From the NCBI GenBank assembly GCA_016783885.1, contig JADHVR010000001.1, forward strand, positions 54,284 to 118,283: a stretch of DNA of 64,000 nt. Reading direction: 5' to 3'. Shown piece after piece: positions 1 to 64,000 of the stretch. Below the pieces are notes generated by a model. It worked only from the letters and a program-made list of their open reading frames with translations, made no database searches and was not told where the DNA came from. This DNA is from Bacteroidales bacterium. GTDB lineage: Bacteria; Bacteroidota; Bacteroidia; Bacteroidales; JAADJA01. Numbering within the stretch: the first letter of the stretch is position 1; every line of letters starts with the position of its first letter. Made by a program: the position numbers and the translations under genes.

Positions 1-389
1 ATAAAATATAGCAGAAACGATAGTATTATTAATTGTTTTACGGTTTTGTTTTCTGCTAAGAAATACCAAATACCTGTGATGATGAGTAACAGTAAACTTG
101 CCGAAAGGAAAATACCAAACATGTTCGAATACAAAGTTTTCAGGTCATTTTTAGTTTTGAAAGCGTTATAATATCTCCATAAACAGCTCGCAAGCCAGGA
201 ATATATAAAAATGGAGATGTACGAAAAAGTTATGGTTATGATACCGAGGTAGCCGTACTCTTCAGGTGTAAAGTACCTTGTAAAAATAGGGGTTTTTATA
301 AAGCCGACGCCCAACGGGATAAGAGCGCCAAACAGATACCACCCTATATCTTTTATAAACCTGGTGTTATTTCCTTTTAAATCCAACAT
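1..389 (-). CDS. Wzx/MOP-type polysaccharide flippase, N-terminal part (gene continues past window start)
   Basis: Absent from the ORF track because there is no stop in the window. Reverse-strand reading from the ATG at 389-387 gives MLDLKGNNTRFIKDIGWYLFGALIPLGVGFIKTPIFTRYFTPEEYGYLGIITITFSYISIFIYSWL..., a multi-TM pattern like Wzx N-termini. It overlaps the upstream GT gene stop by 23 nt. Confidence 0.5.
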   Translation of the reverse strand, partial: MLDLKGNNTRFIKDIGWYLFGALIPLGVGFIKTPIFTRYFTPEEYGYLGIITITFSYISIFIYSWLASCLWRYYNAFKTKNDLKTLYSNMFGIFLSASLLLLIITGIWYFLAENKTVKQLIILSFLLYF

Positions 390-1575
390 TTTTTGAATAA
401 ATATCAATAAGTTTCTTTTCCATAAAATCCCACCTGTATTTTTTATCAACCGCTGCTATTCCGTTATCACTATATTTCCGAAATAGTTCAGGATTGTTCA
501 GTATTTTTAAAATTGCCCCTGCTATTTCTTTTGGTTCTTCCGGGTTTACCGCAATACCAATGTTTTCATTTTTAATATAGTCGTTGATATGCCCGAAATT
601 ACTCCCGACTATAGGCAACCCGTAGTTCATATATTCAAATATTTTAATCTGAAGTATTATTCTGTGTGTTTTAATTGGTAAAAATATCCCCAAGCCGATC
701 TTGCTTTTATTATAAAATTCAGAAACGCGGGTATAAGGTACTGAGTCGTGAAGAATTACATTTTTTTCCAGATTATTTTCTTTAATGAATTCCTGCATTT
801 CAGATTTCAGGTTTTCAGGAAAGTACGAACCAAGGAATAATACTTTCAGGTTATTTTTTTCTCTTGCGGCAATTTTAGCAGCTTCAAGAATTTTAAATGC
901 CCCTCGCAACTTAGTTACGCCTCCGCAATATATGGCATCGTAAATCTTATCCTTGTAATCAGTGTTCTCTCTTGTATTCTCAAGATTTGTGTAATTATAA
1001 ATAATATCAACTTTGTCATAAGGAATCTTTTCACGGAATCTGTCTCTCAGGTTTTCTTCGGTTGTAATGATAAAATCATAATTTTTCGCACATTTTATTT
1101 CCCAGCGCCTGATATATTCAGCATAGATTTTTTTTATAAAAGTAAATATCCCTTTGGTATTTAAGTAATCGAGTATATTTTCGGGATGAGGTTCATGTAT
1201 GTCGTAAATGACGATTGGCTGGTAGGGGAGGAGTTTTAATTTTTTCCCAATTTTATTTACTCTCAGGTCGTGGATGTGATAAACGTCAGCCTTTATTCCT
1301 GCAGCCTGACTGAACATTTTTGAGTAAAGTCCTCCGGGAAAGATTTTATTAATTAAATAATTTAAAAATCTATTCCTTACATAAACTCTCCTTTTAATCT
1401 TTATAAAATTTATTCCTTCTTCAGTAATACCTTTTTCATCCTTGTTACCGGCAAGTATATAATGTACATCGTACCCGTTTTTTTTCAATGACAAAGCCTC
1501 TTTCCAATAAACCCTGTCATCAAGCAGATTATGGATATCGGCTAAAAAACACACCTTTATTGTATTACTTTTCAT
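367..1575 (-). CDS. Glycosyltransferase, GT-B fold (GT4/GT1-like)
   Basis: 402 aa. The C-terminal half (GLPIVGSNFGHINDYIKNENIGIAVNPEEPKEIAGAI) resembles the GT4 nucleotide-sugar binding region. Sits in a polysaccharide-gene context. Confidence 0.75.
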   Translation of the reverse strand: MKSNTIKVCFLADIHNLLDDRVYWKEALSLKKNGYDVHYILAGNKDEKGITEEGINFIKIKRRVYVRNRFLNYLINKIFPGGLYSKMFSQAAGIKADVYHIHDLRVNKIGKKLKLLPYQPIVIYDIHEPHPENILDYLNTKGIFTFIKKIYAEYIRRWEIKCAKNYDFIITTEENLRDRFREKIPYDKVDIIYNYTNLENTRENTDYKDKIYDAIYCGGVTKLRGAFKILEAAKIAAREKNNLKVLFLGSYFPENLKSEMQEFIKENNLEKNVILHDSVPYTRVSEFYNKSKIGLGIFLPIKTHRIILQIKIFEYMNYGLPIVGSNFGHINDYIKNENIGIAVNPEEPKEIAGAILKILNNPELFRKYSDNGIAAVDKKYRWDFMEKKLIDIYSKNVGFKRK

Positions 1576-1586
1576 TAAGTATTCGA

Positions 1587-2666
1587 TTATTTAATAAACT
1601 CCCTTAACCTGGCAAATATTTTATTGGCTTTTGATACCTTATCCTCATAAACCATAGGTTTAATTTTACCTATTTCATTCACATCCTGTTCAGTAAGATC
1701 AAGCATTTTTTTAATCAGGTCGATATTCGGAGGATTGTTTTTCAGGTTATCCCTGTCATGGATATCAAGCGCTTGTTCTCTTGTTATTTCCCCGTTTCTG
1801 ACCATAGTGCTTAATTGAACGATCCGCCGGGAGTATCCAAACCGCTGTTCGCGGATATAATTAGTAAATGGTTCTGCCAGGCAATCGAAATGCTTGGTAT
1901 ATCCCGAACCGCTATGATCTTCCCAATCCATCTCTTGTTGTATTATTTTCCCCATTTCTTCATCAGTAGGGTTATCGATAAAAAATAACGGATCAACCTT
2001 TTTACCAAATCGCCCGGTCTTTGTAAAAAAGTAATTTGAGAAATAGTTTTGTCGCTGATAAATCAAAAACCTTCGAATATCTGCTTTAGTAATTCCTTTT
2101 GCATTGGTAAGTATATGCTTTAAACGTACTGTGTCATAAATGTTTTCAGGAGTAAAGGAATCATCTTCCAAAGGAGAATGTCCAAGTAAGATCAACGGAA
2201 TTTTATACGTTTCCGACATCTTTAACATGCTATTCATAATACCAATACCACACACTCCACAAATTTCACCTGATTTAACAAGTGCTTGCCTGTAGATATT
2301 TTTCAACAACCCCAGGGAAGGATGGATAAAAATATGATCGACACTAACTTTTTCCACAGCACGTTTAATATTTTGTAAAGCCAGTTCGCTAAAAAAGCCG
2401 TTGTCATAAGTATATGTCAGTACATTGAGTTTATAAACCTTAGTGGCAAGATATAAAATGTAAGTGCTGTCTTTACCTCCGCTAAAAGGCACTAATACAT
2501 CATAAGCCCTGTTTTTCCTCTTTGTTTTTTCAAAATAAGCTATGAGATGTTTTTCTCCTATTGGCTTAAAAACTTTCCTGTTTTCACATCTGTTGCAAAC
2601 ACCTTCTTGATTAATTATTGTGCCTGGTACTTCATCGGTCAGAATACATTTTGTACACCTGGTCAT
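1587..2666 (-). CDS. N-acetyl sugar amidotransferase (PP-loop ATP pyrophosphatase, WbpG/WbuX-like)
   Basis: 359 aa. N-terminal CxxC...CxxC ribbon (CTKCILTD...CNRCEN) followed by the PP-loop SGGKDS. Adjacent to GT and flippase genes. Confidence 0.75.
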   Translation of the reverse strand: MTRCTKCILTDEVPGTIINQEGVCNRCENRKVFKPIGEKHLIAYFEKTKRKNRAYDVLVPFSGGKDSTYILYLATKVYKLNVLTYTYDNGFFSELALQNIKRAVEKVSVDHIFIHPSLGLLKNIYRQALVKSGEICGVCGIGIMNSMLKMSETYKIPLILLGHSPLEDDSFTPENIYDTVRLKHILTNAKGITKADIRRFLIYQRQNYFSNYFFTKTGRFGKKVDPLFFIDNPTDEEMGKIIQQEMDWEDHSGSGYTKHFDCLAEPFTNYIREQRFGYSRRIVQLSTMVRNGEITREQALDIHDRDNLKNNPPNIDLIKKMLDLTEQDVNEIGKIKPMVYEDKVSKANKIFARLREFIK

Positions 2667-2681
2667 AAAATTTATCTTTTT

Positions 2682-3197
2682 TTAAATTTCAAAAGAATCA
2701 ATTAGTTTAATTGCATTTTTCACTCTAACTTCTCCTGTCCCGCTAATTATTGCATAAGGCAAATTTCTCTCATTAAGTTCATTCAGATATAGCTGAAACA
2801 GTTGTTCCCTGGTTTCAGAGTCTTCCCTTTGCGGATCATATTTCCACTGAATATCAGGTTTGCAAAGTAAATAAATATCGTAAGTATGTTGTTCAATAGT
2901 TTTTAATATCCAATCGTGGCACTTTTTAAACTTTACTTCGCACCATATTTTTGTAACTATTAATTCTGTATCACAAAAAAGCAGGTTGTTGGCTTTTCTT
3001 ACAAGTTGCTCCTCACGTTTTAATTGTTCCTTTGCGATTACCAAAATATCCTCATAATCATAAGGGCGAGTGCGATTATCAATATATTCCCTTGCATATT
3101 CAGGCACCCAAACAGTGTTGTAGTGCCGGGCAAGTCTTTCAGCCAATTCCGACTTTCCCGTGCTTTCCGGTCCTGTTATAGCTATTCGTTTGATCAC
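2682..3197 (-). CDS. NadR-type small P-loop kinase (nicotinamide riboside kinase-like ATPase)
   Basis: 171 aa. Walker A ITGPESTGKSELAERLA, then VWVPEYAREY as in the NadR C-terminal RNK domain. Lies downstream of pnuC. Confidence 0.65.
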   Translation of the reverse strand: MIKRIAITGPESTGKSELAERLARHYNTVWVPEYAREYIDNRTRPYDYEDILVIAKEQLKREEQLVRKANNLLFCDTELIVTKIWCEVKFKKCHDWILKTIEQHTYDIYLLCKPDIQWKYDPQREDSETREQLFQLYLNELNERNLPYAIISGTGEVRVKNAIKLIDSFEI

Positions 3198-3242
3198 AAT
3201 TTTAATATAGAACTATGAAATAAGACAAAAGTAATAAAGTTG

Positions 3243-3411
3243 TTGAATGGTTGAATGGTTAAATTGTCATTCGGTGGTCATTAAGTAGTCATTCAATAGT
3301 CAGTTCCCGCAATTGCTGGAAACGACAACTTAATAACAGCGAAGCTAAATGACAACAAATGACAGCAAAGCAAATGACCATCAATGACAGCAAAGCGTAA
3401 TGACCAATGAC
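3243..3411. repeat. Intergenic hexamer-array element: 2x TTGAATGG, then 3x GTCATT (11-nt phase), facing 6x AATGAC
   Basis: GTCATT at 3266, 3277 and 3288, plus GTCAG at 3299. AATGAC at 3348, 3358, 3373, 3383, 3399 and 3406 (spacings 10/15/10/16/7). A related element is at 63574-63758. Confidence 0.8.
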
Positions 3412-3443
3412 TAATAATAATTGACATTAACGCACGAACACTT

Positions 3444-4076
3444 TTATACTTTTTCCCGAATCAGTTTCTTCCTCCATGAAATATATCCCATAACAGCAAG
3501 AATTAAAAAAATAATAAACTGGAAACTTGTAAACCCCAAACCCTTGTATGCATAAAGAGGAACTGAAATCACATTGCCGATAATCCATAAAATCCAGTTT
3601 TCTATTTTTTTCAATGCCATCAGCCACATGCCTACGATAAAAACGGCTGTTGTAAAAGTATCAATATATGGTACTTTGGTTGACCAGTATTCTGCGTCAT
3701 CCTGCTTAAATATTTTTAATAATATAATAATAACAATAAGCGATAAAATAAACATTCCAATTGCAATCAGCCAGTCTTTACGGGTGCAGGCAGTTATTCT
3801 AATCCTGGGCTGTGCTTTTTTCTTTGCCCATTTGTACCAGCCATATACACTCATGATAAAATAAAACAGGTTGATTCCTGCATCGGCATATAGCTTTATT
3901 CCAAAACAGATGTAAACATAAATAAGGACGCTTACTATTCCAGTAGGGTAAACCAGTATTTTCTCCTGCCTGGCAAACCAAACGCTCATCAAACCAAACA
4001 CAACTGCAATGAATTCAAGCCAGGTTGTATCAAGAATGTTATTCCTTATTGTTTCTATTATAGCTGCGGTATCCAT
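3444..4076 (-). CDS. pnuC: PnuC-family vitamin (nicotinamide riboside / possibly thiamine) transporter
   Basis: 210 aa, polytopic. N-terminus ...WLEFIAVVFGLMSVWFARQEKILVYPTGIVSV... and a W-rich C-terminal half are typical of PnuC. Confidence 0.8.
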   Translation of the reverse strand: MDTAAIIETIRNNILDTTWLEFIAVVFGLMSVWFARQEKILVYPTGIVSVLIYVYICFGIKLYADAGINLFYFIMSVYGWYKWAKKKAQPRIRITACTRKDWLIAIGMFILSLIVIIILLKIFKQDDAEYWSTKVPYIDTFTTAVFIVGMWLMALKKIENWILWIIGNVISVPLYAYKGLGFTSFQFIIFLILAVMGYISWRKKLIREKV

Positions 4077-4130
4077 AAAAGAGTGCCTAAAAAACCAAAT
4101 TTCAAAAAGCTAAAAACCAAAAATCAATAA

Positions 4131-4373
4131 CTATCTAAGGTCTGCATTAATTATTTTTAAAATAAATACCGAGTTGGGGAGTTCGAATGACTTATGTATT
4201 TCTCTAATTATGGCATCCATTACATCGAAATACTCACCAAAAACCTGCGTGCTCATTGTGTTGGTCTTGCATTTAATTTTGCTGTAAGTATTGAGTCTGC
4301 CGATAAAATCCACTATATGTGGAATATACCTTTCATTTAATGGGTAATAACTGATTTCAACAGATGTTTTCAT
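4131..4373 (-). CDS. DUF77 / MTH1187 / YkoF-like small (thiamine-binding family) protein
   Basis: About 80 aa, starting from the second Met (MKTSVEISYYPLNERYIPHIVDFIGRLN...). Size and beta-alpha pattern fit the MTH1187/YkoF family. First gene of the pnuC operon. Confidence 0.45.
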   Translation of the reverse strand: MKTSVEISYYPLNERYIPHIVDFIGRLNTYSKIKCKTNTMSTQVFGEYFDVMDAIIREIHKSFELPNSVFILKIINADLR

Positions 4374-4402
4374 ATTGAGATATTTTAAAAGCAAAATTAT
4401 AA

Positions 4403-4729
4403 TTAACGACTGTATAAATAATTTTTTTTTGAATAATTCATAATTTTTTTCTTAATACCACCAAATATCACATAAACAACATCTTCATTTGAATAAATCC
4501 CCACATTTTGCTGATTAGTTTCATCAATGCCGTTAGGCTCACCAAAGTGAAGCAGTAACCTGTTGGGATCATCCCCAATTCCCACATTTCCCGAATTATC
4601 CCTCGCCACAGCCTGGTATTTAAATACTTGTGGTGTCTAAGAATAAGAAAGGATTGCCGAAACAATAATGACCGAAAGAAATAATACAAACTTTTTCAGT
4701 ATAAAAGTTTTTATGGAATTTGATTTCAT
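4403..4729 (-). pseudogene. Decayed paralogue of the N-terminus of the neighbouring tail-fibre-like repeat protein, with an in-frame TAG
   Basis: Reading from the ATG at 4729 gives MKSNSIKTFILKKFVLFLSVIIVSAILSYS*TPQVFKYQAVARDNSGNVGIG.... It aligns to ...ISANAQSPQAFKYQAIVRDATGE of the 747-aa protein. The TAG at 4639-4637 aligns with a Gln, which could be a one-base change (CAA in the paralogue). Confidence 0.6.
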
Positions 4730-4780
4730 AAGGGTGTAAATTTATTGAAATATTGGCTGATCTGCAAATTTGCGTAGATG

Positions 4781-4812
4781 AAAAAAAACCGGCTCCAAAA
4801 TTTAAGAGCCGG
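4781..4812 (-). terminator. Rho-independent terminator of the repeat-protein gene
   Basis: Stem CCGGCTC (4789-4795) / GAGCCGG (4806-4812). On the minus strand it is followed by T8 (the A-run at 4781-4788). Confidence 0.6.
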
Positions 4813-4839
4813 CTTTGATTTGATTCTTCTAACAGGTAA

Positions 4840-7044
4840 TTAATCCAATTGCTTCCAAATCCCGTTAAGATAGCAGTAAATGTGATGGTCTGTTGAATTG
4901 ATATACAGGTCACCTTCTGATGGATCCGACGGAGCGCTGCTTCTCGGCTCAAGACGCATCACATCGCTTATGTGCAGGCTTCTTTGTGGATTTGTAGTGC
5001 CAATACCAACATTGCCATATTTAATTGTCACTGTACTATCAACTGCGCTATACAAAGTATCAGCATCAATTGTCCAGTCGTCATCTCCAGTAAAGCCAGA
5101 ATTAGAAATTACTTTAAGGGTACTGTCAGCAGGGTCCCATGTAACCAGGGAATCAGTTAGTGAGCCTAACACCATATCCTCTATTTTCAAAGCCCCTGCT
5201 ACATGGAGTTTTTCATCGGGATTTATTGTGCCGATACCAACATTGCCATATTTAATTGTCACTGTACTATCAACTGCGCTATACAAAGTATCAGCATCAA
5301 TTGTCCAGTCATCATCTCCAGTAAAGCCAGAATTAGAAATTATTTTAAGGGTACTGTCAGCAGGGTCCCATGTAACCAGGGAATCAGTTAGTGAGCCTAA
5401 CACCATATCCTCTATTTTCAAAGCCCCTGCTACATGGAGTTTTTCATCGGGATTTATTGTGCCGATACCAACATTACCTGCATTATCAATAGCGAATCGT
5501 GTTTCATTTCCTTGTCCGAATGAACGGTCGCGTATGTTAAAACTACCGGTCAGACCATCCAGGTAAAAATCCCACCAAAAATTACCTTCATCACCCTGGT
5601 TTGGCTGATTGCCCCAGATAAGCTCCACGCCCGGAGAAAATGCAGTAGCATCCGTAACCCGCCAGATACGCATTACCGCATCCGTACTGACAAGGTTTAA
5701 CGCACGATTGGCTTTTGTGCTGTTTACAGTATTTCCGAACGCACCTCTGCCGTAAACATGTAAAGGAGTGACTGGTGTTGTTGTGCCAATACCAACGTTG
5801 CCATATTTAATTGTTACTGTACTATCAGCTGCGCTATACAAAGTATCGTTATCAATCGTCCAGTCGTTATCACTGCTTAGACCGGTATAAGAAATTACTT
5901 TTAACTTACTGTCAGCCGGATCCCAGGTTACCAGCGAATCGGATGTGGAGCCTGCTACCATGTTCTCTATTTTTAATGCTCCGGCAACATGTAATTTTTC
6001 ATCCGGATTGGTTGTGCCGATACCAACATTTCCCGAAGTGTCAATGACCATGCGGGTTTCATTACCCTGTCCAAAAGAACGGTCGCGGATGTTAAAACTA
6101 CCGGTCAGTCCATCAAGGTAAAAATCCCACCAGAAATTACCTTCATCACCCTGATTTGGCTGATTGCCCCAGATAAGCTCCACGCCCGGAGAAAATGCAG
6201 TAGCATCCGTAACCCGCCAGATACGCATTACCGCATCCGTACTGACAAGGTTTAACGCACGATTGGCTTTTGTGCTGTTTATGGTATTTCCAAATGCACC
6301 TCTGCCGTTGACATGTAAAAGCGTGACCGGAGAGACAGTTCCGATCCCAACATTGCCGGGTACGGCAGCATACATATCATTTCCCGAGATGGTCCAGTCA
6401 GTATCGTTAATGGCCGAAGCGTGGATCTTTTTCAAAGTGCTGTCAGCAAAATCCCAGGTAACGAGTGAATCGGATAAGGAGCCGGTTGACAATTCTTCTA
6501 ATTTAAGATTACCGGCAACATGTAGCTTAGTATCGGGATTTATGATACCGATACCCACCTTTCCATCTTTAATTGTCACCGTACTATCAGCAGCGCTGTA
6601 TAAAGTATCAGAATCGGCTGTCCAGTCGCCGTCGTTACTGTATCCCGCATTTTCTGCATACAATGCATATGGTACGCTCAATACCTGTGTGGTTCCCATA
6701 GAGGTATAGGCACTTCCTCCATAAGGATCGAGTTCCACCTCCAGAAATTTGGAATTGTTTCCCCAATCAATATCTGCAAATATACCTGTTACCGGTGTCC
6801 CGTTACCAATTTCAAGATTTGCAATCCCGAACTGATTGGTTGTTGTGGCATGTGTCTCCTGGTAAAGGATGGTTCCGACAGCAGATCCGTCGCGTATACC
6901 GATTCGGAAACTAACGTTTTGATTCGATAAAATTTCGCCAGTTGCATCCCTTACTATCGCCTGGTATTTAAAAGCCTGTGGAGACTGGGCATTAGCGGAA
7001 ATAAATAAGAGAAATAAAACAACAAATAAAGCCAGTTTTTTCAT
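4840..7044 (-). CDS. Secreted tail-fibre-like repeat protein (NVGIGT-x-P-x-x-KLHV repeats), probable surface adhesin
   Basis: The signal peptide MKKLALFVVLFLLFISANAQ starts at the ATG at 7044. The ORF-track start at 7083 adds 13 aa. Contains multiple GNVGIGTxNPDEKLHVAG units. The C-terminus is GDLYINSTDHHIYCYLNGIWKQLD. Confidence 0.7.
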   Translation of the reverse strand: MKKLALFVVLFLLFISANAQSPQAFKYQAIVRDATGEILSNQNVSFRIGIRDGSAVGTILYQETHATTTNQFGIANLEIGNGTPVTGIFADIDWGNNSKFLEVELDPYGGSAYTSMGTTQVLSVPYALYAENAGYSNDGDWTADSDTLYSAADSTVTIKDGKVGIGIINPDTKLHVAGNLKLEELSTGSLSDSLVTWDFADSTLKKIHASAINDTDWTISGNDMYAAVPGNVGIGTVSPVTLLHVNGRGAFGNTINSTKANRALNLVSTDAVMRIWRVTDATAFSPGVELIWGNQPNQGDEGNFWWDFYLDGLTGSFNIRDRSFGQGNETRMVIDTSGNVGIGTTNPDEKLHVAGALKIENMVAGSTSDSLVTWDPADSKLKVISYTGLSSDNDWTIDNDTLYSAADSTVTIKYGNVGIGTTTPVTPLHVYGRGAFGNTVNSTKANRALNLVSTDAVMRIWRVTDATAFSPGVELIWGNQPNQGDEGNFWWDFYLDGLTGSFNIRDRSFGQGNETRFAIDNAGNVGIGTINPDEKLHVAGALKIEDMVLGSLTDSLVTWDPADSTLKIISNSGFTGDDDWTIDADTLYSAVDSTVTIKYGNVGIGTINPDEKLHVAGALKIEDMVLGSLTDSLVTWDPADSTLKVISNSGFTGDDDWTIDADTLYSAVDSTVTIKYGNVGIGTTNPQRSLHISDVMRLEPRSSAPSDPSEGDLYINSTDHHIYCYLNGIWKQLD
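5000..5461. repeat. Two tandem 231-bp (77-codon) copies inside the repeat-protein gene
   Basis: 5000-5230 versus 5231-5461 differ at only 3 positions by eye. A third, diverging copy starts at 5462. Confidence 0.9.
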
Positions 7045-7129
7045 ATTTCTTAATTTTTTAAAAATTGAATATTTACAGGGCATAAATTTACAAATTATTG
7101 TTGATATACAAAAAAGAATAGTAATATAT

Positions 7130-7160
7130 AAAAAACCGGCAGATTTAAGTTATCTGCCGG
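7130..7160 (-). terminator. Terminator-like hairpin with no obvious upstream gene on its strand
   Basis: Stem CCGGCAGAT (7136-7144), loop TTAAGTT, stem ATCTGCCGG (7152-7160). A T6 run follows on the minus strand. Confidence 0.4.
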
Positions 7161-7312
7161 GCAAATGAAATATTTTCATTTTCATAACATAAATAGAATC
7201 TAATCTTAACTAATATAATATTTCCATGAAAACTTCAATTCAGATTTGAAAATTTCATGGAATTTTTAATACCTATCGTTTTTTTTATTTACTTTGTAAA
7301 AAACTTTATATC

Positions 7313-7864
7313 ATGAAAAAATCAAAATTCAACTTATTCCTGGTTTTCTTTTTAGCATTAACAGTCAGCAGTTGCCTGACAGTAGAAAAAAAAGAATACA
7401 CTTTTGAGCTGAAGGATAATCACTCCGGCACGCTTACCATTAAGTATATCAATATTATTTCGATGAAGGATGATACAACTGATATTTCCGAAAGCGATTT
7501 TGATGATTTAATATCAACTTATCTTGAAGGTGATCAGATAGAAAATGATTATAAAGATGCTGTTGTCATAAGCAAGCGCCTTTTTGAAGAGGATGGAGTA
7601 TTATGCGGTGAAGTTGTAATTGACTTTAATGATTTAAAAAGTGCAGGTCTGTTTCAGTACGACAACAAGAGTCCATTCATGCTTAACCTTGGTTCTTTTT
7701 CAGATACTGAATCTTATTTGAATTCCAATGGTGAGTATGGCGGAGAAATCATGCCTGTTGTCTTCTGGCAGAAATCATTGAAAACATTAACACTTACGAC
7801 TTCCGTCAATAGTCCTGATGAGACTTGTGTCAGCCTGCTGGATGAGTATAATAATTGGAAGTAG
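7313..7864 (+). CDS. Hypothetical lipoprotein
   Basis: 183 aa. Signal peptide with lipobox-like LTVSSC. Confidence 0.6.
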   Translation: MKKSKFNLFLVFFLALTVSSCLTVEKKEYTFELKDNHSGTLTIKYINIISMKDDTTDISESDFDDLISTYLEGDQIENDYKDAVVISKRLFEEDGVLCGEVVIDFNDLKSAGLFQYDNKSPFMLNLGSFSDTESYLNSNGEYGGEIMPVVFWQKSLKTLTLTTSVNSPDETCVSLLDEYNNWK

Positions 7865-7988
7865 AGATAAAGTTCAAAGTAAAAAGCGACACGAAGTTAG
7901 CCCGCATGGGTAAATAGCCAATAATCAATAGTCAATTATAAAATTTATCCGGGATTTATTATCTGCCTCCCGGACCGGGACCAGGACC

Positions 7989-8456
7989 TTACCTGCCGGA
8001 TAGTCTTTTCATTAGCTCAACCTTAAACTCTCTGTCAGCTTCTATTAACATCAGTATCTTTTTAGGCGGAAGAATCTGTTTTAGCTGAGCATGAAATTCT
8101 TTTTTCAAATTCAGCATTTTTTGTTCATGTTCCAGTTGGGCATCAGCAAGTTCTTCGGCTTCTTTATCTGATATTTCCCAGATGTTTCGGGGACTGATAT
8201 CATACTTCTCACGAAATCCCTTTATCTCTTCTTCCATTTTTGCCTCTTGTTCATTGTAAACAGGCCAGAATATCTGAGCTTCTTCAGGAGAAAGATCAAG
8301 TTTCTCTGTAATAAATGCAATCCTATGCGCCTTAATTTTCTCCCTTTTTTGCTGATACTTGTATCCCGGATCACCTTGTGCCTGTATTGTCTGAGCAACT
8401 ATCATTACTGATGTAATAAGTGCCAAATTCCGTAATATTTTTGAATATCGTTTCAT
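7989..8456 (-). CDS. Periplasmic helical protein (Spy/CpxP-like), third gene of the ECF sigma operon
   Basis: 155 aa. Signal peptide, then charged helical repeats (LSPEEAQIFWPVYNEQEAKMEEE..., LKQILPPKKILMLIEADREF). Confidence 0.5.
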   Translation of the reverse strand: MKRYSKILRNLALITSVMIVAQTIQAQGDPGYKYQQKREKIKAHRIAFITEKLDLSPEEAQIFWPVYNEQEAKMEEEIKGFREKYDISPRNIWEISDKEAEELADAQLEHEQKMLNLKKEFHAQLKQILPPKKILMLIEADREFKVELMKRLSGR

Positions 8457-8467
8457 AACTATAAATT

Positions 8468-8986
8468 TTATAAATTATATATTAGTTCCGTATCAAAATT
8501 CTCATCTGATAAATAATCGATAATTTCATCATCCGAAATGCTTGTGTCAGATTTAATGTTATAATCGTAATAATCCCGGATATCTTCTCCGTTTTCAGCA
8601 AGCAAAACTTCAATAATCAAAGATTCATCAATACTATAAATCAATTCGGGATTTTCCCGTAAAATGTCTTCAATGGTTATATCCGACAGAAATTGATCTT
8701 CCTGACCATCCGGTTTCACAAAAACAAACAATGCTATAACAATTGCCATTGTTGCGACTGCCAGCGATACTGAATATTTGGGTTGTTTCAGGAGTAGGAA
8801 AAATTGCTCCCACACGGAAACCGATTTTGGCTTAATTATTTTTTCCCGGATTATGTTTGGCAGCTTGTCAAAATAACCGTCAGGAACCCGGAAAGGATTC
8901 TCCTTCTTTATTTTTGACAAACCCGGCGCCAGTTCGTCCAGGTTATCAAATTCGTCAATGTTATATTTCATTTTTTCTTTTGACAT
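8468..8986 (-). CDS. Putative anti-sigma factor (single-pass membrane protein)
   Basis: 172 aa. One central TM (YSVSLAVATMAIVIALFVFV). Immediately downstream of an ECF sigma gene. Confidence 0.5.
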   Translation of the reverse strand: MSKEKMKYNIDEFDNLDELAPGLSKIKKENPFRVPDGYFDKLPNIIREKIIKPKSVSVWEQFFLLLKQPKYSVSLAVATMAIVIALFVFVKPDGQEDQFLSDITIEDILRENPELIYSIDESLIIEVLLAENGEDIRDYYDYNIKSDTSISDDEIIDYLSDENFDTELIYNL

Positions 8987-9017
8987 CGCTTATTAGATTG
9001 TATCTGTCCAAATTGGT

Positions 9018-9566
9018 TTAATTCTCTTTTACAAAACTTTCAATTTTTTTCGCAGCAATATGAAACGAAGCTTTTAATGCACCTACAGATGTTCCCAAAA
9101 CTTCTGACATATCATCATACTTCATCTCATTAAAATATTTCATGTTAAATACAAGCCGTTGTTTTTCAGGTAATGTTAATATGGCTTTTTGCAATTTCAT
9201 TTGTATTTCGTCACCGCTGAAATAATTATCATCTTCAATGCTTTGTGATAAATGATTTTCGTAATCAACAATGGGTATAAAAAACTTTCTTTTTTTACTT
9301 TTTAAAAATGTCAATGCTTCATTTGTTGCAATACGATAAATCCATGTATATAATTTTGAATCTGATCTGAAATTTTTCAGGTTCTTCCAAACCTTTATAA
9401 AAGTATCCTGCACCAGGTCGTCGGTATCATTATGTTCAATCACCATCCTCCTTATATGCCAGTAAACCTGTTTTTGGTATTTACGAACCAGTAAGTTAAA
9501 CCCGTAATTCCCGGATTCAGGGTTACGGCACATTTCAAGTATTTTATGATCCGGGGATTCTGCCAA
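9018..9566 (-). CDS. ECF-type RNA polymerase sigma-70 family factor
   Basis: 182 aa. Region 2 (DDLVQDTFIKVWKNLKNF) and region 4 HTH (MKYDDMSEVLGTSVGALKASFHIAAKKI). Confidence 0.85.
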   Translation of the reverse strand: MAESPDHKILEMCRNPESGNYGFNLLVRKYQKQVYWHIRRMVIEHNDTDDLVQDTFIKVWKNLKNFRSDSKLYTWIYRIATNEALTFLKSKKRKFFIPIVDYENHLSQSIEDDNYFSGDEIQMKLQKAILTLPEKQRLVFNMKYFNEMKYDDMSEVLGTSVGALKASFHIAAKKIESFVKEN

Positions 9567-9601
9567 ATTCCTTAAGTATTATTGATAAAAAAATTATACA
9601 A

Positions 9602-9627
9602 TTTGAGAGATTAGATGATTTTGTTAC
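9602..9627 (-). promoter_or_regulatory. Candidate ECF-type autoregulatory promoter GTAAC-N16-TCAAA
   Basis: Minus strand reads tGTAACaaaatcatctaatctcTCAAAttg. The -10-like box lies 36 nt upstream of the sigma start codon. Confidence 0.35.
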
Positions 9628-9650
9628 AAAATGGTTTAATCAAGAGTATT

Positions 9651-10442
9651 TTAAAATTTATCATTATCATGGTGATACAATTTTACAAAAGCGACTTTCA
9701 TTTTTGATTCGGGACCAAGATAATTATATCTGCAATAACCACTTTTTGTTGATGTTTTATTATCTAACAATACCCTTTTCAGGTTGGAGGAAGCTGCACG
9801 GTACATTATTTTTACGGCAATACCGTTTATACGCCATATAACCCGGTAGGGTGTAATTTCAAATGCATATTCATAAAATTTATTACCCGGATAAAATTTC
9901 AATCCGGAAATCTTGTTCCGTCTGGTGGAACGATTACTTTTGTGAGAGTATCCGTAATGCTGAGTAATGGTTATTGAATGTTTCCATGTGCCACAATATT
10001 CCAGGTCAAACTCCGGTAAAAGATAATCTATATTTCGATAGTCCTTTTGTTGGTTATCACTTAACAGCCAAAATGCCTGCCACGAACCGGGCTTATCGTC
10101 GAATTGGATTTTGCTGATTAACATTCCATAAACAAACGACCATTTGGAATATAACATTCCTGCCTTGTTATACTCATCCTGTTTTACAGCATTAATTTCC
10201 ACTCCCGGAGTTGAAAGCTGAATACATTCAGGATAAAATACATAATTAGAATTTGGCACCAAATTATTAAAGCTATACCAGGGAGCTATAAGGTCCCAAT
10301 TATCCAAATTATCAAAATGCTCTGACATACCTTCACTATAATTATTATAATCCGTGTGTCGTTTACTAATATCAACAAAACAAGTTATTATGAAAAATTT
10401 TATTTTGAACCAGGTGTTAATGATAAATTCCACTATTCTCAT
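9651..10442 (-). CDS. Glycoside hydrolase family 16-like (concanavalin-fold glucanase)
   Basis: 263 aa. WQAFWLLS and the catalytic-type ExDxE motif (LPEFDLEY). Confidence 0.6.
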   Translation of the reverse strand: MRIVEFIINTWFKIKFFIITCFVDISKRHTDYNNYSEGMSEHFDNLDNWDLIAPWYSFNNLVPNSNYVFYPECIQLSTPGVEINAVKQDEYNKAGMLYSKWSFVYGMLISKIQFDDKPGSWQAFWLLSDNQQKDYRNIDYLLPEFDLEYCGTWKHSITITQHYGYSHKSNRSTRRNKISGLKFYPGNKFYEYAFEITPYRVIWRINGIAVKIMYRAASSNLKRVLLDNKTSTKSGYCRYNYLGPESKMKVAFVKLYHHDNDKF

Positions 10443-10529
10443 CGCTATTAATTTTTTAATTTATATAAATGACGACTGACCCGATAATTATTTATAATTT
10501 TACCATAAAATTAAATAAAATTTGGAACA

Positions 10530-11048
10530 ATGAAAATTACTATATTAAAAAATCAGATTGTTGCTTTTATTCTCTTATTCGGTTTCCAGTTTGCAAATGC
10601 ACAGGATGAAGTCATGAATTACAAAGATTTGCAAAAATACCTACCGTCATCAATCAGTGGTTATGAAGCCGGGGAACCCGACGGACAAACAATGACAATG
10701 CAAGGCATGTCATTTTCGTCTGCTTCTATCGAATTTACAAATGAAGACGATTTTGTAAGAGTAACTCTCATTGATTACTTTGCGGCTGCAAGCATGTACC
10801 AGATGGCAACAGCTATGTGGGGTATGGGAATGTCAATTGAAGATGATGAAATGTTAGCAAAAGCTGTAAAGTGGGAAGACAATATTGTAGGCTGGGAGGA
10901 ATTCCGTAAAATTGACAAAGAAGCAACCCTGGCTCTCGGTATCGGGGATAGATTCTTCATGACTGTTGAGGCTAATAACCAGTCAGGCACTGACTTTGTT
11001 AAATCAGTGGCAAAGAAAATGGACCTTACCGGACTTGCGGATAAATAA
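10530..11048 (+). CDS. Hypothetical secreted protein
   Basis: 172 aa. Signal peptide ...FGFQFANAQ. Confidence 0.5.
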   Translation: MKITILKNQIVAFILLFGFQFANAQDEVMNYKDLQKYLPSSISGYEAGEPDGQTMTMQGMSFSSASIEFTNEDDFVRVTLIDYFAAASMYQMATAMWGMGMSIEDDEMLAKAVKWEDNIVGWEEFRKIDKEATLALGIGDRFFMTVEANNQSGTDFVKSVAKKMDLTGLADK

Positions 11049-11117
11049 ACCGGAGAAAACATTTTTTAATTGAATATTTCCCCTCTGCTTTTTTATTTTT
11101 TTATATTTTTGGCGTGT

Positions 11118-11786
11118 ATGAAAAAAACACTATTTGTTATAATATTTATTATTTTCTCTTCTTTGTTGTTCGGGCAAATTTCCGAAATCGACATTAAAAA
11201 ACAGGAAAGCAAGGACACAGTTATTTATTCTACATCCGATTTTGATACTGAGGAAATTGCCGATTACATAAAAGAAAAAAAATTAAAATTAAGGGTGGAA
11301 GTCGGAACCACTTTTGGCACATCATTCGGTTCAGGCAATTATTTCGGAACTTATATCGCTCCGCACTTAAGTTATAAAATCAGTCCGAGGTTTAGCCTTA
11401 ATACAGGTGCTATTCTATCCAATAATTATGGAGGATATTATTACAATCCTTTTTATGCTGATCAGATTGTTACACCGGTCTCAGGGTTTACACGATCATT
11501 TATTTACATCGAAGGCGCTTACAGGTTAAATGAAAAAGTTACGATTACAGGAGCCGTTTATAAAGAAATTAATCTTTTTAATAATTCGCTTCCTTCAGCA
11601 CAGGGATTCAATTACGATTGTAAAGGGATGATAATGGGGGTAGATTATAAACTGGGAGAAAATGTATTTATCAGAGGACAAATTGAGGTAACTAATGGTC
11701 AAAGTCCATACAGGAGCAGGTCGTATATTAATCCAATGCGTAATTATCACTCCCCTTCTTTTTTCTCACCTGACAATCCATTTTAA
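11118..11786 (+). CDS. Hypothetical outer-membrane beta-barrel-like protein
   Basis: The ATG at 11118 (MKKTLFVIIFIIFSSLLFGQ) is preferred over the TTG at 11070. Alternating aromatic/Gly-rich strands and a C-terminal Phe. Confidence 0.5.
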   Translation: MKKTLFVIIFIIFSSLLFGQISEIDIKKQESKDTVIYSTSDFDTEEIADYIKEKKLKLRVEVGTTFGTSFGSGNYFGTYIAPHLSYKISPRFSLNTGAILSNNYGGYYYNPFYADQIVTPVSGFTRSFIYIEGAYRLNEKVTITGAVYKEINLFNNSLPSAQGFNYDCKGMIMGVDYKLGENVFIRGQIEVTNGQSPYRSRSYINPMRNYHSPSFFSPDNPF

Positions 11787-11793
11787 AACAAGT

Positions 11794-13452
11794 TTACTTA
11801 CTTACGTCAATATTTTCTTCGGAAATAAGGACGGGTTTGTAGGGCGGGTCAGGATTGCCGCTGTTACTGTCAAGGTTGTATTGATATAACAAAACGACAT
11901 CAATATCTGAACCTGTCCATTCTGCCGGATTGATAATCAAGTAGGTTCTTACCTCATGGCTGCAATCGTCCGCATTGACCCATGAACCGGAGTTTGCGTA
12001 GATACTTGTATATTGTTTTCCGGGTGGATAGACTTCCAGCATGGGTTCATGGGTATGTCCGAACGCGACAACCTTGTAAGTCGTCGGTGCCGGCGGTTGT
12101 TCCATATACTCCGTTTTTGCTGCGACAAATAGGTCGCTGTGACCATTCCATATCGCCTGTAAGCAACATTCGATTGGAACCGGGACCGCATTCTTTACCT
12201 GTGTTGCCGGCCAAAAATCTTCAATGTTAGCAGCGTACATATCTCGCGCTCCGTTAAAGGAGAAAGGATCAGAATAGCCATCGATTCCACCCATTAAGAT
12301 ATTTGTCGAATCAGGTAAAGGCAAAGTCATATCAAAATGCAATATGGTATAAAAATAAGCGATTTCCCATGCAGCCAGAAATTCGAATGATCCCTCAGAT
12401 GCCAGTGCTTCTTTATTCAAAGTCTGTGTAGCCATCCCCTCCGCATACAATCTTGAAATAAAATACCCCGGAGGCAGTATATGATCAGGATTTACAAGTG
12501 ATTGAGGACAATTGAAAAAATCATAACGATGACCATGTTCCATAATAATACCGTTGACGGGTGAATACATTCCAAGACCGGCTACATCCCCTTCCCATAT
12601 AACCCCAGGGATAATTTCCTCCAGTATCTCTTGTGTCATCAGCATGTCATGGTTGCCGGGAACATACACCAGCTCGATTTCTTCATTTAATGCTATCTCT
12701 CTTAATTTGTCGAATATCTCGCTGTTAGTCGGTGAACCTGCAATTGCCAGAAAGTATTCTTTTGTATTATGAATACCTGCCTGGGGATCAATCGGCGATA
12801 CGGTGTAAGGTACCAACCACTCGTCAAACAGGTCTCCAAGAATTACCAATTCCCTCACCTGGTCACCATTCAGAATAAAATCAAGAAAACTCTCCAACGC
12901 CTTTGCATTTTTTCCGAACCAGCAATAGTTCCCTGATACTGCTCTTGGGTCTCCCATGTGGATGTCACTTATGCAAGCGATTGAATTCCGTTGCGTGCTA
13001 CCGCTTAAAGTCAATTTTGTTGTTGTTCTCAGTTCTATTGTCTCATTCTGCCTCAGACTTTCACCGGAAGTAGATTTCAAGCCTGTTGTTATGGTTAAAA
13101 AATACTTCCATCCGTCATACAATTGAAAATCAGAATGAAACGTGATCATTACTTTTTTCCCGGAAATTATTAGGTCGTAATGTAAGCTCAGGGAACCTGA
13201 CTTGTCAGAAAAGGTAATATTACCGGCAACTGTTCCCGTATCTATCGGCTGGCTGAATTCCATTTCGATAGATCGTTCATGATGTTTCAGTTGGTAATAG
13301 AGATCGTGTTTATGTGTCAATCTGGGGAAGGTTACACTTAAATACTGTGATTCTTCAGGTAATTCATCATTCTTTTTACATGATTGCTGGATAATGAACA
13401 AGCAGCTCAAGATCAAAGCTGTTATCAGAAAAAATACTCCTTTTTTTTTCAT
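11794..13452 (-). CDS. Calcineurin-like metallophosphoesterase lipoprotein with an N-terminal Ig-like domain
   Basis: 552 aa. Lipobox LILSC, and the motifs DIHMGD, GDLFDEW, GNHD and GHTHEP. Confidence 0.8.
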   Translation of the reverse strand: MKKKGVFFLITALILSCLFIIQQSCKKNDELPEESQYLSVTFPRLTHKHDLYYQLKHHERSIEMEFSQPIDTGTVAGNITFSDKSGSLSLHYDLIISGKKVMITFHSDFQLYDGWKYFLTITTGLKSTSGESLRQNETIELRTTTKLTLSGSTQRNSIACISDIHMGDPRAVSGNYCWFGKNAKALESFLDFILNGDQVRELVILGDLFDEWLVPYTVSPIDPQAGIHNTKEYFLAIAGSPTNSEIFDKLREIALNEEIELVYVPGNHDMLMTQEILEEIIPGVIWEGDVAGLGMYSPVNGIIMEHGHRYDFFNCPQSLVNPDHILPPGYFISRLYAEGMATQTLNKEALASEGSFEFLAAWEIAYFYTILHFDMTLPLPDSTNILMGGIDGYSDPFSFNGARDMYAANIEDFWPATQVKNAVPVPIECCLQAIWNGHSDLFVAAKTEYMEQPPAPTTYKVVAFGHTHEPMLEVYPPGKQYTSIYANSGSWVNADDCSHEVRTYLIINPAEWTGSDIDVVLLYQYNLDSNSGNPDPPYKPVLISEENIDVSK

Positions 13453-13748
13453 CTGTAAATAACTTTATATATTTATTAAGAAGCAAATATATTAAATTTA
13501 AATAAATCTAAAAAGTCTTTTGGAGAATTTTTAAAATATGATTACAAATCAGGATGCTAACAATATTTGATGATGCGATGAAGGTCAAAAATGGGACAAA
13601 TTAAGCCGATTTAACAAAAGCACAGTTTTTAATAAATATTTACTGATTTTTTCAAAGTACTCTTAAATCGGCTTATATTTGTCTGATTTATAATAAAACG
13701 GAGGCTTTTTAGACAAACTGCCGTTGGTCGTAATTTAAATCAGCTCAA

Positions 13749-15307
13749 ATGACAATTAATAAGTTTATTCAAGCAATTCAAAAAAATAATTATTTCCCGA
13801 AATATTCCAAATGGATTTTCACTTTTTTATTTCTAATAATTTCTATAATATATAATTATCAAGATATTCTATTTAAATCGCCTCAAAGTTTACACCAATG
13901 GAGACAATGCGATTGCTTATCAATCACTATGAATTACTTTCAGGATAATAACCCTTTTTTCGAACCATCAGTTTATTATTTAGGTAGTGATGGCACAGGT
14001 AAAACTGTTAGTGATTTTCCTCTAATATATTTTTCAGTAGCACAATTATGGAAAATTTTTGGACATCACGAATTTATTTATCGACTTATTGTGTTGCTGT
14101 TTTTTTTCTCAAGTCTTATTGCATTGTTTAAAATATTTGAAAATACATTAAAAGATTCAGTATTAGCAATAATATTTCCCTTGTTTTTATTTACTTCACC
14201 CACTCTTGTATATTATGCTAATAATTTTTTAATGGATATTCCGGCATTTTCATTAGCAATTATCGGACTATATTTCTTTTTCAGATTTTATCAGTCATCA
14301 AAGAACAAATACCTGTATTTATTTATATTCTTTAATGCTATTGCCGGTTTATTAAAAATTTCATCTTTAATGAGTTTTATAGCTGTTTTGGGATTATTCA
14401 TGCTCGAATTTTTCAATGTGAAATTGAACCCGGACAGGAAAATATTTCAACATCCGCTAAAGCAAATCTTCCCATTAATTAGTGTCTTGATTATACAATT
14501 AATATGGTATATGTATGCAAGTTATTATAACTCAAATAATAATGCAGGAATTTTTCTAATTGGATATTTGCCAATATGGGACTTAAATATATCTCAAATC
14601 AAGATAACTCTTGATGCAATAAATGAACATATAAAATGGGATTATTTTAGAAAAGAAACTCAATTCGTTTTTATATTTATGTTTATTATAGTTCTTGTGT
14701 TTTATAAAAGGATAAATAAAATAATGCTCTTTTTTACAATTTTTCTTTCAACAGGTTTTCTTTTATTTATTCTTCTGTTTTTCAAGCCCTTAAAGACCAT
14801 GATTACTATACAATAAACTTATTTATCTTAATACCAATCGTAATATTGAGCTTTTTATTACTGTTAAGAAATAAATTCAAAGTAGTTTACACTTCTGTAT
14901 TTTTTAGAATTATTGTAATCGTATTTCTTATACATAACGTTGACTTTGCAAGAAGAAGAATTGAAGGTCGATATAGTCACAAAGGATGGCAAAACAAAAA
15001 TTACATAGATAGTATTCAGCCATTTGAGGAAATTACCCCATATCTACGATCCATTGGGATTAAAAAAAGTGATAGAGTAATTAGTTTATCGGATAATAGT
15101 ATAAATATTAGTTTATATTTAATGAATCAAAAGGGATGGACAAACTATGGAATATCAGCAGATAGTATAATAATTAAAGAAAAGATCAATCTTGGAGCAA
15201 AATATCTTTTAATATATAATAAAGAAACATATGAAGAGCGAAGTATTCAACCATTTATTGAAAATAAAATAGGTGAATTTAAGAATATTGATATCTATGC
15301 ATTATAA
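13749..15307 (+). pseudogene. Polytopic GT-C-like (PMT_2/ArnT-like) membrane protein split by a frameshift near 14790
   Basis: ORF 13749-14816 is very hydrophobic. The frame of ORF 14846-15307 is open back to 14720. Across the junction it reads ...LKDHDYYTINLFILIPIVILSFLLLLRNKF, continuing the membrane protein. One extra A in the AAA run at 14792-14794 would fuse the two frames. Confidence 0.55.
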
Positions 15308-15358
15308 AACTACGACAAATATAAAGCAAGGGATTATTCTGCGAAGCAGCATTAATTC

Positions 15359-15442
15359 CTTGCTCATCTTGATTTGTGCAGCAGGTAAGTGGGAAGGATA
15401 ATACCGATGAAAATAATTATTGGATTTATAATCTGTGCAACA
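15359..15442 (+). repeat. Copy A of an ~85-nt direct repeat bracketing the fused accA-accD gene
   Basis: cttgctcatcttgatttgtgcagcaggtaagtgggaaggataataccgatgaaaataattattggattt...tgtgcaaca. Roughly 75-80 percent identical by eye to 17803-17890. Confidence 0.7.
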
Positions 15443-15553
15443 GGCACATTATACAAACTGTTATATCCCTAACCGTACAGCTAAACCATTATAATTTCCG
15501 AAAAACGGCATAAACGACAATTTTTTCTCCTTTCCCGGTTTTACTTTGTGAAT

Positions 15554-15691
15554 TTACGGAATTAATATTCCTGAGGTTTCTCCTACTATCAGTCCGGCTA
15601 TAATGTTGGCAGGAAAATGCTTACCTGCTTTGTATCGGTATAATCCCAGAATTGCAGAATCGAAGGCTTTTGAGACAGTCTCGATTTTTAG
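15554..15691 (-). pseudogene. C-terminal remnant of a PAP2-family phosphatase
   Basis: 45-codon open frame with no start: LKIETVSKAFDSAILGLYRYKAGKHFPANIIAGLIVGETSGILIP*. R-x5-H-x3-N matches PAP2 motif 3 (SRxxxxxHxxxD) with D changed to N. It abuts the acc gene stop. Confidence 0.45.
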
Positions 15692-15699
15692 CTAAAGAT

Positions 15700-17568
15700 T
15701 TAATTCTTCCTGAAATCCCTGATCCTGCCTGTTCTTTTTCTTATGTCGGGGAATTTTATAACATAGAAAATATCCACATAATAAGACAAAATATTTTTTA
15801 AATCTTTCCTGTTAACTAAATGTTGTATTTTTTTAGTTTCATAAAGTTTATCAGTGCAAACAATATCTCTGTCAACATCAAAACCTGCCCCGGTAACTAC
15901 TCTAGGCCCGGCAAATTCAACTAAGGCACCTTTCTCTCCAATTATAACATCTCCCTGAGTAACATAGCTGGCATAAGCTCCACCTGTAGTAGGTCCTGTA
16001 ATAACAGATAAATATAATATTCCTTTTCTTTTCAAATCTAATAAAGACATATTCATTTTTGCCATCTGAGCCAAAGCCATAGGCCCTTCATTCATTCTTG
16101 CCCCGCCTGAAGAACACACTGATATTAAAGGATAATTATTCTTTACAGCAAAATCAACAGCTCTTTTAAACTTTTCGCCAAATACTGCACCAAAAGACCC
16201 GCCAATAAATTTTATATCAGATATTACCAGAACAATATTCTTTCCATTCATCTTAGCAGTACCTGTTACCAAACTTTCTTTAGAAAAGGTTTTTCCATCC
16301 ATTCTTTCTAATAATTTTTTATAACTGCCATAATTATATCTTCTGCTTCCAATTAATTGTTTAATAGTTAAATCCGATTCTGTTTCATGAAATGAATCAC
16401 TATCACAAATCTTTGTTATTTGCTCTTCAATACAAAGATATTCGCCTTTCCCACACTTAGGACATGCATAAAAATTATCTATATATTCCTTTAAAGAAAC
16501 AAAACCACAACCACCGGCAACTTTAAATATGTTTTTTTCTTTATCCCATTCTTTTTCACATTCAAATATTTCTGTTTCATCAATACCCTCTTTTTCCAAA
16601 TGTGCTTTTATTAATATCTGAGTATAAAAATCTTCCCTCTCAATATCAATAGTTTTAATATTATTATGATTATGCACATTTCTTTTTATTACTCTTTTTG
16701 CAAGGGCTCCTAAAGTGTCATAAAATTTTCCATAATTCAATACCTTTTCTCTTCTCTCTTTCAATAATTTTTTAAGAGTTCTCTTGCTCATAACTTTTTT
16801 CCCTTTTTGATAAGGGCGCACCCATTCATTTAAGGCCTTAGTTAGAGATTTTTTTATTGTATTTATTGTAAATTTATAATTATTATGTGCTCCTTCTTTT
16901 GGTTCGGGAAGAATATCATCGATCATACCGATTTTTTTTATATGTTCCGCACCCGGACGCAATACCTCTAAAGCATCTTTCACTGTATCTTCTATGTCTT
17001 CGCCAGCAGTTAGTCTATTATGAAATATGATTCTGCTGCAACTTTCAGGGGCAATTACTGAATAGAGCGCATTTTCTAACATGTAGCTTTTATCACTTAC
17101 CTGAAAACCTAAAGCGCCACCACTTCCGCCCTCACCAATAATATAGGATACTGTGGGAGTTTTTACTTCACAAAATCTGCTAATACAATCGGAAATTAAA
17201 AATGATTGCCCGCCAAGCTCCGACTCCATTGAAGTGTCTCCACCAAAAGTATCAATAAATGAAATTACAGGTATTGTATTTTTTTCTGCTTCATCTAATA
17301 TATCAAGAGCAAATCCATAGCCTTTTGAGGTCAACATTCCGGTTGCTTCGCTATTTTTTCCCTTTCTTCTTTTCTCCTGTCCGAGTATTATGCAATCTAT
17401 TTTATTAATAGTTCCTTTCGCTGCAATAAGAGAAGGATCGGGTGATTTATAATAAGATATACTTTCAAAGACACTTTTAATAACATCGGAGCTTCTTATT
17501 CTTTTGGGATGCCTGATTAAATCATACCGATCTTTCAAGTTTCTTTTTGGTGTATGTTTTTTTTTCAT
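15700..17568 (-). CDS. Fused acetyl-CoA carboxylase carboxyltransferase, alpha (AccA-like) then beta (AccD-like) in one polypeptide
   Basis: 622 aa. N-terminal half: IPVISFIDTFGGDTSMESELGGQS...YIIGEGGSGGALGFQV...YSVIAPESC (AccA). C-terminal half: ACPKCGKGEY..., FIGGSFGAVFGEKF..., CSSGGARMNEGPMALAQMAK..., TGGAYASY..., FAGPRVV (AccD). Confidence 0.85.
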   Translation of the reverse strand: MKKKHTPKRNLKDRYDLIRHPKRIRSSDVIKSVFESISYYKSPDPSLIAAKGTINKIDCIILGQEKRRKGKNSEATGMLTSKGYGFALDILDEAEKNTIPVISFIDTFGGDTSMESELGGQSFLISDCISRFCEVKTPTVSYIIGEGGSGGALGFQVSDKSYMLENALYSVIAPESCSRIIFHNRLTAGEDIEDTVKDALEVLRPGAEHIKKIGMIDDILPEPKEGAHNNYKFTINTIKKSLTKALNEWVRPYQKGKKVMSKRTLKKLLKERREKVLNYGKFYDTLGALAKRVIKRNVHNHNNIKTIDIEREDFYTQILIKAHLEKEGIDETEIFECEKEWDKEKNIFKVAGGCGFVSLKEYIDNFYACPKCGKGEYLCIEEQITKICDSDSFHETESDLTIKQLIGSRRYNYGSYKKLLERMDGKTFSKESLVTGTAKMNGKNIVLVISDIKFIGGSFGAVFGEKFKRAVDFAVKNNYPLISVCSSGGARMNEGPMALAQMAKMNMSLLDLKRKGILYLSVITGPTTGGAYASYVTQGDVIIGEKGALVEFAGPRVVTGAGFDVDRDIVCTDKLYETKKIQHLVNRKDLKNILSYYVDIFYVIKFPDIRKRTGRIRDFRKN

Positions 17569-17802
17569 TTTGATTTGTATATTATTATTTATAAAATAAT
17601 ATCAATTTGAAAAATTGAAACAAAAATAAACTTATATTTTCTTTTAATTATTCCGAAAAGTGTTTTAAAGACAGAATATAAACCTGAAAAAGGGTGCAAG
17701 GTAAAAAAAATTTGAATAATAAAAATTATTCTTTAAAATCTCAGCTTTCATATAATACTGAAATTTTACTTTCCTCCCTCGCCTGCAGGTTTAAGTTTAA
17801 AA

Positions 17803-17890
17803 CTTGCTCATCGGGATTTGTACGGCAGGTAAGGGAGAAGGGTAACCCAGATGAAAATAACTATAGGATTTGAAAAACTCCTCTGCAACA
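17803..17890 (+). repeat. Copy B of the ~85-nt direct repeat
   Basis: cttgctcatcgggatttgtacggcaggtaagggagaagggtaacccagatgaaaataactataggattt...tctgcaaca. Lies 2444 bp from copy A. Confidence 0.7.
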
Positions 17891-18039
17891 TTAATTTCAG
17901 GCTTTTCAAATATTCTAACTTTTTTACCTATTTTTGAATTTCGCATCCCGAAGCTTCGGGACTATTGCGTTGTGAGTAATTATAATAAGTGACAATTCAT
18001 ATAATAGATAGTATTAAAAATGACAAAAAAATTAAAGCT

Positions 18040-19098
18040 ATGAGAAGATTTTTATTTTTAATTATTGCATTATCCATTGTGGTTAATCTAATTGCTCAAA
18101 TGACAGTTGATTTACCAAAAGTTGTATTTGTGGATTATCAACCTGAGAATCGAGAATGGTTTGTCAGATACGGACAATTCCAGATTAATTTTGAATATGA
18201 AGAGAATCCGTCTAATGGATTAGTTTTCGTTAAAAATGCAAATAAGCAAATTGAAAGAATATCAAAATGCTTGGAAATAGCAAAGAAAAATGAAATTGAT
18301 GTTATTGTTTTTCCCGAAGTTACTATGTCTTTACCTGAAGATATATGGGTTAAAACTGTTAAAATGCTTGAAAAATACTCTAAAGAGAATGATGCAATAA
18401 TAATAGCCGGAACCTTCTATGACAGTAAAAGAACCTGTAAGAATTTAATAGTTTTGCCAACAGGTATTTACTACACTTATAAAATAAGACCTTCTATTTT
18501 TGAAGCCTCACCTGTTAGGGGAGAAGGAATGTTATTAAATGACACATTACATGTTTTCAGAACAAAATATGGAAACTTTTTGACTCTTGTCTGTGTTGAT
18601 TTAATATCTGACGATGCTAATTATATTGCAAGAAACTTAAGCAATAAAGGTTTAATAGATATGTTAATAAACATTAACTTTAATCCTAAATCCCAGGAAT
18701 TTATGAGAGAGGCCTCTTCAATGGTAGTCAGACATCCTTTATTTGTGAGCTTAACTAATGTTTCTTTGTTTAAATCAGGTTGCACTATCGATGGCAATGA
18801 ATATGGCAATACATCTGTTTTTGGTTCAATTACTTCATTTGACAATAACTCTTTCAAAAGTAAATTATTAACAAATATTCCTGATTGCTATAAGACACAA
18901 GATAAAAAACAGTTACAACCGGCATATAAATCTTTATTAGGGATAATCAGCCCTGAAATTGAGGGAGTCCTTATTTATGATTTAAACTTAAGAGTAATTA
19001 GAACACCTCAGGTAAATAATGCACCTGATCAAGGTTATCCTACTATAAAAAATATTGAAGTAATTGAAATTAGCAACAAAAAAACTGAGAATGAATAA
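18040..19098 (+). CDS. Exported/anchored carbon-nitrogen hydrolase (nitrilase superfamily) protein
   Basis: The ATG at 18040 (MRRFLFLIIALSIVVNLIAQ) is preferred over the GTG at 17989. E-K-C triad candidates: VIVFPEVTM, YTYKIRPS, LTLVCVDL. Confidence 0.6.
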   Translation: MRRFLFLIIALSIVVNLIAQMTVDLPKVVFVDYQPENREWFVRYGQFQINFEYEENPSNGLVFVKNANKQIERISKCLEIAKKNEIDVIVFPEVTMSLPEDIWVKTVKMLEKYSKENDAIIIAGTFYDSKRTCKNLIVLPTGIYYTYKIRPSIFEASPVRGEGMLLNDTLHVFRTKYGNFLTLVCVDLISDDANYIARNLSNKGLIDMLININFNPKSQEFMREASSMVVRHPLFVSLTNVSLFKSGCTIDGNEYGNTSVFGSITSFDNNSFKSKLLTNIPDCYKTQDKKQLQPAYKSLLGIISPEIEGVLIYDLNLRVIRTPQVNNAPDQGYPTIKNIEVIEISNKKTENE

Positions 19099-19137
19099 CT
19101 TATCACAAAAAAAATCAGATAGCTTCTTTTACTAAAC

Positions 19138-19166
19138 AAAAAAGGCTGCCCTTATTCAGAACAGCC
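19138..19166 (-). terminator. Weak terminator downstream of tsf
   Basis: Minus strand reads GGCTG-N13-CAGCC followed by TTTTTTG. Confidence 0.35.
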
Positions 19167-19235
19167 AATAATTTGCGTTTGTCTTTAAAATCGTATATCG
19201 TTTTCTCTACTTAGGCAAGATTAGGAGGAGTTCAA

Positions 19236-20066
19236 TTACGCTCCAAGCATCAATCTTTTAAAACCGGTAACCTTCAGCTCAGGATCGGTTTCTTTAAGGT
19301 ATTGAGCTACAGTTTTCTTAGTATCTCTGACAAAATCCTGGTTAAGCAGAGTACTTTCTTTAAAGAATTTGTTTAGTTTACCCATTGCAATTTTTTCAAG
19401 GATTTTTTCGGGTTTACCTTCCTGGCGTGCCTGTTCTTTTCCAATCTCTATTTCTTTGTCAATAACCTCCTGTGGAACATCATCTTTGTCAACTGCAACA
19501 GGATTCATAGCTGCAACCTGCATTGCCAGTTCGCGACCAACATCTTGCAAACCATTATTCTTATTCAAACCAAGAATTGTTGCCAGCCTGTTACCCTGAT
19601 GATTATAAGCAGTAACATTTGCAGCTTCAATGAACTCGTAATATGCCAGATCCATTTTTTCTCCGGTTTTACCTACCAGTTCAGTAACACCTTCAGCAAT
19701 TGACCGACCGTCTAATTCCAATGCTTTGATTTCATCAAGACTCTTTGGCTTTTGTATAAGTGCCAGGTCAATAACCTTATTAGCGAATTCAACAAATTCT
19801 TTATTTTTAGCAACAAAGTCGGTTTCGCAACTGAGCATGATCACTGCTGCAAATTTTTTATCATTGGTGGTCTTTGCCAATACAATTCCTTCATTTGTTT
19901 CTTTATCTGCCCTTTTGCTTGCAACTTTCTGTCCTTTCTTGCGAAGTATATCTATCGCCTTTTCAAAATCTCCTTCGGATTCAACCAGTGCTTTTTTACA
20001 GTCCATCATACCTGCGCCGGTCATTTTCCTGAGTTTATTTACTTCTGTTGCTGTTATATTTGCCAT
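19236..20066 (-). CDS. tsf: Elongation factor Ts
   Basis: 276 aa. MANITATEVNKLRKMTGAGMMDCKKALVESEGDFEKAIDILRKKG. Confidence 0.97.
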   Translation of the reverse strand: MANITATEVNKLRKMTGAGMMDCKKALVESEGDFEKAIDILRKKGQKVASKRADKETNEGIVLAKTTNDKKFAAVIMLSCETDFVAKNKEFVEFANKVIDLALIQKPKSLDEIKALELDGRSIAEGVTELVGKTGEKMDLAYYEFIEAANVTAYNHQGNRLATILGLNKNNGLQDVGRELAMQVAAMNPVAVDKDDVPQEVIDKEIEIGKEQARQEGKPEKILEKIAMGKLNKFFKESTLLNQDFVRDTKKTVAQYLKETDPELKVTGFKRLMLGA

Positions 20067-20113
20067 CTTGTTAAATTGTTGAATTATTGAATTAATGATT
20101 TATTGAATGATTA

Positions 20114-21043
20114 TTACTTTTCAATTTTTTTAACTGATTTTGAAATCCTTCTCCTTGGTCTTTTAGCAGGTTTTTTTTCTTTGTCTTCTTCCTTAATATC
20201 CTTTATTTTAGCTATTTTTGGCTCGTCTGATTTTTGCGATTTCTCCAACTCATTTTCCAGGTCAGCCTCAATTAATTCAATGGTTTCTGATTTTGCAACT
20301 TTTATCAGTTCTTCTTTTTCCTTTTTTTCCTCTTGAACTTTTTTATCCCTGTCAAGCTTTCTTTCTATCAGTCCTTCTTCAACTGCTTTCACCATTATTT
20401 TAACGATCAGGTCAATCGATTTGGATGCATCATCATTTGCAGGAATTGGAAAATCAACCTTTGTTGGGTCTGAATTAGTATCAACTATTGCAAAAGTCGG
20501 GATATTTAATTTTTTGGCTTCAGCCACAGCAATGTGTTCCTTGTTAATATCAACAACAAATATTGCAGATGGCAACCTGTTCAAATCGGCAATACTACCT
20601 AATTGTTTTTCAAGCTTAGCTCTTTCACGTTGTATTTGCAGGCGTTCTCTTTTCGATAAATTCTGGTAAGTATTGGTTGTCATCATTTTATCAATAGAGG
20701 CCATTTTCCGTACTGCCTTACGGATTGTGGCAAAGTTGGTGAGCATTCCACCGGGCCAGCGTTCTGTAACATAAGGCATGTTAATCCTTTTAACGTGACG
20801 GGCAACAATATCTTTTGCCTGTTTCTTAGTTGCAACAAATAAAATCTTTTTTCCTGATTTTGCTATTTGTTTTACTGCAGAAGCAGCTTCTTCGAGTTTA
20901 GCTGCTGTTTTGTAAAGGTCGATAATGTGGATACCATTACGCTCCATAAAAATGTAAGGAGCCATGTTGGGATTCCATTTTCTTTTTAAGTGTCCGAAGT
21001 GTACACCTGCTTCTAATAATTCATTGAAATTTGTTCTTGCCAT
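20114..21043 (-). CDS. rpsB: 30S ribosomal protein S2 with a long Lys/Glu-rich C-terminal tail
   Basis: 309 aa. LLEAGVHFGHLKRKWNPNMAPYIF... The last ~85 aa are KE-rich low complexity. Confidence 0.97.
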   Translation of the reverse strand: MARTNFNELLEAGVHFGHLKRKWNPNMAPYIFMERNGIHIIDLYKTAAKLEEAASAVKQIAKSGKKILFVATKKQAKDIVARHVKRINMPYVTERWPGGMLTNFATIRKAVRKMASIDKMMTTNTYQNLSKRERLQIQRERAKLEKQLGSIADLNRLPSAIFVVDINKEHIAVAEAKKLNIPTFAIVDTNSDPTKVDFPIPANDDASKSIDLIVKIMVKAVEEGLIERKLDRDKKVQEEKKEKEELIKVAKSETIELIEADLENELEKSQKSDEPKIAKIKDIKEEDKEKKPAKRPRRRISKSVKKIEK

Positions 21044-21228
21044 TTTGTTTATGTTTACATTCTGTTAATAAAAACAATTACCAAGTAGCACTTTTGATTG
21101 ACTATTGACAATTTTTATAATTTTTGATTTCTGGTTTGTGTTATTTTTAAAACAATAATCAATAGAAGATAAAATAGTCAATTTTCAGGGGTCTTGATAA
21201 TTTAGATACTAAACATTTATTATTACTA

Positions 21229-21615
21229 TTAACGTTTGCTGAATTGGAATTTTTTACGTGCTTTCTTTTGACCGTATTTTTTACGCTCTACCATTCGCGG
21301 ATCTCTTCGCAACAATCCTTTGGCTTTTAATGCCGGTCTATATTCAGGATCAACCTTAACCAATGCCCTGGAAATTGCCAGCCGTAAAGCTTCTGCCTGA
21401 CCTTTAAATCCACCGCCATCAAGATTTACTTTAATGTCGAATTTACCTACGTTTTCGGTAATTTCCATTGGTTGATTTACAACGTATTGTAATGTTGCTA
21501 AAGGGAAATATTCTTTATAATCTTTTTTGTTTACGACTATATTACCGCTTCCCTCTTTCATATATATCCGGGCGATTGCGGTTTTTCTTCTTCCAATAGT
21601 GTTGATTACGTCCAT
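21229..21615 (-). CDS. rpsI: 30S ribosomal protein S9
   Basis: 128 aa, ending ...RKKYGQKKARKKFQFSKR. Confidence 0.97.
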   Translation of the reverse strand: MDVINTIGRRKTAIARIYMKEGSGNIVVNKKDYKEYFPLATLQYVVNQPMEITENVGKFDIKVNLDGGGFKGQAEALRLAISRALVKVDPEYRPALKAKGLLRRDPRMVERKKYGQKKARKKFQFSKR

Positions 21616-21620
21616 ATTTA

Positions 21621-22076
21621 TTATTTAATTGTATTCAGTTCAATTGATTTAGGTTTCTGAGCGGTGTGGGGATGTCCGTCGCCTGTATAAACAAATAAAT
21701 TCCTGAACAAAGCACTGCCTAACCTGTTCTTAGGCAACATGCCTTTAATAGCATGTTCAACTATTGCAGCAGGCTTTTTTGCTAGCATTTCCTCTGGTGT
21801 TCTGAACCTTTGCCCGCCCGGATATCCTGTATGACGGACATATTGTTTTTCTGTCCATTTGTTACCTGTAAGCTGAATTTTTTCTGCATTAATGATAATG
21901 ACATTATCACCGCAATCAACATGGGGCGTAAAATTGGGTTTATACTTCCCTCTTAAAAATTTTGCGCTAATAGATGCAAGTCTTCCCAGTATCTGATTTT
22001 CAGCATCAATTACAACCCATTTTTTATTTACTGTTTCTTTATTTGCGCTAACTGTTTTGTAGCTTAAAGTATCCAT
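21621..22076 (-). CDS. rplM: 50S ribosomal protein L13
   Basis: 151 aa. KKWVVIDAENQILGRLAS... Confidence 0.97.
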   Translation of the reverse strand: MDTLSYKTVSANKETVNKKWVVIDAENQILGRLASISAKFLRGKYKPNFTPHVDCGDNVIIINAEKIQLTGNKWTEKQYVRHTGYPGGQRFRTPEEMLAKKPAAIVEHAIKGMLPKNRLGSALFRNLFVYTGDGHPHTAQKPKSIELNTIK

Positions 22077-22224
22077 CTGTCTCTTAATTACTTGTTTACA
22101 AGATTTTCTATTGAAAATCGGGCTGCAAAAGTAGAATTATTTTTTTATATAACAAATTTTGTCAATAAGATTTGTGGATATTTTTTGATTAGACATTAAA
22201 CAATTCATTTCTGAGGTGTGTGAT

Positions 22225-23424
22225 TTAGCTGACATTCAACAATTCCCGGTAAGTAATCCACGCCATCAGTCCCATGCCTGTTTCAAGGCTGCTTTCATCC
22301 ACATCGAATGTTGCCGTATGAAGATTGGAATTAATACCTTTTTTAATATTGCGTATGCCAAGTCGGTAAAAGCACCCCGGAATATGTTGTGTATAATATG
22401 CAAAGTCCTCTGCCGTTGTTCGCATTTCGAGATTGTGAACATTTTCGTTACCCAAAAACTCTTTTGCAGAATTCCGCGTATTTTCAGTTACTTTTTTATC
22501 ATTCACCAAATATGGGTAGCCCTGATCGATAAAGACCTCGCATTTGCCACCCATGCTTTCTGCGATTGTCTGAGCCATTTTTGTTATCCTTTTTTTCATT
22601 TCGGTACGCCACTCTTCATCGAAGGTTCGCATAATGCCTTCTATCTTTACTTCATTGGGGATAACATTTGTCCTTCCATCTCCTATGATCCTTCCGAATG
22701 TAATTACAGTAGGCATAACCGGTTTTGCATTACGGCTGACTATCTGCTGCAGGGCAACAATTATATGTGAAGCAATTAGCACAGGGTCGATGTTCCTGTC
22801 AGGAATGGCTCCATGCCCTCCCTTTCCTTTAACGGTTAAAAATATCTCGTCGGTTGAAGCCATATATTTCCCGCTTTTCATGCCCACTTGTCCGGCATCT
22901 AATTCAGGATAGACATGCTGCCCTAATATCACATCAACCTTTGGGTTTTTTAGAACACCTTCCTCAATCATCACTTTAGCGCCTCCAGGATACTTTTCTT
23001 CAGAAGGCTGAAAAATTAGCTTTACAGTTCCGTTGAATTCATTTCTGATCTCCTGCAATATTTTGGCAGTACCTAATAACGATGCAATATGTACATCATG
23101 TCCGCAGGCGTGCATTTTGCCAGGATGTTTCGATTTATATTCCACATCATTCAGCTCTTTTATCTGTAAGGCGTCCATATCGGCTCTGAGTGCAACAACT
23201 TTACCCTGTGGGTTCTTACCTTTTATAAGCCCAACAACACCTGTTTTCGCAATACCTTTCTGAAATTCAATTCCGTACTTTTCGAGAAGAGAAGCTATTA
23301 AATCCGAAGTTTGATATTCTTCAAAGGATAATTCGGGGTTAGCGTGTATTTGTCGCCTGATTGAAATGATTTCAGGTAAATATTCTTCCGAAAGCCTTTT
23401 TATTTTTTTACTAATGCTATTCAT
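22225..23424 (-). CDS. M20D-family amidohydrolase (N-acyl-amino acid amidohydrolase-like)
   Basis: The ATG at 23424 (MNSISKKIKRL) is preferred over the TTG at 23448. Motifs IRRQIHANPELSFEE, ALRADMDAL and HACGHDVH. Confidence 0.85.
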   Translation of the reverse strand: MNSISKKIKRLSEEYLPEIISIRRQIHANPELSFEEYQTSDLIASLLEKYGIEFQKGIAKTGVVGLIKGKNPQGKVVALRADMDALQIKELNDVEYKSKHPGKMHACGHDVHIASLLGTAKILQEIRNEFNGTVKLIFQPSEEKYPGGAKVMIEEGVLKNPKVDVILGQHVYPELDAGQVGMKSGKYMASTDEIFLTVKGKGGHGAIPDRNIDPVLIASHIIVALQQIVSRNAKPVMPTVITFGRIIGDGRTNVIPNEVKIEGIMRTFDEEWRTEMKKRITKMAQTIAESMGGKCEVFIDQGYPYLVNDKKVTENTRNSAKEFLGNENVHNLEMRTTAEDFAYYTQHIPGCFYRLGIRNIKKGINSNLHTATFDVDESSLETGMGLMAWITYRELLNVS

Positions 23425-23577
23425 TTGTATTGAGTATGTGGCGAACAAAGATAAATCAAATAAAGAATGTAATTCAAAACGATTTCAAATAAGTTAATTT
23501 TTAATATATAAATAATTGTTTATTGCTTGGATTTTATATTTTTGCGTATTTATTATTAATATTTGATTTTTTAATAT

Positions 23578-24927
23578 ATGTCAAAAGTGATTAGAATCAG
23601 CAAGGGACTTGACATTAAGCTGCTGGGAGAAGCAGAAAAAAAAGTAACCCAGGTCTCTTCTGATAATTTCGCATTAAAGCCCCCCGATTTTGTTGATGTT
23701 TTTCCAAAATTGTTTTTAAAAGAAGGCGATGAAGTAAAAGCCGGCACACCTGTGTTTTTTAATAAATACAGAGATAACATTATTTTAACTTCACCTGTCA
23801 GCGGGAAAGTTACTGAAATCAGGCGAGGAGCAAAAAGAAAAATGCTGGAAATCCGCATTGAATCGGATGGCAAGATGAATTATGAGGATTTTGGAAAGGC
23901 TGATCCGGCTTCATTATCAAAAGAAAAGATCATAGAGAAGCTTTTAAAAAGTGGTATCTGGGCGCAAATCAGGCAAAGACCTTATTCAGTAATTGCCGAC
24001 CCAAAGGATGAACCAAAGGCTATTTTTATTTCAGCCTTTAACTCAGCTCCTTTAGCCCCTGATTACGATTTTATTTTGGATGAGGAAAGTCAGGCTTTTC
24101 AGGCAGGTTTGAATGCGCTTGGGAAATTAACTTCCGGTAAAATTCATTTGAATATCAATAACGGAAAACCCTGCTCCAAAACCTTCCTCGAAGCTAAAGG
24201 TGTGCAGATAAACCGGTTTAAGGGACCACATCCTGCCGGAAATATCGGAGTGCAAATTTATAATATCGACCCTATAAATAAAGGCGATATAGTATGGTAT
24301 ATCAGTCCGCAGGCAGTTGTTACGGTTGGTAAATTGTTCTTTGAAGGGAAATATAACGCAAGCAGGATTATTGCATTAACAGGTTCGGAAGTTATAAAGC
24401 CTCAATACTTCAAAGTTATTGCCGGTACATTGGTAACTGATCTTTTTAAAAATAATATAAATAGTGGAAATGTAAGATACATTAGCGGAAATGTACTTAC
24501 CGGAAGTAAAATCGAAAGGGACGGCTATCTTGGATTTTACAATGACCAGATAACAGTAATTCCCGAAGGTGATTATTATGAGTTTTTAGGTTGGTCAATG
24601 CCGCGTATTAACAAATTCAGTTTTTCCAGGACATTCGTTTCATGGCTCTTTCCTAATAAGAAATATCGTTTGGATACAAACCTAAACGGAGGGCAAAGGG
24701 CGTTTGTACTAACGGGTGAATACGAAAAAGTATTTCCTATGAATATTTACCCCATGCAATTACTTAAGGCAATAATAGTGAAAGACATTGACCTGATGGA
24801 AAATTTAGGGATTTACGAGGTTGACGAAGAAGATTTTGCCTTGTGCGAATTTATTGATGCTTCTAAAACCGAGATGCAGGCAATAGTCAGAGAAGGATTG
24901 GATTATATGAGGAAAGAAATGGAGTAG
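23578..24927 (+). CDS. nqrA: Na+-translocating NADH:quinone oxidoreductase subunit A
   Basis: 449 aa. First gene of a six-gene nqr operon. MSKVIRISKGLDIKLLGEAEK... Confidence 0.95.
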   Translation: MSKVIRISKGLDIKLLGEAEKKVTQVSSDNFALKPPDFVDVFPKLFLKEGDEVKAGTPVFFNKYRDNIILTSPVSGKVTEIRRGAKRKMLEIRIESDGKMNYEDFGKADPASLSKEKIIEKLLKSGIWAQIRQRPYSVIADPKDEPKAIFISAFNSAPLAPDYDFILDEESQAFQAGLNALGKLTSGKIHLNINNGKPCSKTFLEAKGVQINRFKGPHPAGNIGVQIYNIDPINKGDIVWYISPQAVVTVGKLFFEGKYNASRIIALTGSEVIKPQYFKVIAGTLVTDLFKNNINSGNVRYISGNVLTGSKIERDGYLGFYNDQITVIPEGDYYEFLGWSMPRINKFSFSRTFVSWLFPNKKYRLDTNLNGGQRAFVLTGEYEKVFPMNIYPMQLLKAIIVKDIDLMENLGIYEVDEEDFALCEFIDASKTEMQAIVREGLDYMRKEME

Positions 24928-25020
24928 AATGTTAGACGCACGGCTGTGCGTCTGTACTTGGATTTAAGATTTATGATTTAACAAAATAAAGATACGAATT
25001 CCGAACATCAAACAAAATAA

Positions 25021-26163
25021 ATGAAGGCGTTAAGAAAATATATTGACAAGATCAAACCTCAGTTTGAGAAAGGCGGAAAGTTTGAAAAGCTGCATTCTAC
25101 TTTTGAGGCATTTGAAAGTTTTTTGTTTGTGCCTGATAAGGTAACATTCAAAGGCAGTCATATCAGGGACGCACTTGACCTGAAACGTACTATGACGGTT
25201 GTGATCATTGCCGTAATCCCTGCTTTGCTTTTCGGCATGTGGAATGTAGGATTTCAGCATTTTATATCAATGGGTGAGACCGTTGGTTTCTGGGATCAGT
25301 TCTGGTACGGATTTTTAAAAGTATTACCTATTATCATTGTATCTTATGTCGTGGGGCTTGGAACTGAATTTGTTTTTGCACAAATCCGCGGGCACGAGGT
25401 TAACGAAGGTTACCTCGTAACTGGAATGTTGATACCATTGATAGTACCACCTGATATTCCTTTGTGGATGCTTGCCATTGCAGTGGTTTTTGCAGTGATC
25501 ATCGGGAAAGAAGTTTTCGGAGGAACAGGAATGAACATCCTGAACCCGGCATTAACGGCAAGGGCATTTTTATTCTTTGCCTATCCGCAGGATATGTCGG
25601 GCGATAAAGTCTGGATATCAGATAAAATAGATGCCTATTCCGGGGCAACGCCGCTCGGAGACGCACTTGTAGGTAACTTTGATAATTTCCCTTCGGCTGC
25701 AGATATGTTTTTCGGGTTTATTCCCGGTTCGGTTGGTGAAACCTCCTTCTTAGCCATACTGATTGGAGCGGTTATCCTTTTATTTACCGGTATTGCCAGT
25801 TGGAGAATTATGTTCCCGGTTTTTGCCGGAGGTTATATAATGGGGGTTATTTTCAATTTGGTTGGAGCCAATGCTTACATGGATATTCCCGCATACTACC
25901 ATCTGATAATGGGTGGCTTTGCCTTTGGTGCTGTATTTATGGCTACGGATCCTGTAACTGCTTCTCAAACAAATAAAGGTAAGTATATATACGGCTTCCT
26001 GATAGGAATATTGGCTGTATTGATACGCGTTGTTAACCCGGCGTATCCGGAAGGAATGATGCTGGCGATCCTCTTGATGAACGTTTTTGCTCCGCTTATC
26101 GATCATTATGTGATTGAAGCAAATATAAAAAGAAGATTAAAAAGGGTAAAAATCAAGGTATAA
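25021..26163 (+). CDS. nqrB: Na+-NQR subunit B
   Basis: 380 aa, polytopic. YSGATPL FMN-attachment-type motif. Confidence 0.95.
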   Translation: MKALRKYIDKIKPQFEKGGKFEKLHSTFEAFESFLFVPDKVTFKGSHIRDALDLKRTMTVVIIAVIPALLFGMWNVGFQHFISMGETVGFWDQFWYGFLKVLPIIIVSYVVGLGTEFVFAQIRGHEVNEGYLVTGMLIPLIVPPDIPLWMLAIAVVFAVIIGKEVFGGTGMNILNPALTARAFLFFAYPQDMSGDKVWISDKIDAYSGATPLGDALVGNFDNFPSAADMFFGFIPGSVGETSFLAILIGAVILLFTGIASWRIMFPVFAGGYIMGVIFNLVGANAYMDIPAYYHLIMGGFAFGAVFMATDPVTASQTNKGKYIYGFLIGILAVLIRVVNPAYPEGMMLAILLMNVFAPLIDHYVIEANIKRRLKRVKIKV

Positions 26164-26187
26164 TAGAAATCAGAAAAATTAAATAAG

Positions 26188-26952
26188 ATGTTTTCAAACA
26201 GATATATTTTCATTTATTCCTCGGTGATGGTTATCATCGTGGCTGCCATACTTTCTTCGGCAGCAATGTTTTTAAAGCCGTACCAGGAAAGAAATATCCG
26301 TACGGAGAAAATAATGGATATTCTAAAGTCGGTGAATATTGAAACAACAAAGAAAAACGCCGAAGAATTGTATGCCAGATACATTGTTGAAGAATATGCT
26401 TTGAGTTTGGATGGAGAGATAGTTAGCATATTCAGGGATAACAACTTTGAAAAAGGCAATATCCGTGCCTTCGACATTAATCTGAAGGCTGAACTGGGGA
26501 AAGAAGATCAGTTGAAAGCAGGTAAAGGCACAGATGAACCCTGTTTCCCTTTTTATGTTTGTAATAAAGACGGAAAAAATTATTACATAATTCCTTTAAG
26601 AGGTAAAGGATTGTGGGGGCCTGTATGGGGCAACATTGCATTGGAGGAGGATTTTAAAACCGTATATGGTGTTACTTTCGGGCATAAGGGTGAAACTCCG
26701 GGTCTTGGTGCCGAGATTGCTAATACGGATTTCCAGGAACAGTTTTTCGGAAAAACGATTTTTAATGATAATTTCGATTTTACATCCGTTAAAGTTGTAA
26801 AAGGCGGCGCTGCTATGCTTCCTCCGGCTGAACAGATACATGGTGTGGATGCTATTTCGGGAGGAACCATTACAAGTAATGCCGTTTCTGATATGTTGTT
26901 TGATTGTCTAAAAAATTACGTACCATATATCGAAGATCAGGTAAAAAAATAA
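26188..26952 (+). CDS. nqrC: Na+-NQR subunit C
   Basis: 254 aa. N-terminal TM and a DAISGGTITS flavinylation-type motif. Confidence 0.93.
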   Translation: MFSNRYIFIYSSVMVIIVAAILSSAAMFLKPYQERNIRTEKIMDILKSVNIETTKKNAEELYARYIVEEYALSLDGEIVSIFRDNNFEKGNIRAFDINLKAELGKEDQLKAGKGTDEPCFPFYVCNKDGKNYYIIPLRGKGLWGPVWGNIALEEDFKTVYGVTFGHKGETPGLGAEIANTDFQEQFFGKTIFNDNFDFTSVKVVKGGAAMLPPAEQIHGVDAISGGTITSNAVSDMLFDCLKNYVPYIEDQVKK

Positions 26953-27031
26953 TGGAATAATAAATAGTAAATAAAAATTTGAAATTAAGAATATCTAAAT
27001 CACAAACATAACGACTAAAACATAAACATAC

Positions 27032-27688
27032 ATGAGCGAAGAAGTTATACAAAAGGAACCCTTGTTTTCACCGAAAAACAAAAGACTTATATTTAATCCG
27101 TTAAGCAAGGAGAACCCGATCACTGTGCAGGTATTGGGTATTTGTTCGGCGCTGGCTGTTACGGCAAAGCTTGAACCTGCCGTAGTTATGTCAATTTCGG
27201 TATTGGCTGTATTGGCTATTGCTAATGTGCTGATATCTTTGCTAAGAAATACCATACCGCCCAGGATAAGGATCATCGTGCAATTAGTTGTAATTGCTTC
27301 TTTGGTTATCCTGGTTGACCAGGTATTGAAAGCCTTTGCTTATGATGTGAGCAAGCAGCTTTCGGTATTTGTCGGGTTGATTATCACTAACTGTATCATA
27401 ATGGGGCGACTGGAAGCCTTTGCTATGGGGAATAAGCCCTGGCCGGCATTTTTAGATGGAATCGGAAATGCTCTTGGCTATGCCTGGATTTTGATTGTTG
27501 TGGCGTTTTTCAGGGAGTTATTAGGATCAGGAACCATTTGGGGATACCCGATAATGGAAACTCTCGGATTATACAAATTGGGTTATGAAAACAATGGTTT
27601 TATGATATTGCCGCCAATGGCTTTGATTGTTGTAGGAATAATTATCTGGATACAAAGAGCGAGGGATAAGGAGTTGATTGAGGATTAG
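27032..27688 (+). CDS. nqrD: Na+-NQR subunit D
   Basis: 218 aa, polytopic. [17 protein letters not shown]. Confidence 0.95.
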
Positions 27689-27812
27689 GAGCAAGATAAA
27701 AGTAAAAAGTAAAAGGTGAAGCGCAGCAAACCCGTATGGGTAAAAAGTTTAAGGTTGATGCAAAATGAAAATTGAAAGTATAAAATAATTTCATTAAATA
27801 AAATAACAAGTT

Positions 27813-28430
27813 ATGCAAGAACTTTTTAACATATTCGTAAAGTCCATCTTTATTGATAACATGGTATTTGCCTATTTTTTAGGCATGTGTTCATACCTTG
27901 CTGTTTCAAAAACAGTTAAAACCTCTTTCGGGCTTGGAATTGCAGTGATCTTTGTACTGGGTATTACCGTGCCTGTTGACTTTTTAATAAACAGGTATCT
28001 TTTAAGTCAGGGAGCTTTATCATGGCTGGGAGAGGGATTTGCCGAAGTTGATCTCAGCTTCCTGAGTTTTATTATGTTTATCGCTGTAATCGCTTCAATG
28101 GTTCAGTTAGTTGAAATGGTTGTTGAAAAGTTTGCCCCGGCATTGTATAATTCACTCGGTATCTTTCTGCCCTTAATAGCTGTGAACTGTGCAATATTAG
28201 GCGGATCACTTTTTATGCAGGAAAGAGAGTATGAATCAATTGCCGAAGCTACATCTTTCGGGCTTGGTTCAGGGGTTGGTTTTTTCCTTGCGATAATCGG
28301 AATTGCTGCTATTCGCGAAAAAATTAAATATTCAAATGTTCCTGCTCCGCTCAGAGGACTGGGAATAACATTTATAATTACCGGTTTGATGGGCATTGCG
28401 TTTATGAGTTTTATGGGAATCAAACTTTAG
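27813..28430 (+). CDS. nqrE: Na+-NQR subunit E
   Basis: 205 aa, polytopic. [12 protein letters not shown] and NCAILGG. Confidence 0.95.
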
Positions 28431-28502
28431 TTTAAGGTTTTTAAAGTTCACCCCGTACGGGGCAAAGTTTTAAAATTCAAAATCTAAAATTTAAAATAAA
28501 AA

Positions 28503-29765
28503 ATGATATTACTTAATGTAGGAATCGGAACAGTTATACTTACGAGTGTGGTCGTTTTTTTATTCGTCATTTTATTGTTAGTGATAGTTTTACTATACGC
28601 TCGTAAAAAATTAACGCCACAAGGAGATGTTACAATTACTATTAATGATGAAAAAGAATTAGTAACAAATCCGGGATCAACATTGTTGTCCACGCTTTCC
28701 ACTCAGAAAATTTTTCTGCCATCTGCCTGTGGTGGTGGCGGAACCTGCGGAGTGTGTAAAGTTCGTGTTTTGGAAGGCGCCGGAAGCATTCTCCCGACAG
28801 AAACCGGATTCTTCACTCGCAAAGAACAGATGAATAACTGGCGGCTCGGTTGCCAGGTGAAGGTTAGGGAAGATATGAAAATTGAAATTCCGAAAGAGAT
28901 ATTCGGAATTAAGAAATGGGAGTGCGAGGTTGTTTCCAATAGAAATGTGGCTACATTTATTAAAGAGTTTGTGGTTAAATTGCCCGAAGGAGAGCGTCTT
29001 GATTTCAGGTCGGGTGGTTATATACAGATTGATGTACCGGTATGTGAAGTTGATTATGCAAATGATATTGAAGTGGACGAAGAATACCGTGGCGACTGGG
29101 ATAAATTCAAAATGTGGGATCTGAAAATGAAAAACCCGGAGCCGATTTATCGTGCATACTCCATGGCAAACCATCCTGAAGAAGGTAATATTGTTATGCT
29201 GAATATCCGTATTGCCACTCCGCCCTGGGACCACTCAAAGAACGCTTTTATGAATGTAAATCCGGGTATTTGTTCTTCTTATGTGTTCTCCAGGAAGCCC
29301 GGTGATAAAGTTACAATCTCAGGGCCTTATGGTGAATTTTTTATCAAAGATACCGACCATGAGATAATGTTTATAGGAGGTGGCGCAGGTATGGCACCTA
29401 TGCGTTCGCATATCTTCCATCTTTTCCAAACCGAAAAAACTAACCGAAAAACAACCTTCTGGTATGGCGGAAGGTCATTGAGGGAATTGTTCTATATTGA
29501 CCAGTTTGAGGCAATAGACAAAGATTTTCCGAATTTTGATTTTCATATCGGGCTTTCAGAACCCATGCCGGAAGATGACTGGAAAGGATATGTGGGTTTT
29601 ATCCACCAGGTAATCTATGATAATTACCTGAAGAATCATCCCGAACCTGAAGATATCGAGTACTATCTCTGTGGGCCCCCTTTGATGAATGATGCCGTTC
29701 AGAAAATGTTAGACGACCTTGGTGTTCCTGAAGAAATGATAGCTTTTGATGATTTTGGAGAATAG
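28503..29765 (+). CDS. nqrF: Na+-NQR subunit F (2Fe-2S ferredoxin plus FAD/NADH domains)
   Basis: 420 aa. [12 protein letters not shown] cluster motif, [16 protein letters not shown]. Confidence 0.96.
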
Positions 29766-29844
29766 AATAAATTGGCAAATTGATATTTCAAGCGTGGACG
29801 ATTGAAACAGATAAAGCTTGAAATTCTGAAAAAAATAGAGTATA

Positions 29845-30381
29845 ATGAAAAAAAATATCCTTTTATTGCTTTTTTACTTTATACCGTTTTTGTCTGCAAT
29901 ATCACAGTATGCTGAAGCAGATACTTTAACTGAAAATTCAAGAAAAAAGACCCAATTCTATATTACCCCTTCCGCCGGAATAATAAATGGAATAGGTAAA
30001 TCTAATCCTGCGATAGGTGTTAAAATCGGGGTGAGTATTGAAAGGTTTGGACGTATTGGCCCACAGCTTATTGCATCCCTTCCTGATGCTTACAGTTTGG
30101 CTTTATCAGTTATTGATTATGAATACCCTATCAAGATTGTGAAAAGGTTTAATATTATTCCAAATATTGGAATTGGTTATACACATAATACTTCAAGAAA
30201 ACATTCTTATTATTTCTCTCAAGCATATATCCCCATCTCTTCAATTGGTATTAATGCAGGTATTTCCGTAGAATTCATGTTTGTTAAATGGTTGGGCATC
30301 AAAACAGAATTCAACTATATGCTTGGGAAAAAGGATGCTTGTACTTCATTTTTAACAGGATCATTGGTTTTCATTTTATAA
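29845..30381 (+). CDS. Hypothetical small outer-membrane beta-barrel-like protein
   Basis: 178 aa. Signal peptide and alternating Gly/aromatic strands. Inserted between nqrF and apbE. Confidence 0.45.
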   Translation: MKKNILLLLFYFIPFLSAISQYAEADTLTENSRKKTQFYITPSAGIINGIGKSNPAIGVKIGVSIERFGRIGPQLIASLPDAYSLALSVIDYEYPIKIVKRFNIIPNIGIGYTHNTSRKHSYYFSQAYIPISSIGINAGISVEFMFVKWLGIKTEFNYMLGKKDACTSFLTGSLVFIL

Positions 30382-30506
30382 TGTTTGTAAAAGATATTAT
30401 ACTTATCAGAGAATGATTAATAGAAAAGGTGCAATAGAAAAATTTGATTAGGAATTCCTAATTGCAAAAGTATGGGATACAGGTTTTAAATCAAATAATT
30501 TTTCTG

Positions 30507-31511
30507 ATGAAAAAGTTACCGGTTGTTGTTTTGATTGATTTCTTCTTATTAATTTCTTGTATCAACGAAAATATCATCCCGGTAATAAAATTCACCGGCG
30601 AAGCCCAGGGAACTTATTATGCCGTTACATATTTCGATACAAATGGAAGAAATTTTCAGAGTGAAATCGATTCACTTTTAAATGCGTTCGATCAATCGGT
30701 TTCGGTATGGGTTCCGAATTCTGTGATCTCAAAAGTAAATAGAAATGATACTTTGGTTGAACTTGATTTTTATTTTACCGATATTTTTAACCTTTCAAAA
30801 GAAATTCATTCCAATACCACCGGCGCTTTTGACCCAACAGTTGGTCCATTGGTCAATGCATGGGGCTTTGGATTTACCGACAGGATGAAAGTCGATCAAA
30901 ATGTTGTGGATAGCCTTCTTCCTCTCGTAAATTTTCATAAAGTTAAAATAGCTGAAAACAAAGTAATAAAAGAGGATTCAAGGATTCAATTCGATTTTAA
31001 TGCCATTGCTCAGGGGTACTCCGTCGATCTGGTTGGAAAGTTACTTGAATCAAAAGGAATAGAGAATTATTTGATTGATATAGGAGGGGAAGTGCTTGCT
31101 AAAGGAAAAAAACCGAATGGTGATTTGTGGGAAGTAGGAATCGAAAAACCTAAAGACAATGCCTCTTACGGAGAAGGATTACAAGCAATAGTTAAACTTG
31201 AAAACAAAGCCCTGGCAACTTCAGGTAACTACCGTAAATTTTACGAAGTCAACGGAATAAGATATTCTCATACCATTGATCCGAAAACCGGATACCCGGT
31301 TCAGCATTCATTGTTAAGCGTTTCAGTATTGGCAGATGAATGTGCCACTGCAGATGCGTATGCAACCGCACTTATGGTGTTGGGATTGGAAAAGTCAAAA
31401 ACTTTACTAAATGAATTTAAACATCCGGATGCTTATTTTATTTATTCGGATGAACATGGAAACCTGAAAACCTTTTTTACAAGAGAATTTACAGATATTT
31501 TGGTGGAGTAA
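30507..31511 (+). CDS. apbE: FAD:protein FMN transferase (ApbE), lipoprotein
   Basis: The ATG at 30507 (MKKLPVVVLIDFFLLISC) is preferred over the TTG at 30462. Motifs FDPTVGPLVNAWGFG, AIAQGYSVD, TSGNYRKF and HTIDPKTGYP. Confidence 0.9.
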   Translation: MKKLPVVVLIDFFLLISCINENIIPVIKFTGEAQGTYYAVTYFDTNGRNFQSEIDSLLNAFDQSVSVWVPNSVISKVNRNDTLVELDFYFTDIFNLSKEIHSNTTGAFDPTVGPLVNAWGFGFTDRMKVDQNVVDSLLPLVNFHKVKIAENKVIKEDSRIQFDFNAIAQGYSVDLVGKLLESKGIENYLIDIGGEVLAKGKKPNGDLWEVGIEKPKDNASYGEGLQAIVKLENKALATSGNYRKFYEVNGIRYSHTIDPKTGYPVQHSLLSVSVLADECATADAYATALMVLGLEKSKTLLNEFKHPDAYFIYSDEHGNLKTFFTREFTDILVE

Positions 31512-31708
31512 ATTGAGGAAACTTAACCTGACAGGTGCTTATCCGACATGTTAGATTTGTATTCCGATAAGCTGACTTTTGTTATAAGAATAAAAAACCA
31601 CAAATAAATACTTAAGGTTCAGAATTTAAGGTTCTCGCCGATACCGATATTTATCGATATCGGGGCAAGGCTTAAAATTCATAAACAATAAACAATAGAC
31701 AATAAACC

Positions 31709-32020
31709 TTACGCCTGTGCTGTTGGCCCACCCAAATTCAGTGGCAAATTTTCAATTTCAGGTACTTTTATTTCTCCATGCATTGCCTCAAATTTGGTAA
31801 TGTTATCCTTTAGTGCCTTGAACAGCCTTTTAGCATGTTGCGGTGTAAGGATTATTCTTGATTTAACCTTTGCCTTTGGAATACCAGGCATCATTTTAAT
31901 GAAGTCAACAATAAACTCCGAATGAGAATGTGTGATAATGGCGAGATTCGAATAAATACCTTCTGCCATTTCATCACTCAATTCGATATTGATTTGTTTT
32001 TTTTGATTCTGTTCAGTCAT
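31709..32020 (-). CDS. DUF3467-family protein
   Basis: 103 aa. YSNLAIITHSHSEFIVDF... Sits downstream of rpoC, as is common in Bacteroidota. Confidence 0.75.
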   Translation of the reverse strand: MTEQNQKKQINIELSDEMAEGIYSNLAIITHSHSEFIVDFIKMMPGIPKAKVKSRIILTPQHAKRLFKALKDNITKFEAMHGEIKVPEIENLPLNLGGPTAQA

Positions 32021-32122
32021 TGCTATTTATTTTGTAGAAAAAATATTTTGCTCACGAATTATTTTACGAATAAAATACTCTCACCTATATACCTTATACC
32101 CTTACCCCAATTACCCTATTTA

Positions 32123-35100
32123 TTATTCAACCTCTTTAGATGCCATCAGGGCTTCATATTCTTCTTTTGAACCTACGATCAGGTTTTCATATTCTTTCAA
32201 GCCTGTTCCGGCAGGGATCAAATGACCTACAATCACATTTTCTTTTAATCCTACAAGATTATCAATCTTAGCATTTATTGAAGCCTGTGTGAGTACTTTT
32301 GTGGTTTCCTGGAATGAGGCAGCAGAAATAAAACTATAAGTTTGCAGAGATGCTTTTGTAATTCCCTGCAATACCTGCCGAGCAGTAGCAGGCTTTGCCT
32401 CCCTTGATTCAATAAGAGTTTTATCCTTTCTTTTTAACTGCGAATTTTCTTCTCTTAATTTCCTGGCACTTACTATCATTCCTGATTTATAGATTTGGGA
32501 ATCACCGGAATCAACAACTACTTTATTACCGAATATTTCATCGTTTTCATCACGAAAGTCAATTTTATTAACCAGTTCGCCTTCGAGAAATTTGGTATCG
32601 CCCGGGTCTTCAACTTCAACCTTACGCATCATCTGTCTGACAATTGTTTCAAAGTGCTTATCATTTATTTTTACACCCTGTAGCCTGTACACTTCCTGTA
32701 TTTCATTTACAATATACTCCTGAACTTTCATAGGTCCTTTAATGGCAAGGATGTCAGCAGGAGTCATCGCACCTTCTGATAAAGGAGTACCGGCTTTAAC
32801 ATAGTCATTTTCCTGTGCGAGGATTTGTTTTGATGTTGAAATTAAATACCTTTTTTCTTCACCGGTTTTTGAGGTGATTATTACTTCGCGATTGCCTCGC
32901 TTCAGTTTTTTGCCGAAGGATACTACGCCGTCGATTTCAGCCACCTTAGCCGGATCGAATGGGTTTCTTGCCTCGAATAATTCAGTTACTCTTGGCAAAC
33001 CTCCGGTGATATCCCCTGATTTACCAATTGCTCTTGGGATTTTAACCAGGATGTTGCCTGCCTTGATTTTAGCACCTTCATCAACAATAATATGTGAACC
33101 CACAGGAATATCATAAGACCTGATTTCCTGGTTGCCTGAATCCATTATTTTTATAGATGGATTTTTTGCTTTTTGACGAGTTTCAATGATCACCTTATCA
33201 TGATAGCCTGTTTGCTCATCCGATTCAACTCTGTAAGTAATACCTTCGATAATATTCTCAAATTTAATTTTACCACCGAATTCAGAGAGAATAACTGCAT
33301 TGTAAGGATCCCATTCTGTAATTGTATCTCCCTTGTTTACTTTATCACCTGCCTTAAAAAACAGTCTGGCTCCATAGGGTATATTACTTGACATTAAAAT
33401 AATACCGGTGTTTTCATCAATAATCCTCATTTCAGCAGAACGACCAATAACGATGTCATATTTTTTTCCTTCAGAATCCTTGTATTTAACAAAACGCAAT
33501 TCGTCAATTTCAAGAATTCCATCATACTTGGCTTCAATTTTAGAAGATATGGTAATATTTGAAGCAGTACCACCAACGTGGAAGGTTCTCAGGGTCAACT
33601 GTGTTCCCGGCTCACCGATGGATTGGGCAGCAATCACACCAACGGCTTCTCCATTCTGAACCATTCGTCCGGTAGCGAGGTTACGTCCATAACATTTGGT
33701 GCAAACCCCTCGTTTTGCTTCACATGTAAGTACCGATCTTATTTCAACTTCCTCAATAGGCGATTCTTCTAACAGCTTACAAATATCTTCGGTAAGTTCT
33801 TCCCCTGCTGTTGAAAGCAATTCACCTGAATGAGGATGATAGATGTTATGAAGTGTTGTTCTTCCCAATATCCTGTCATAAAGCGTTTCAACAATTTCTT
33901 CATTTTTCTTTAATGCGGTTATACGAAGTCCTCTAAGTGTACCGCAATCTGTTTCTTTTATAACCACATCCTGGGCTACATCAACTAAACGACGTGTCAG
34001 GTAACCTGCGTCTGCTGTTTTAAGAGCAGTATCAGCCAAACCTTTACGAGCGCCGTGTGTTGAAATAAAGTATTCGAGAACCGATAACCCTTCTTTAAAA
34101 TTGGACAGAATCGGGTTTTCAATAATTTCTCCTCCGGTTGCCCTTGATTTTTGTGGTTTTGCCATCAAACCTCTCATCCCTGACAACTGACGTATTTGCT
34201 CTTTCGAACCCCGTGCACCTGAATCAAGCATCATATATATAGCATTGAACCCCTGCCGGTCTTTCGATAGCTTTTGCATAAGGGTTTGAGTCAGCTTTGA
34301 ATTGGTATGAGTCCAGATGTCAATGATTTGGTTATATCTTTCGTTGTTGGTAATGAATCCCATATTATAGTTATTCATCACATCTTCAACCTCTTCGTTG
34401 GCTTGAGAAATTAGCTCTTCCTTAATTCCAGGAACAAGAATATCACCTAAGTTAAATGATAATCCACCTTCGAAAGCCATTTTAAAGCCAAGGTTTTTAA
34501 TATCATCAAGGAATTTGGCTGTTTTTGCCGTTCCGGTTTTTTTAAGAACATCCCCGATAATATCTCTAAGCGTTTTTTTCGTCAGAAGCTGATTAATATA
34601 ACCGATTTCTTCGGGAACTACCTGATTGAAAAGAATTCTTCCAACTGTTGTCTCAACAAGCTTTTCAACCGGTTCACCGTTTTCGTAATCCTTTATTTTA
34701 CAGTTGATGATAGAATGCAGATCAACCTTCATTTCATTAAAGGCAATTATTACTTCTTCTTTTCCGTAAAAAGTATAACCTTCGCCTTTAACGGGATTTT
34801 CGGGAGTACTTTTTTTTGCTTTAGTCATATAATAAAGCCCTAACACCATATCCTGCGAAGGAACAGTAATCGGTGCTCCGTTTGCCGGATTCAGAATGTT
34901 ATGAGATGCCAGCATAAGGATTTGTGCTTCGATGATTGCTGCATTTCCCAAAGGAACATGTACAGCCATTTGGTCGCCGTCGAAGTCGGCATTAAATGCT
35001 GTACAAACCAACGGGTGAAGCTGGATAGCTTTACCTTCAACTAATTTGGGCTGGAAAGCCTGGATACCGAGACGATGCAAAGTAGGAGCTCTGTTGAGCA

Positions 35101-36406
35101 TTACGGGATGTCCTTTCAGAATATTTTCAAGAATATCCCAAACAACCGGATCTTTCCTGTCAACGATTTTTTTTGCCGATTTAACGGTTTTAACAATGCC
35201 TCTTTCAAGCATTTTACGGATTATAAACGGTTTGAACAATTCCGAAGTCATTTCTTTCGGCAATCCGCATTCGTTAAGATTGAGTTCAGGCCCTACAACG
35301 ATAACCGACCTGCCTGAGTAATCGACCCTTTTACCGAGAAGGTTTTGACGAAATCTTCCCTGCTTACCCTTCAGGCTATCGCTTAACGATTTTAAAGCCC
35401 GGTTTGATTCTGTTTTAACAGCGTTGGATTTTCTTGAATTATCAAACAGTGAATCAACAGCTTCCTGAAGCATACGTTTTTCGTTACGCATAATTATATC
35501 AGGAGCCTTTATCTCGATTAGTCGCTTTAGCCTGTTATTTCTAATAATAACCCTTCTATAAAGGTCGTTCAGGTCGGAGGTTGCAAACCTACCACCATCC
35601 AGCGGAACTAATGGCCGTAGTTCTGGTGGAATAACCGGAACTACTTTAACGATCATCCACTCAGGGTTATTCTCAATCCTGTTCTGACCATCACGGAATG
35701 CTTCAACTACCTGAAGTCGCTTAAGGGCATCCTTTTTTCTTTGCTGAGAAGTTTCTGTATTAGCCTTGTGGCGTAACTCATAAGATAACTTGTTAAGATC
35801 CAATCTTGCAAGAAGGTCATGTATCGCTTCAGCTCCCATTTTTGCAATAAATTTATTTGGATCACTGTCATCTAAATACTGATTATCAGCCGGAAGAGCA
35901 TCAATGATATCGAAGTATTCTTCTTCTGTTAGAAAATCGAGATATTCTATTCCGTCATCTTTTTTAATACCAGGATTAACAACCACATACCTTTCGTAAT
36001 AAATAATAGAATCCAGCTTTTTTGTTTGTAATCCAAGCAAAGCTCCTATTTTGTTTGGCAATGACCTGAAGAACCAAATATGAGCAACAGGAACGACTAA
36101 TTGGATATGCCCCATTCGTTCCCTCCTGACTTTTTTTTCGGTTACTTCAACGCCGCACCTGTCGCAAACGATCCCCTTATAGCGTATTCTTTTATATTTT
36201 CCGCAATGACATTCCCAATCTTTAACGGGACCAAAGATTCTTTCACAGAACAATCCGTCTCTTTCGGGTTTATATGTTCTGTAATTAATAGTTTCAGGCT
36301 TAGTAACTTCTCCATACGAACGCTCAAGGATTATTTCGGGAGAAGCTATACTGATTGTAATTTTTGAAAAATCACCAGAGATTTTTTCTTCTTTTCTGAA
36401 TGCCAT
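32123..36406 (-). CDS. rpoC: DNA-directed RNA polymerase subunit beta prime
   Basis: 1427 aa. [12 protein letters not shown] active site. Confidence 0.99.
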
Positions 36407-36463
36407 ATTTTATTTTCTTATTATCGGTTAAATAGACAAAACAAGGTTAGTATAAACCGTAAA

Positions 36464-39400
36464 TTACTTATCGAAAGTTATATTCAAGCCCAGACCTCTT
36501 AATTCATGTACTAAAACATTGAATGATTCCGGAATATTAGGTTTAGGCATATTTTCACCTTTTACAATAGCTTCATAAGCTTTAGCTCTGCCAATAACAT
36601 CGTCTGATTTAACAGTAAGTACTTCCTGGAGGACATTAGCAGCGCCGAATGCTTCGAGAGCCCATACTTCCATTTCACCAAACCTCTGCCCACCAAATTG
36701 AGCTTTACCACCAAGAGGCTGTTGGGTTATTAAGGAGTATGGCCCAATTGACCGGGCATGCATCTTATCGGCGGCCATGTGATGCAGTTTTAAAATATAA
36801 ATATATCCAACGGTAGCAGGCTGGTCGAACCGTTTACCGGTACAACCATCGTAAAGGTAAACCATTCCGTTTTTTGGAAGATCAGCCTTTTCCATATATT
36901 CATTTATCTGATCGGAGGTTGCTCCGTCAAAAATCGGAGAAGCAAAATTTAATCCTAATTTTTTGCCTGCCCAACCAAGGATAGTTTCGTAAATCTGACC
37001 AAGGTTCATTCGCGAAGGAACACCTAACGGGTTAAGTACTATATCCACAGGAGTTCCATCTTCAAGGAACGGCATATCTTCTTCACGAACGATTTTAGCA
37101 ACAATACCTTTATTACCATGACGACCTGCCATTTTATCACCAACAGTCAGCTTACGTTTTTTGGCAATGAATACTTTAGCCATCTGTACAATTCCGTTTG
37201 GTAAATCATCTCCAACACTTGCAACGAATTTCTTACGATTATAAACACCGAGAATTTCTTTATACTTAATCGTATAATTATTAATCAATTGTTTTATAAG
37301 TTCGTTTTTTGCCTTATCGGTAGTCCATTTATTCGGATTGACATTAAGATAATCTATACTCTGAAGAAGTTTTTGTGTGAATTTTATTTTTTTAGGAATA
37401 ATAACTTCTTTGAATTTATTATTAACTCCTTGTGAAGTTTTTCCACTAACCATTATAGTTAACTTATCAACCAGCTTATTTTTTAGTTCTTCGGCATTTT
37501 TTAAGTATTCATCATCAAGTTGCTGGATAATTTCCTTTTCTTTATTTTTTTCTTTTCTGTCTTTAATGGTACGCGAGAAGAGTTTTTTATCGATAACTAT
37601 TCCATTCATTGATGGGGGCGCTTTTAAAGAAGCATCTTTCACATCACCGGCTTTATCACCGAAGATTGCTCTTAATAATTTTTCTTCAGGTGTAGGATCA
37701 GATTCTCCTTTAGGTGTAATTTTACCAATTAGGATGTCTCCTTCTTTTACTTCAGCGCCAATTCTGATGATACCATTGTCATCAAGATCTTTTGTAGCTT
37801 CGGCGCTAATGTTTGGTATATCGGCAGTTAATTCCTCAACACCTCTTTTAGTATCTCTAACTTCAAGCGTAAATTCCTCAATATGAACAGATGTAAAAAT
37901 ATCCTCTTTAACAACTCGCTCAGAAATAACGATAGCATCCTCAAAGTTGTATCCTTTCCATGGCATGAACGCTACCATAAGGTTTCTTCCCAAAGCCAGT
38001 TCCCCGTTTTTAGTTGCATATCCTTCGCAAAGCACCTGTCCCTTTTGTACCTTGTCACCTTTTTTGACAATCGGTCTTAGGTTTATTGATGTATTTTGGT
38101 TTGTCCGTTTGAATTTTGTGAGCTTATAAGTTTTAAGATCATCATCAAAACTAACAAGTTTTTCTTCTTCTCGCCTTGTGTGTCTGATTCTTATTTCATT
38201 AGCGTCAACAAACTCAACAATTCCATCATCTTCAGCATTAATTAGAACACGAGAATCTCTGGCTACATGCTTTTCGATACCGGTTCCGACAATCGGATTT
38301 TCAGAATTCAATAAAGGTACAGCCTGTCGCATCATGTTTGAACCCATTAAGGCCCTGTTCGCATCATCATTTTCAAGGAATGGAATCATAGAAGCTGCAA
38401 TTGAAGCAATTTGGTTTGGAGCAATATCGATTAAATCGACTTCAGTCTTGTTAATAATCGGGTAATCGGCAAGATACCTGACTTTGACCCTGTCATTTAC
38501 AAATGATCCATCATCATTCAGTAATGTATTTGCTTGTGCAATAATTTTATCTTCTTCTTCTTCAGCAGTTAGATAAATTGGGGGTTCTTCCAAAGTTACA
38601 ATTCCTTCCACAACTTTTTTATATGGGGTTTCGATGAATCCAAGTTTATTGATTTTGGCGTAAACACAAAGTGATGATATCAAACCGATGTTCGGACCTT
38701 CCGGAGTTTCGATTGTACAGAGCCTGCCATAGTGAGTATAATGCACATCACGTACTTCAAAGCCTGCCCTTTCTCTTGATAAACCTCCCGGTCCTAAGGC
38801 AGATATTCTCCTTTTATGAGTGAGTTCAGACAATGGATTTGTCTGATCCATAAACTGAGATAACTGGTTTGTGCCGAAAAATGAATTAATAACCGAAGAT
38901 AATGTTTTGGCATTGATCAGGTCGGTAGGAGTAAAGACCTCATTATCCCTAACATTCATTCTTTCCCTGATTGTTCTTGACATACGTGCAAGCCCAACTC
39001 CAAACTGGGAATATAATTGTTCGCCTACTGTTCTTACTCTTCTATTGCTTAAATGGTCGATATCATCCACAATGGTTTTTGAATTTACCAGTTCAATGAG
39101 ATATTTAATGATGTCGATAATATCTTCTTTTGTAAGAACTTTTATGTCAGAATTAACATCAATTCCTAATTTTTTATTAATCCTAAACCTGCCAACGTCT
39201 CCAAGATCGTAACGCTTATCAGAGAAAAACAATTTATCTATAATTCCCCTTGCTGTTTCTTCATCAGGAGGTTCGGCATTACGCAACTGGCGGTAAATAA
39301 ATTCAACTGCTTCTTTTTCAGAGTTTGCAGTGTCTTTTTGCAGTGTGTTAAAAATAATTGAATAATCGGTAGCGGTTGATTCATCTCTATGCAGCAAAAT

Positions 39401-40315
39401 TGTTTTAATTCCTGCCTCAACTATCTCATCAATATGGCTGCTTTCAAGAATTGTTTCCCTGTCAATTATAACTTCAGTTCTTTCAATTGATACAACTTCA
39501 CCTGTATCTTCATCAACAAAATCTTCTATCCATGACCGGACAACCCTGGCAGCCAACCTTCTGCCGAGAACTTTTTTAAGCCCACTTTTGCTTACTTTTA
39601 TTTCTTCGGCAAGATTGAATATTTCAAGAATATCTTTATCACTTTCGTATCCAATTGCCCTTAGTAATGTAGTGATAGGCAACTTTTTTTTCCTGTCGAT
39701 ATAAGCATACATTACGTTATTTATATCGGTGGTAAATTCCATCCATGATCCCTTGAACGGAATTATCCTCGCAGAATACAAAGTTGTACCGTTTGCATGT
39801 TTGTGCTGTCCGAAAAAAACTCCGGGTGATCTGTGTAGTTGAGAAACAACGACCCTTTCAGCCCCATTAATAATGAATGTACCTTTTGGTGTCATATAAG
39901 GCATCATTCCAAGATAAACATCCTGGATGATCGTTTCAAAATCCTCATGGTCTGCATCGGTACAATATAGTTTTAATTTTGCTTTTAAAGGGACACTGTA
40001 TGTTAATCCCCTTTCGATGCATTCATTAATTGAGTACCTGGGAGGATCAATAAAATAATCCAGGAATTCAAGTACAAAATTGTTTCTGGCATCGGTTATT
40101 GGGAAGTTTTCGCTGAATACTTTATATAGCCCCTCGTTAGCCCGATTTTCCGGATTTGTTTCCAATTGAAAAAAATCACGGAAAGATTTAATCTGAATAT
40201 CCAGGAAATCCGGGTATTTGAATTTAATTTTGGTTGAACCGAAATCAATTCTGTTAAAATTGGTTGTAGCCAAGGTTATAAGATTTATAGAGTTAGAAAT
40301 AATTTTATTAAACAA
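36464..40315 (-). CDS. rpoB: DNA-directed RNA polymerase subunit beta
   Basis: 1283 aa as tracked. The first codon at 40315 is TTG and there is no ATG near the N-terminus. An alternative TTG at 40273 would give [13 protein letters not shown]. The start is uncertain. Confidence 0.98.
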
Positions 40316-40329
40316 AAATATAATAAGAA

Positions 40330-40389
40330 ATTAGACTACTACATATTCTAAAATGCAACAGCAGTCTAATTCCTGCAGTTCAGTCTAAT
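40330..40389 (-). promoter_or_regulatory. rplL-rpoB intercistronic hairpin (possible attenuator or processing site)
   Basis: ATTAGACT(ac)T at 40330-40340 pairs with A(gc)AGTCTAAT at 40360-40370. An extra AGTCTAAT copy lies at 40382-40389. Confidence 0.35.
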
Positions 40390-40395
40390 AAATCC

Positions 40396-40773
40396 TTATT
40401 TAACTTCAACCTCTGCTCCGGCTTCTTCCAGTTGACTCTTTAATGCTTCTGCTTCGTCCTTAGTAATACCTTCTTTAATAGCCTTCGGAGCTGCATCAAC
40501 TAATTCCTTAGATTCTTTAAGACCTAAACTGGTTAATTCCTTAACTAATTTAACTACTGCCAACTTCGACTGACCAGCAGCCTTAATGATAACATCGAAT
40601 GAAGTTTGTTCTTCTACTGCACCGCTTTCATCTGCACCTGCTGCAGGACCTGCAACTGCTACAGCAGCAGCAGGTTCTATTCCGTATTCGTCTTTTAATA
40701 TTTGCGCTAATTCGTTTACTTCTTTAACAGTTAAGTTTACTAATTGTTCTGCAAATTCTTTTAAGTCTGCCAT
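40396..40773 (-). CDS. rplL: 50S ribosomal protein L7/L12
   Basis: 125 aa. Ala-rich hinge, ending ...[11 protein letters not shown]. Confidence 0.98.
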
Positions 40774-40820
40774 TTTATACTATTTTTTTATGTTTTTAAA
40801 TATTCAATTTTTTTATAAAT

Positions 40821-41342
40821 CTAATCGGCTTTTTCCGATAATGTTTTAAGAATTCCTGTAAGATTCTGACCGCTTGATTGTAATGCTGATATAACATTTT
40901 TTGCAGGTGATTGCAACAATAGTATAATATCGGCAATCAATTCATTCTTAGATTTAATATTAATCAGTATTTCAAGCTGGTCATCACCAAGGTAAGTAAC
41001 TTCCTCAACATAAGCACCCTTTAAAACAGGTCTGTTAGAAATTTTCCTAAACTCCTTAATGAGCTTTGCCGGCGTATTTCCGGCTTCAGCAAACATTAAT
41101 GAAGTAGGACCTTTAAGTGCATCATAAAGTTCTTCGAGGTTTTTCTCCGATTTTTCCATTGCTCTTTTGAGCAACGTATTTTTAACAACTGTCAACTTTA
41201 TGTTTCTTTTAAAGCAAAGCCTTCTTAAATTACTGGTAACTTCTGCATTCAAATCAGAAATATCAGCAATATAAATATTACTGTTTTCGTTTAATTGGTC
41301 TGCCAATGAGCCAATAAGTTGATTTTTTTCCTCTTTTCTCAT
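40821..41342 (-). CDS. rplJ: 50S ribosomal protein L10
   Basis: 173 aa, positioned between rplA and rplL. Confidence 0.95.
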   Translation of the reverse strand: MRKEEKNQLIGSLADQLNENSNIYIADISDLNAEVTSNLRRLCFKRNIKLTVVKNTLLKRAMEKSEKNLEELYDALKGPTSLMFAEAGNTPAKLIKEFRKISNRPVLKGAYVEEVTYLGDDQLEILINIKSKNELIADIILLLQSPAKNVISALQSSGQNLTGILKTLSEKAD

Positions 41343-41367
41343 TGTAAAATTTTTACCTTATAATCTG

Positions 41368-42069
41368 TTATTGTAATAAAGAAACTGATTTAGGTTCAAC
41401 CTGAACACCCATGCTCATCGTACTTGATATATAGATACTTTTGATATAAGTACCCTTTGAAGCTGCCGGTTTCAGTTTGACAATTGTCTGGACTAATTCC
41501 TTTGCATTGTCAATAATTTTTTCGATATCGAAAGAAATTTTTGCAACAGATGCATGAATTATTCCTGTCTTGTCAACTTTGAAGTCAATTTTACCGGCTT
41601 TTACATCCTGAACTGCCTTTCCAATTTCCATGGTAACCGTACCACTTTTTGGGTTAGGCATTAACCCTCTGGGACCTAAGATTCTGCCAAGTGCACCAAC
41701 TTTAGGCATAACGCTTGGCATAGTAATCACTACATCAATATCTGTCCAACCTCCCTTTATCTTCTGGATGTATTCGTCAAGTCCAACGTAATCAGCTCCT
41801 GCAGTTTTAGCCTCATCCTCTTTTTCAGGCGTACACAATACCAAAACTTTAACCGTTTTACCAGTGCCGTGAGGCAAAGTAACGGTACCGCGCACCATTT
41901 GATTTGCTTTTCTTGGGTCAACCCCAAGACGTATATCCAAATCAACCGATGCATCGAACTTGGTATATGTAATATCTTTAATGATATTTACCGCTTCTGA
42001 AATGGGATATGTTATGTCCTTATCGAACTTGCCTAAAACTTCTTTCCTTTTTTTAGTTATTTTGGTCAT
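41368..42069 (-). CDS. rplA: 50S ribosomal protein L1
   Basis: 233 aa. [12 protein letters not shown] and [11 protein letters not shown]. Confidence 0.98.
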
Positions 42070-42110
42070 TTTACCTTATTTAATAAATAACTCTACACTT
42101 AAACTCCATA

Positions 42111-42557
42111 TTAATTTTTTCCGAATGGGGGAGCGCCTTTAACCCTTATTCCCATGCTTCTTGCTGTTCCTGCAACCATTTTCATTGCTGATTCAATAGT
42201 GAACGCATTTAGATCAACCATTTTGCTTTCGGCAATGGTTTTAACCTGATTCCAGGAAACAGAAGCAACTTTAGCCCTGTTAGGCTCAGCAGACCCCTTC
42301 TTGATTTTGGTAGCCTCAAGTAATTGTACAGCTACCGGTGGAGTTTTAATAATGAAATTAAAGGATTTGTCCCTGAAAACAGTAATAATAACCGGAAGAA
42401 CTTGTCCGGCTTTATCCTGTGTACGGGCATTAAATTGCTTGCAAAATTCCATAATATTTACACCTTTGGCACCTAATGCAGGCCCAACCGGTGGCGATGG
42501 ATTTGCAGCGCCTCCTCTAATTTGTAACTTGATTAAACCACTTACTTCTTTAGCCAT
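42111..42557 (-). CDS. rplK: 50S ribosomal protein L11
   Basis: 148 aa. [22 protein letters not shown]. Confidence 0.98.
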
Positions 42558-42637
42558 TTTTAATTTAAACTTTAAATAATTGTATTGCTATGCGTAACAG
42601 CTCTATTCTATATAAACGTAACAGCTCAATATATAGA

Positions 42638-43180
42638 TTATTCTTTTTCAACTTGCATAAAACTTAATTCCAGTGGAGTTTTTCTTCCAAATATTTTTAC
42701 CATTACCTTTAATTTTTTCTTTTCTTCATTAATTTCTTCAATAACTCCACTGAAACTATTAAATGGTCCGTCAACAACGGATATAGTTTCACCAACTATA
42801 TATGGAACATTAATTTCTTCACCTTGTTCTGCTAATTCATCAACTTTTCCAAGTATTCTATTAACTTCAGATGTGCGTAAAGGATTGGGTTCACCCTTGG
42901 TTCCCAGAAAGCCTAAAACACCGGTAATATTTTTTATAAGATGCGGTATTTCACCAATTAAGGCAGCTTCAATGAGTATATAACCCGGGTAAAGATTCCG
43001 TTCTTTACTTATTTTTTTGCCATTTCTTATCTGGTAAACTTTTTCAATTGGTATAAGCACTTTCGAGATATAATCCTGAAGGTTCAACCGATTGATTTCA
43101 TTTTCAAGATATTGCTTTACCTTTTTTTCCTTCCCACTGATAGTTCTGACAACATACCATTTTTTTATTTGTTCACTCAT
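42638..43180 (-). CDS. nusG: Transcription termination/antitermination factor NusG
   Basis: 180 aa. KWYVVRTISGKEKKV and a C-terminal KOW domain. Confidence 0.96.
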   Translation of the reverse strand: MSEQIKKWYVVRTISGKEKKVKQYLENEINRLNLQDYISKVLIPIEKVYQIRNGKKISKERNLYPGYILIEAALIGEIPHLIKNITGVLGFLGTKGEPNPLRTSEVNRILGKVDELAEQGEEINVPYIVGETISVVDGPFNSFSGVIEEINEEKKKLKVMVKIFGRKTPLELSFMQVEKE

Positions 43181-43237
43181 CCTCTAATATGTAATAATAA
43201 TGTTTTTGTTTGTTTAAAAGAATAGATAATGAGCCAC

Positions 43238-43435
43238 CTAAAAATTTTCATAAAATAATTGTAAAAGATTCTGGAATGAAAAATCCATTAAATAAACAAT
43301 AAATGCGATGATGAGGGAAGCAACTGACACAACGATCGCACTGTTTTGTAATTCGTTCCATGTTGGCCAGGAAACCTTATGTACTAATTCATCATAGCTT
43401 TCCTTAACGTAACTTTGTATCTTAAATTTTGCCAT
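43238..43435 (-). CDS. secE: Preprotein translocase subunit SecE
   Basis: Starts at the internal ATG at 43435 (MAKFKIQSYVKESYDELVHKVSWPTWNELQ...) and has a single C-terminal TM. The tracked N-terminal extension is a translation of tRNA-Trp. Confidence 0.85.
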   Translation of the reverse strand: MAKFKIQSYVKESYDELVHKVSWPTWNELQNSAIVVSVASLIIAFIVYLMDFSFQNLLQLFYENF

Positions 43436-43452
43436 TGAATTTCTATATTTAG

Positions 43453-43525
43453 CACGGGTGGTAGGATTCGAACCCACGACTCCTGGTTTTGGAGACCAGA
43501 GCTCTACCAACTGAGCTACACCCGT
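43453..43525 (-). tRNA. tRNA-Trp(CCA): tRNA-Trp (anticodon CCA)
   Basis: Minus strand reads ACGGGTGTAGCTCAGTTGGTAGAGCTCTGGTCTCCAAAACCAG...GGTTCGAATCCTACCACCCGTG. Acceptor ACGGGTG/CACCCGT, anticodon loop CTCCAAA. Confidence 0.9.
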
Positions 43526-43619
43526 ATTTTGTATTTGAAAGAACGATTTGATATTTGCACATAAAGGTATCCCGATTTGTAACGGGATACCTTTAATAAT
43601 TTATAATTATGAAATTTTA

Positions 43620-44807
43620 TTATTCAATAATCTCAGTTACCTGACCGGCACCAACTGTTCTGCCTCCCTCACGGATAGCGAACCTCAGATTTTTGCTCAT
43701 TGCAACTTCTGCAATCAGCTTAACTTCTATGGTCAGGTTATCTCCAGGCATTATCATTTCAACACCTTCCGGTAATATGATTTCACCGGTTACGTCAGTT
43801 GTTCTGAAGTAGAATTGCGGACGGTAATTGTTATGGAAAGGTGTATGTCTTCCACCTTCTTCTTTTTTCAAAATATAAACCTCGGCTTTGAAGTGAGTAT
43901 GTGGTTTTATTGAGCCAGGTGTAGCTATAACCATACCTCTGCAAATTTCTTTTTTATCAATACCTCTTAGCAACAGTCCGGCATTATCACCGGCTTCACC
44001 TCTGTCGAGAATTTTACGGAACATCTCAACACCTGTACATACTGATTTAAGTTTTTCTGCTCCAAGACCGATGATATCGATGGGATCGCCAATTTTAATA
44101 ACTCCCTGTTCAATTCTACCTGTAGCCACAGTTCCCCTGCCCGTAATTGAGAATACGTCCTCAACAGGCATGAGGAAAGGTTTGTCAACGTCACGTTGTG
44201 GTAATGGAATCCATGTGTCGCAAGCATCCATTAATTCCCATACTTTTTCAATCCACTTAGGTTCTTTGTTTAAAGCGCCAAGAGCTGATCCCTGGATAAC
44301 AGGTGTGTTATCACCGTCGAACTCATAGAAATCGAGCAATTCTCTGATTTCCATTTCAACAAGCTCTAAAAGTTCCTCGTCATCCACCATATCAACTTTA
44401 CTCATAAAAACAACAATCTTAGGAACTCCAACCTGTCTTGCCAAGAGAATATGCTCGCGAGTTTGTGGCATAGGACCGTCGGTAGCTGCAACCACTAATA
44501 TCGCACCATCCATCTGAGCAGCACCTGTAACCATGTTTTTAACATAGTCGGCGTGGCCCGGACAGTCAACGTGAGCATAGTGCCTGTTTTCGGTTTGATA
44601 CTCAACGTGAGCAGTATTAATTGTTATACCTCTTTCTTTTTCTTCAGGTGCATTGTCGATTTCATCAAATGATTTGAAAGATGCTAAACCTTTATCCTGA
44701 AGATTAAGAGTAATAGCAGCGGTTAATGTGGTTTTCCCATGGTCAACGTGACCAATTGTGCCAATATTAACGTGCGGTTTCGAACGATCAAATTTTTCTT
44801 TTGCCAT
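43620..44807 (-). CDS. tuf: Elongation factor Tu
   Basis: 395 aa. [22 protein letters not shown]-type (SKVD). Confidence 0.99.
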
Positions 44808-44864
44808 GATAATTATTGTTTAAAAGTATATACAAAATTGTTTTAATGCCAGTTAATTACATTG

Positions 44865-44936
44865 AGCCATTGACGAGAATTGAACTCGTGACCCCTTCCT
44901 TACCAAGGAAGCGCTCTACCGCTGAGCTACAATGGC
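44865..44936 (-). tRNA. tRNA-Thr(GGT): tRNA-Thr (anticodon GGT)
   Basis: Minus strand reads GCCATTGTAGCTCAGCGGTAGAGCGCTTCCTTGGTAAGGAAG...GTTCAATTCTCGTCAATGGCT. Confidence 0.9.
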
Positions 44937-44942
44937 TTTTTG

Positions 44943-45015
44943 AGCGGGAGACCGGGCTCGAACCGGCCACCTACAGCTTGGAAGGCTGTCGCTCTACCAA
45001 ATGAGCTACTCCCGC
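44943..45015 (-). tRNA. tRNA-Gly(TCC): tRNA-Gly (anticodon TCC)
   Basis: Minus strand reads GCGGGAGTAGCTCATTTGGTAGAGCGACAGCCTTCCAAGCTGT...GGTTCGAGCCCGGTCTCCCGCT. Confidence 0.9.
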
Positions 45016-45086
45016 GATAAGCGGTTTTAAGTTTCCTGTTTAGAGTTAACTTCAAATTTCAAACTCGAAACATCAAACTTTTTTTG

Positions 45087-45168
45087 TGGGGAGAGGAGGA
45101 TTCGAACCTCCGAAGGCTTCGCCAACAGATTTACAGTCTGCCCCATTTGACCGCTCTGGAATCTCCCC
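45087..45168 (-). tRNA. tRNA-Tyr(GTA): tRNA-Tyr (anticodon GTA), long variable arm
   Basis: Minus strand reads GGGGAGATTCCAGAGCGGTCAAATGGGGCAGACTGTAAATCTGTTGGCGAAGCCTTCGGAGGTTCGAATCCTCCTCTCCCCA. Confidence 0.9.
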
Positions 45169-45197
45169 AGCTTTAATTTCAATACTTAAAAGAACAG

Positions 45198-45271
45198 AGC
45201 CAATGGAGGGATTCGAACCCCCGGCCGGCTGATTACAAATCAGCTGCTCTGACCAACTGAGCTACATTGGC
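45198..45271 (-). tRNA. tRNA-Thr(TGT): tRNA-Thr (anticodon TGT)
   Basis: Minus strand reads GCCAATGTAGCTCAGTTGGTCAGAGCAGCTGATTTGTAATCAGC...GGTTCGAATCCCTCCATTGGCT. Confidence 0.9.
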
Positions 45272-45289
45272 ATATACTATATTATATAT

Positions 45290-45316
45290 AAAAAAACAGT
45301 CCTCGAAAAAGGACTG
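45290..45316 (-). terminator. Rho-independent terminator after hpf
   Basis: Minus strand reads CAGTCC-tttttcga-GGACTG followed by T7. Confidence 0.6.
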
Positions 45317-45368
45317 CAAAAGTATAAAACATATTTTTTATTACAAAGAAAAATTATAAATAAAAATT

Positions 45369-45668
45369 TTATCTGTTTTTTATTTTACTTTTATGCTTTG
45401 AAAGTTGCTTCCTTAAAGCATCTACAGCAGTATCAGTTGCTTCTTCAAAAGTCTTGCATTGCTTTTTTGCATAAAGATCATTACCTCTTAATTTAAGTCG
45501 GATTTCTGCGATCTTGTTCTTAGGTGTATCACTATTATCAACCTTTAATACTACATCGCTTCCAATTACACGGTCGTAAAGGTGAGATAACTTACCTATT
45601 TTCTCATTAATAAAAGCTGTTAGTTTACTGTCAGCTTTAAAATGTACAGAATTGATGTTTACTTTCAT
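45369..45668 (-). CDS. hpf: Ribosome hibernation promoting factor (short HPF/RaiA)
   Basis: 99 aa. MKVNINSVHFKADSKLTAFINEKIGKL... Confidence 0.9.
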   Translation of the reverse strand: MKVNINSVHFKADSKLTAFINEKIGKLSHLYDRVIGSDVVLKVDNSDTPKNKIAEIRLKLRGNDLYAKKQCKTFEEATDTAVDALRKQLSKHKSKIKNR

Positions 45669-45685
45669 ATTATTTTCCTTTCGTT

Positions 45686-46573
45686 TTATGCCCTTGGATG
45701 GGCTTGTTTATATATTGTTTTAAGCTTTTCGATGGTATTATGTGTGTAAATTTGTGTTGCTGCTAAATTTGCATGACCCAAAATTTCTTTAATAGCATTG
45801 AGGTCGGCTCCATTATTAAGCATATGTGTTGCAAATGTGTGTCGTAACACGTGAGGACTCTTTTTTTGTAATGTAGAAACTTTACTAAGATATGAATTTA
45901 CGATACGATATACAAGTTTTTTATAGATTTTTTTCCCTTTTTCTGTTACGATAAAATAGTCAACAGGTTCTGTTATTTCTATTTCTTTGTTTCTTACTTC
46001 TTTATATTGAATAATTAAATCTCTCAGTTCATTGCAAAACGGTATTATTCTTTCTTTATTTCTTTTCCCGAGCACTTTTACTTTCAGGTTTTTAATATCC
46101 ACATCAGTATCTGTCAGGTTTGTCATCTCAGATAATCGTATACCGGTAAAGTAAAATATTTCAATAATTAATTTATCCCTTATACCCCTGAAATTATCTC
46201 CAAATTCAACCTGGTCAAATAATAAGTCCATTTTCTCCCGGTTAACGAATTCAGGTAATCTTTTTTTTGTTTTAGGCGGGAGAATTTTAGTTAACGGATT
46301 TTGTTTAATCAGGTTTTCTTTTAATAAAAATTTGTAAAAGGTTTTAAGTGTTGATAGTTTCCTGTTTATCGACCTGGATGATATGGAATCATTTGCTAAA
46401 TGAACAATCCATGAACGAATAATTGAATGGTTAATGTCATGGATGTTTTTAATATTATATTCACTTGCGATATAATCGAAAAACTGGTAAAGGTCTTTTT
46501 GGTAAGCTATAATTGTATTAGGTGAGTATCTTTTTTCAAATGTAATATATTGAATAAACCTTTCTGAATACAT
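45686..46573 (-). CDS. Tyrosine recombinase, XerC/XerD family
   Basis: 295 aa. HVLRHTFATHML and LGHANLAATQIYTH. Lies in the conserved rpsU-xer-hpf neighbourhood. Confidence 0.9.
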   Translation of the reverse strand: MYSERFIQYITFEKRYSPNTIIAYQKDLYQFFDYIASEYNIKNIHDINHSIIRSWIVHLANDSISSRSINRKLSTLKTFYKFLLKENLIKQNPLTKILPPKTKKRLPEFVNREKMDLLFDQVEFGDNFRGIRDKLIIEIFYFTGIRLSEMTNLTDTDVDIKNLKVKVLGKRNKERIIPFCNELRDLIIQYKEVRNKEIEITEPVDYFIVTEKGKKIYKKLVYRIVNSYLSKVSTLQKKSPHVLRHTFATHMLNNGADLNAIKEILGHANLAATQIYTHNTIEKLKTIYKQAHPRA

Positions 46574-46669
46574 AAAACAACAGGAAGAAATATTTGTTTC
46601 AAAGGTAATAAAATTTTTTTAATAAAACAATTTTTTTCCTTAAAAAAACTGTTATATTTGAATAAGCTA

Positions 46670-46864
46670 TTATCCTTCCTCTTGTTGTTTGATTTGCTGG
46701 ATATAAATAGCTTTTAATTTTTCTTCTCTTTTTAAAACGGAAGGCTTTGTGAACTTTTGTCTTTCACGTAATTCTTTTACAACACCGGTTTTTTCAAATT
46801 TTCTTTTGTATTTTTTTAAAGCTCTGTCGATGCTTTCGCCTTCTTTAACAGGTATTATGATCAT
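46670..46864 (-). CDS. rpsU: 30S ribosomal protein S21
   Basis: 64 aa. IDRALKKYKRKFEKTGVVKELRERQKFTKPS. Confidence 0.95.
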   Translation of the reverse strand: MIIIPVKEGESIDRALKKYKRKFEKTGVVKELRERQKFTKPSVLKREEKLKAIYIQQIKQQEEG

Positions 46865-46976
46865 ATTGTTCCTTTTGTTTAAATATTAATAATTCAAAAA
46901 TTGGGGTGCAAAATTATAAATCTTATTTTTATGGAACAAATTATTATTCAATTTTTTTAATTGGGGATATCAAAAT

Positions 46977-49178
46977 TTATTCTTTTTCTACATTCAAAAG
47001 ATTTTCTAAAATAAAATCAGTTAACCGGGTATAAAGGTGCATTGTTGTATTCCTTCCTGTATAAATTCCATGGTTGCTGTTCGGGTAAAACTGCATTTCG
47101 AACTGTTTATCAGCATCAACTAATGCAGTTACCAATTCAATAGAGTTTTGAACGTGAACATTGTCGTCGGCAGTGCCATGCATTATTAAAAAATTACCTT
47201 TCAGTTTTTCCACATGGTTGATAGGGGAATTATCATCGTATCCGTCAGGATTTTCCTGTGGTGTTCTCATAAATCTTTCCGTATAAATGTTGTCGTAATA
47301 TCTCCAGTTGGTAACAGGCGCTACTGCTATCCCTGTACTGAAATAGTCAGCACCTTTGGTCATACATAATGCAGACATATATCCTCCATAACTCCATCCC
47401 CAAATTCCTATTCTTTCAGGATCAACATAACCGAGACTTATTAAATATTTTGCTGCTTCAATCTGGTCAATAGTCTCATATTTTCCAAGTTGTAAGTAGG
47501 TCATCTTTTTAAATTCCTCACCCCGTGACCCTGTTCCTCTGTTATCAACCGAAGCGATTATAATACCTTTTGAAGCAAGCATCTGGTACCATAAGTTACC
47601 TCCTCCCCAACTATTTCTAACCGTTTGAGAACCCGGACCACCATAAACATACATCAGAACCGGATATTTTTTTGCCAGGTTAAAATCGGAAGGTTTTATC
47701 ATCCATCCGTTTAACTCCACTCCTTCGGAAGTAGTGAAAGTAAAAAATTCCTTTGGGCTGAATTTATACTCTTCGATGGTTTCTTTTAACTTTAGGTTGT
47801 CTTTCAAAACCCTAAGCTCATCTCCTTTTGCTGAATTTACTGTAATATTGGCGTACGTGTTTGCATTTGTGTAAGTATTGATAAAGTATTTGAATTGTTT
47901 ACTAAACCGAACCCTGTTATTTCCATCTTTTTCCGAAAGTTTCTTTTTTCCGGAACCATTGAGCTTAACTACGTATAGCTCCCTGTTTAACGGAGTAGTT
48001 TCTGCCGAAATAAAATATACAAGCCCTTTCTTTTCATCAACCCCGATAAATTCGGTTACATCCCATTCCCCTTTCGTCAATTGTTTAATTAGATTACCTT
48101 CCATATCATAAAGATAAATATGATTATACCCGTCTTGTTCGCTTGTTATTATAAAATGTTCATTATTTTCAAGGAAAGTGAGGTTATCGGTAATATCAAT
48201 ATAATACTTGTTTGTTTCATGATAAATAATCTTAGTTTTTCCGGTAGTTACGTCTGCCAACAATATCTTAAGTTCATTCTGGAGTCTGTTCATCCATTGT
48301 ATAGATAATTTTTTAGAGTTTTTTGTCCATTTAATCCTTGGTATATAAATATCGGTATCTTCGCCAATATCCATTTTAGTAGTTTGTTTGGTTGCTAAAT
48401 CATAGACCAGGATTTTGATGATAGAGTTATCTTCCCCGGCTTTCGGGTATTTATATTTATAATGTTCGGGATATAAATCTCCCCACATCGTCATCTGGTA
48501 TTCTTTCACATTACTTTCATCGAATCGGTAAAACGCTATTTTTGAACCATCGTGCGACCAGAAAAAGCCTTTAGTAAAGCTGAATTCTTCTTCGTAAACC
48601 CAGTCGGTAGTACCATATATAATATTATTGTATAAACCGTCGGTAGTAATTTGTTGTTCATTACCGTTTTTCAAATTTTTAATTAACATATTATTATCTC
48701 TTACAAAAGCTACTTTTGATCCATCCGGTGAAAAAGTTGCCAGTCTTTGTTTGCCACCTTGCGACAGTTGGGTTAATTTACCCGATTCAATATCATAGAT
48801 GTAGTATTTTGATTTTCTGGAATACCGATAAATACTTTCGGTTTCAGTGGCAAAAAGGATTTTCTTTTCATCATTACTTAATTGGTATCTCCTCATCCGT
48901 ATCGGTATTGTGTCACCTTCAGGTATTAATTGTGATGAAGTAACAATAGTACCGGTTTTTTCTCCCTTTTTGTAATTATAAACATTCAAACTGTCCTTTT
49001 CCAAAATACAATAGTGTTCTCCGTCGTTTAACGACCGGATACCGGAAATATATTCAGGATAGAACTTTCTTGAACGAAAAATATCATTCAGTGTAATTTG
49101 TTTTGTTTCGCTTTGAGCATATAACTCTGAAAACTGAAAAACTACGATAAGTAGTAAACTAAAAATTATTTTTTTCAT
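46977..49178 (-). CDS. Dipeptidyl peptidase IV (S9B prolyl oligopeptidase family)
   Basis: 733 aa. Signal peptide, beta-propeller N-terminal half, and catalytic GWSYGGY ... GTADDNVH. Confidence 0.9.
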   Translation of the reverse strand: MKKIIFSLLLIVVFQFSELYAQSETKQITLNDIFRSRKFYPEYISGIRSLNDGEHYCILEKDSLNVYNYKKGEKTGTIVTSSQLIPEGDTIPIRMRRYQLSNDEKKILFATETESIYRYSRKSKYYIYDIESGKLTQLSQGGKQRLATFSPDGSKVAFVRDNNMLIKNLKNGNEQQITTDGLYNNIIYGTTDWVYEEEFSFTKGFFWSHDGSKIAFYRFDESNVKEYQMTMWGDLYPEHYKYKYPKAGEDNSIIKILVYDLATKQTTKMDIGEDTDIYIPRIKWTKNSKKLSIQWMNRLQNELKILLADVTTGKTKIIYHETNKYYIDITDNLTFLENNEHFIITSEQDGYNHIYLYDMEGNLIKQLTKGEWDVTEFIGVDEKKGLVYFISAETTPLNRELYVVKLNGSGKKKLSEKDGNNRVRFSKQFKYFINTYTNANTYANITVNSAKGDELRVLKDNLKLKETIEEYKFSPKEFFTFTTSEGVELNGWMIKPSDFNLAKKYPVLMYVYGGPGSQTVRNSWGGGNLWYQMLASKGIIIASVDNRGTGSRGEEFKKMTYLQLGKYETIDQIEAAKYLISLGYVDPERIGIWGWSYGGYMSALCMTKGADYFSTGIAVAPVTNWRYYDNIYTERFMRTPQENPDGYDDNSPINHVEKLKGNFLIMHGTADDNVHVQNSIELVTALVDADKQFEMQFYPNSNHGIYTGRNTTMHLYTRLTDFILENLLNVEKE

Positions 49179-49371
49179 AATATACTAAAATTTGAAATGT
49201 CTGTTATTGTATAGAGCTGCCAAAATTATAAAAACATCTGAATAATTAAACCCGCAGAAATCGGATTTGTGAAAAATGCTGATTATCCCAATCCCGAAAT
49301 TTCGGGGCGGGAATGATTATCTGAATAAAATATGTTGTTCTTTCTTAGCAAATATTTTTTCAACGGGTTTA

Positions 49372-49402
49372 ATTGTAAAGTTAGAATGATTTTATAATTT
49401 TG
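49372..49402 (+). promoter_or_regulatory. Bacteroidota-type promoter for tRNA-Val (aTTG-N19-TAATTTTG)
   Basis: TAATTTTG at 49395-49402 matches the TAnnTTTG -7 box. ATTG at 49372-49375 lies 19 nt upstream. The tRNA starts at 49419. Confidence 0.35.
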
Positions 49403-49418
49403 CAATTATAAATCAAGA

Positions 49419-49493
49419 GGGATATTAGCTCAGTTGGTTCAGAGCATCGCCTTGACAGGGCGGGGGTCAGTGGTTCGAATCCACTATATCCCA
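49419..49493 (+). tRNA. tRNA-Val(GAC): tRNA-Val (anticodon GAC)
   Basis: GGGATATTAGCTCAGTTGGTTCAGAGCATCGCCTTGACAGGGCGGGGGTCAGTGGTTCGAATCCACTATATCCCA. Confidence 0.9.
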
Positions 49494-49502
49494 CAAAAGA
49501 AA

Positions 49503-49535
49503 AAAGCCACCTCAAAAAATGAAGATGGCTTTTAA
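49503..49535. terminator. Bidirectional terminator-like hairpin between tRNA-Val and the histidine kinase gene
   Basis: AAAGCCACCT-N10-AGATGGCTTT, a 10-bp stem with one mismatch. T-runs lie on both strands. Confidence 0.5.
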
Positions 49536-49554
49536 TCTTTAAGCCTGTATTTAT

Positions 49555-50349
49555 TCATACAGGCTTTTCAACTAATAGAGGTATTGTAAAATAGAATGAG
49601 GATCCTTTTCCTAAAGTAGATTTAACTATCAATTTTCCTCCTAATAACTGTATCAGTCTATCCGATATTGTTAAACCAATACCCAAGCCGCTATCTCGGC
49701 GTGTATCATCATCTTCTAATTGGGTGAATTTTTTAAATATCTTGTTTATATCCGTTCCATTTATTCCTATTCCGGTATCTTTAATAAAGAATTCTATATT
49801 ATTTTCATCATTAATCTCATATCCAAATTCAACTAAACCATTGATAGTAAATTTAATGGCATTTTCAATTAAATTAAATAAAGCATGTTTAAGTTTTAAA
49901 GGATCAGTAAATACTTTATTATCCTGATTATTTGATTTTTTAATTAAATTTATTTTTACATTTCTTTTTTTGTGGTTATTGATATTTATCTGAAAATAAT
50001 TATAAAGTTCATCCATGATATTTTGAATATCACAGAATGTCATGTTTAACTTAATATTACCTGTTTCAGCTTTTGCCGTTAGTATAATATTGTCAATTAA
50101 CCTAAGCAGTTCTTTGCTGTTTTTATTTATTTCATCAACGAAAAAATTCTTTTGATCTTGGCTATATCTTGAGTCTGATAACAAATTAGAAAAACCCATT
50201 ATTACATTCATGGGTGTCCTGATTTCATGCGAGATATTAGAAAGAAAAGAAGATTTGAGCCGGTTAACTTCTTCAATCTTAAAAGTTAATTCTTCTTTAA
50301 TTTCACTAACTTTATCCTCTAACTCACTGTATGAAAGCTTTTTGTGCAT
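49555..50349 (-). CDS. Orphan cytoplasmic histidine kinase (coiled coil, HisKA, HATPase_c; no sensor, TM or receiver)
   Basis: 264 aa. H-box LSNISHEIRTPMN, N-box NLIENAIKFT, G1 DTGIGI, G2 GLGIGLTIS. Confidence 0.85.
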   Translation of the reverse strand: MHKKLSYSELEDKVSEIKEELTFKIEEVNRLKSSFLSNISHEIRTPMNVIMGFSNLLSDSRYSQDQKNFFVDEINKNSKELLRLIDNIILTAKAETGNIKLNMTFCDIQNIMDELYNYFQININNHKKRNVKINLIKKSNNQDNKVFTDPLKLKHALFNLIENAIKFTINGLVEFGYEINDENNIEFFIKDTGIGINGTDINKIFKKFTQLEDDDTRRDSGLGIGLTISDRLIQLLGGKLIVKSTLGKGSSFYFTIPLLVEKPV

Positions 50350-50391
50350 TTTTTACTTTTATTCAGAAAGAAAATAAAACAACCTTTCTAT

Positions 50392-50427
50392 GGAGTTAAT
50401 TCTATTTTTTACAAAAAGGTTACCCTC
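50392..50427 (-). promoter_or_regulatory. Motif copy 1: GAGGGTAACC-N14-AGAATTAACTCC (upstream of the histidine kinase)
   Basis: Minus strand reads GAGGGTAACCTTTTTGTAAAAAATAGAATTAACTCC, ending 42 nt before the HK start codon. Confidence 0.6.
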
Positions 50428-50509
50428 AAAATCCAACTTTTTTTCAACAAAAAATTAAATGAGCTGATATACAAGGTGTTATAAGGGCGTTTTTTTTTTA
50501 AAAAAATCG

Positions 50510-50545
50510 GAGGGTAACCTTTTTGTCTTTTTTAGAATTAACTCC
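50510..50545 (+). promoter_or_regulatory. Motif copy 2 (upstream of the T9SS cargo gene)
   Basis: GAGGGTAACCTTTTTGTCTTTTTTAGAATTAACTCC, ending 102 nt before the ATG at 50648. Confidence 0.6.
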
Positions 50546-50647
50546 TAAGATTATTTTAGTTTTCAATAATAAATTAAGAAAAAATGTATTTAAATTTCCA
50601 ATTAAAAAAATTATTTTATTTTAGCAACTTTATTAAAATTTAGAATT

Positions 50648-51886
50648 ATGAAGAAGAGAAGCTTTTTTGCCATTTTCATGGCAACGTTAGTATGTATTGC
50701 CCCTTCTGAATTGTTTTCTCAAAATGAGATTTCGGGTATCGTAACTTACCACAATGAAGAAGCTACTCCACTTACAGGTGTTGATGTAAATCTTCTGGAT
50801 TTAAATGGTAATTTGTTAGAAACAGTATCTTCCGATGAAAATGGGAAGTATATGTTTACCGGTATAGAAGAAGGAGAATATTTGCTTAAAGCAAGTTATG
50901 ATCAGCCAGCGTTTAATGCAATTAGTTTGGATGATATCATATTGTTGTTACAATATTTGAATGGATATACCACTCTTGAACCTATTCAAAAGCTTGCGGC
51001 TGATGTAGATGGAAATGGAATGGTAAACTATGATGACTTTTTTATGATTATTGAATATTGGTACTTGTATGGGGCACCTTTTCCTGTCGGAGATTGGGTA
51101 TTTGAGGAAAAGTTAGTTATGGCAGGTGGCAAAGGAGATGATGGAATAGGAGGAGGCGCAACAGGAGATGTACAGGGAGGATTCGATCCTGGTAAAGGTG
51201 GAAACAACTATTTGAATTTCTACAAAACAAATAATTATTTAGAGGTGCTTCCCAATCATATCAATAAATTACCAATTTCTGTTGATAATAATACTGATAT
51301 TGGAAGTTTTTGTATTGAATTATATTATGATAATCAAATTGTAGATGTAAAAAGTATAGAATCGGAACTTAATAATTATCGGTATATAATAACTGATAAT
51401 AAAATTAGAATAATATGGGCTGATACTGATCTTGAGGGAATCTCAATTAACAGTACAAGTAATCTTTTTTCAATTGATTTTGACTTGAAAGACAAAAATG
51501 CTGACTTAAATAAAGAAATATTTTTTCTTGGCTCAGAAAGTAAAATAACTGACGTTAAAGGCAATACTTATTATAATGTTGGAATAACTTATCCTTCGTT
51601 AAAATATAATCAGATATTTAGCTGGGAAGTTAATAATTATCCAAATCCGTTTAGAGAATATACATATATTGATTATTCTCTTCCTGAAACAGGTAATGTT
51701 CAATTATATATCACAGATATTAACGGGAAGTTGATTAAGTCGTTAGTAAATGAAATAAAGCCTGAAGGAAACTATAAAACAAAGCTTGATGGGAGTGCCT
51801 TAAATCCCGGAATTTATTTTTATCAGTTAATTTTTACAGGAAGTGAAAGAAATACAGTAAAGAATAAATTAATGAAAATTGAATAA
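50648..51886 (+). CDS. T9SS-sorted secreted protein (CarboxypepD_reg-like, dockerin-like, cohesin-like, Por_Secre_tail)
   Basis: 412 aa. Signal peptide, ISGIVTY...DENGKYMFTGIEEGEYLL, the Ca-binding dockerin-like ADVDGNGMVNYDDF, and C-terminal NNYPNPFREYTYIDYSLPETGNVQLYITDINGKLI...GIYFYQL. Confidence 0.8.
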   Translation: MKKRSFFAIFMATLVCIAPSELFSQNEISGIVTYHNEEATPLTGVDVNLLDLNGNLLETVSSDENGKYMFTGIEEGEYLLKASYDQPAFNAISLDDIILLLQYLNGYTTLEPIQKLAADVDGNGMVNYDDFFMIIEYWYLYGAPFPVGDWVFEEKLVMAGGKGDDGIGGGATGDVQGGFDPGKGGNNYLNFYKTNNYLEVLPNHINKLPISVDNNTDIGSFCIELYYDNQIVDVKSIESELNNYRYIITDNKIRIIWADTDLEGISINSTSNLFSIDFDLKDKNADLNKEIFFLGSESKITDVKGNTYYNVGITYPSLKYNQIFSWEVNNYPNPFREYTYIDYSLPETGNVQLYITDINGKLIKSLVNEIKPEGNYKTKLDGSALNPGIYFYQLIFTGSERNTVKNKLMKIE

Positions 51887-51911
51887 TTTATCCTACAAAA
51901 AATGAATAAAG

Positions 51912-51940
51912 GAGAGCTATTAAAAGCTCTCTTTTTTTTT
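51912..51940 (+). terminator. Strong rho-independent terminator after the T9SS cargo gene
   Basis: GAGAGCT-attaaa-AGCTCTC followed by T9. Confidence 0.75.
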
Positions 51941-52015
51941 GTCCTTTATTATAACTTTATTAATGGATTTGTTTCATATTAAAAGTATTTTTGTATTTTT
52001 ATTTATTAAATCCGA

Positions 52016-55000
52016 ATGAGGTTTATTAAATCCGAACATATTAAATCGCTTTTTTTTATAAATTTTTGCGCTTTTATTACCTTTTTGATTTTAAGTAATA
52101 ATTACGCCCTGGGTAATAATTTCTCAATTGAAAAAGACTTATCAGATGCTGAAAAATATTACATGACTGCACAAAAATACTTTTCAAACACAGAAGAATA
52201 TGATAGTGCAGTTGTAAATTATACACACGCAGCATCTTTGTTTCTTAAGCTTGAAGACTGGAAAGGTTTAATTATGTGTAATCTGAAATTAACAGAGTGC
52301 TTTAATATTAAAGGAGAATTTCAATTAGCTTTAGATAATGCCAACCGGGCGATGCAGATTGCCGATTTACATCTTTCACAAGATGAATTACTCTTTTCGG
52401 ATATTTATTATTTATTGGGAAAAACTGAATACGAATTGGGAAATTATAATGAATCCATCTCACGTTTAAAAAAGGGATTACAATATATTGATCATAGTAA
52501 AACCGAATATGACAGTATAAAAGTGCTTGTTTTTAAAACATTAGGAAATAATTATCTCAGGCTGGGGAAATTAAATATAGCATTAAAATCGTATAATGAC
52601 GCATTATACATTGAATTTGATAGAAATGGCGATTCTACTTTATCTGTTGCTGTTTTATATGCCAACATCGGAATTGTTTATTCAGCCAAAGGCTATTATT
52701 TTGAGGCTGAAAAATATATAAGAAACTCTATAAGAATTACGGAACAGTTGCTGCCTGTAACAGATCCAGAATTGGCAAGGGGTTATGTGAATTTAGGAAG
52801 GCTTCTGGTAATAATAGGGAATACTAATGATGCCCTGAACTATTTTAATAAGGCAGAAGAAATTTATATTGAAAAGTTTGGACCGGATTATTATAAACTG
52901 GCTTTAGTTTATTTTAATAAAGGAGGTATATTTATTCTGAAAAATGATTTTCAAAAAGCTTTAACTTATCACGAAAAAGCCTTAGAAATTTATTCGAAAT
53001 ATTTAAAGCCTTCAAATGCTGTATTTGGAAAATTATATGGCAACTTCGGGTTGATATATAAAAATTTAGGTGATTATAATAAAGCCATTGAATTTTATAA
53101 AATAGCTATTGATAAAATTTCGAATACAGAATCTGAAATTATCGGATTAAGAAATTTAGCCACTTGTTATCAGGCTATAAATGACTATGATAAAGCCGGG
53201 TTTTATTATAGGCTTTCAATTGAGAAAGCCATTGAACTCTTTGGGAATAATCACACTCAACTTGCAGATTGTTATTTATATTTTGGTGAATTTTATAATG
53301 AGATAAATGATTTTGATAAAGCAGGAGAATTATTCAATAAAGCATATTTTATATATAAAAATAATTTTGGAGAGAAAAACAGGGATGTAGCAAACGTATT
53401 AACTTATATTGGCGATCTTTTTTTAACACTTCAGGATTATAATAATGCTTTGAATTATTATCAATCGTCATTATTATCCATTGTTAATAACTTTAACGAT
53501 AGCATTATTTATAATAATCCGGTTTTATCGCAACTCACCCAGGATGTAAATACAATTGATTGCCTTGATAAAAAGGCAAAAACATTTTATTTTTTATATT
53601 TAAAAAAAACTAATAATATAAATGATCTGATCGCCTGTCTTGAATCGGGCGAACTTGCCATTCAGTTATTTGAGATTATTAGAGTTTCATATACCGGTGA
53701 GAGTATTAAATTACTGGCAACTCAAAAAATAAACAATCTTTACAAGATATTAATATTAGCATCAGTTGAATTATATAAAAGAACCGGAGATACTCAGTAT
53801 TTGAAATCAGCATTTGAATACTCTGAGAAAAACAAAGCGGCTGTTCTCCTGTCATCAATAAAAGAATTAGAGGCAATGGATTTTAGTAATGTTCCTGTTG
53901 ATATTATGGATTTTGAACGATCCCTGAAAAATGATCTTGCAAATTACAGGAATTTAATTTTTGAGGAAGAACTAAAAAAAGAACCTGATGAAGATAAACT
54001 TATTAAATGGAAAAATGATTATTTTGAAATAACAAAAAAATATGATAGCCTGATATCGAATATAGAAAATAACTATCCTGAATATTATCAATTAAAGTAT
54101 GATAATAGTGTAATGGATATTGATAAAATCCAGGCGGGTTTAAGTGATGAGGATGTGTTTATCGAGTATGCACTTGTTGATTCTGTTTTAGTAATTTTTT
54201 GTATCTCATCCGACACATTAATTTATAACCTTGTGAACCTGAAGAATAATTTTAAAGAAAATGTGCTTAGTTATATCGAAATAACACATAATTTACCCGA
54301 AATAGAAAATAGTAAAGAAGGATTTATTAAATTTACAAATCTTGCCCATGAATTATTTCAATTTTTACTTGAACCAATTAGTGATTGCATATCAGAAAAA
54401 AAATTATTGATTATTCCTGATGATATTCTTGGTTACATCTCTTTTGAAAGTTTAATTAATAGAATGCCTGATACCGGTAAAGTCAATTATAAAAACCTTT
54501 CCTATATAATCAAGAACCATTCGGTTTCATATAGTTATTCAGCTACACTTTTATTTAAAGAATTAACAAAAAGAAAAAATACCGGGAAATTATTAGCTAT
54601 GGCTCCCCTTTATAATAATATAAATGATACATATAATATTGGTTATATAAACAGAATGGAGTACGAACAGCTTATAACCCCATTGGATTATAATGTTGAT
54701 GAGGTAACACAAATTCATGAAATAATGGGGGGTAAAAGCCTTACCGGCAAAGAAGCTTCTGAGAAATATTTCAAACTAAATGCTCAAAAATATAATATTC
54801 TTCATTTGGCAATGCATGCATTTATAAATGATGATGAGCCATTAGCCTCAAAATTAGTTTTTACATTTGATACTGATTCAATTGAAGATGGTTTTTTAAA
54901 CACGTATGAGATTTATAATCTGGACTTGAATGCACAATTGGCTGTATTAAGTGCTTGTAAAACCGGAGCGGGTAAATTAAGCAAGGGTGAGGGTATTATG

Positions 55001-55351
55001 AGTCTGGCTCGTGGATTTTTTTATGCTGGCGTACCCGGTATAGTTATGACTTTATGGGAGATTGAAGACGTTTCGAGCGCTGAAATTATGACAGAATTTT
55101 ATAAAAGCCTTAAAAGAGGTTTGACGAAAGATGAAGCCCTGAGAATTGCTAAATTGTCCTATCTCGAGTCAGCGAACCAGTTAAATGCTCATCCTTATTT
55201 CTGGGCTGCTTATGTACAAATTGGTGACAATTCACCAATTGCCACCAATTTTTTTATTAAGCATTATTATTTTTTTATTATTATATTCCTTGCTTGTATA
55301 GGAAGTGTTTACCTTGTAAAAGTTATTAGTGCCAGGAAAAAATCAAAATAA
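52016..55351 (+). CDS. Membrane-anchored TPR-repeat plus CHAT-domain (caspase-fold) protease
   Basis: 1111 aa. N-terminal hydrophobic signal/anchor. About 500 aa of TPR-like repeats (YYxLGxxYxxLGxYxxAIxxY pattern). C-terminal CHAT with His in ILHLAMHAF and Cys in AVLSACKTGAG. Terminal TM YFFIIIFLACIGSVYLV. Confidence 0.8.
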   Translation: MRFIKSEHIKSLFFINFCAFITFLILSNNYALGNNFSIEKDLSDAEKYYMTAQKYFSNTEEYDSAVVNYTHAASLFLKLEDWKGLIMCNLKLTECFNIKGEFQLALDNANRAMQIADLHLSQDELLFSDIYYLLGKTEYELGNYNESISRLKKGLQYIDHSKTEYDSIKVLVFKTLGNNYLRLGKLNIALKSYNDALYIEFDRNGDSTLSVAVLYANIGIVYSAKGYYFEAEKYIRNSIRITEQLLPVTDPELARGYVNLGRLLVIIGNTNDALNYFNKAEEIYIEKFGPDYYKLALVYFNKGGIFILKNDFQKALTYHEKALEIYSKYLKPSNAVFGKLYGNFGLIYKNLGDYNKAIEFYKIAIDKISNTESEIIGLRNLATCYQAINDYDKAGFYYRLSIEKAIELFGNNHTQLADCYLYFGEFYNEINDFDKAGELFNKAYFIYKNNFGEKNRDVANVLTYIGDLFLTLQDYNNALNYYQSSLLSIVNNFNDSIIYNNPVLSQLTQDVNTIDCLDKKAKTFYFLYLKKTNNINDLIACLESGELAIQLFEIIRVSYTGESIKLLATQKINNLYKILILASVELYKRTGDTQYLKSAFEYSEKNKAAVLLSSIKELEAMDFSNVPVDIMDFERSLKNDLANYRNLIFEEELKKEPDEDKLIKWKNDYFEITKKYDSLISNIENNYPEYYQLKYDNSVMDIDKIQAGLSDEDVFIEYALVDSVLVIFCISSDTLIYNLVNLKNNFKENVLSYIEITHNLPEIENSKEGFIKFTNLAHELFQFLLEPISDCISEKKLLIIPDDILGYISFESLINRMPDTGKVNYKNLSYIIKNHSVSYSYSATLLFKELTKRKNTGKLLAMAPLYNNINDTYNIGYINRMEYEQLITPLDYNVDEVTQIHEIMGGKSLTGKEASEKYFKLNAQKYNILHLAMHAFINDDEPLASKLVFTFDTDSIEDGFLNTYEIYNLDLNAQLAVLSACKTGAGKLSKGEGIMSLARGFFYAGVPGIVMTLWEIEDVSSAEIMTEFYKSLKRGLTKDEALRIAKLSYLESANQLNAHPYFWAAYVQIGDNSPIATNFFIKHYYFFIIIFLACIGSVYLVKVISARKKSK

Positions 55352-55360
55352 CTGATATTT

Positions 55361-56101
55361 TTATTGCAGGTATTCTAAAATATCTTCGGCTTGGCTTGCA
55401 TAGTAACTTTCACTTTTTGAAATCTTATTAAATTGTTCAATTGCTTTGTCTTTTTGTTTGTTCATCAGGTAAATTAAACCTAAGTACCAGTCAGCTTGCT
55501 CAACAAAGAGATTATTATTGTCATTGATGACGAATTCAAAAGACCCGATGGCATTATCATATTGTTCTAACTCAATATAACATATACCAGAATAAAATTT
55601 GGCAGTAATTTGACTCTTTAAAGCAGAAAAGTACAATAAAGCTGTTTCATAATCCTTTTGCTTATAATAATTAAAAGCATTTTGCAATGCTTCATCTGAA
55701 GACATTTTAACTGACCTGACTTGCTTTATTGGATGAGCAGGTTTATAATATTTGATAGCAAGTTTTTCGGTAGAGTATGTTCTGCTTGAGAGCATATACC
55801 ATAAGCCACCGGTAACTAAAATTAAAGCAAATGAAGCTGCTGCAAGATGCCAGGTTTTAATCAAATCTCTGTGAATATTCAGGAATGGATAATTGAGGGA
55901 ATAATGCTTTTTTTGTTTTTCCAGTTTTTTTCGCAGTTCCATTAATCCTTTATCCATAATTGCATGATTGATCTCGTAACGCAAATTGAATTCATTTGCA
56001 AGTTCTTGGTTGTTTTCTTTTTCCTTGATAAATTGCTGAACTTCTTTTTCTTTCAGGTTGCCATCAAGGTAATCTTCGATAATATTAAATTGTTCGGTCA
56101 T
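55361..56101 (-). CDS. Putative anti-sigma factor: N-terminal sigma-binding-type helix region, one TM, C-terminal TPR domain
   Basis: 246 aa. IEDYLDGNLKEKEVQQFIKEKENNQELANEF, TM WHLAAASFALILVTGGLWYML, and TPR-like YYKQKDYETALLYF...IELEQYDNAIGSF. Lies directly downstream of the sigma gene. Confidence 0.6.
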   Translation of the reverse strand: MTEQFNIIEDYLDGNLKEKEVQQFIKEKENNQELANEFNLRYEINHAIMDKGLMELRKKLEKQKKHYSLNYPFLNIHRDLIKTWHLAAASFALILVTGGLWYMLSSRTYSTEKLAIKYYKPAHPIKQVRSVKMSSDEALQNAFNYYKQKDYETALLYFSALKSQITAKFYSGICYIELEQYDNAIGSFEFVINDNNNLFVEQADWYLGLIYLMNKQKDKAIEQFNKISKSESYYASQAEDILEYLQ

Positions 56102-56120
56102 GGTATTCTATTTTTAAGAT

Positions 56121-56696
56121 TTATTTCATTTTAATTATTTCCTTATATCTTGGATCTTTTTTAATACTTGCTACTAAATTTTCTTTACAGTAATGTTTGC
56201 GCTTTTTTATATAAGCTCCGCTTTTATACCTTAATATTCTTGCTATTTCTTTCACGGGAATACCAGCTAAAAATAATTCAAGAATTTTTTGACAGTTAAA
56301 ACTTAACTTTTTAAAATGATCCTGATAAATTTTATATCTATCATTTGCCTCAATAACTGTTGTTATATTTTCATCCAATTCTACAAACCTTCCGGATTCT
56401 TCTAAGTATAATTTTTTTAATTTTCGTTGTTCAAGTTGTTTGAGCCATAACAGCCTGCAAATCGAATAAAAATAAGTATCAAAAGAACAATTTAGTGTGG
56501 TTTCTTCCTTCTGTAATTTTTGATATATAACTAAAATAGCATCCTGATAAATATCCTTTGCATCCTCCCTCGTTCCAAAATTCTGATCTATAAAAGCTCT
56601 AATTTGATAAAAACAGTTTCCATAAATATAATTCAGAACATCTGCATTCATATTTTGAATGCCATTTAATACTTCTTCTGGTGAATATTCCCGCAC
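56121..56696 (-). CDS. ECF-type sigma-70 family factor
   Basis: 191 aa from the GTG at 56696. The ATG at 56651 (MNADVLNYIY) is the more likely start, because the GTG lies only 6 nt from the conserved upstream motif. Region 2 is EDAKDIYQDAILVIYQKL and region 4 is IPVKEIARILRYKSGAYIKKRKHYC. Confidence 0.8.
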   Translation of the reverse strand: MREYSPEEVLNGIQNMNADVLNYIYGNCFYQIRAFIDQNFGTREDAKDIYQDAILVIYQKLQKEETTLNCSFDTYFYSICRLLWLKQLEQRKLKKLYLEESGRFVELDENITTVIEANDRYKIYQDHFKKLSFNCQKILELFLAGIPVKEIARILRYKSGAYIKKRKHYCKENLVASIKKDPRYKEIIKMK

Positions 56697-56702
56697 TAAT
56701 CA

Positions 56703-56738
56703 GTAGTTAATTCTAAAATTCGACAAAAGGTTACCCTC
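56703..56738 (-). promoter_or_regulatory. Motif copy 3 (upstream of the ECF sigma gene)
   Basis: Minus strand reads GAGGGTAACCTTTTGTCGAATTTTAGAATTAACTAC, with the same 36-nt architecture as copies 1 and 2. Confidence 0.6.
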
Positions 56739-56880
56739 TTTTTTATACTTTTTTTCAACAAAAAAGTTAACTGATTGAATATCAGATAAAAAAAATCATA
56801 TTATTTTAGAGGATAAAAAGTTATTTACAGTACAATTTTAGAAAAAAAAAAGGTACGTTAAACAAAAAACGTACCTTTAA

Positions 56881-58047
56881 TTAATCCCATATTCCATTAA
56901 TGATTGTTTTACAAAATTTACACTTACCGTTTTCAATATTGTTTTCGAGTAGTCTATAACCTTTTCTTTTAATAATTATTTTATTACAATTAGGACAAAA
57001 AGTGTTTTCAGCATCAGATCCGGGTACATTTCCGATGTAAATATAATTAATACCTGCTTTAATAGCAACATACCTCGCCTTTTCTAATGTTGAGACAGGA
57101 GTTGCCGGTAAATTTGTTAGTTGATACTGAGGATGAAACCTGCTGAAATGAAGCGGTGAATCTTTAAAACCATTCTCAGCCAGCCATTCACACATTTCTT
57201 TTATCACATCCAAATCATCAGTCCAGCTTGGTACAATTAAATTGGTTATTTCGAGCCAGACTCCTTCTTCTTTCAGGATTTTTAAGGTGTTTAACACCGG
57301 CTCTAATGTTCCGGCATTGAGCATTTCATAAGTTTCATTGCTGAAAGATTTCAGGTCGATATTTGCTGCATCAATATATTTGCACCATTCTCTTAATGGT
57401 TTTTCATGAATATATCCCGCAGAGACAATAATATTTTTTACTCCTTTTTCTCTTGCAATTTTTGCAGTATCCAATGTGTACTCGTAAAAAGCAATCGGCT
57501 CTGAATATGTGTATGCAATCGATTTACAGTCGTATTCAAGGCATTGTTCCACCACTTTTTCAGGCATTAAATCATAGTTTCTTGTCTTTTGGGGGCTTGT
57601 TTGCGAAATTTCCCAATTCTGACAATTCAGACATGCCAGGTTGCATCCTGCTGTTGCAATTGAGAATGCATTGCTGGTTGGGTAAAAATGATAAAGCGGT
57701 TTTTTTTCAATCGGGTCAACATGCACTGCACATGGATTTCCATAAGCGGTGCTGTAGAGTTTTCCGTCAACATTTATCTTTGTCCGGCAATCGCCTTCCT
57801 CGTCCGGTTTAATATTGCATTTATTGGGGCATAACTGGCACTTTAATCCTTTGGGTGTATTTACATAATATTTTGCTTCAATGCTCCATTTGTCTAAGTC
57901 GCCTGAAAATGAGGGCAATCCTGTGGCATGTTCCATTGCTATTGCTTTTGACAGGAAATTTAAGTTGCAGAAACCATAAGATAAAGCCCCGATACTTAGA
58001 GCGCTTTTTTTTAAAAATTCTCTTTTTGATATTTTGTTGTGAGCCAT
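56881..58047 (-). CDS. AmmeMemoRadiSam-system radical SAM enzyme with a Tat-like N-terminal signal
   Basis: 388 aa. CNLACLNCQNW (CX3CX2C). The N-terminus MAHNKISKREFLKKSALSIGALS resembles a twin-arginine signal with KR in place of RR. C-terminal CPNC...CKFC. Confidence 0.8.
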   Translation of the reverse strand: MAHNKISKREFLKKSALSIGALSYGFCNLNFLSKAIAMEHATGLPSFSGDLDKWSIEAKYYVNTPKGLKCQLCPNKCNIKPDEEGDCRTKINVDGKLYSTAYGNPCAVHVDPIEKKPLYHFYPTSNAFSIATAGCNLACLNCQNWEISQTSPQKTRNYDLMPEKVVEQCLEYDCKSIAYTYSEPIAFYEYTLDTAKIAREKGVKNIIVSAGYIHEKPLREWCKYIDAANIDLKSFSNETYEMLNAGTLEPVLNTLKILKEEGVWLEITNLIVPSWTDDLDVIKEMCEWLAENGFKDSPLHFSRFHPQYQLTNLPATPVSTLEKARYVAIKAGINYIYIGNVPGSDAENTFCPNCNKIIIKRKGYRLLENNIENGKCKFCKTIINGIWD

Positions 58048-58195
58048 AGTGAAAACGTGTACAGGGTGTTATAAGTTTATCATTATTGATAAAATTAAAT
58101 ATTCCGTAAAATCTTATTAATCTCAGATAAGGACAACCCTGTTAATTAATATGCAAAGGTATGGGATTTTAATCATATATTGATTTTACCCGAAA

Positions 58196-60331
58196 TTACT
58201 TTTTTGTTTTAAGCATTATTAATATACCTGTAATAATGTTAAGTAAACCTATAATCAAACTTACTTTTATTATTCCAAAGTATGGAACTAATAATGCTGA
58301 AACTAACAGCGCACCAACTGCCGAGCCTAACAGGTCGGAACCATAGGCTGTTGCAGCGATTACAGAAATGTTTATTGTCCTTAGTTTGGATGCCAGTGCA
58401 AACTGTATTCCCGTTAAAATGCCAATTGTAAATATCAAAATCATGAAGATTAAGTGAACACTGAAGTTATTCTTTAAAAAGGAATTTAATATCAGCAGGA
58501 TAACAGGAAGAACAAATGAGTATAAACCAATCAGATATTGCATTTGATAATATCTTTTTAAGTTAATCCTGACTTTTTTATAAAGATAAATTGAACCAAG
58601 CGCCAAGCCTATCATAAACACTGTGATAATTATCCCTATCATTAAATAAACATAGCCATAAATTACCTGAAAGGCAATAAGTAAAAGCACCTCGATAGAA
58701 GATGCCGAAAAGCCTGTTGTAAAAAGTCCGAGATTTACGATGTTGAGCCTGAGAATTATATAAAAAAGAGGTATAAGTAGAATTAATCCGATTATCAGCA
58801 AATTTTGTTTAAAATAGCTGAGCCAATATTTTAATTGTAAAAAATATGCAAGTGGCTTAAAATCTTCATTAATATCAACATCTGTCGTTAATGCATCTTC
58901 TATTAACTTACTGCGGTCAGATACCAGGGCATCGTCTAAATAATACAGGTTTACATATTCATTTTCTATGTTCTTCAATTCGATTAGCTGCGTAATTTTG
59001 TATGATAATTTGCCATCAGAAGCAATAAAATAATTTCTTCCTCCCGGAATTATTATCACATTTTTAAAAACCTTTTTTAATGTAGTAAAAAGTACCGAAT
59101 GAATTTGTGCGGCTTCTTCGCTCATGTAGTGTGATGTGGACATCAGACTAATAGAAATAACCGCATCTTTGTTTAAAACTCTTTTTAACTCTTTAAAGAA
59201 CTCAATTGTATAATACCTGTTTATCTGGGCATTTGCAGGATTAGGCAGATTTATCAAAACAACATCATATTTTATTTTTGATTTTCTGATGAACAGCCTC
59301 GCATCTTGGTTTATAATGTTTACTTTTTTATCTATAATGATATTGTCAGTCAGTTTTTTCCCGATTTCAATCAGCCGGGGATTAATTTCAACATAATCGA
59401 GCGATTTTATATTGTATTTTAAAATCTCATTTACTGTTCCTGAAATACCGCCCGAAATGAGTAATACATTTTCAGGATTTGGATGCTGAACCATTGCGTA
59501 ATGCACATTTTCTTCATTTGATACTGTATTTTCGGTTGAAAATAATGAAACTCCGTTTTCGAAAAAATTCAATTGGTCAGCAGTTTTTGTAACTGTAAGG
59601 TAACCATAAGGTGTATCCTTTTGATAAACAATTTCCTGGTTCTTATATAAATAACCGGCAGAAATACTATCAATATCATTGATAAACAATACTACGGAAA
59701 TAATTATGGTAATCAATGTCAGAACAGATGCCGTAATTATTTTTTTGTTAGAAAGTAATAATATGATTACTACAGCAAAATTGATTATTAGTATGATTTC
59801 AAGGCTAACAAAGGTTTTTAACAGGAAAAGAAATACAAAATTAAACAGCAATCCCCCCGCAATGCTTCCGAATGCTTCTATACCATAAACTTTATTGATT
59901 ACATTAGATTTATAAATCGAAAACAGATATGAACTGAATATGGTGAAAAGCAGCCCGGAAATAAGGCAAAAAGGCGCAATCAAAATCAGCGAGCCAAAAA
60001 AAATCTCAATCAGGCTGATCATTTTACCCGGCGGGAACACAATATTTCTTAGGTAATTTAAAAGGAATACAGTTATTAGGGGCAGGATTCCAATGAGTAG
60101 CTGAGCAGGGATTATTAATTTTATTTTGTTCTTAATTTTATCGGCAAACTTACCAAGGTATGCTCCTATTCCTGTCAGGAGCATCCAGTTGGCAAAGATG
60201 ATACCTATTACCAGTTCGTTACCATTGAAAACCGAAAGAAATTCTCTTAATAAAATAATTTGTGTTATCAGGCAGGTAAATCCGAGAATAAAAATTGAAA
60301 TTTTTATACTATGTTCGTTTTTGATAAACAT
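58196..60331 (-). CDS. Polytopic membrane protein with a central spermidine synthase-like (aminopropyl/methyltransferase fold) domain
   Basis: 711 aa. About 7 N-terminal and about 6 C-terminal TM helices flank VLLISGGISGTVNEILKY...YVEINPRLIEIGKK...DVVLINLPNPANAQINRYYTIEFF. Confidence 0.7.
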   Translation of the reverse strand: MFIKNEHSIKISIFILGFTCLITQIILLREFLSVFNGNELVIGIIFANWMLLTGIGAYLGKFADKIKNKIKLIIPAQLLIGILPLITVFLLNYLRNIVFPPGKMISLIEIFFGSLILIAPFCLISGLLFTIFSSYLFSIYKSNVINKVYGIEAFGSIAGGLLFNFVFLFLLKTFVSLEIILIINFAVVIILLLSNKKIITASVLTLITIIISVVLFINDIDSISAGYLYKNQEIVYQKDTPYGYLTVTKTADQLNFFENGVSLFSTENTVSNEENVHYAMVQHPNPENVLLISGGISGTVNEILKYNIKSLDYVEINPRLIEIGKKLTDNIIIDKKVNIINQDARLFIRKSKIKYDVVLINLPNPANAQINRYYTIEFFKELKRVLNKDAVISISLMSTSHYMSEEAAQIHSVLFTTLKKVFKNVIIIPGGRNYFIASDGKLSYKITQLIELKNIENEYVNLYYLDDALVSDRSKLIEDALTTDVDINEDFKPLAYFLQLKYWLSYFKQNLLIIGLILLIPLFYIILRLNIVNLGLFTTGFSASSIEVLLLIAFQVIYGYVYLMIGIIITVFMIGLALGSIYLYKKVRINLKRYYQMQYLIGLYSFVLPVILLILNSFLKNNFSVHLIFMILIFTIGILTGIQFALASKLRTINISVIAATAYGSDLLGSAVGALLVSALLVPYFGIIKVSLIIGLLNIITGILIMLKTKK

Positions 60332-60376
60332 TTTGTAAATTTGTTATTTTAAAACGAATACGAAATTAATCAAATT

Positions 60377-61915
60377 ATGAGCATGAAAAAATGTATCCTT
60401 TCCGTGATTGTTTTCCTGGCTTTATTATGTACAGATTGTTCGGCACAGGAGAGCAAAGAAAAAAGCCAGTCAAACCAGCAGATCTATAACCGCCAGCCTG
60501 CCGTTGCCGGACAGTTTTATCCTGCTGATAAGAATGAATTGGAAAAAATGCTGGGCAATCTGTTTTCGCAAGCTGAAACAAAAAAGAAAGAAAATGTGCT
60601 TGCCGTTATTTCGCCTCATGCAGGCTATGTGTTTTCGGGTGAGGTTGCTGCTTCAGGTTTAAACCAGATTGACCCGGAAAAATCTTATGAAAATATTTTT
60701 GTGATTGCTTCGAGCCACAGAGCATATTACGAAGGAGCTTCGATTTATTACCTCGGAAATTATATTACTCCGCTTGGAGAGGTTAAAGTTAATATTGACC
60801 TTGCAAAACAACTTGCCGAAAAAAATAAGGTTTTTTCTTATGTGCCCAAAGCCCATATATCTGAACACAGCATCGAAGTTCAACTTCCGATGTTACAATA
60901 CAAAATGAAAAAGGATTTTCAGATTGTGCCAATCGTTATAGGAACGCAATCGCAGAAGGTTTGCAGGGAAATGGCTGAAATACTGAAACCTTATTTTAAA
61001 AAGAATAACCTTTTTGTGATAAGTTCTGATTTTTCGCATTATCCGCCTTATGAAGATGCCAATAAACTGGATATAGAAACTGCCGAAGCAATTATATTAA
61101 ATAATCCTGACGAGTTTATTAAAGTTATAAATGATAAGAAAAATGCCAGGGTTCCGGATTTATCAACACGTGCCTGCGGCTGGACCTCCGTGCTTACATT
61201 ATTATATATAACCGAAAACAATCTGGATGTTGAATATGCCTTTATTCAATACATGAATTCGGGTGATATGGATTTTGGTGATAAAAGCAGGGTAGTAGGT
61301 TATAATTCAATTGTAGTTAGTGAAAAGAAAGGTTCCGTTGAAAATACTGAATTCCGGCTTACTGATAAAGACAAAAAAGATTTGCTCGAAATTGCACGGA
61401 CAACTATTGTTGAATACATTTCAAACAATGAAGTTCCGAAACTAAATTCCGGCGATTACTCCGATAACCTTAAAGTGCATTGCGGCGCTTTTGTAACTTT
61501 GAATAAAAACCACAGCTTGCGCGGGTGTATCGGAAGGTTTATAGCCGATGAGCCTTTGTATAAAGTTATTCAGCAGATGGCTGTTGCATCTTCTACACAA
61601 GATACACGTTTCCTGCCGGTAAAGAAAGAGGAAATTAACGACATTGAAATTGAGATTTCTGTTCTGACCCCCATGATAAAAATCGAATCGATTAACGAAA
61701 TTGAGTTGGGTAAACATGGGATTTATATTAAAAAAGGATACAGGTCAGGGACTTTCCTTCCACAGGTTGCCACTGAAACGGGGTGGAATTTAGAAGAGTT
61801 CTTAGGGCATTGTGCAAGAGATAAAGCCGGAATTGGATGGGAAGGATGGAAGGATGCCGATGTCTATATTTATGAAGCTAATGTGTTTATAGAGGAAGAT
61901 TTTAAGGAAAAATGA
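60377..61915 (+). CDS. Fused AmmeMemoRadiSam protein B (MEMO1-like) and protein A (AMMECR1) with an N-terminal signal peptide
   Basis: 512 aa. Signal MSMKKCILSVIVFLALLCTDCSAQ. MEMO part VAGQFYPADKNELEKML...VISPHAGYVFSG. AMMECR1 part GAFVTLNKNHSLRGCIGRF...GTFLPQV. Confidence 0.85.
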   Translation: MSMKKCILSVIVFLALLCTDCSAQESKEKSQSNQQIYNRQPAVAGQFYPADKNELEKMLGNLFSQAETKKKENVLAVISPHAGYVFSGEVAASGLNQIDPEKSYENIFVIASSHRAYYEGASIYYLGNYITPLGEVKVNIDLAKQLAEKNKVFSYVPKAHISEHSIEVQLPMLQYKMKKDFQIVPIVIGTQSQKVCREMAEILKPYFKKNNLFVISSDFSHYPPYEDANKLDIETAEAIILNNPDEFIKVINDKKNARVPDLSTRACGWTSVLTLLYITENNLDVEYAFIQYMNSGDMDFGDKSRVVGYNSIVVSEKKGSVENTEFRLTDKDKKDLLEIARTTIVEYISNNEVPKLNSGDYSDNLKVHCGAFVTLNKNHSLRGCIGRFIADEPLYKVIQQMAVASSTQDTRFLPVKKEEINDIEIEISVLTPMIKIESINEIELGKHGIYIKKGYRSGTFLPQVATETGWNLEEFLGHCARDKAGIGWEGWKDADVYIYEANVFIEEDFKEK

Positions 61916-62130
61916 AATTCCGTAGAAATACAATAAAAATATTGATGTTATTGTTCTATCCATACGGACTTCCTTCGGTCGTTGTTCTATTGTTTCATTC
62001 GAATAGTGTCTGTCTATTATATTAATGTATAATGATAGCAACTTGTAAAATCAAAAAAATAAATACCATAACTCCCACTTTTCAAAAAAATTGGTTTTTG
62101 TGCCGAATATTTCGGTACGGTTTATCCGGG

Positions 62131-62301
62131 TTATGTTTGACTATCAATTCTATTATTTAATTCTTTCTCTTTATTTTTCAGAATTATTAGTTCTTTTTCT
62201 TCATTTTTCGACAACTTGCTTCGCTCTTGTTTTGTCTCCAGTTCTATTATCTTCATCGAAATATCATAACGTTGTTTTTTAAGCTTATCAATTTTTTTCA
62301 T
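62131..62301 (-). CDS. Possible small coiled-coil protein (56 aa), below the ORF-track size cutoff
   Basis: MKKIDKLKKQRYDISMKIIELETKQERSKLSKNEEKELIILKNKEKELNNRIDSQT*. ATG start. The hairpin GTGCCGAA-tat-TTCGGTAC at 62100-62118 lies just downstream. Confidence 0.3.
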   Translation of the reverse strand: MKKIDKLKKQRYDISMKIIELETKQERSKLSKNEEKELIILKNKEKELNNRIDSQT

Positions 62302-62436
62302 GGGTCAAAAAGGTATTTAAAACATAAAAATCTGTTATACAGCGTAAAATTAATTTATTTTTTGTCTTTATATTAATTTATTTTTGTACATTTACAGTTT
62401 TTTAAATCAAACTTCTAATACCGAAAACTAAATATT

Positions 62437-62664
62437 ATGATAATAGCAATTATCTTAATTGTATTATTATTCTACGCAGGCTTTATTATTGTAAATATTT
62501 TAAGAACCGAAAATAAAAGAAAAAATTTGAGAGTGGGTGAAGTTTGTAAAGTATATCTTGGTGAAAATAAACTAACTGGTTTTATAATGAAAGTTAATTC
62601 GGAAGTGGATGTTTTGGTAATAAACAAAGTTTTCAGATTCTCCAGGGACCAGATATACGCATGA
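62437..62664 (+). CDS. Hypothetical small membrane protein
   Basis: 75 aa. N-terminal TM MIIAIILIVLLFYAGFIIVNIL. No recognisable domain. Confidence 0.3.
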   Translation: MIIAIILIVLLFYAGFIIVNILRTENKRKNLRVGEVCKVYLGENKLTGFIMKVNSEVDVLVINKVFRFSRDQIYA

Positions 62665-63016
62665 GAAAGACTTAAACTCAACTTTCGCAGTTTATTATAT
62701 AAGCATTTCGTATTATACATCCAATATCCTGAATAAGCATTATTAATGGCAGTCTGTGCAAAAACCACTATTGTTTTTTAATAGGGATTTTAAACCGACA
62801 CTGAACAAATACACATACGATAATCGGGTATTCGCCAATCGAATTTTCATCAATTATTTGTTCCCTTTTCATATTTAACCATATTCATCGAATAACATCT
62901 AATTCTCTGGTGAATATACTCTTACCTTTAATTCTCCTCTCGCTATAATTTGTTAATAAAATTTAATCCCTGAATCGTATAACAAATCTGTAAAAAAGGA
63001 GTTATTTCAATACTAT

Positions 63017-63061
63017 GTGGGAAAAAGTGGAAAAAGTTGTTAACAGGTGGTAAAATGTGGG
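63017..63061 (+). promoter_or_regulatory. MraZ operator-like array: GTGG boxes phased at 10 bp
   Basis: GTGGG at 63017, GTGGA at 63027, a degenerate slot at 63037 (TTGTT), GTGGT at 63047 and GTGGG at 63057. The last box lies 40 nt upstream of the mraZ ATG. Confidence 0.6.
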
Positions 63062-63100
63062 AATTTTTTTATAGTTTTACACCTTGAAATTTTTTTTCGT

Positions 63101-63571
63101 ATGACTAACCTGACTTATACTTATGAATGTAAAGCCGATTCAAAAGGCAGAGTGATGCTTCCGGCAGGATTAAAAAAGGAACTACTGCCTGTTTTGAATG
63201 ATGGGTTTGTTATTAAAAAAAGTGTTTTTTACCGTTGCCTTGAACTGTATCCGAATGCTGAATGGGTAGAGGAAATGGCAGGTATTGATAAACTGAACAG
63301 GTTTGTAAAGAAAAATATTGATTTCATCAGGAGATTCATGGCAGGAGTAAAACCGGTTGTTCTTGACGGCAATGGAAGACTGCTTATCCCGAAAGACTTG
63401 ATGGGATATGCTAAAATTGAAAAAAATATCGTGCTGACATCACAAATAAACAAAATAGAAATTTGGGACAAAGACAGCTATGAAAAAGTTATTGGTGATA
63501 AAGAAATAGATTTCGGAACCCTTGCTGAAGATGTTATGGGAGGGAAAGATAATGCAGAACATAGCCATTAA
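63101..63571 (+). CDS. mraZ: Transcriptional regulator MraZ
   Basis: The ATG at 63101 (MTNLTYTYECKADSKGRVMLPAGLKKEL) is preferred, since the tracked GTG at 63047 lies inside the operator boxes. Two SpoVT-AbrB-like halves (DSKGRVMLP and DGNGRLLIP). Confidence 0.9.
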   Translation: MTNLTYTYECKADSKGRVMLPAGLKKELLPVLNDGFVIKKSVFYRCLELYPNAEWVEEMAGIDKLNRFVKKNIDFIRRFMAGVKPVVLDGNGRLLIPKDLMGYAKIEKNIVLTSQINKIEIWDKDSYEKVIGDKEIDFGTLAEDVMGGKDNAEHSH

Positions 63572-63573
63572 TA

Positions 63574-63758
63574 GTCATTCAGTAGTCATTCGATGGTCAT
63601 TGGTTCAATGGTTGTTTTTAAATTGTTTGTAGTTATTGATCAAATAAAGTGCAAATCGCTAACTAAGATTGACACGAATTAAATAAAAGCAGACCATGAA
63701 TGACAGCGAAGCAAATGACAACAAATGACGCGAAGCAAATGACAACGAAGCAAATGAC
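63574..63758. repeat. Second GTCATT/AATGAC hexamer-array element, in the mraZ-rsmH spacer
   Basis: GTCATT at 63574, 63585 and 63596 (11-nt phase), then TCAATGGTTG. AATGAC at 63699, 63714, 63724, 63738 and 63753 (spacings 15/10/14/15). Confidence 0.8.
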
Positions 63759-63765
63759 TTAAAAA

Positions 63766-64000
63766 ATGTACCACGAGCCGGTTTTATTAACAGAAAGCAT
63801 TGAAGGATTAAATATAAAAGAAGGCGGTATATATGTAGATGCAACTTATGGCGGAGGTGGACATTCACTTGAAATCTTAAAAAACATCGGAAAAGGTTCT
63901 TTGATAGCATTCGACCAGGATGATGATGCCCTGAAAAACAAAGCAGACGATGACAGGCTGATTCTAATCAATCAGAATTTCAGGTATATGCGGAATTTCC
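63766..64000 (+). CDS. rsmH: 16S rRNA (cytosine1402-N4)-methyltransferase RsmH, N-terminal part (runs off the window end)
   Basis: Absent from the ORF track because there is no stop. Reads [56 protein letters not shown]... and follows mraZ. Confidence 0.85.

Follow-up and report, generated by a model that had tools for sequence, protein, structure and literature searches.

A predicted extracytoplasmic AmmeMemoRadiSam system linked to a SpeE-like membrane protein with 14 predicted helices

Three adjacent genes encode a version of the functionally unexplained AmmeMemoRadiSam enzyme set that carries export signals and is linked across phyla to a predicted 14-helix membrane protein, suggesting that a radical SAM (rSAM) enzyme works outside the cytoplasm. 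The genes lie in a 64-kb stretch of Bacteroidales DNA (contig JADHVR010000001.1), referred to here as the window. An rSAM enzyme is encoded at 56881-58047 on the minus strand, a membrane protein with a central SpeE fold at 58196-60331 on the minus strand, and a fusion of Memo and AMMECR1 at 60377-61915 on the plus strand. The original prediction that the set is exported and split around a spermidine-synthase-like membrane protein is confirmed at the level of gene content and supported in its interpretation. Of the two explanations it offered, a genuinely periplasmic variant is better supported than enzymes anchored at the cytoplasmic face. Three details need amending: the membrane protein has 14 predicted helices instead of about 13, the Tat motif in this genome is K-R and not R-R, and the SpeE-like domain lacks the catalytic acids and is unlikely to be a spermidine synthase. 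We consider an extracytoplasmic, membrane-associated system with the SpeE-like protein as an integral fourth component to be the best reading, with a probability of roughly 0.55. No description of such a system was found in the searchable literature.

The rSAM enzyme (388 aa) scores 366.7 bits on TIGR04337 (cut-off 220) and 66.3 bits on PF04055. The TIGR04337 match spans aa 63-387, leaving about 60 residues as an N-terminal extension. The protein has a CX3CX2C motif for the SAM-binding [4Fe-4S] cluster (C135/C139/C142), which is present in 63 of 64 related sequences, the exception being truncated. It also has an N-terminal 4-Cys motif (C70, C73, C77, C87) and a C-terminal pair of CxxC motifs (C351/C354, C376/C379), and the cysteines are at least 90% conserved in 53 orthologues. 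The fusion protein (512 aa) matches TIGR04336/Memo over aa 39-314 with 250 bits (cut-off 26) and TIGR04335/AMMECR1 over aa 336-504 with 168.7 bits (cut-off 99). The Memo metal ligands (H81, H164, D218/H221, C267) and the AMMECR1 LRGCIG motif (aa 381-386) are conserved, as judged from residues at least 90% conserved in 45 orthologues. The three families lie within 5 kb in the window, and the same cluster is seen in 30/47 well-flanked related loci.

The rSAM N-terminus: residues 1-37 (57937-58047, minus strand) form a Tat-like signal or anchor, comprising the n-region motif S7-K8-R9-E10-F11-L12-K13 (nt 58009-58029), the mildly hydrophobic h-region SALSIGALSYGFCNLNFL, and A-I-A|M. Signals were judged by motif, hydropathy, conservation and the TIGR01409 Tat-signal model. 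The motif [ST]-K-R-x-F-[IL]-K followed by an h-region is present in 111 of the 120 closest rSAM homologues. Arg9 and Phe11 are at least 90% conserved across 53 rSAM sequences from many phyla, the same level as the Fe-S cysteines. The maximum Kyte-Doolittle value over 12 residues is 1.44 for the window rSAM and 1.71±0.21 for the family, compared with 3.24 and 2.36 for the Sec signals of the fusion protein in the window and in its homologues. A less hydrophobic h-region is a known property of Tat signals. However, the window peptide lacks consecutive arginines and gives no hit to TIGR01409 at its cut-off of 16.7 bits, and another K-R homologue scores 12.5 bits. Orthologues outside the Bacteroidota/Ignavibacteriota, including archaea, Planctomycetota, Verrucomicrobiota, Nitrospirota, Clostridia and others, carry a canonical S/T-R-R-x-F-L-K motif (22 of 59 motif-bearing sequences), and 6 of 8 of those tested pass TIGR01409 at 17.9-27.8 bits. 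No tatA or tatC was found within the 64-kb window. In contrast, tatC (PF00902, 172.9 bits) lies in the cluster in 11 of 160 related loci, one of which reads tatA-tatC-rSAM, and one Bacteroidota contig also encodes a canonical RR-signal oxidoreductase.

The fusion-protein N-terminus: residues 1-23 (60377-60445, plus strand; MSMKKCILSVIVFLALLCTDCSA|Q) form a Sec-type signal peptide, with the basic n-region MSMKK, the strongly hydrophobic h-region CILSVIVFLALLC, and a signal peptidase I site C-S-A|Q with Gln at +1, as in the Bacteroidetes Gln +1 rule. A Sec-type signal with C-x-[SAG]-Q within the first 45 aa is present in 104 of the 120 closest homologues, and a small-x-small|Q site in 94/120. 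Orthologues in other phyla carry a signal peptide, a lipobox (as in Planctomycetes) or an N-terminal anchor. Start-codon misassignment is ruled out for both proteins because the N-terminal motifs are conserved in homologues down to about 35% identity.

The SpeE-like membrane protein: the 711-residue protein scores 78.9 bits on PF01564 (cut-off 22.9; aa 275-420) and 45.1 bits on NF037959, ‘fused MFS/spermidine synthase’ (cut-off 40). An AlphaFold2 model (pLDDT 88.5, pTM 0.87) displays 7+7 transmembrane helices. TM1-TM7 (aa 5-217; 59681-60319, minus strand) span residues 5-34, 39-65, 69-98, 107-140, 145-170, 173-194 and 198-217, with TM1-6 forming the first six-helix repeat and TM7 an extra helix. 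In the second half (aa 511-710; 58202-58801, minus strand), TM8 is the extra helix and TM9-14 form the second repeat. The two six-helix repeats are homologous and in the same orientation, since hhalign matches aa 7-197 to aa 530-711 with a probability of 95.6% and E=1.3e-8, although no Pfam MFS model hit the helical parts. The SpeE-fold domain (aa 233-505; 58817-59635, minus strand) is predicted to lie on the outer face of the membrane. This placement, on the side opposite the termini, follows from the helix count, the parallel six-helix repeat and a strong positive-inside bias, the short loops carrying 16.5 K/R on the predicted inside against 1.4 on the outside, averaged over 69 homologues.

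The SpeE-fold domain matches 1uir, 1inl, 3anx and others in Foldseek, with E down to 4e-12 and a TM-score of about 0.7 normalised to the target, covering the whole two-domain fold of spermidine synthase. Residue alignments to 7xif, 1uir and 1iy9 show GGISG in place of GGG(D/E)G, whose acid selects decarboxylated SAM, and NLPNP in place of D(S/L)(S/T)DP, which holds the catalytic Asp (the family consensus is GGISG and NLPDP). The ribose-binding acid E315 and the adenine-binding D343 are retained. Equivalog-level scores fall far short, with 75.9 bits against 249.6 for TIGR00417 and 97.1 against 260 for NF002010. The PRK03612-type membrane SpeE proteins also have N-terminal helices followed by a SpeE domain, but the PRK03612 score of 170 bits is far below its cut-off of 472, and the second seven-helix half after the SpeE domain is not part of that model, which is 522 positions long. 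NCBI gives the NF037959 name to homologues of the window protein, but the name is descriptive only, and we found no paper on function, topology or a link to AmmeMemoRadiSam.

Linkage between the SpeE-like gene and the rSAM is strong. In 42 of 47 well-flanked SpeE-like loci from more than 10 phyla of bacteria and archaea, the rSAM lies within 3 kb, whereas 33/47 have Memo or AMMECR1, and in some phyla the SpeE-like gene occurs with the rSAM alone. In a set chosen by rSAM, 23/30 signal-bearing genes have the SpeE-like gene nearby, as opposed to 0/7 signal-less genes (Fisher p=3.3e-4); the remaining seven signal-bearing loci had no SpeE-like gene within 3.5 kb. Classical rSAM members start a few residues before the first Cys motif (MKEALFYE...), have no signal, and had no SpeE-like neighbour in the 7 well-flanked loci or in 26 loci with short flanks. 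They share the three protein families, Cys motifs, Memo metal ligands and LRGCIG motif with the system described here, but form a separate cluster in a rough NJ tree. The pattern is not uniform. A small clade of about 9 sequences in this tree, including the Omnitrophota loci, has Sec-type signals on the rSAM, which is hard to reconcile with export of a folded Fe-S protein, and another clade has a signal-less rSAM next to a signal-bearing Memo-AMMECR1.

We used this information to generate a model of the system, in which localisation is inferred from motifs, hydropathy and a predicted structure. First: the rSAM enzyme folds and receives its Fe-S clusters in the cytoplasm and is then moved across the inner membrane by the Tat pathway, using a K-R variant signal in Bacteroidota and Ignavibacteriota and R-R in other phyla, and may stay tethered to the membrane by an uncleaved signal. 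Tat-exported Fe-S proteins such as hydrogenase small subunits, NrfC and the Rieske protein (a Tat-inserted N-terminal anchor), and TtrB with its natural K-R signal, are probably the nearest parallels, though these appear to be electron-transfer subunits and not SAM-cleaving enzymes that need a diffusible cytoplasmic co-substrate. In the anaerobic sulfatase-maturating enzyme (anSME), also tied to exported proteins, the rSAM enzyme itself likely stays in the cytoplasm and modifies its client before export. Second: Memo-AMMECR1 is exported by Sec and cut at CSA|Q. Third: the SpeE-fold domain sits on the periplasmic face, held between the two lobes of an MFS-like transporter by two extra helices, where it meets the two exported enzymes.

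The fourth step is the most speculative. The SpeE-like domain has lost the aminopropyl-transfer residues but keeps its adenosine-binding residues, and its gene follows the rSAM more faithfully than Memo-AMMECR1 does, so the protein most likely binds an adenosyl compound and moves it across the membrane, either delivering SAM to the exported rSAM or taking away 5'-deoxyadenosine and methionine. This SAM-handling role has no direct support, and the domain could instead be an active methyltransferase. A precedent for an MFS protein proposed to bring SAM into a topologically external compartment is given by the plant Golgi SAM transporters, GoSAMTs (bioRxiv 10.1101/2021.07.06.451061), which are eukaryotic and have no fused SpeE-like domain. 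No rSAM enzyme is known to work outside the cytoplasm, and no external source of SAM or low-potential electrons has been shown. Accessory electron-transfer modules that span the membrane recur, with a DsbD_2-type gene in 6 loci and a His-rich 3-TM N-terminal module in about 10-15% of homologues, which fits a need for reductant on the outside. The substrate is presumably an envelope-associated or external molecule found in both bacteria and archaea.

A possible but less likely alternative is that the system is extracytoplasmic and the SpeE-like protein is a working enzyme-transporter for the pathway's substrate. Its outward-facing Rossmann domain would methylate or otherwise alkylate a lipid-linked or small-molecule substrate, which the MFS-like domain would flip or import, while the rSAM, Memo and AMMECR1 carry out further steps. 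The complete SpeE/class I methyltransferase fold and the retained adenosine-binding residues agree with this view, and loss of the acid that excludes the SAM carboxylate is what one would expect after a switch from decarboxylated SAM to SAM. Conserved polar residues also lie inside the helices (Q24, R29, E39, N48, W49, E152, Q555, Y558, D666), and Memo contexts may be linked to isoprenoid or nucleobase modification (Burroughs et al. 2019). However, this alternative would still need SAM outside the cell, the general-base Asp of the SpeE family is Asn in the window protein, and the SpeE-like gene tracks the rSAM more closely than it tracks Memo-AMMECR1.

It is doubtful that the hydrophobic N-termini are uncleaved anchors or docking helices that hold cytoplasmic enzymes at the inner face of the membrane. 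This reading fits the known biochemistry of rSAM enzymes, as SAM and reductant are available in the cytoplasm, and it agrees with the sub-threshold K-R motif of the window, with the poorly conserved c-regions of the rSAM signals, which make cleavage uncertain, and with those relatives in which a signal-less rSAM lies beside a signal-bearing partner. Yet an N-terminal helix preceded by K/R places the rest of the protein outside by the positive-inside rule, the Memo-AMMECR1 signals have proper cleavage motifs, RR orthologues pass TIGR01409, tatC is clustered with the system, and three independent lines of evidence predict that the SpeE-like domain itself faces outward. An incidental arrangement, with an unrelated polyamine gene between its neighbours and signals that are gene-calling artefacts, could be entertained only from the window alone, where the gene is divergent from one partner and separated by 148 bp from the other, and is for practical purposes refuted by the linkage across phyla, the contrast with signal-less loci, the residue-level conservation of the N-termini and the missing aminopropyltransferase acids.

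Radical SAM chemistry is assumed to be confined to the cytoplasm because SAM, Fe-S assembly and low-potential reductants are found there, and a large and ancient branch of one rSAM family appears to break that rule. The branch occurs in at least 579 of about 185,000 species genomes, with carriers in cultivable genera such as Draconibacterium and Mangrovibacterium, and about 50 of 80 sampled environmental family members carry an N-terminal signal, mostly RR/KR-type. In its boldest form, which we regard as less likely than not on present evidence, this would be the first family of rSAM enzymes that works outside the cytoplasm: exported folded by the Tat pathway, served by a dedicated MFS-like protein whose outward-facing, catalytically disabled SpeE-like domain hands over SAM or removes 5'-deoxyadenosine, and supplied with reductant by lineage-specific membrane electron conduits (CcdA-like or b-haem-like modules). 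If so, the ancestral job of Memo and AMMECR1, two proteins of unknown biochemical function that are conserved from archaea to humans and linked to human disease, could concern an envelope or external substrate.

The SpeE-like and Memo-AMMECR1 genes diverge across a 45-bp intergenic region (60332-60376) that contains TAAATTTG (60336-60343, plus strand), 33 nt upstream of the Memo-AMMECR1 start codon. This element matches the Bacteroidetes -7 promoter consensus TAnnTTTG, and its assignment as a promoter is inferred from the published consensus. At the other end, a terminator-like hairpin, recognised only as a consensus match with an 11-bp stem followed by a T-run (56849-56878, minus strand), lies 3 nt after the rSAM stop codon and probably marks the end of the SpeE-like/rSAM transcription unit.

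ORF listing confirmed three genes in the window: 56881-58047(-), encoding 388 residues; 58196-60331(-), encoding 711 residues; and 60377-61915(+), encoding 512 residues. The first is an AmmeMemoRadiSam radical SAM (rSAM) enzyme that scores 366.7 bits on TIGR04337 against a cut-off of 220. The match starts only at residue 63, so about 60 residues lie upstream of the family core. The third gene is a fusion of Memo (TIGR04336, residues 39-314) and AMMECR1 (TIGR04335, residues 336-504). The middle gene carries a spermidine-synthase domain (PF01564, residues 275-420) and reaches the cut-off of the NCBIfam model NF037959, 'fused MFS/spermidine synthase'. The two minus-strand genes are separated by 148 bp and are followed by a terminator-like hairpin, whereas the divergent gap to the fusion gene is 45 bp. 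A sigma-70 promoter scan was no better than shuffled sequence (41 hits against 32±6), and these organisms use a different promoter type. No RNA family was found in the 55-64 kb region. The surroundings are Bacteroidota-like, with about 30% G+C, a protein bearing a T9SS sorting tail, and MraZ, and the closest database copies are labeled Bacteroidales MAGs.

The signal-like N-termini are real. Among the 120 closest rSAM homologs (62-100% identity), 111 carry the motif [ST]-K-R-x-F-[IL]-K followed by a Gly/Ser/Cys-rich hydrophobic stretch, and most of the rest are shorter gene calls. Met38 could be an alternative start for the rSAM, but the upstream 37 residues are conserved in 111/120 homologs and Met38 is not. 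In a cross-phylum alignment, Arg9 and Phe11 of the motif are at least 90% conserved, like the Fe-S cysteines, and start-codon reassignment is therefore excluded. The h-region of the Bacteroidota rSAM signals often contains Cys, either as GCGxC or in a lipobox-like L-x-[AGS]-C; the window signal (57937-58047) has a single Cys (YGFCNL). Among the 120 closest Memo-AMMECR1 fusions, 104 start with a basic n-region, a strongly hydrophobic core, and C-x-[SAG]-Q, which fits a signal peptidase I site with Gln at +1, as appears usual in Bacteroidetes.

To ask whether the SpeE-like gene is a true partner, we scanned one genome per species with an alignment of the 711-residue family and found at least 579 relatives. 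The best 80 loci come from Bacteroidota, Ignavibacteriota, Planctomycetota, Verrucomicrobiota, Omnitrophota, Nitrospirota, Myxococcota, Deltaproteobacteria, Clostridia, and several archaeal groups, according to the taxon labels given in the MAG records. The window's proteins were then searched against all ORFs of these loci. Among the 47 loci with at least 3 kb on both sides, 42 have the rSAM within 3 kb and 33 have Memo or AMMECR1. As a control, 80 metagenome loci were fetched using a classical, signal-less rSAM as the lead query. About 50 of the 80 carry an N-terminal signal, mostly of the RR or KR type. Of the signal-bearing genes with adequate flanks, 23 of 30 have the SpeE-like gene within 3.5 kb, whereas none of the 7 well-flanked signal-less genes has it (Fisher p=3.3e-4), and neither do 26 further short-flank ones. 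Chance synteny was rejected on these grounds. In a rough neighbor-joining tree, the classical signal-less enzymes cluster apart from the signal-bearing ones.

Outside the Bacteroidota and Ignavibacteriota, the rSAM motif is a canonical twin-arginine motif, for example ISRREFLKYSLIGLGG, ITRREFLKKAAVGAVG, and LSRREFIKKTVIATAG. Six of eight such peptides pass the Tat-signal model TIGR01409, although the window's K-R peptide does not. The rSAM h-regions are clearly less hydrophobic than the Sec signals of the fusion proteins. In addition, tatC (PF00902, 172.9 bits) lies inside the cluster in 11 of 160 loci, mostly archaeal and clostridial, and one locus reads tatA-tatC-rSAM. Neither tatA nor tatC was found in the 64-kb window, the only part of this genome searched. 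The Memo-AMMECR1 partners in other phyla carry signal peptides, lipoboxes (in Planctomycetes, ...ITIGC, ...LGGC, ...FAGC), or N-terminal anchors, and in one locus (L037) where Memo and AMMECR1 are separate genes, each has its own anchor. On one Prolixibacteraceae contig of the Bacteroidota (L044), a 437-residue oxidoreductase with a canonical RR Tat signal (MSNRRVFIKKSAMATAGVG..., 3395-4708(-)) sits near a K-R-type rSAM. K-R thus looks like a trait of this protein rather than of the lineage, although this rests on a single case.

AlphaFold2 with 120 homologs gives a confident model of the membrane protein (pLDDT 88.5, pTM 0.87), built of seven helices, a SpeE-fold domain at residues 233-505, and seven more helices. 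No Pfam family was found in the two helical halves. Profile comparison, however, shows that TM1-6 and TM9-14 are homologous and run in the same direction (probability 95.6%, E=1.3e-8), which is the 6+6 plan of MFS transporters; TM7 and TM8 are two extra helices. Because the two repeats must sit the same way in the membrane, the domain between TM7 and TM8 lies on the side opposite the repeat ends. Averaged over 69 homologs, the loops predicted to be inside carry 16.5 Lys/Arg and the short loops predicted to be outside carry 1.4. The termini are therefore predicted to be cytoplasmic, with the SpeE-like domain facing out. Longer homologs add three N-terminal helices whose charge pattern fits the same orientation.

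The predicted fold of the SpeE-like domain matches solved aminopropyltransferases throughout, with a TM-score of about 0.7 normalized to the target. In residue alignments, GGG(D/E)G is replaced by GGISG and D(S/L)(S/T)DP by NLPNP, whereas the acid that binds the ribose (E315) and the Asp near the adenine (D343) are kept. Both diagnostic acidic motifs are missing and the equivalog scores fall below cut-off. The protein is therefore very unlikely to be a spermidine synthase, but it probably still binds an adenosyl compound.

We infer that the rSAM is loaded with its clusters in the cytoplasm and moved by Tat, that Memo-AMMECR1 goes through Sec, and that both meet the outward-facing SpeE-like domain. 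We put the probability of extracytoplasmic localization at about 0.75-0.8. The SpeE-like gene follows the rSAM more faithfully than Memo-AMMECR1 does, and its domain probably keeps adenosine binding but not catalysis. We therefore favor, only tentatively, a role in handing SAM to the exported enzyme or in removing 5'-deoxyadenosine and methionine, with the MFS-like part acting as the conduit. No external SAM pool is known. Plant GoSAMTs are a precedent for MFS proteins proposed to carry SAM into a topologically external compartment.

Variable accessory membrane redox modules fit a need for electrons outside. First, a CcdA/DsbD_2-type membrane gene (PF13386, 71 bits) occurs in six loci, between the rSAM and the SpeE-like gene. 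Second, about 10-15% of SpeE-like homologs (821-864 residues) carry an extra N-terminal three-helix module (first ~125 residues) with four conserved His (HRKIWN, LHVDFG, FHFxWH). Pfam gives only sub-threshold hits to this module (DUF4405 17.8 bits, Ferric_reduct 17.7, Cytochrom_B561 17.0); it may be a b-heme electron conduit, and the window protein does not have it. Third, a small cytochrome-b-like ORF occurs in three loci.

Two groups of loci do not follow the general pattern and are unexplained. A small clade has Sec-type signals on the rSAM, always together with the CcdA-like gene: of the six loci with that gene, one (L074) has no rSAM called, and in the five where an rSAM was called, it has a Sec-type signal rather than a twin-arginine one, which would imply export of an unfolded Fe-S enzyme. 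Another clade has a signal-less rSAM beside an exported Memo-AMMECR1. In one case (locus L085, 2105-4290), the gene order is tatA, tatC, a 325-residue signal-less AmmeMemoRadiSam rSAM, and then a 72-residue ORF with an RR signal (MHRRKFLKLLAAVSL...), so that the rSAM may be co-exported with a signal-bearing partner. In locus L095 (2538-9535), an NrfC-like 4Fe-4S protein with an RR signal, an NrfD-like membrane protein, a DoxX-like protein, and a rhodanese-like protein with an N-terminal hydrophobic segment lie upstream of a signal-less rSAM and a signal-bearing Memo-AMMECR1. Similar signal-less rSAM genes next to exported fusions occur in five further loci (L096, L100, L108, L145, and L152).

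The system is a member of the AmmeMemoRadiSam family by every sequence criterion, and differs from the described form in its predicted location, in the Memo-AMMECR1 fusion, and in its almost constant membrane partner. No solved structure is closer than PFL activase, human MEMO1, and archaeal AMMECR1 'hypothetical proteins'. The searchable literature holds six passing mentions of AmmeMemoRadiSam, and we found no paper on its function, on exported radical SAM enzymes, or on the SpeE-like partner, although Burroughs et al. 2019 (J Biol Chem 294:10211, PMC6664185) may already mention secreted or membrane-linked Memo contexts. AMMECR1 was still listed as uncharacterized in 2019 and in 2026.

On one side of the system, a 1.1-kb AT-rich stretch between the fusion gene and mraZ (61916-63046) has no ORF of 100 residues or more and no Rfam match. 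On the other, an ECF-like sigma factor (56121-56696; Sigma70_r2 at 23.6 bits, just under the cut-off), a TPR protein with one membrane helix (55361-56101), and a 1111-residue TPR-CHAT protein (52016-55351) lie next to the system. We rejected the idea that these three downstream genes are part of the system, because they are shared by only 3 closely related loci; the same trio is found in loci L001 and L004 only, so this looks like synteny within one lineage.
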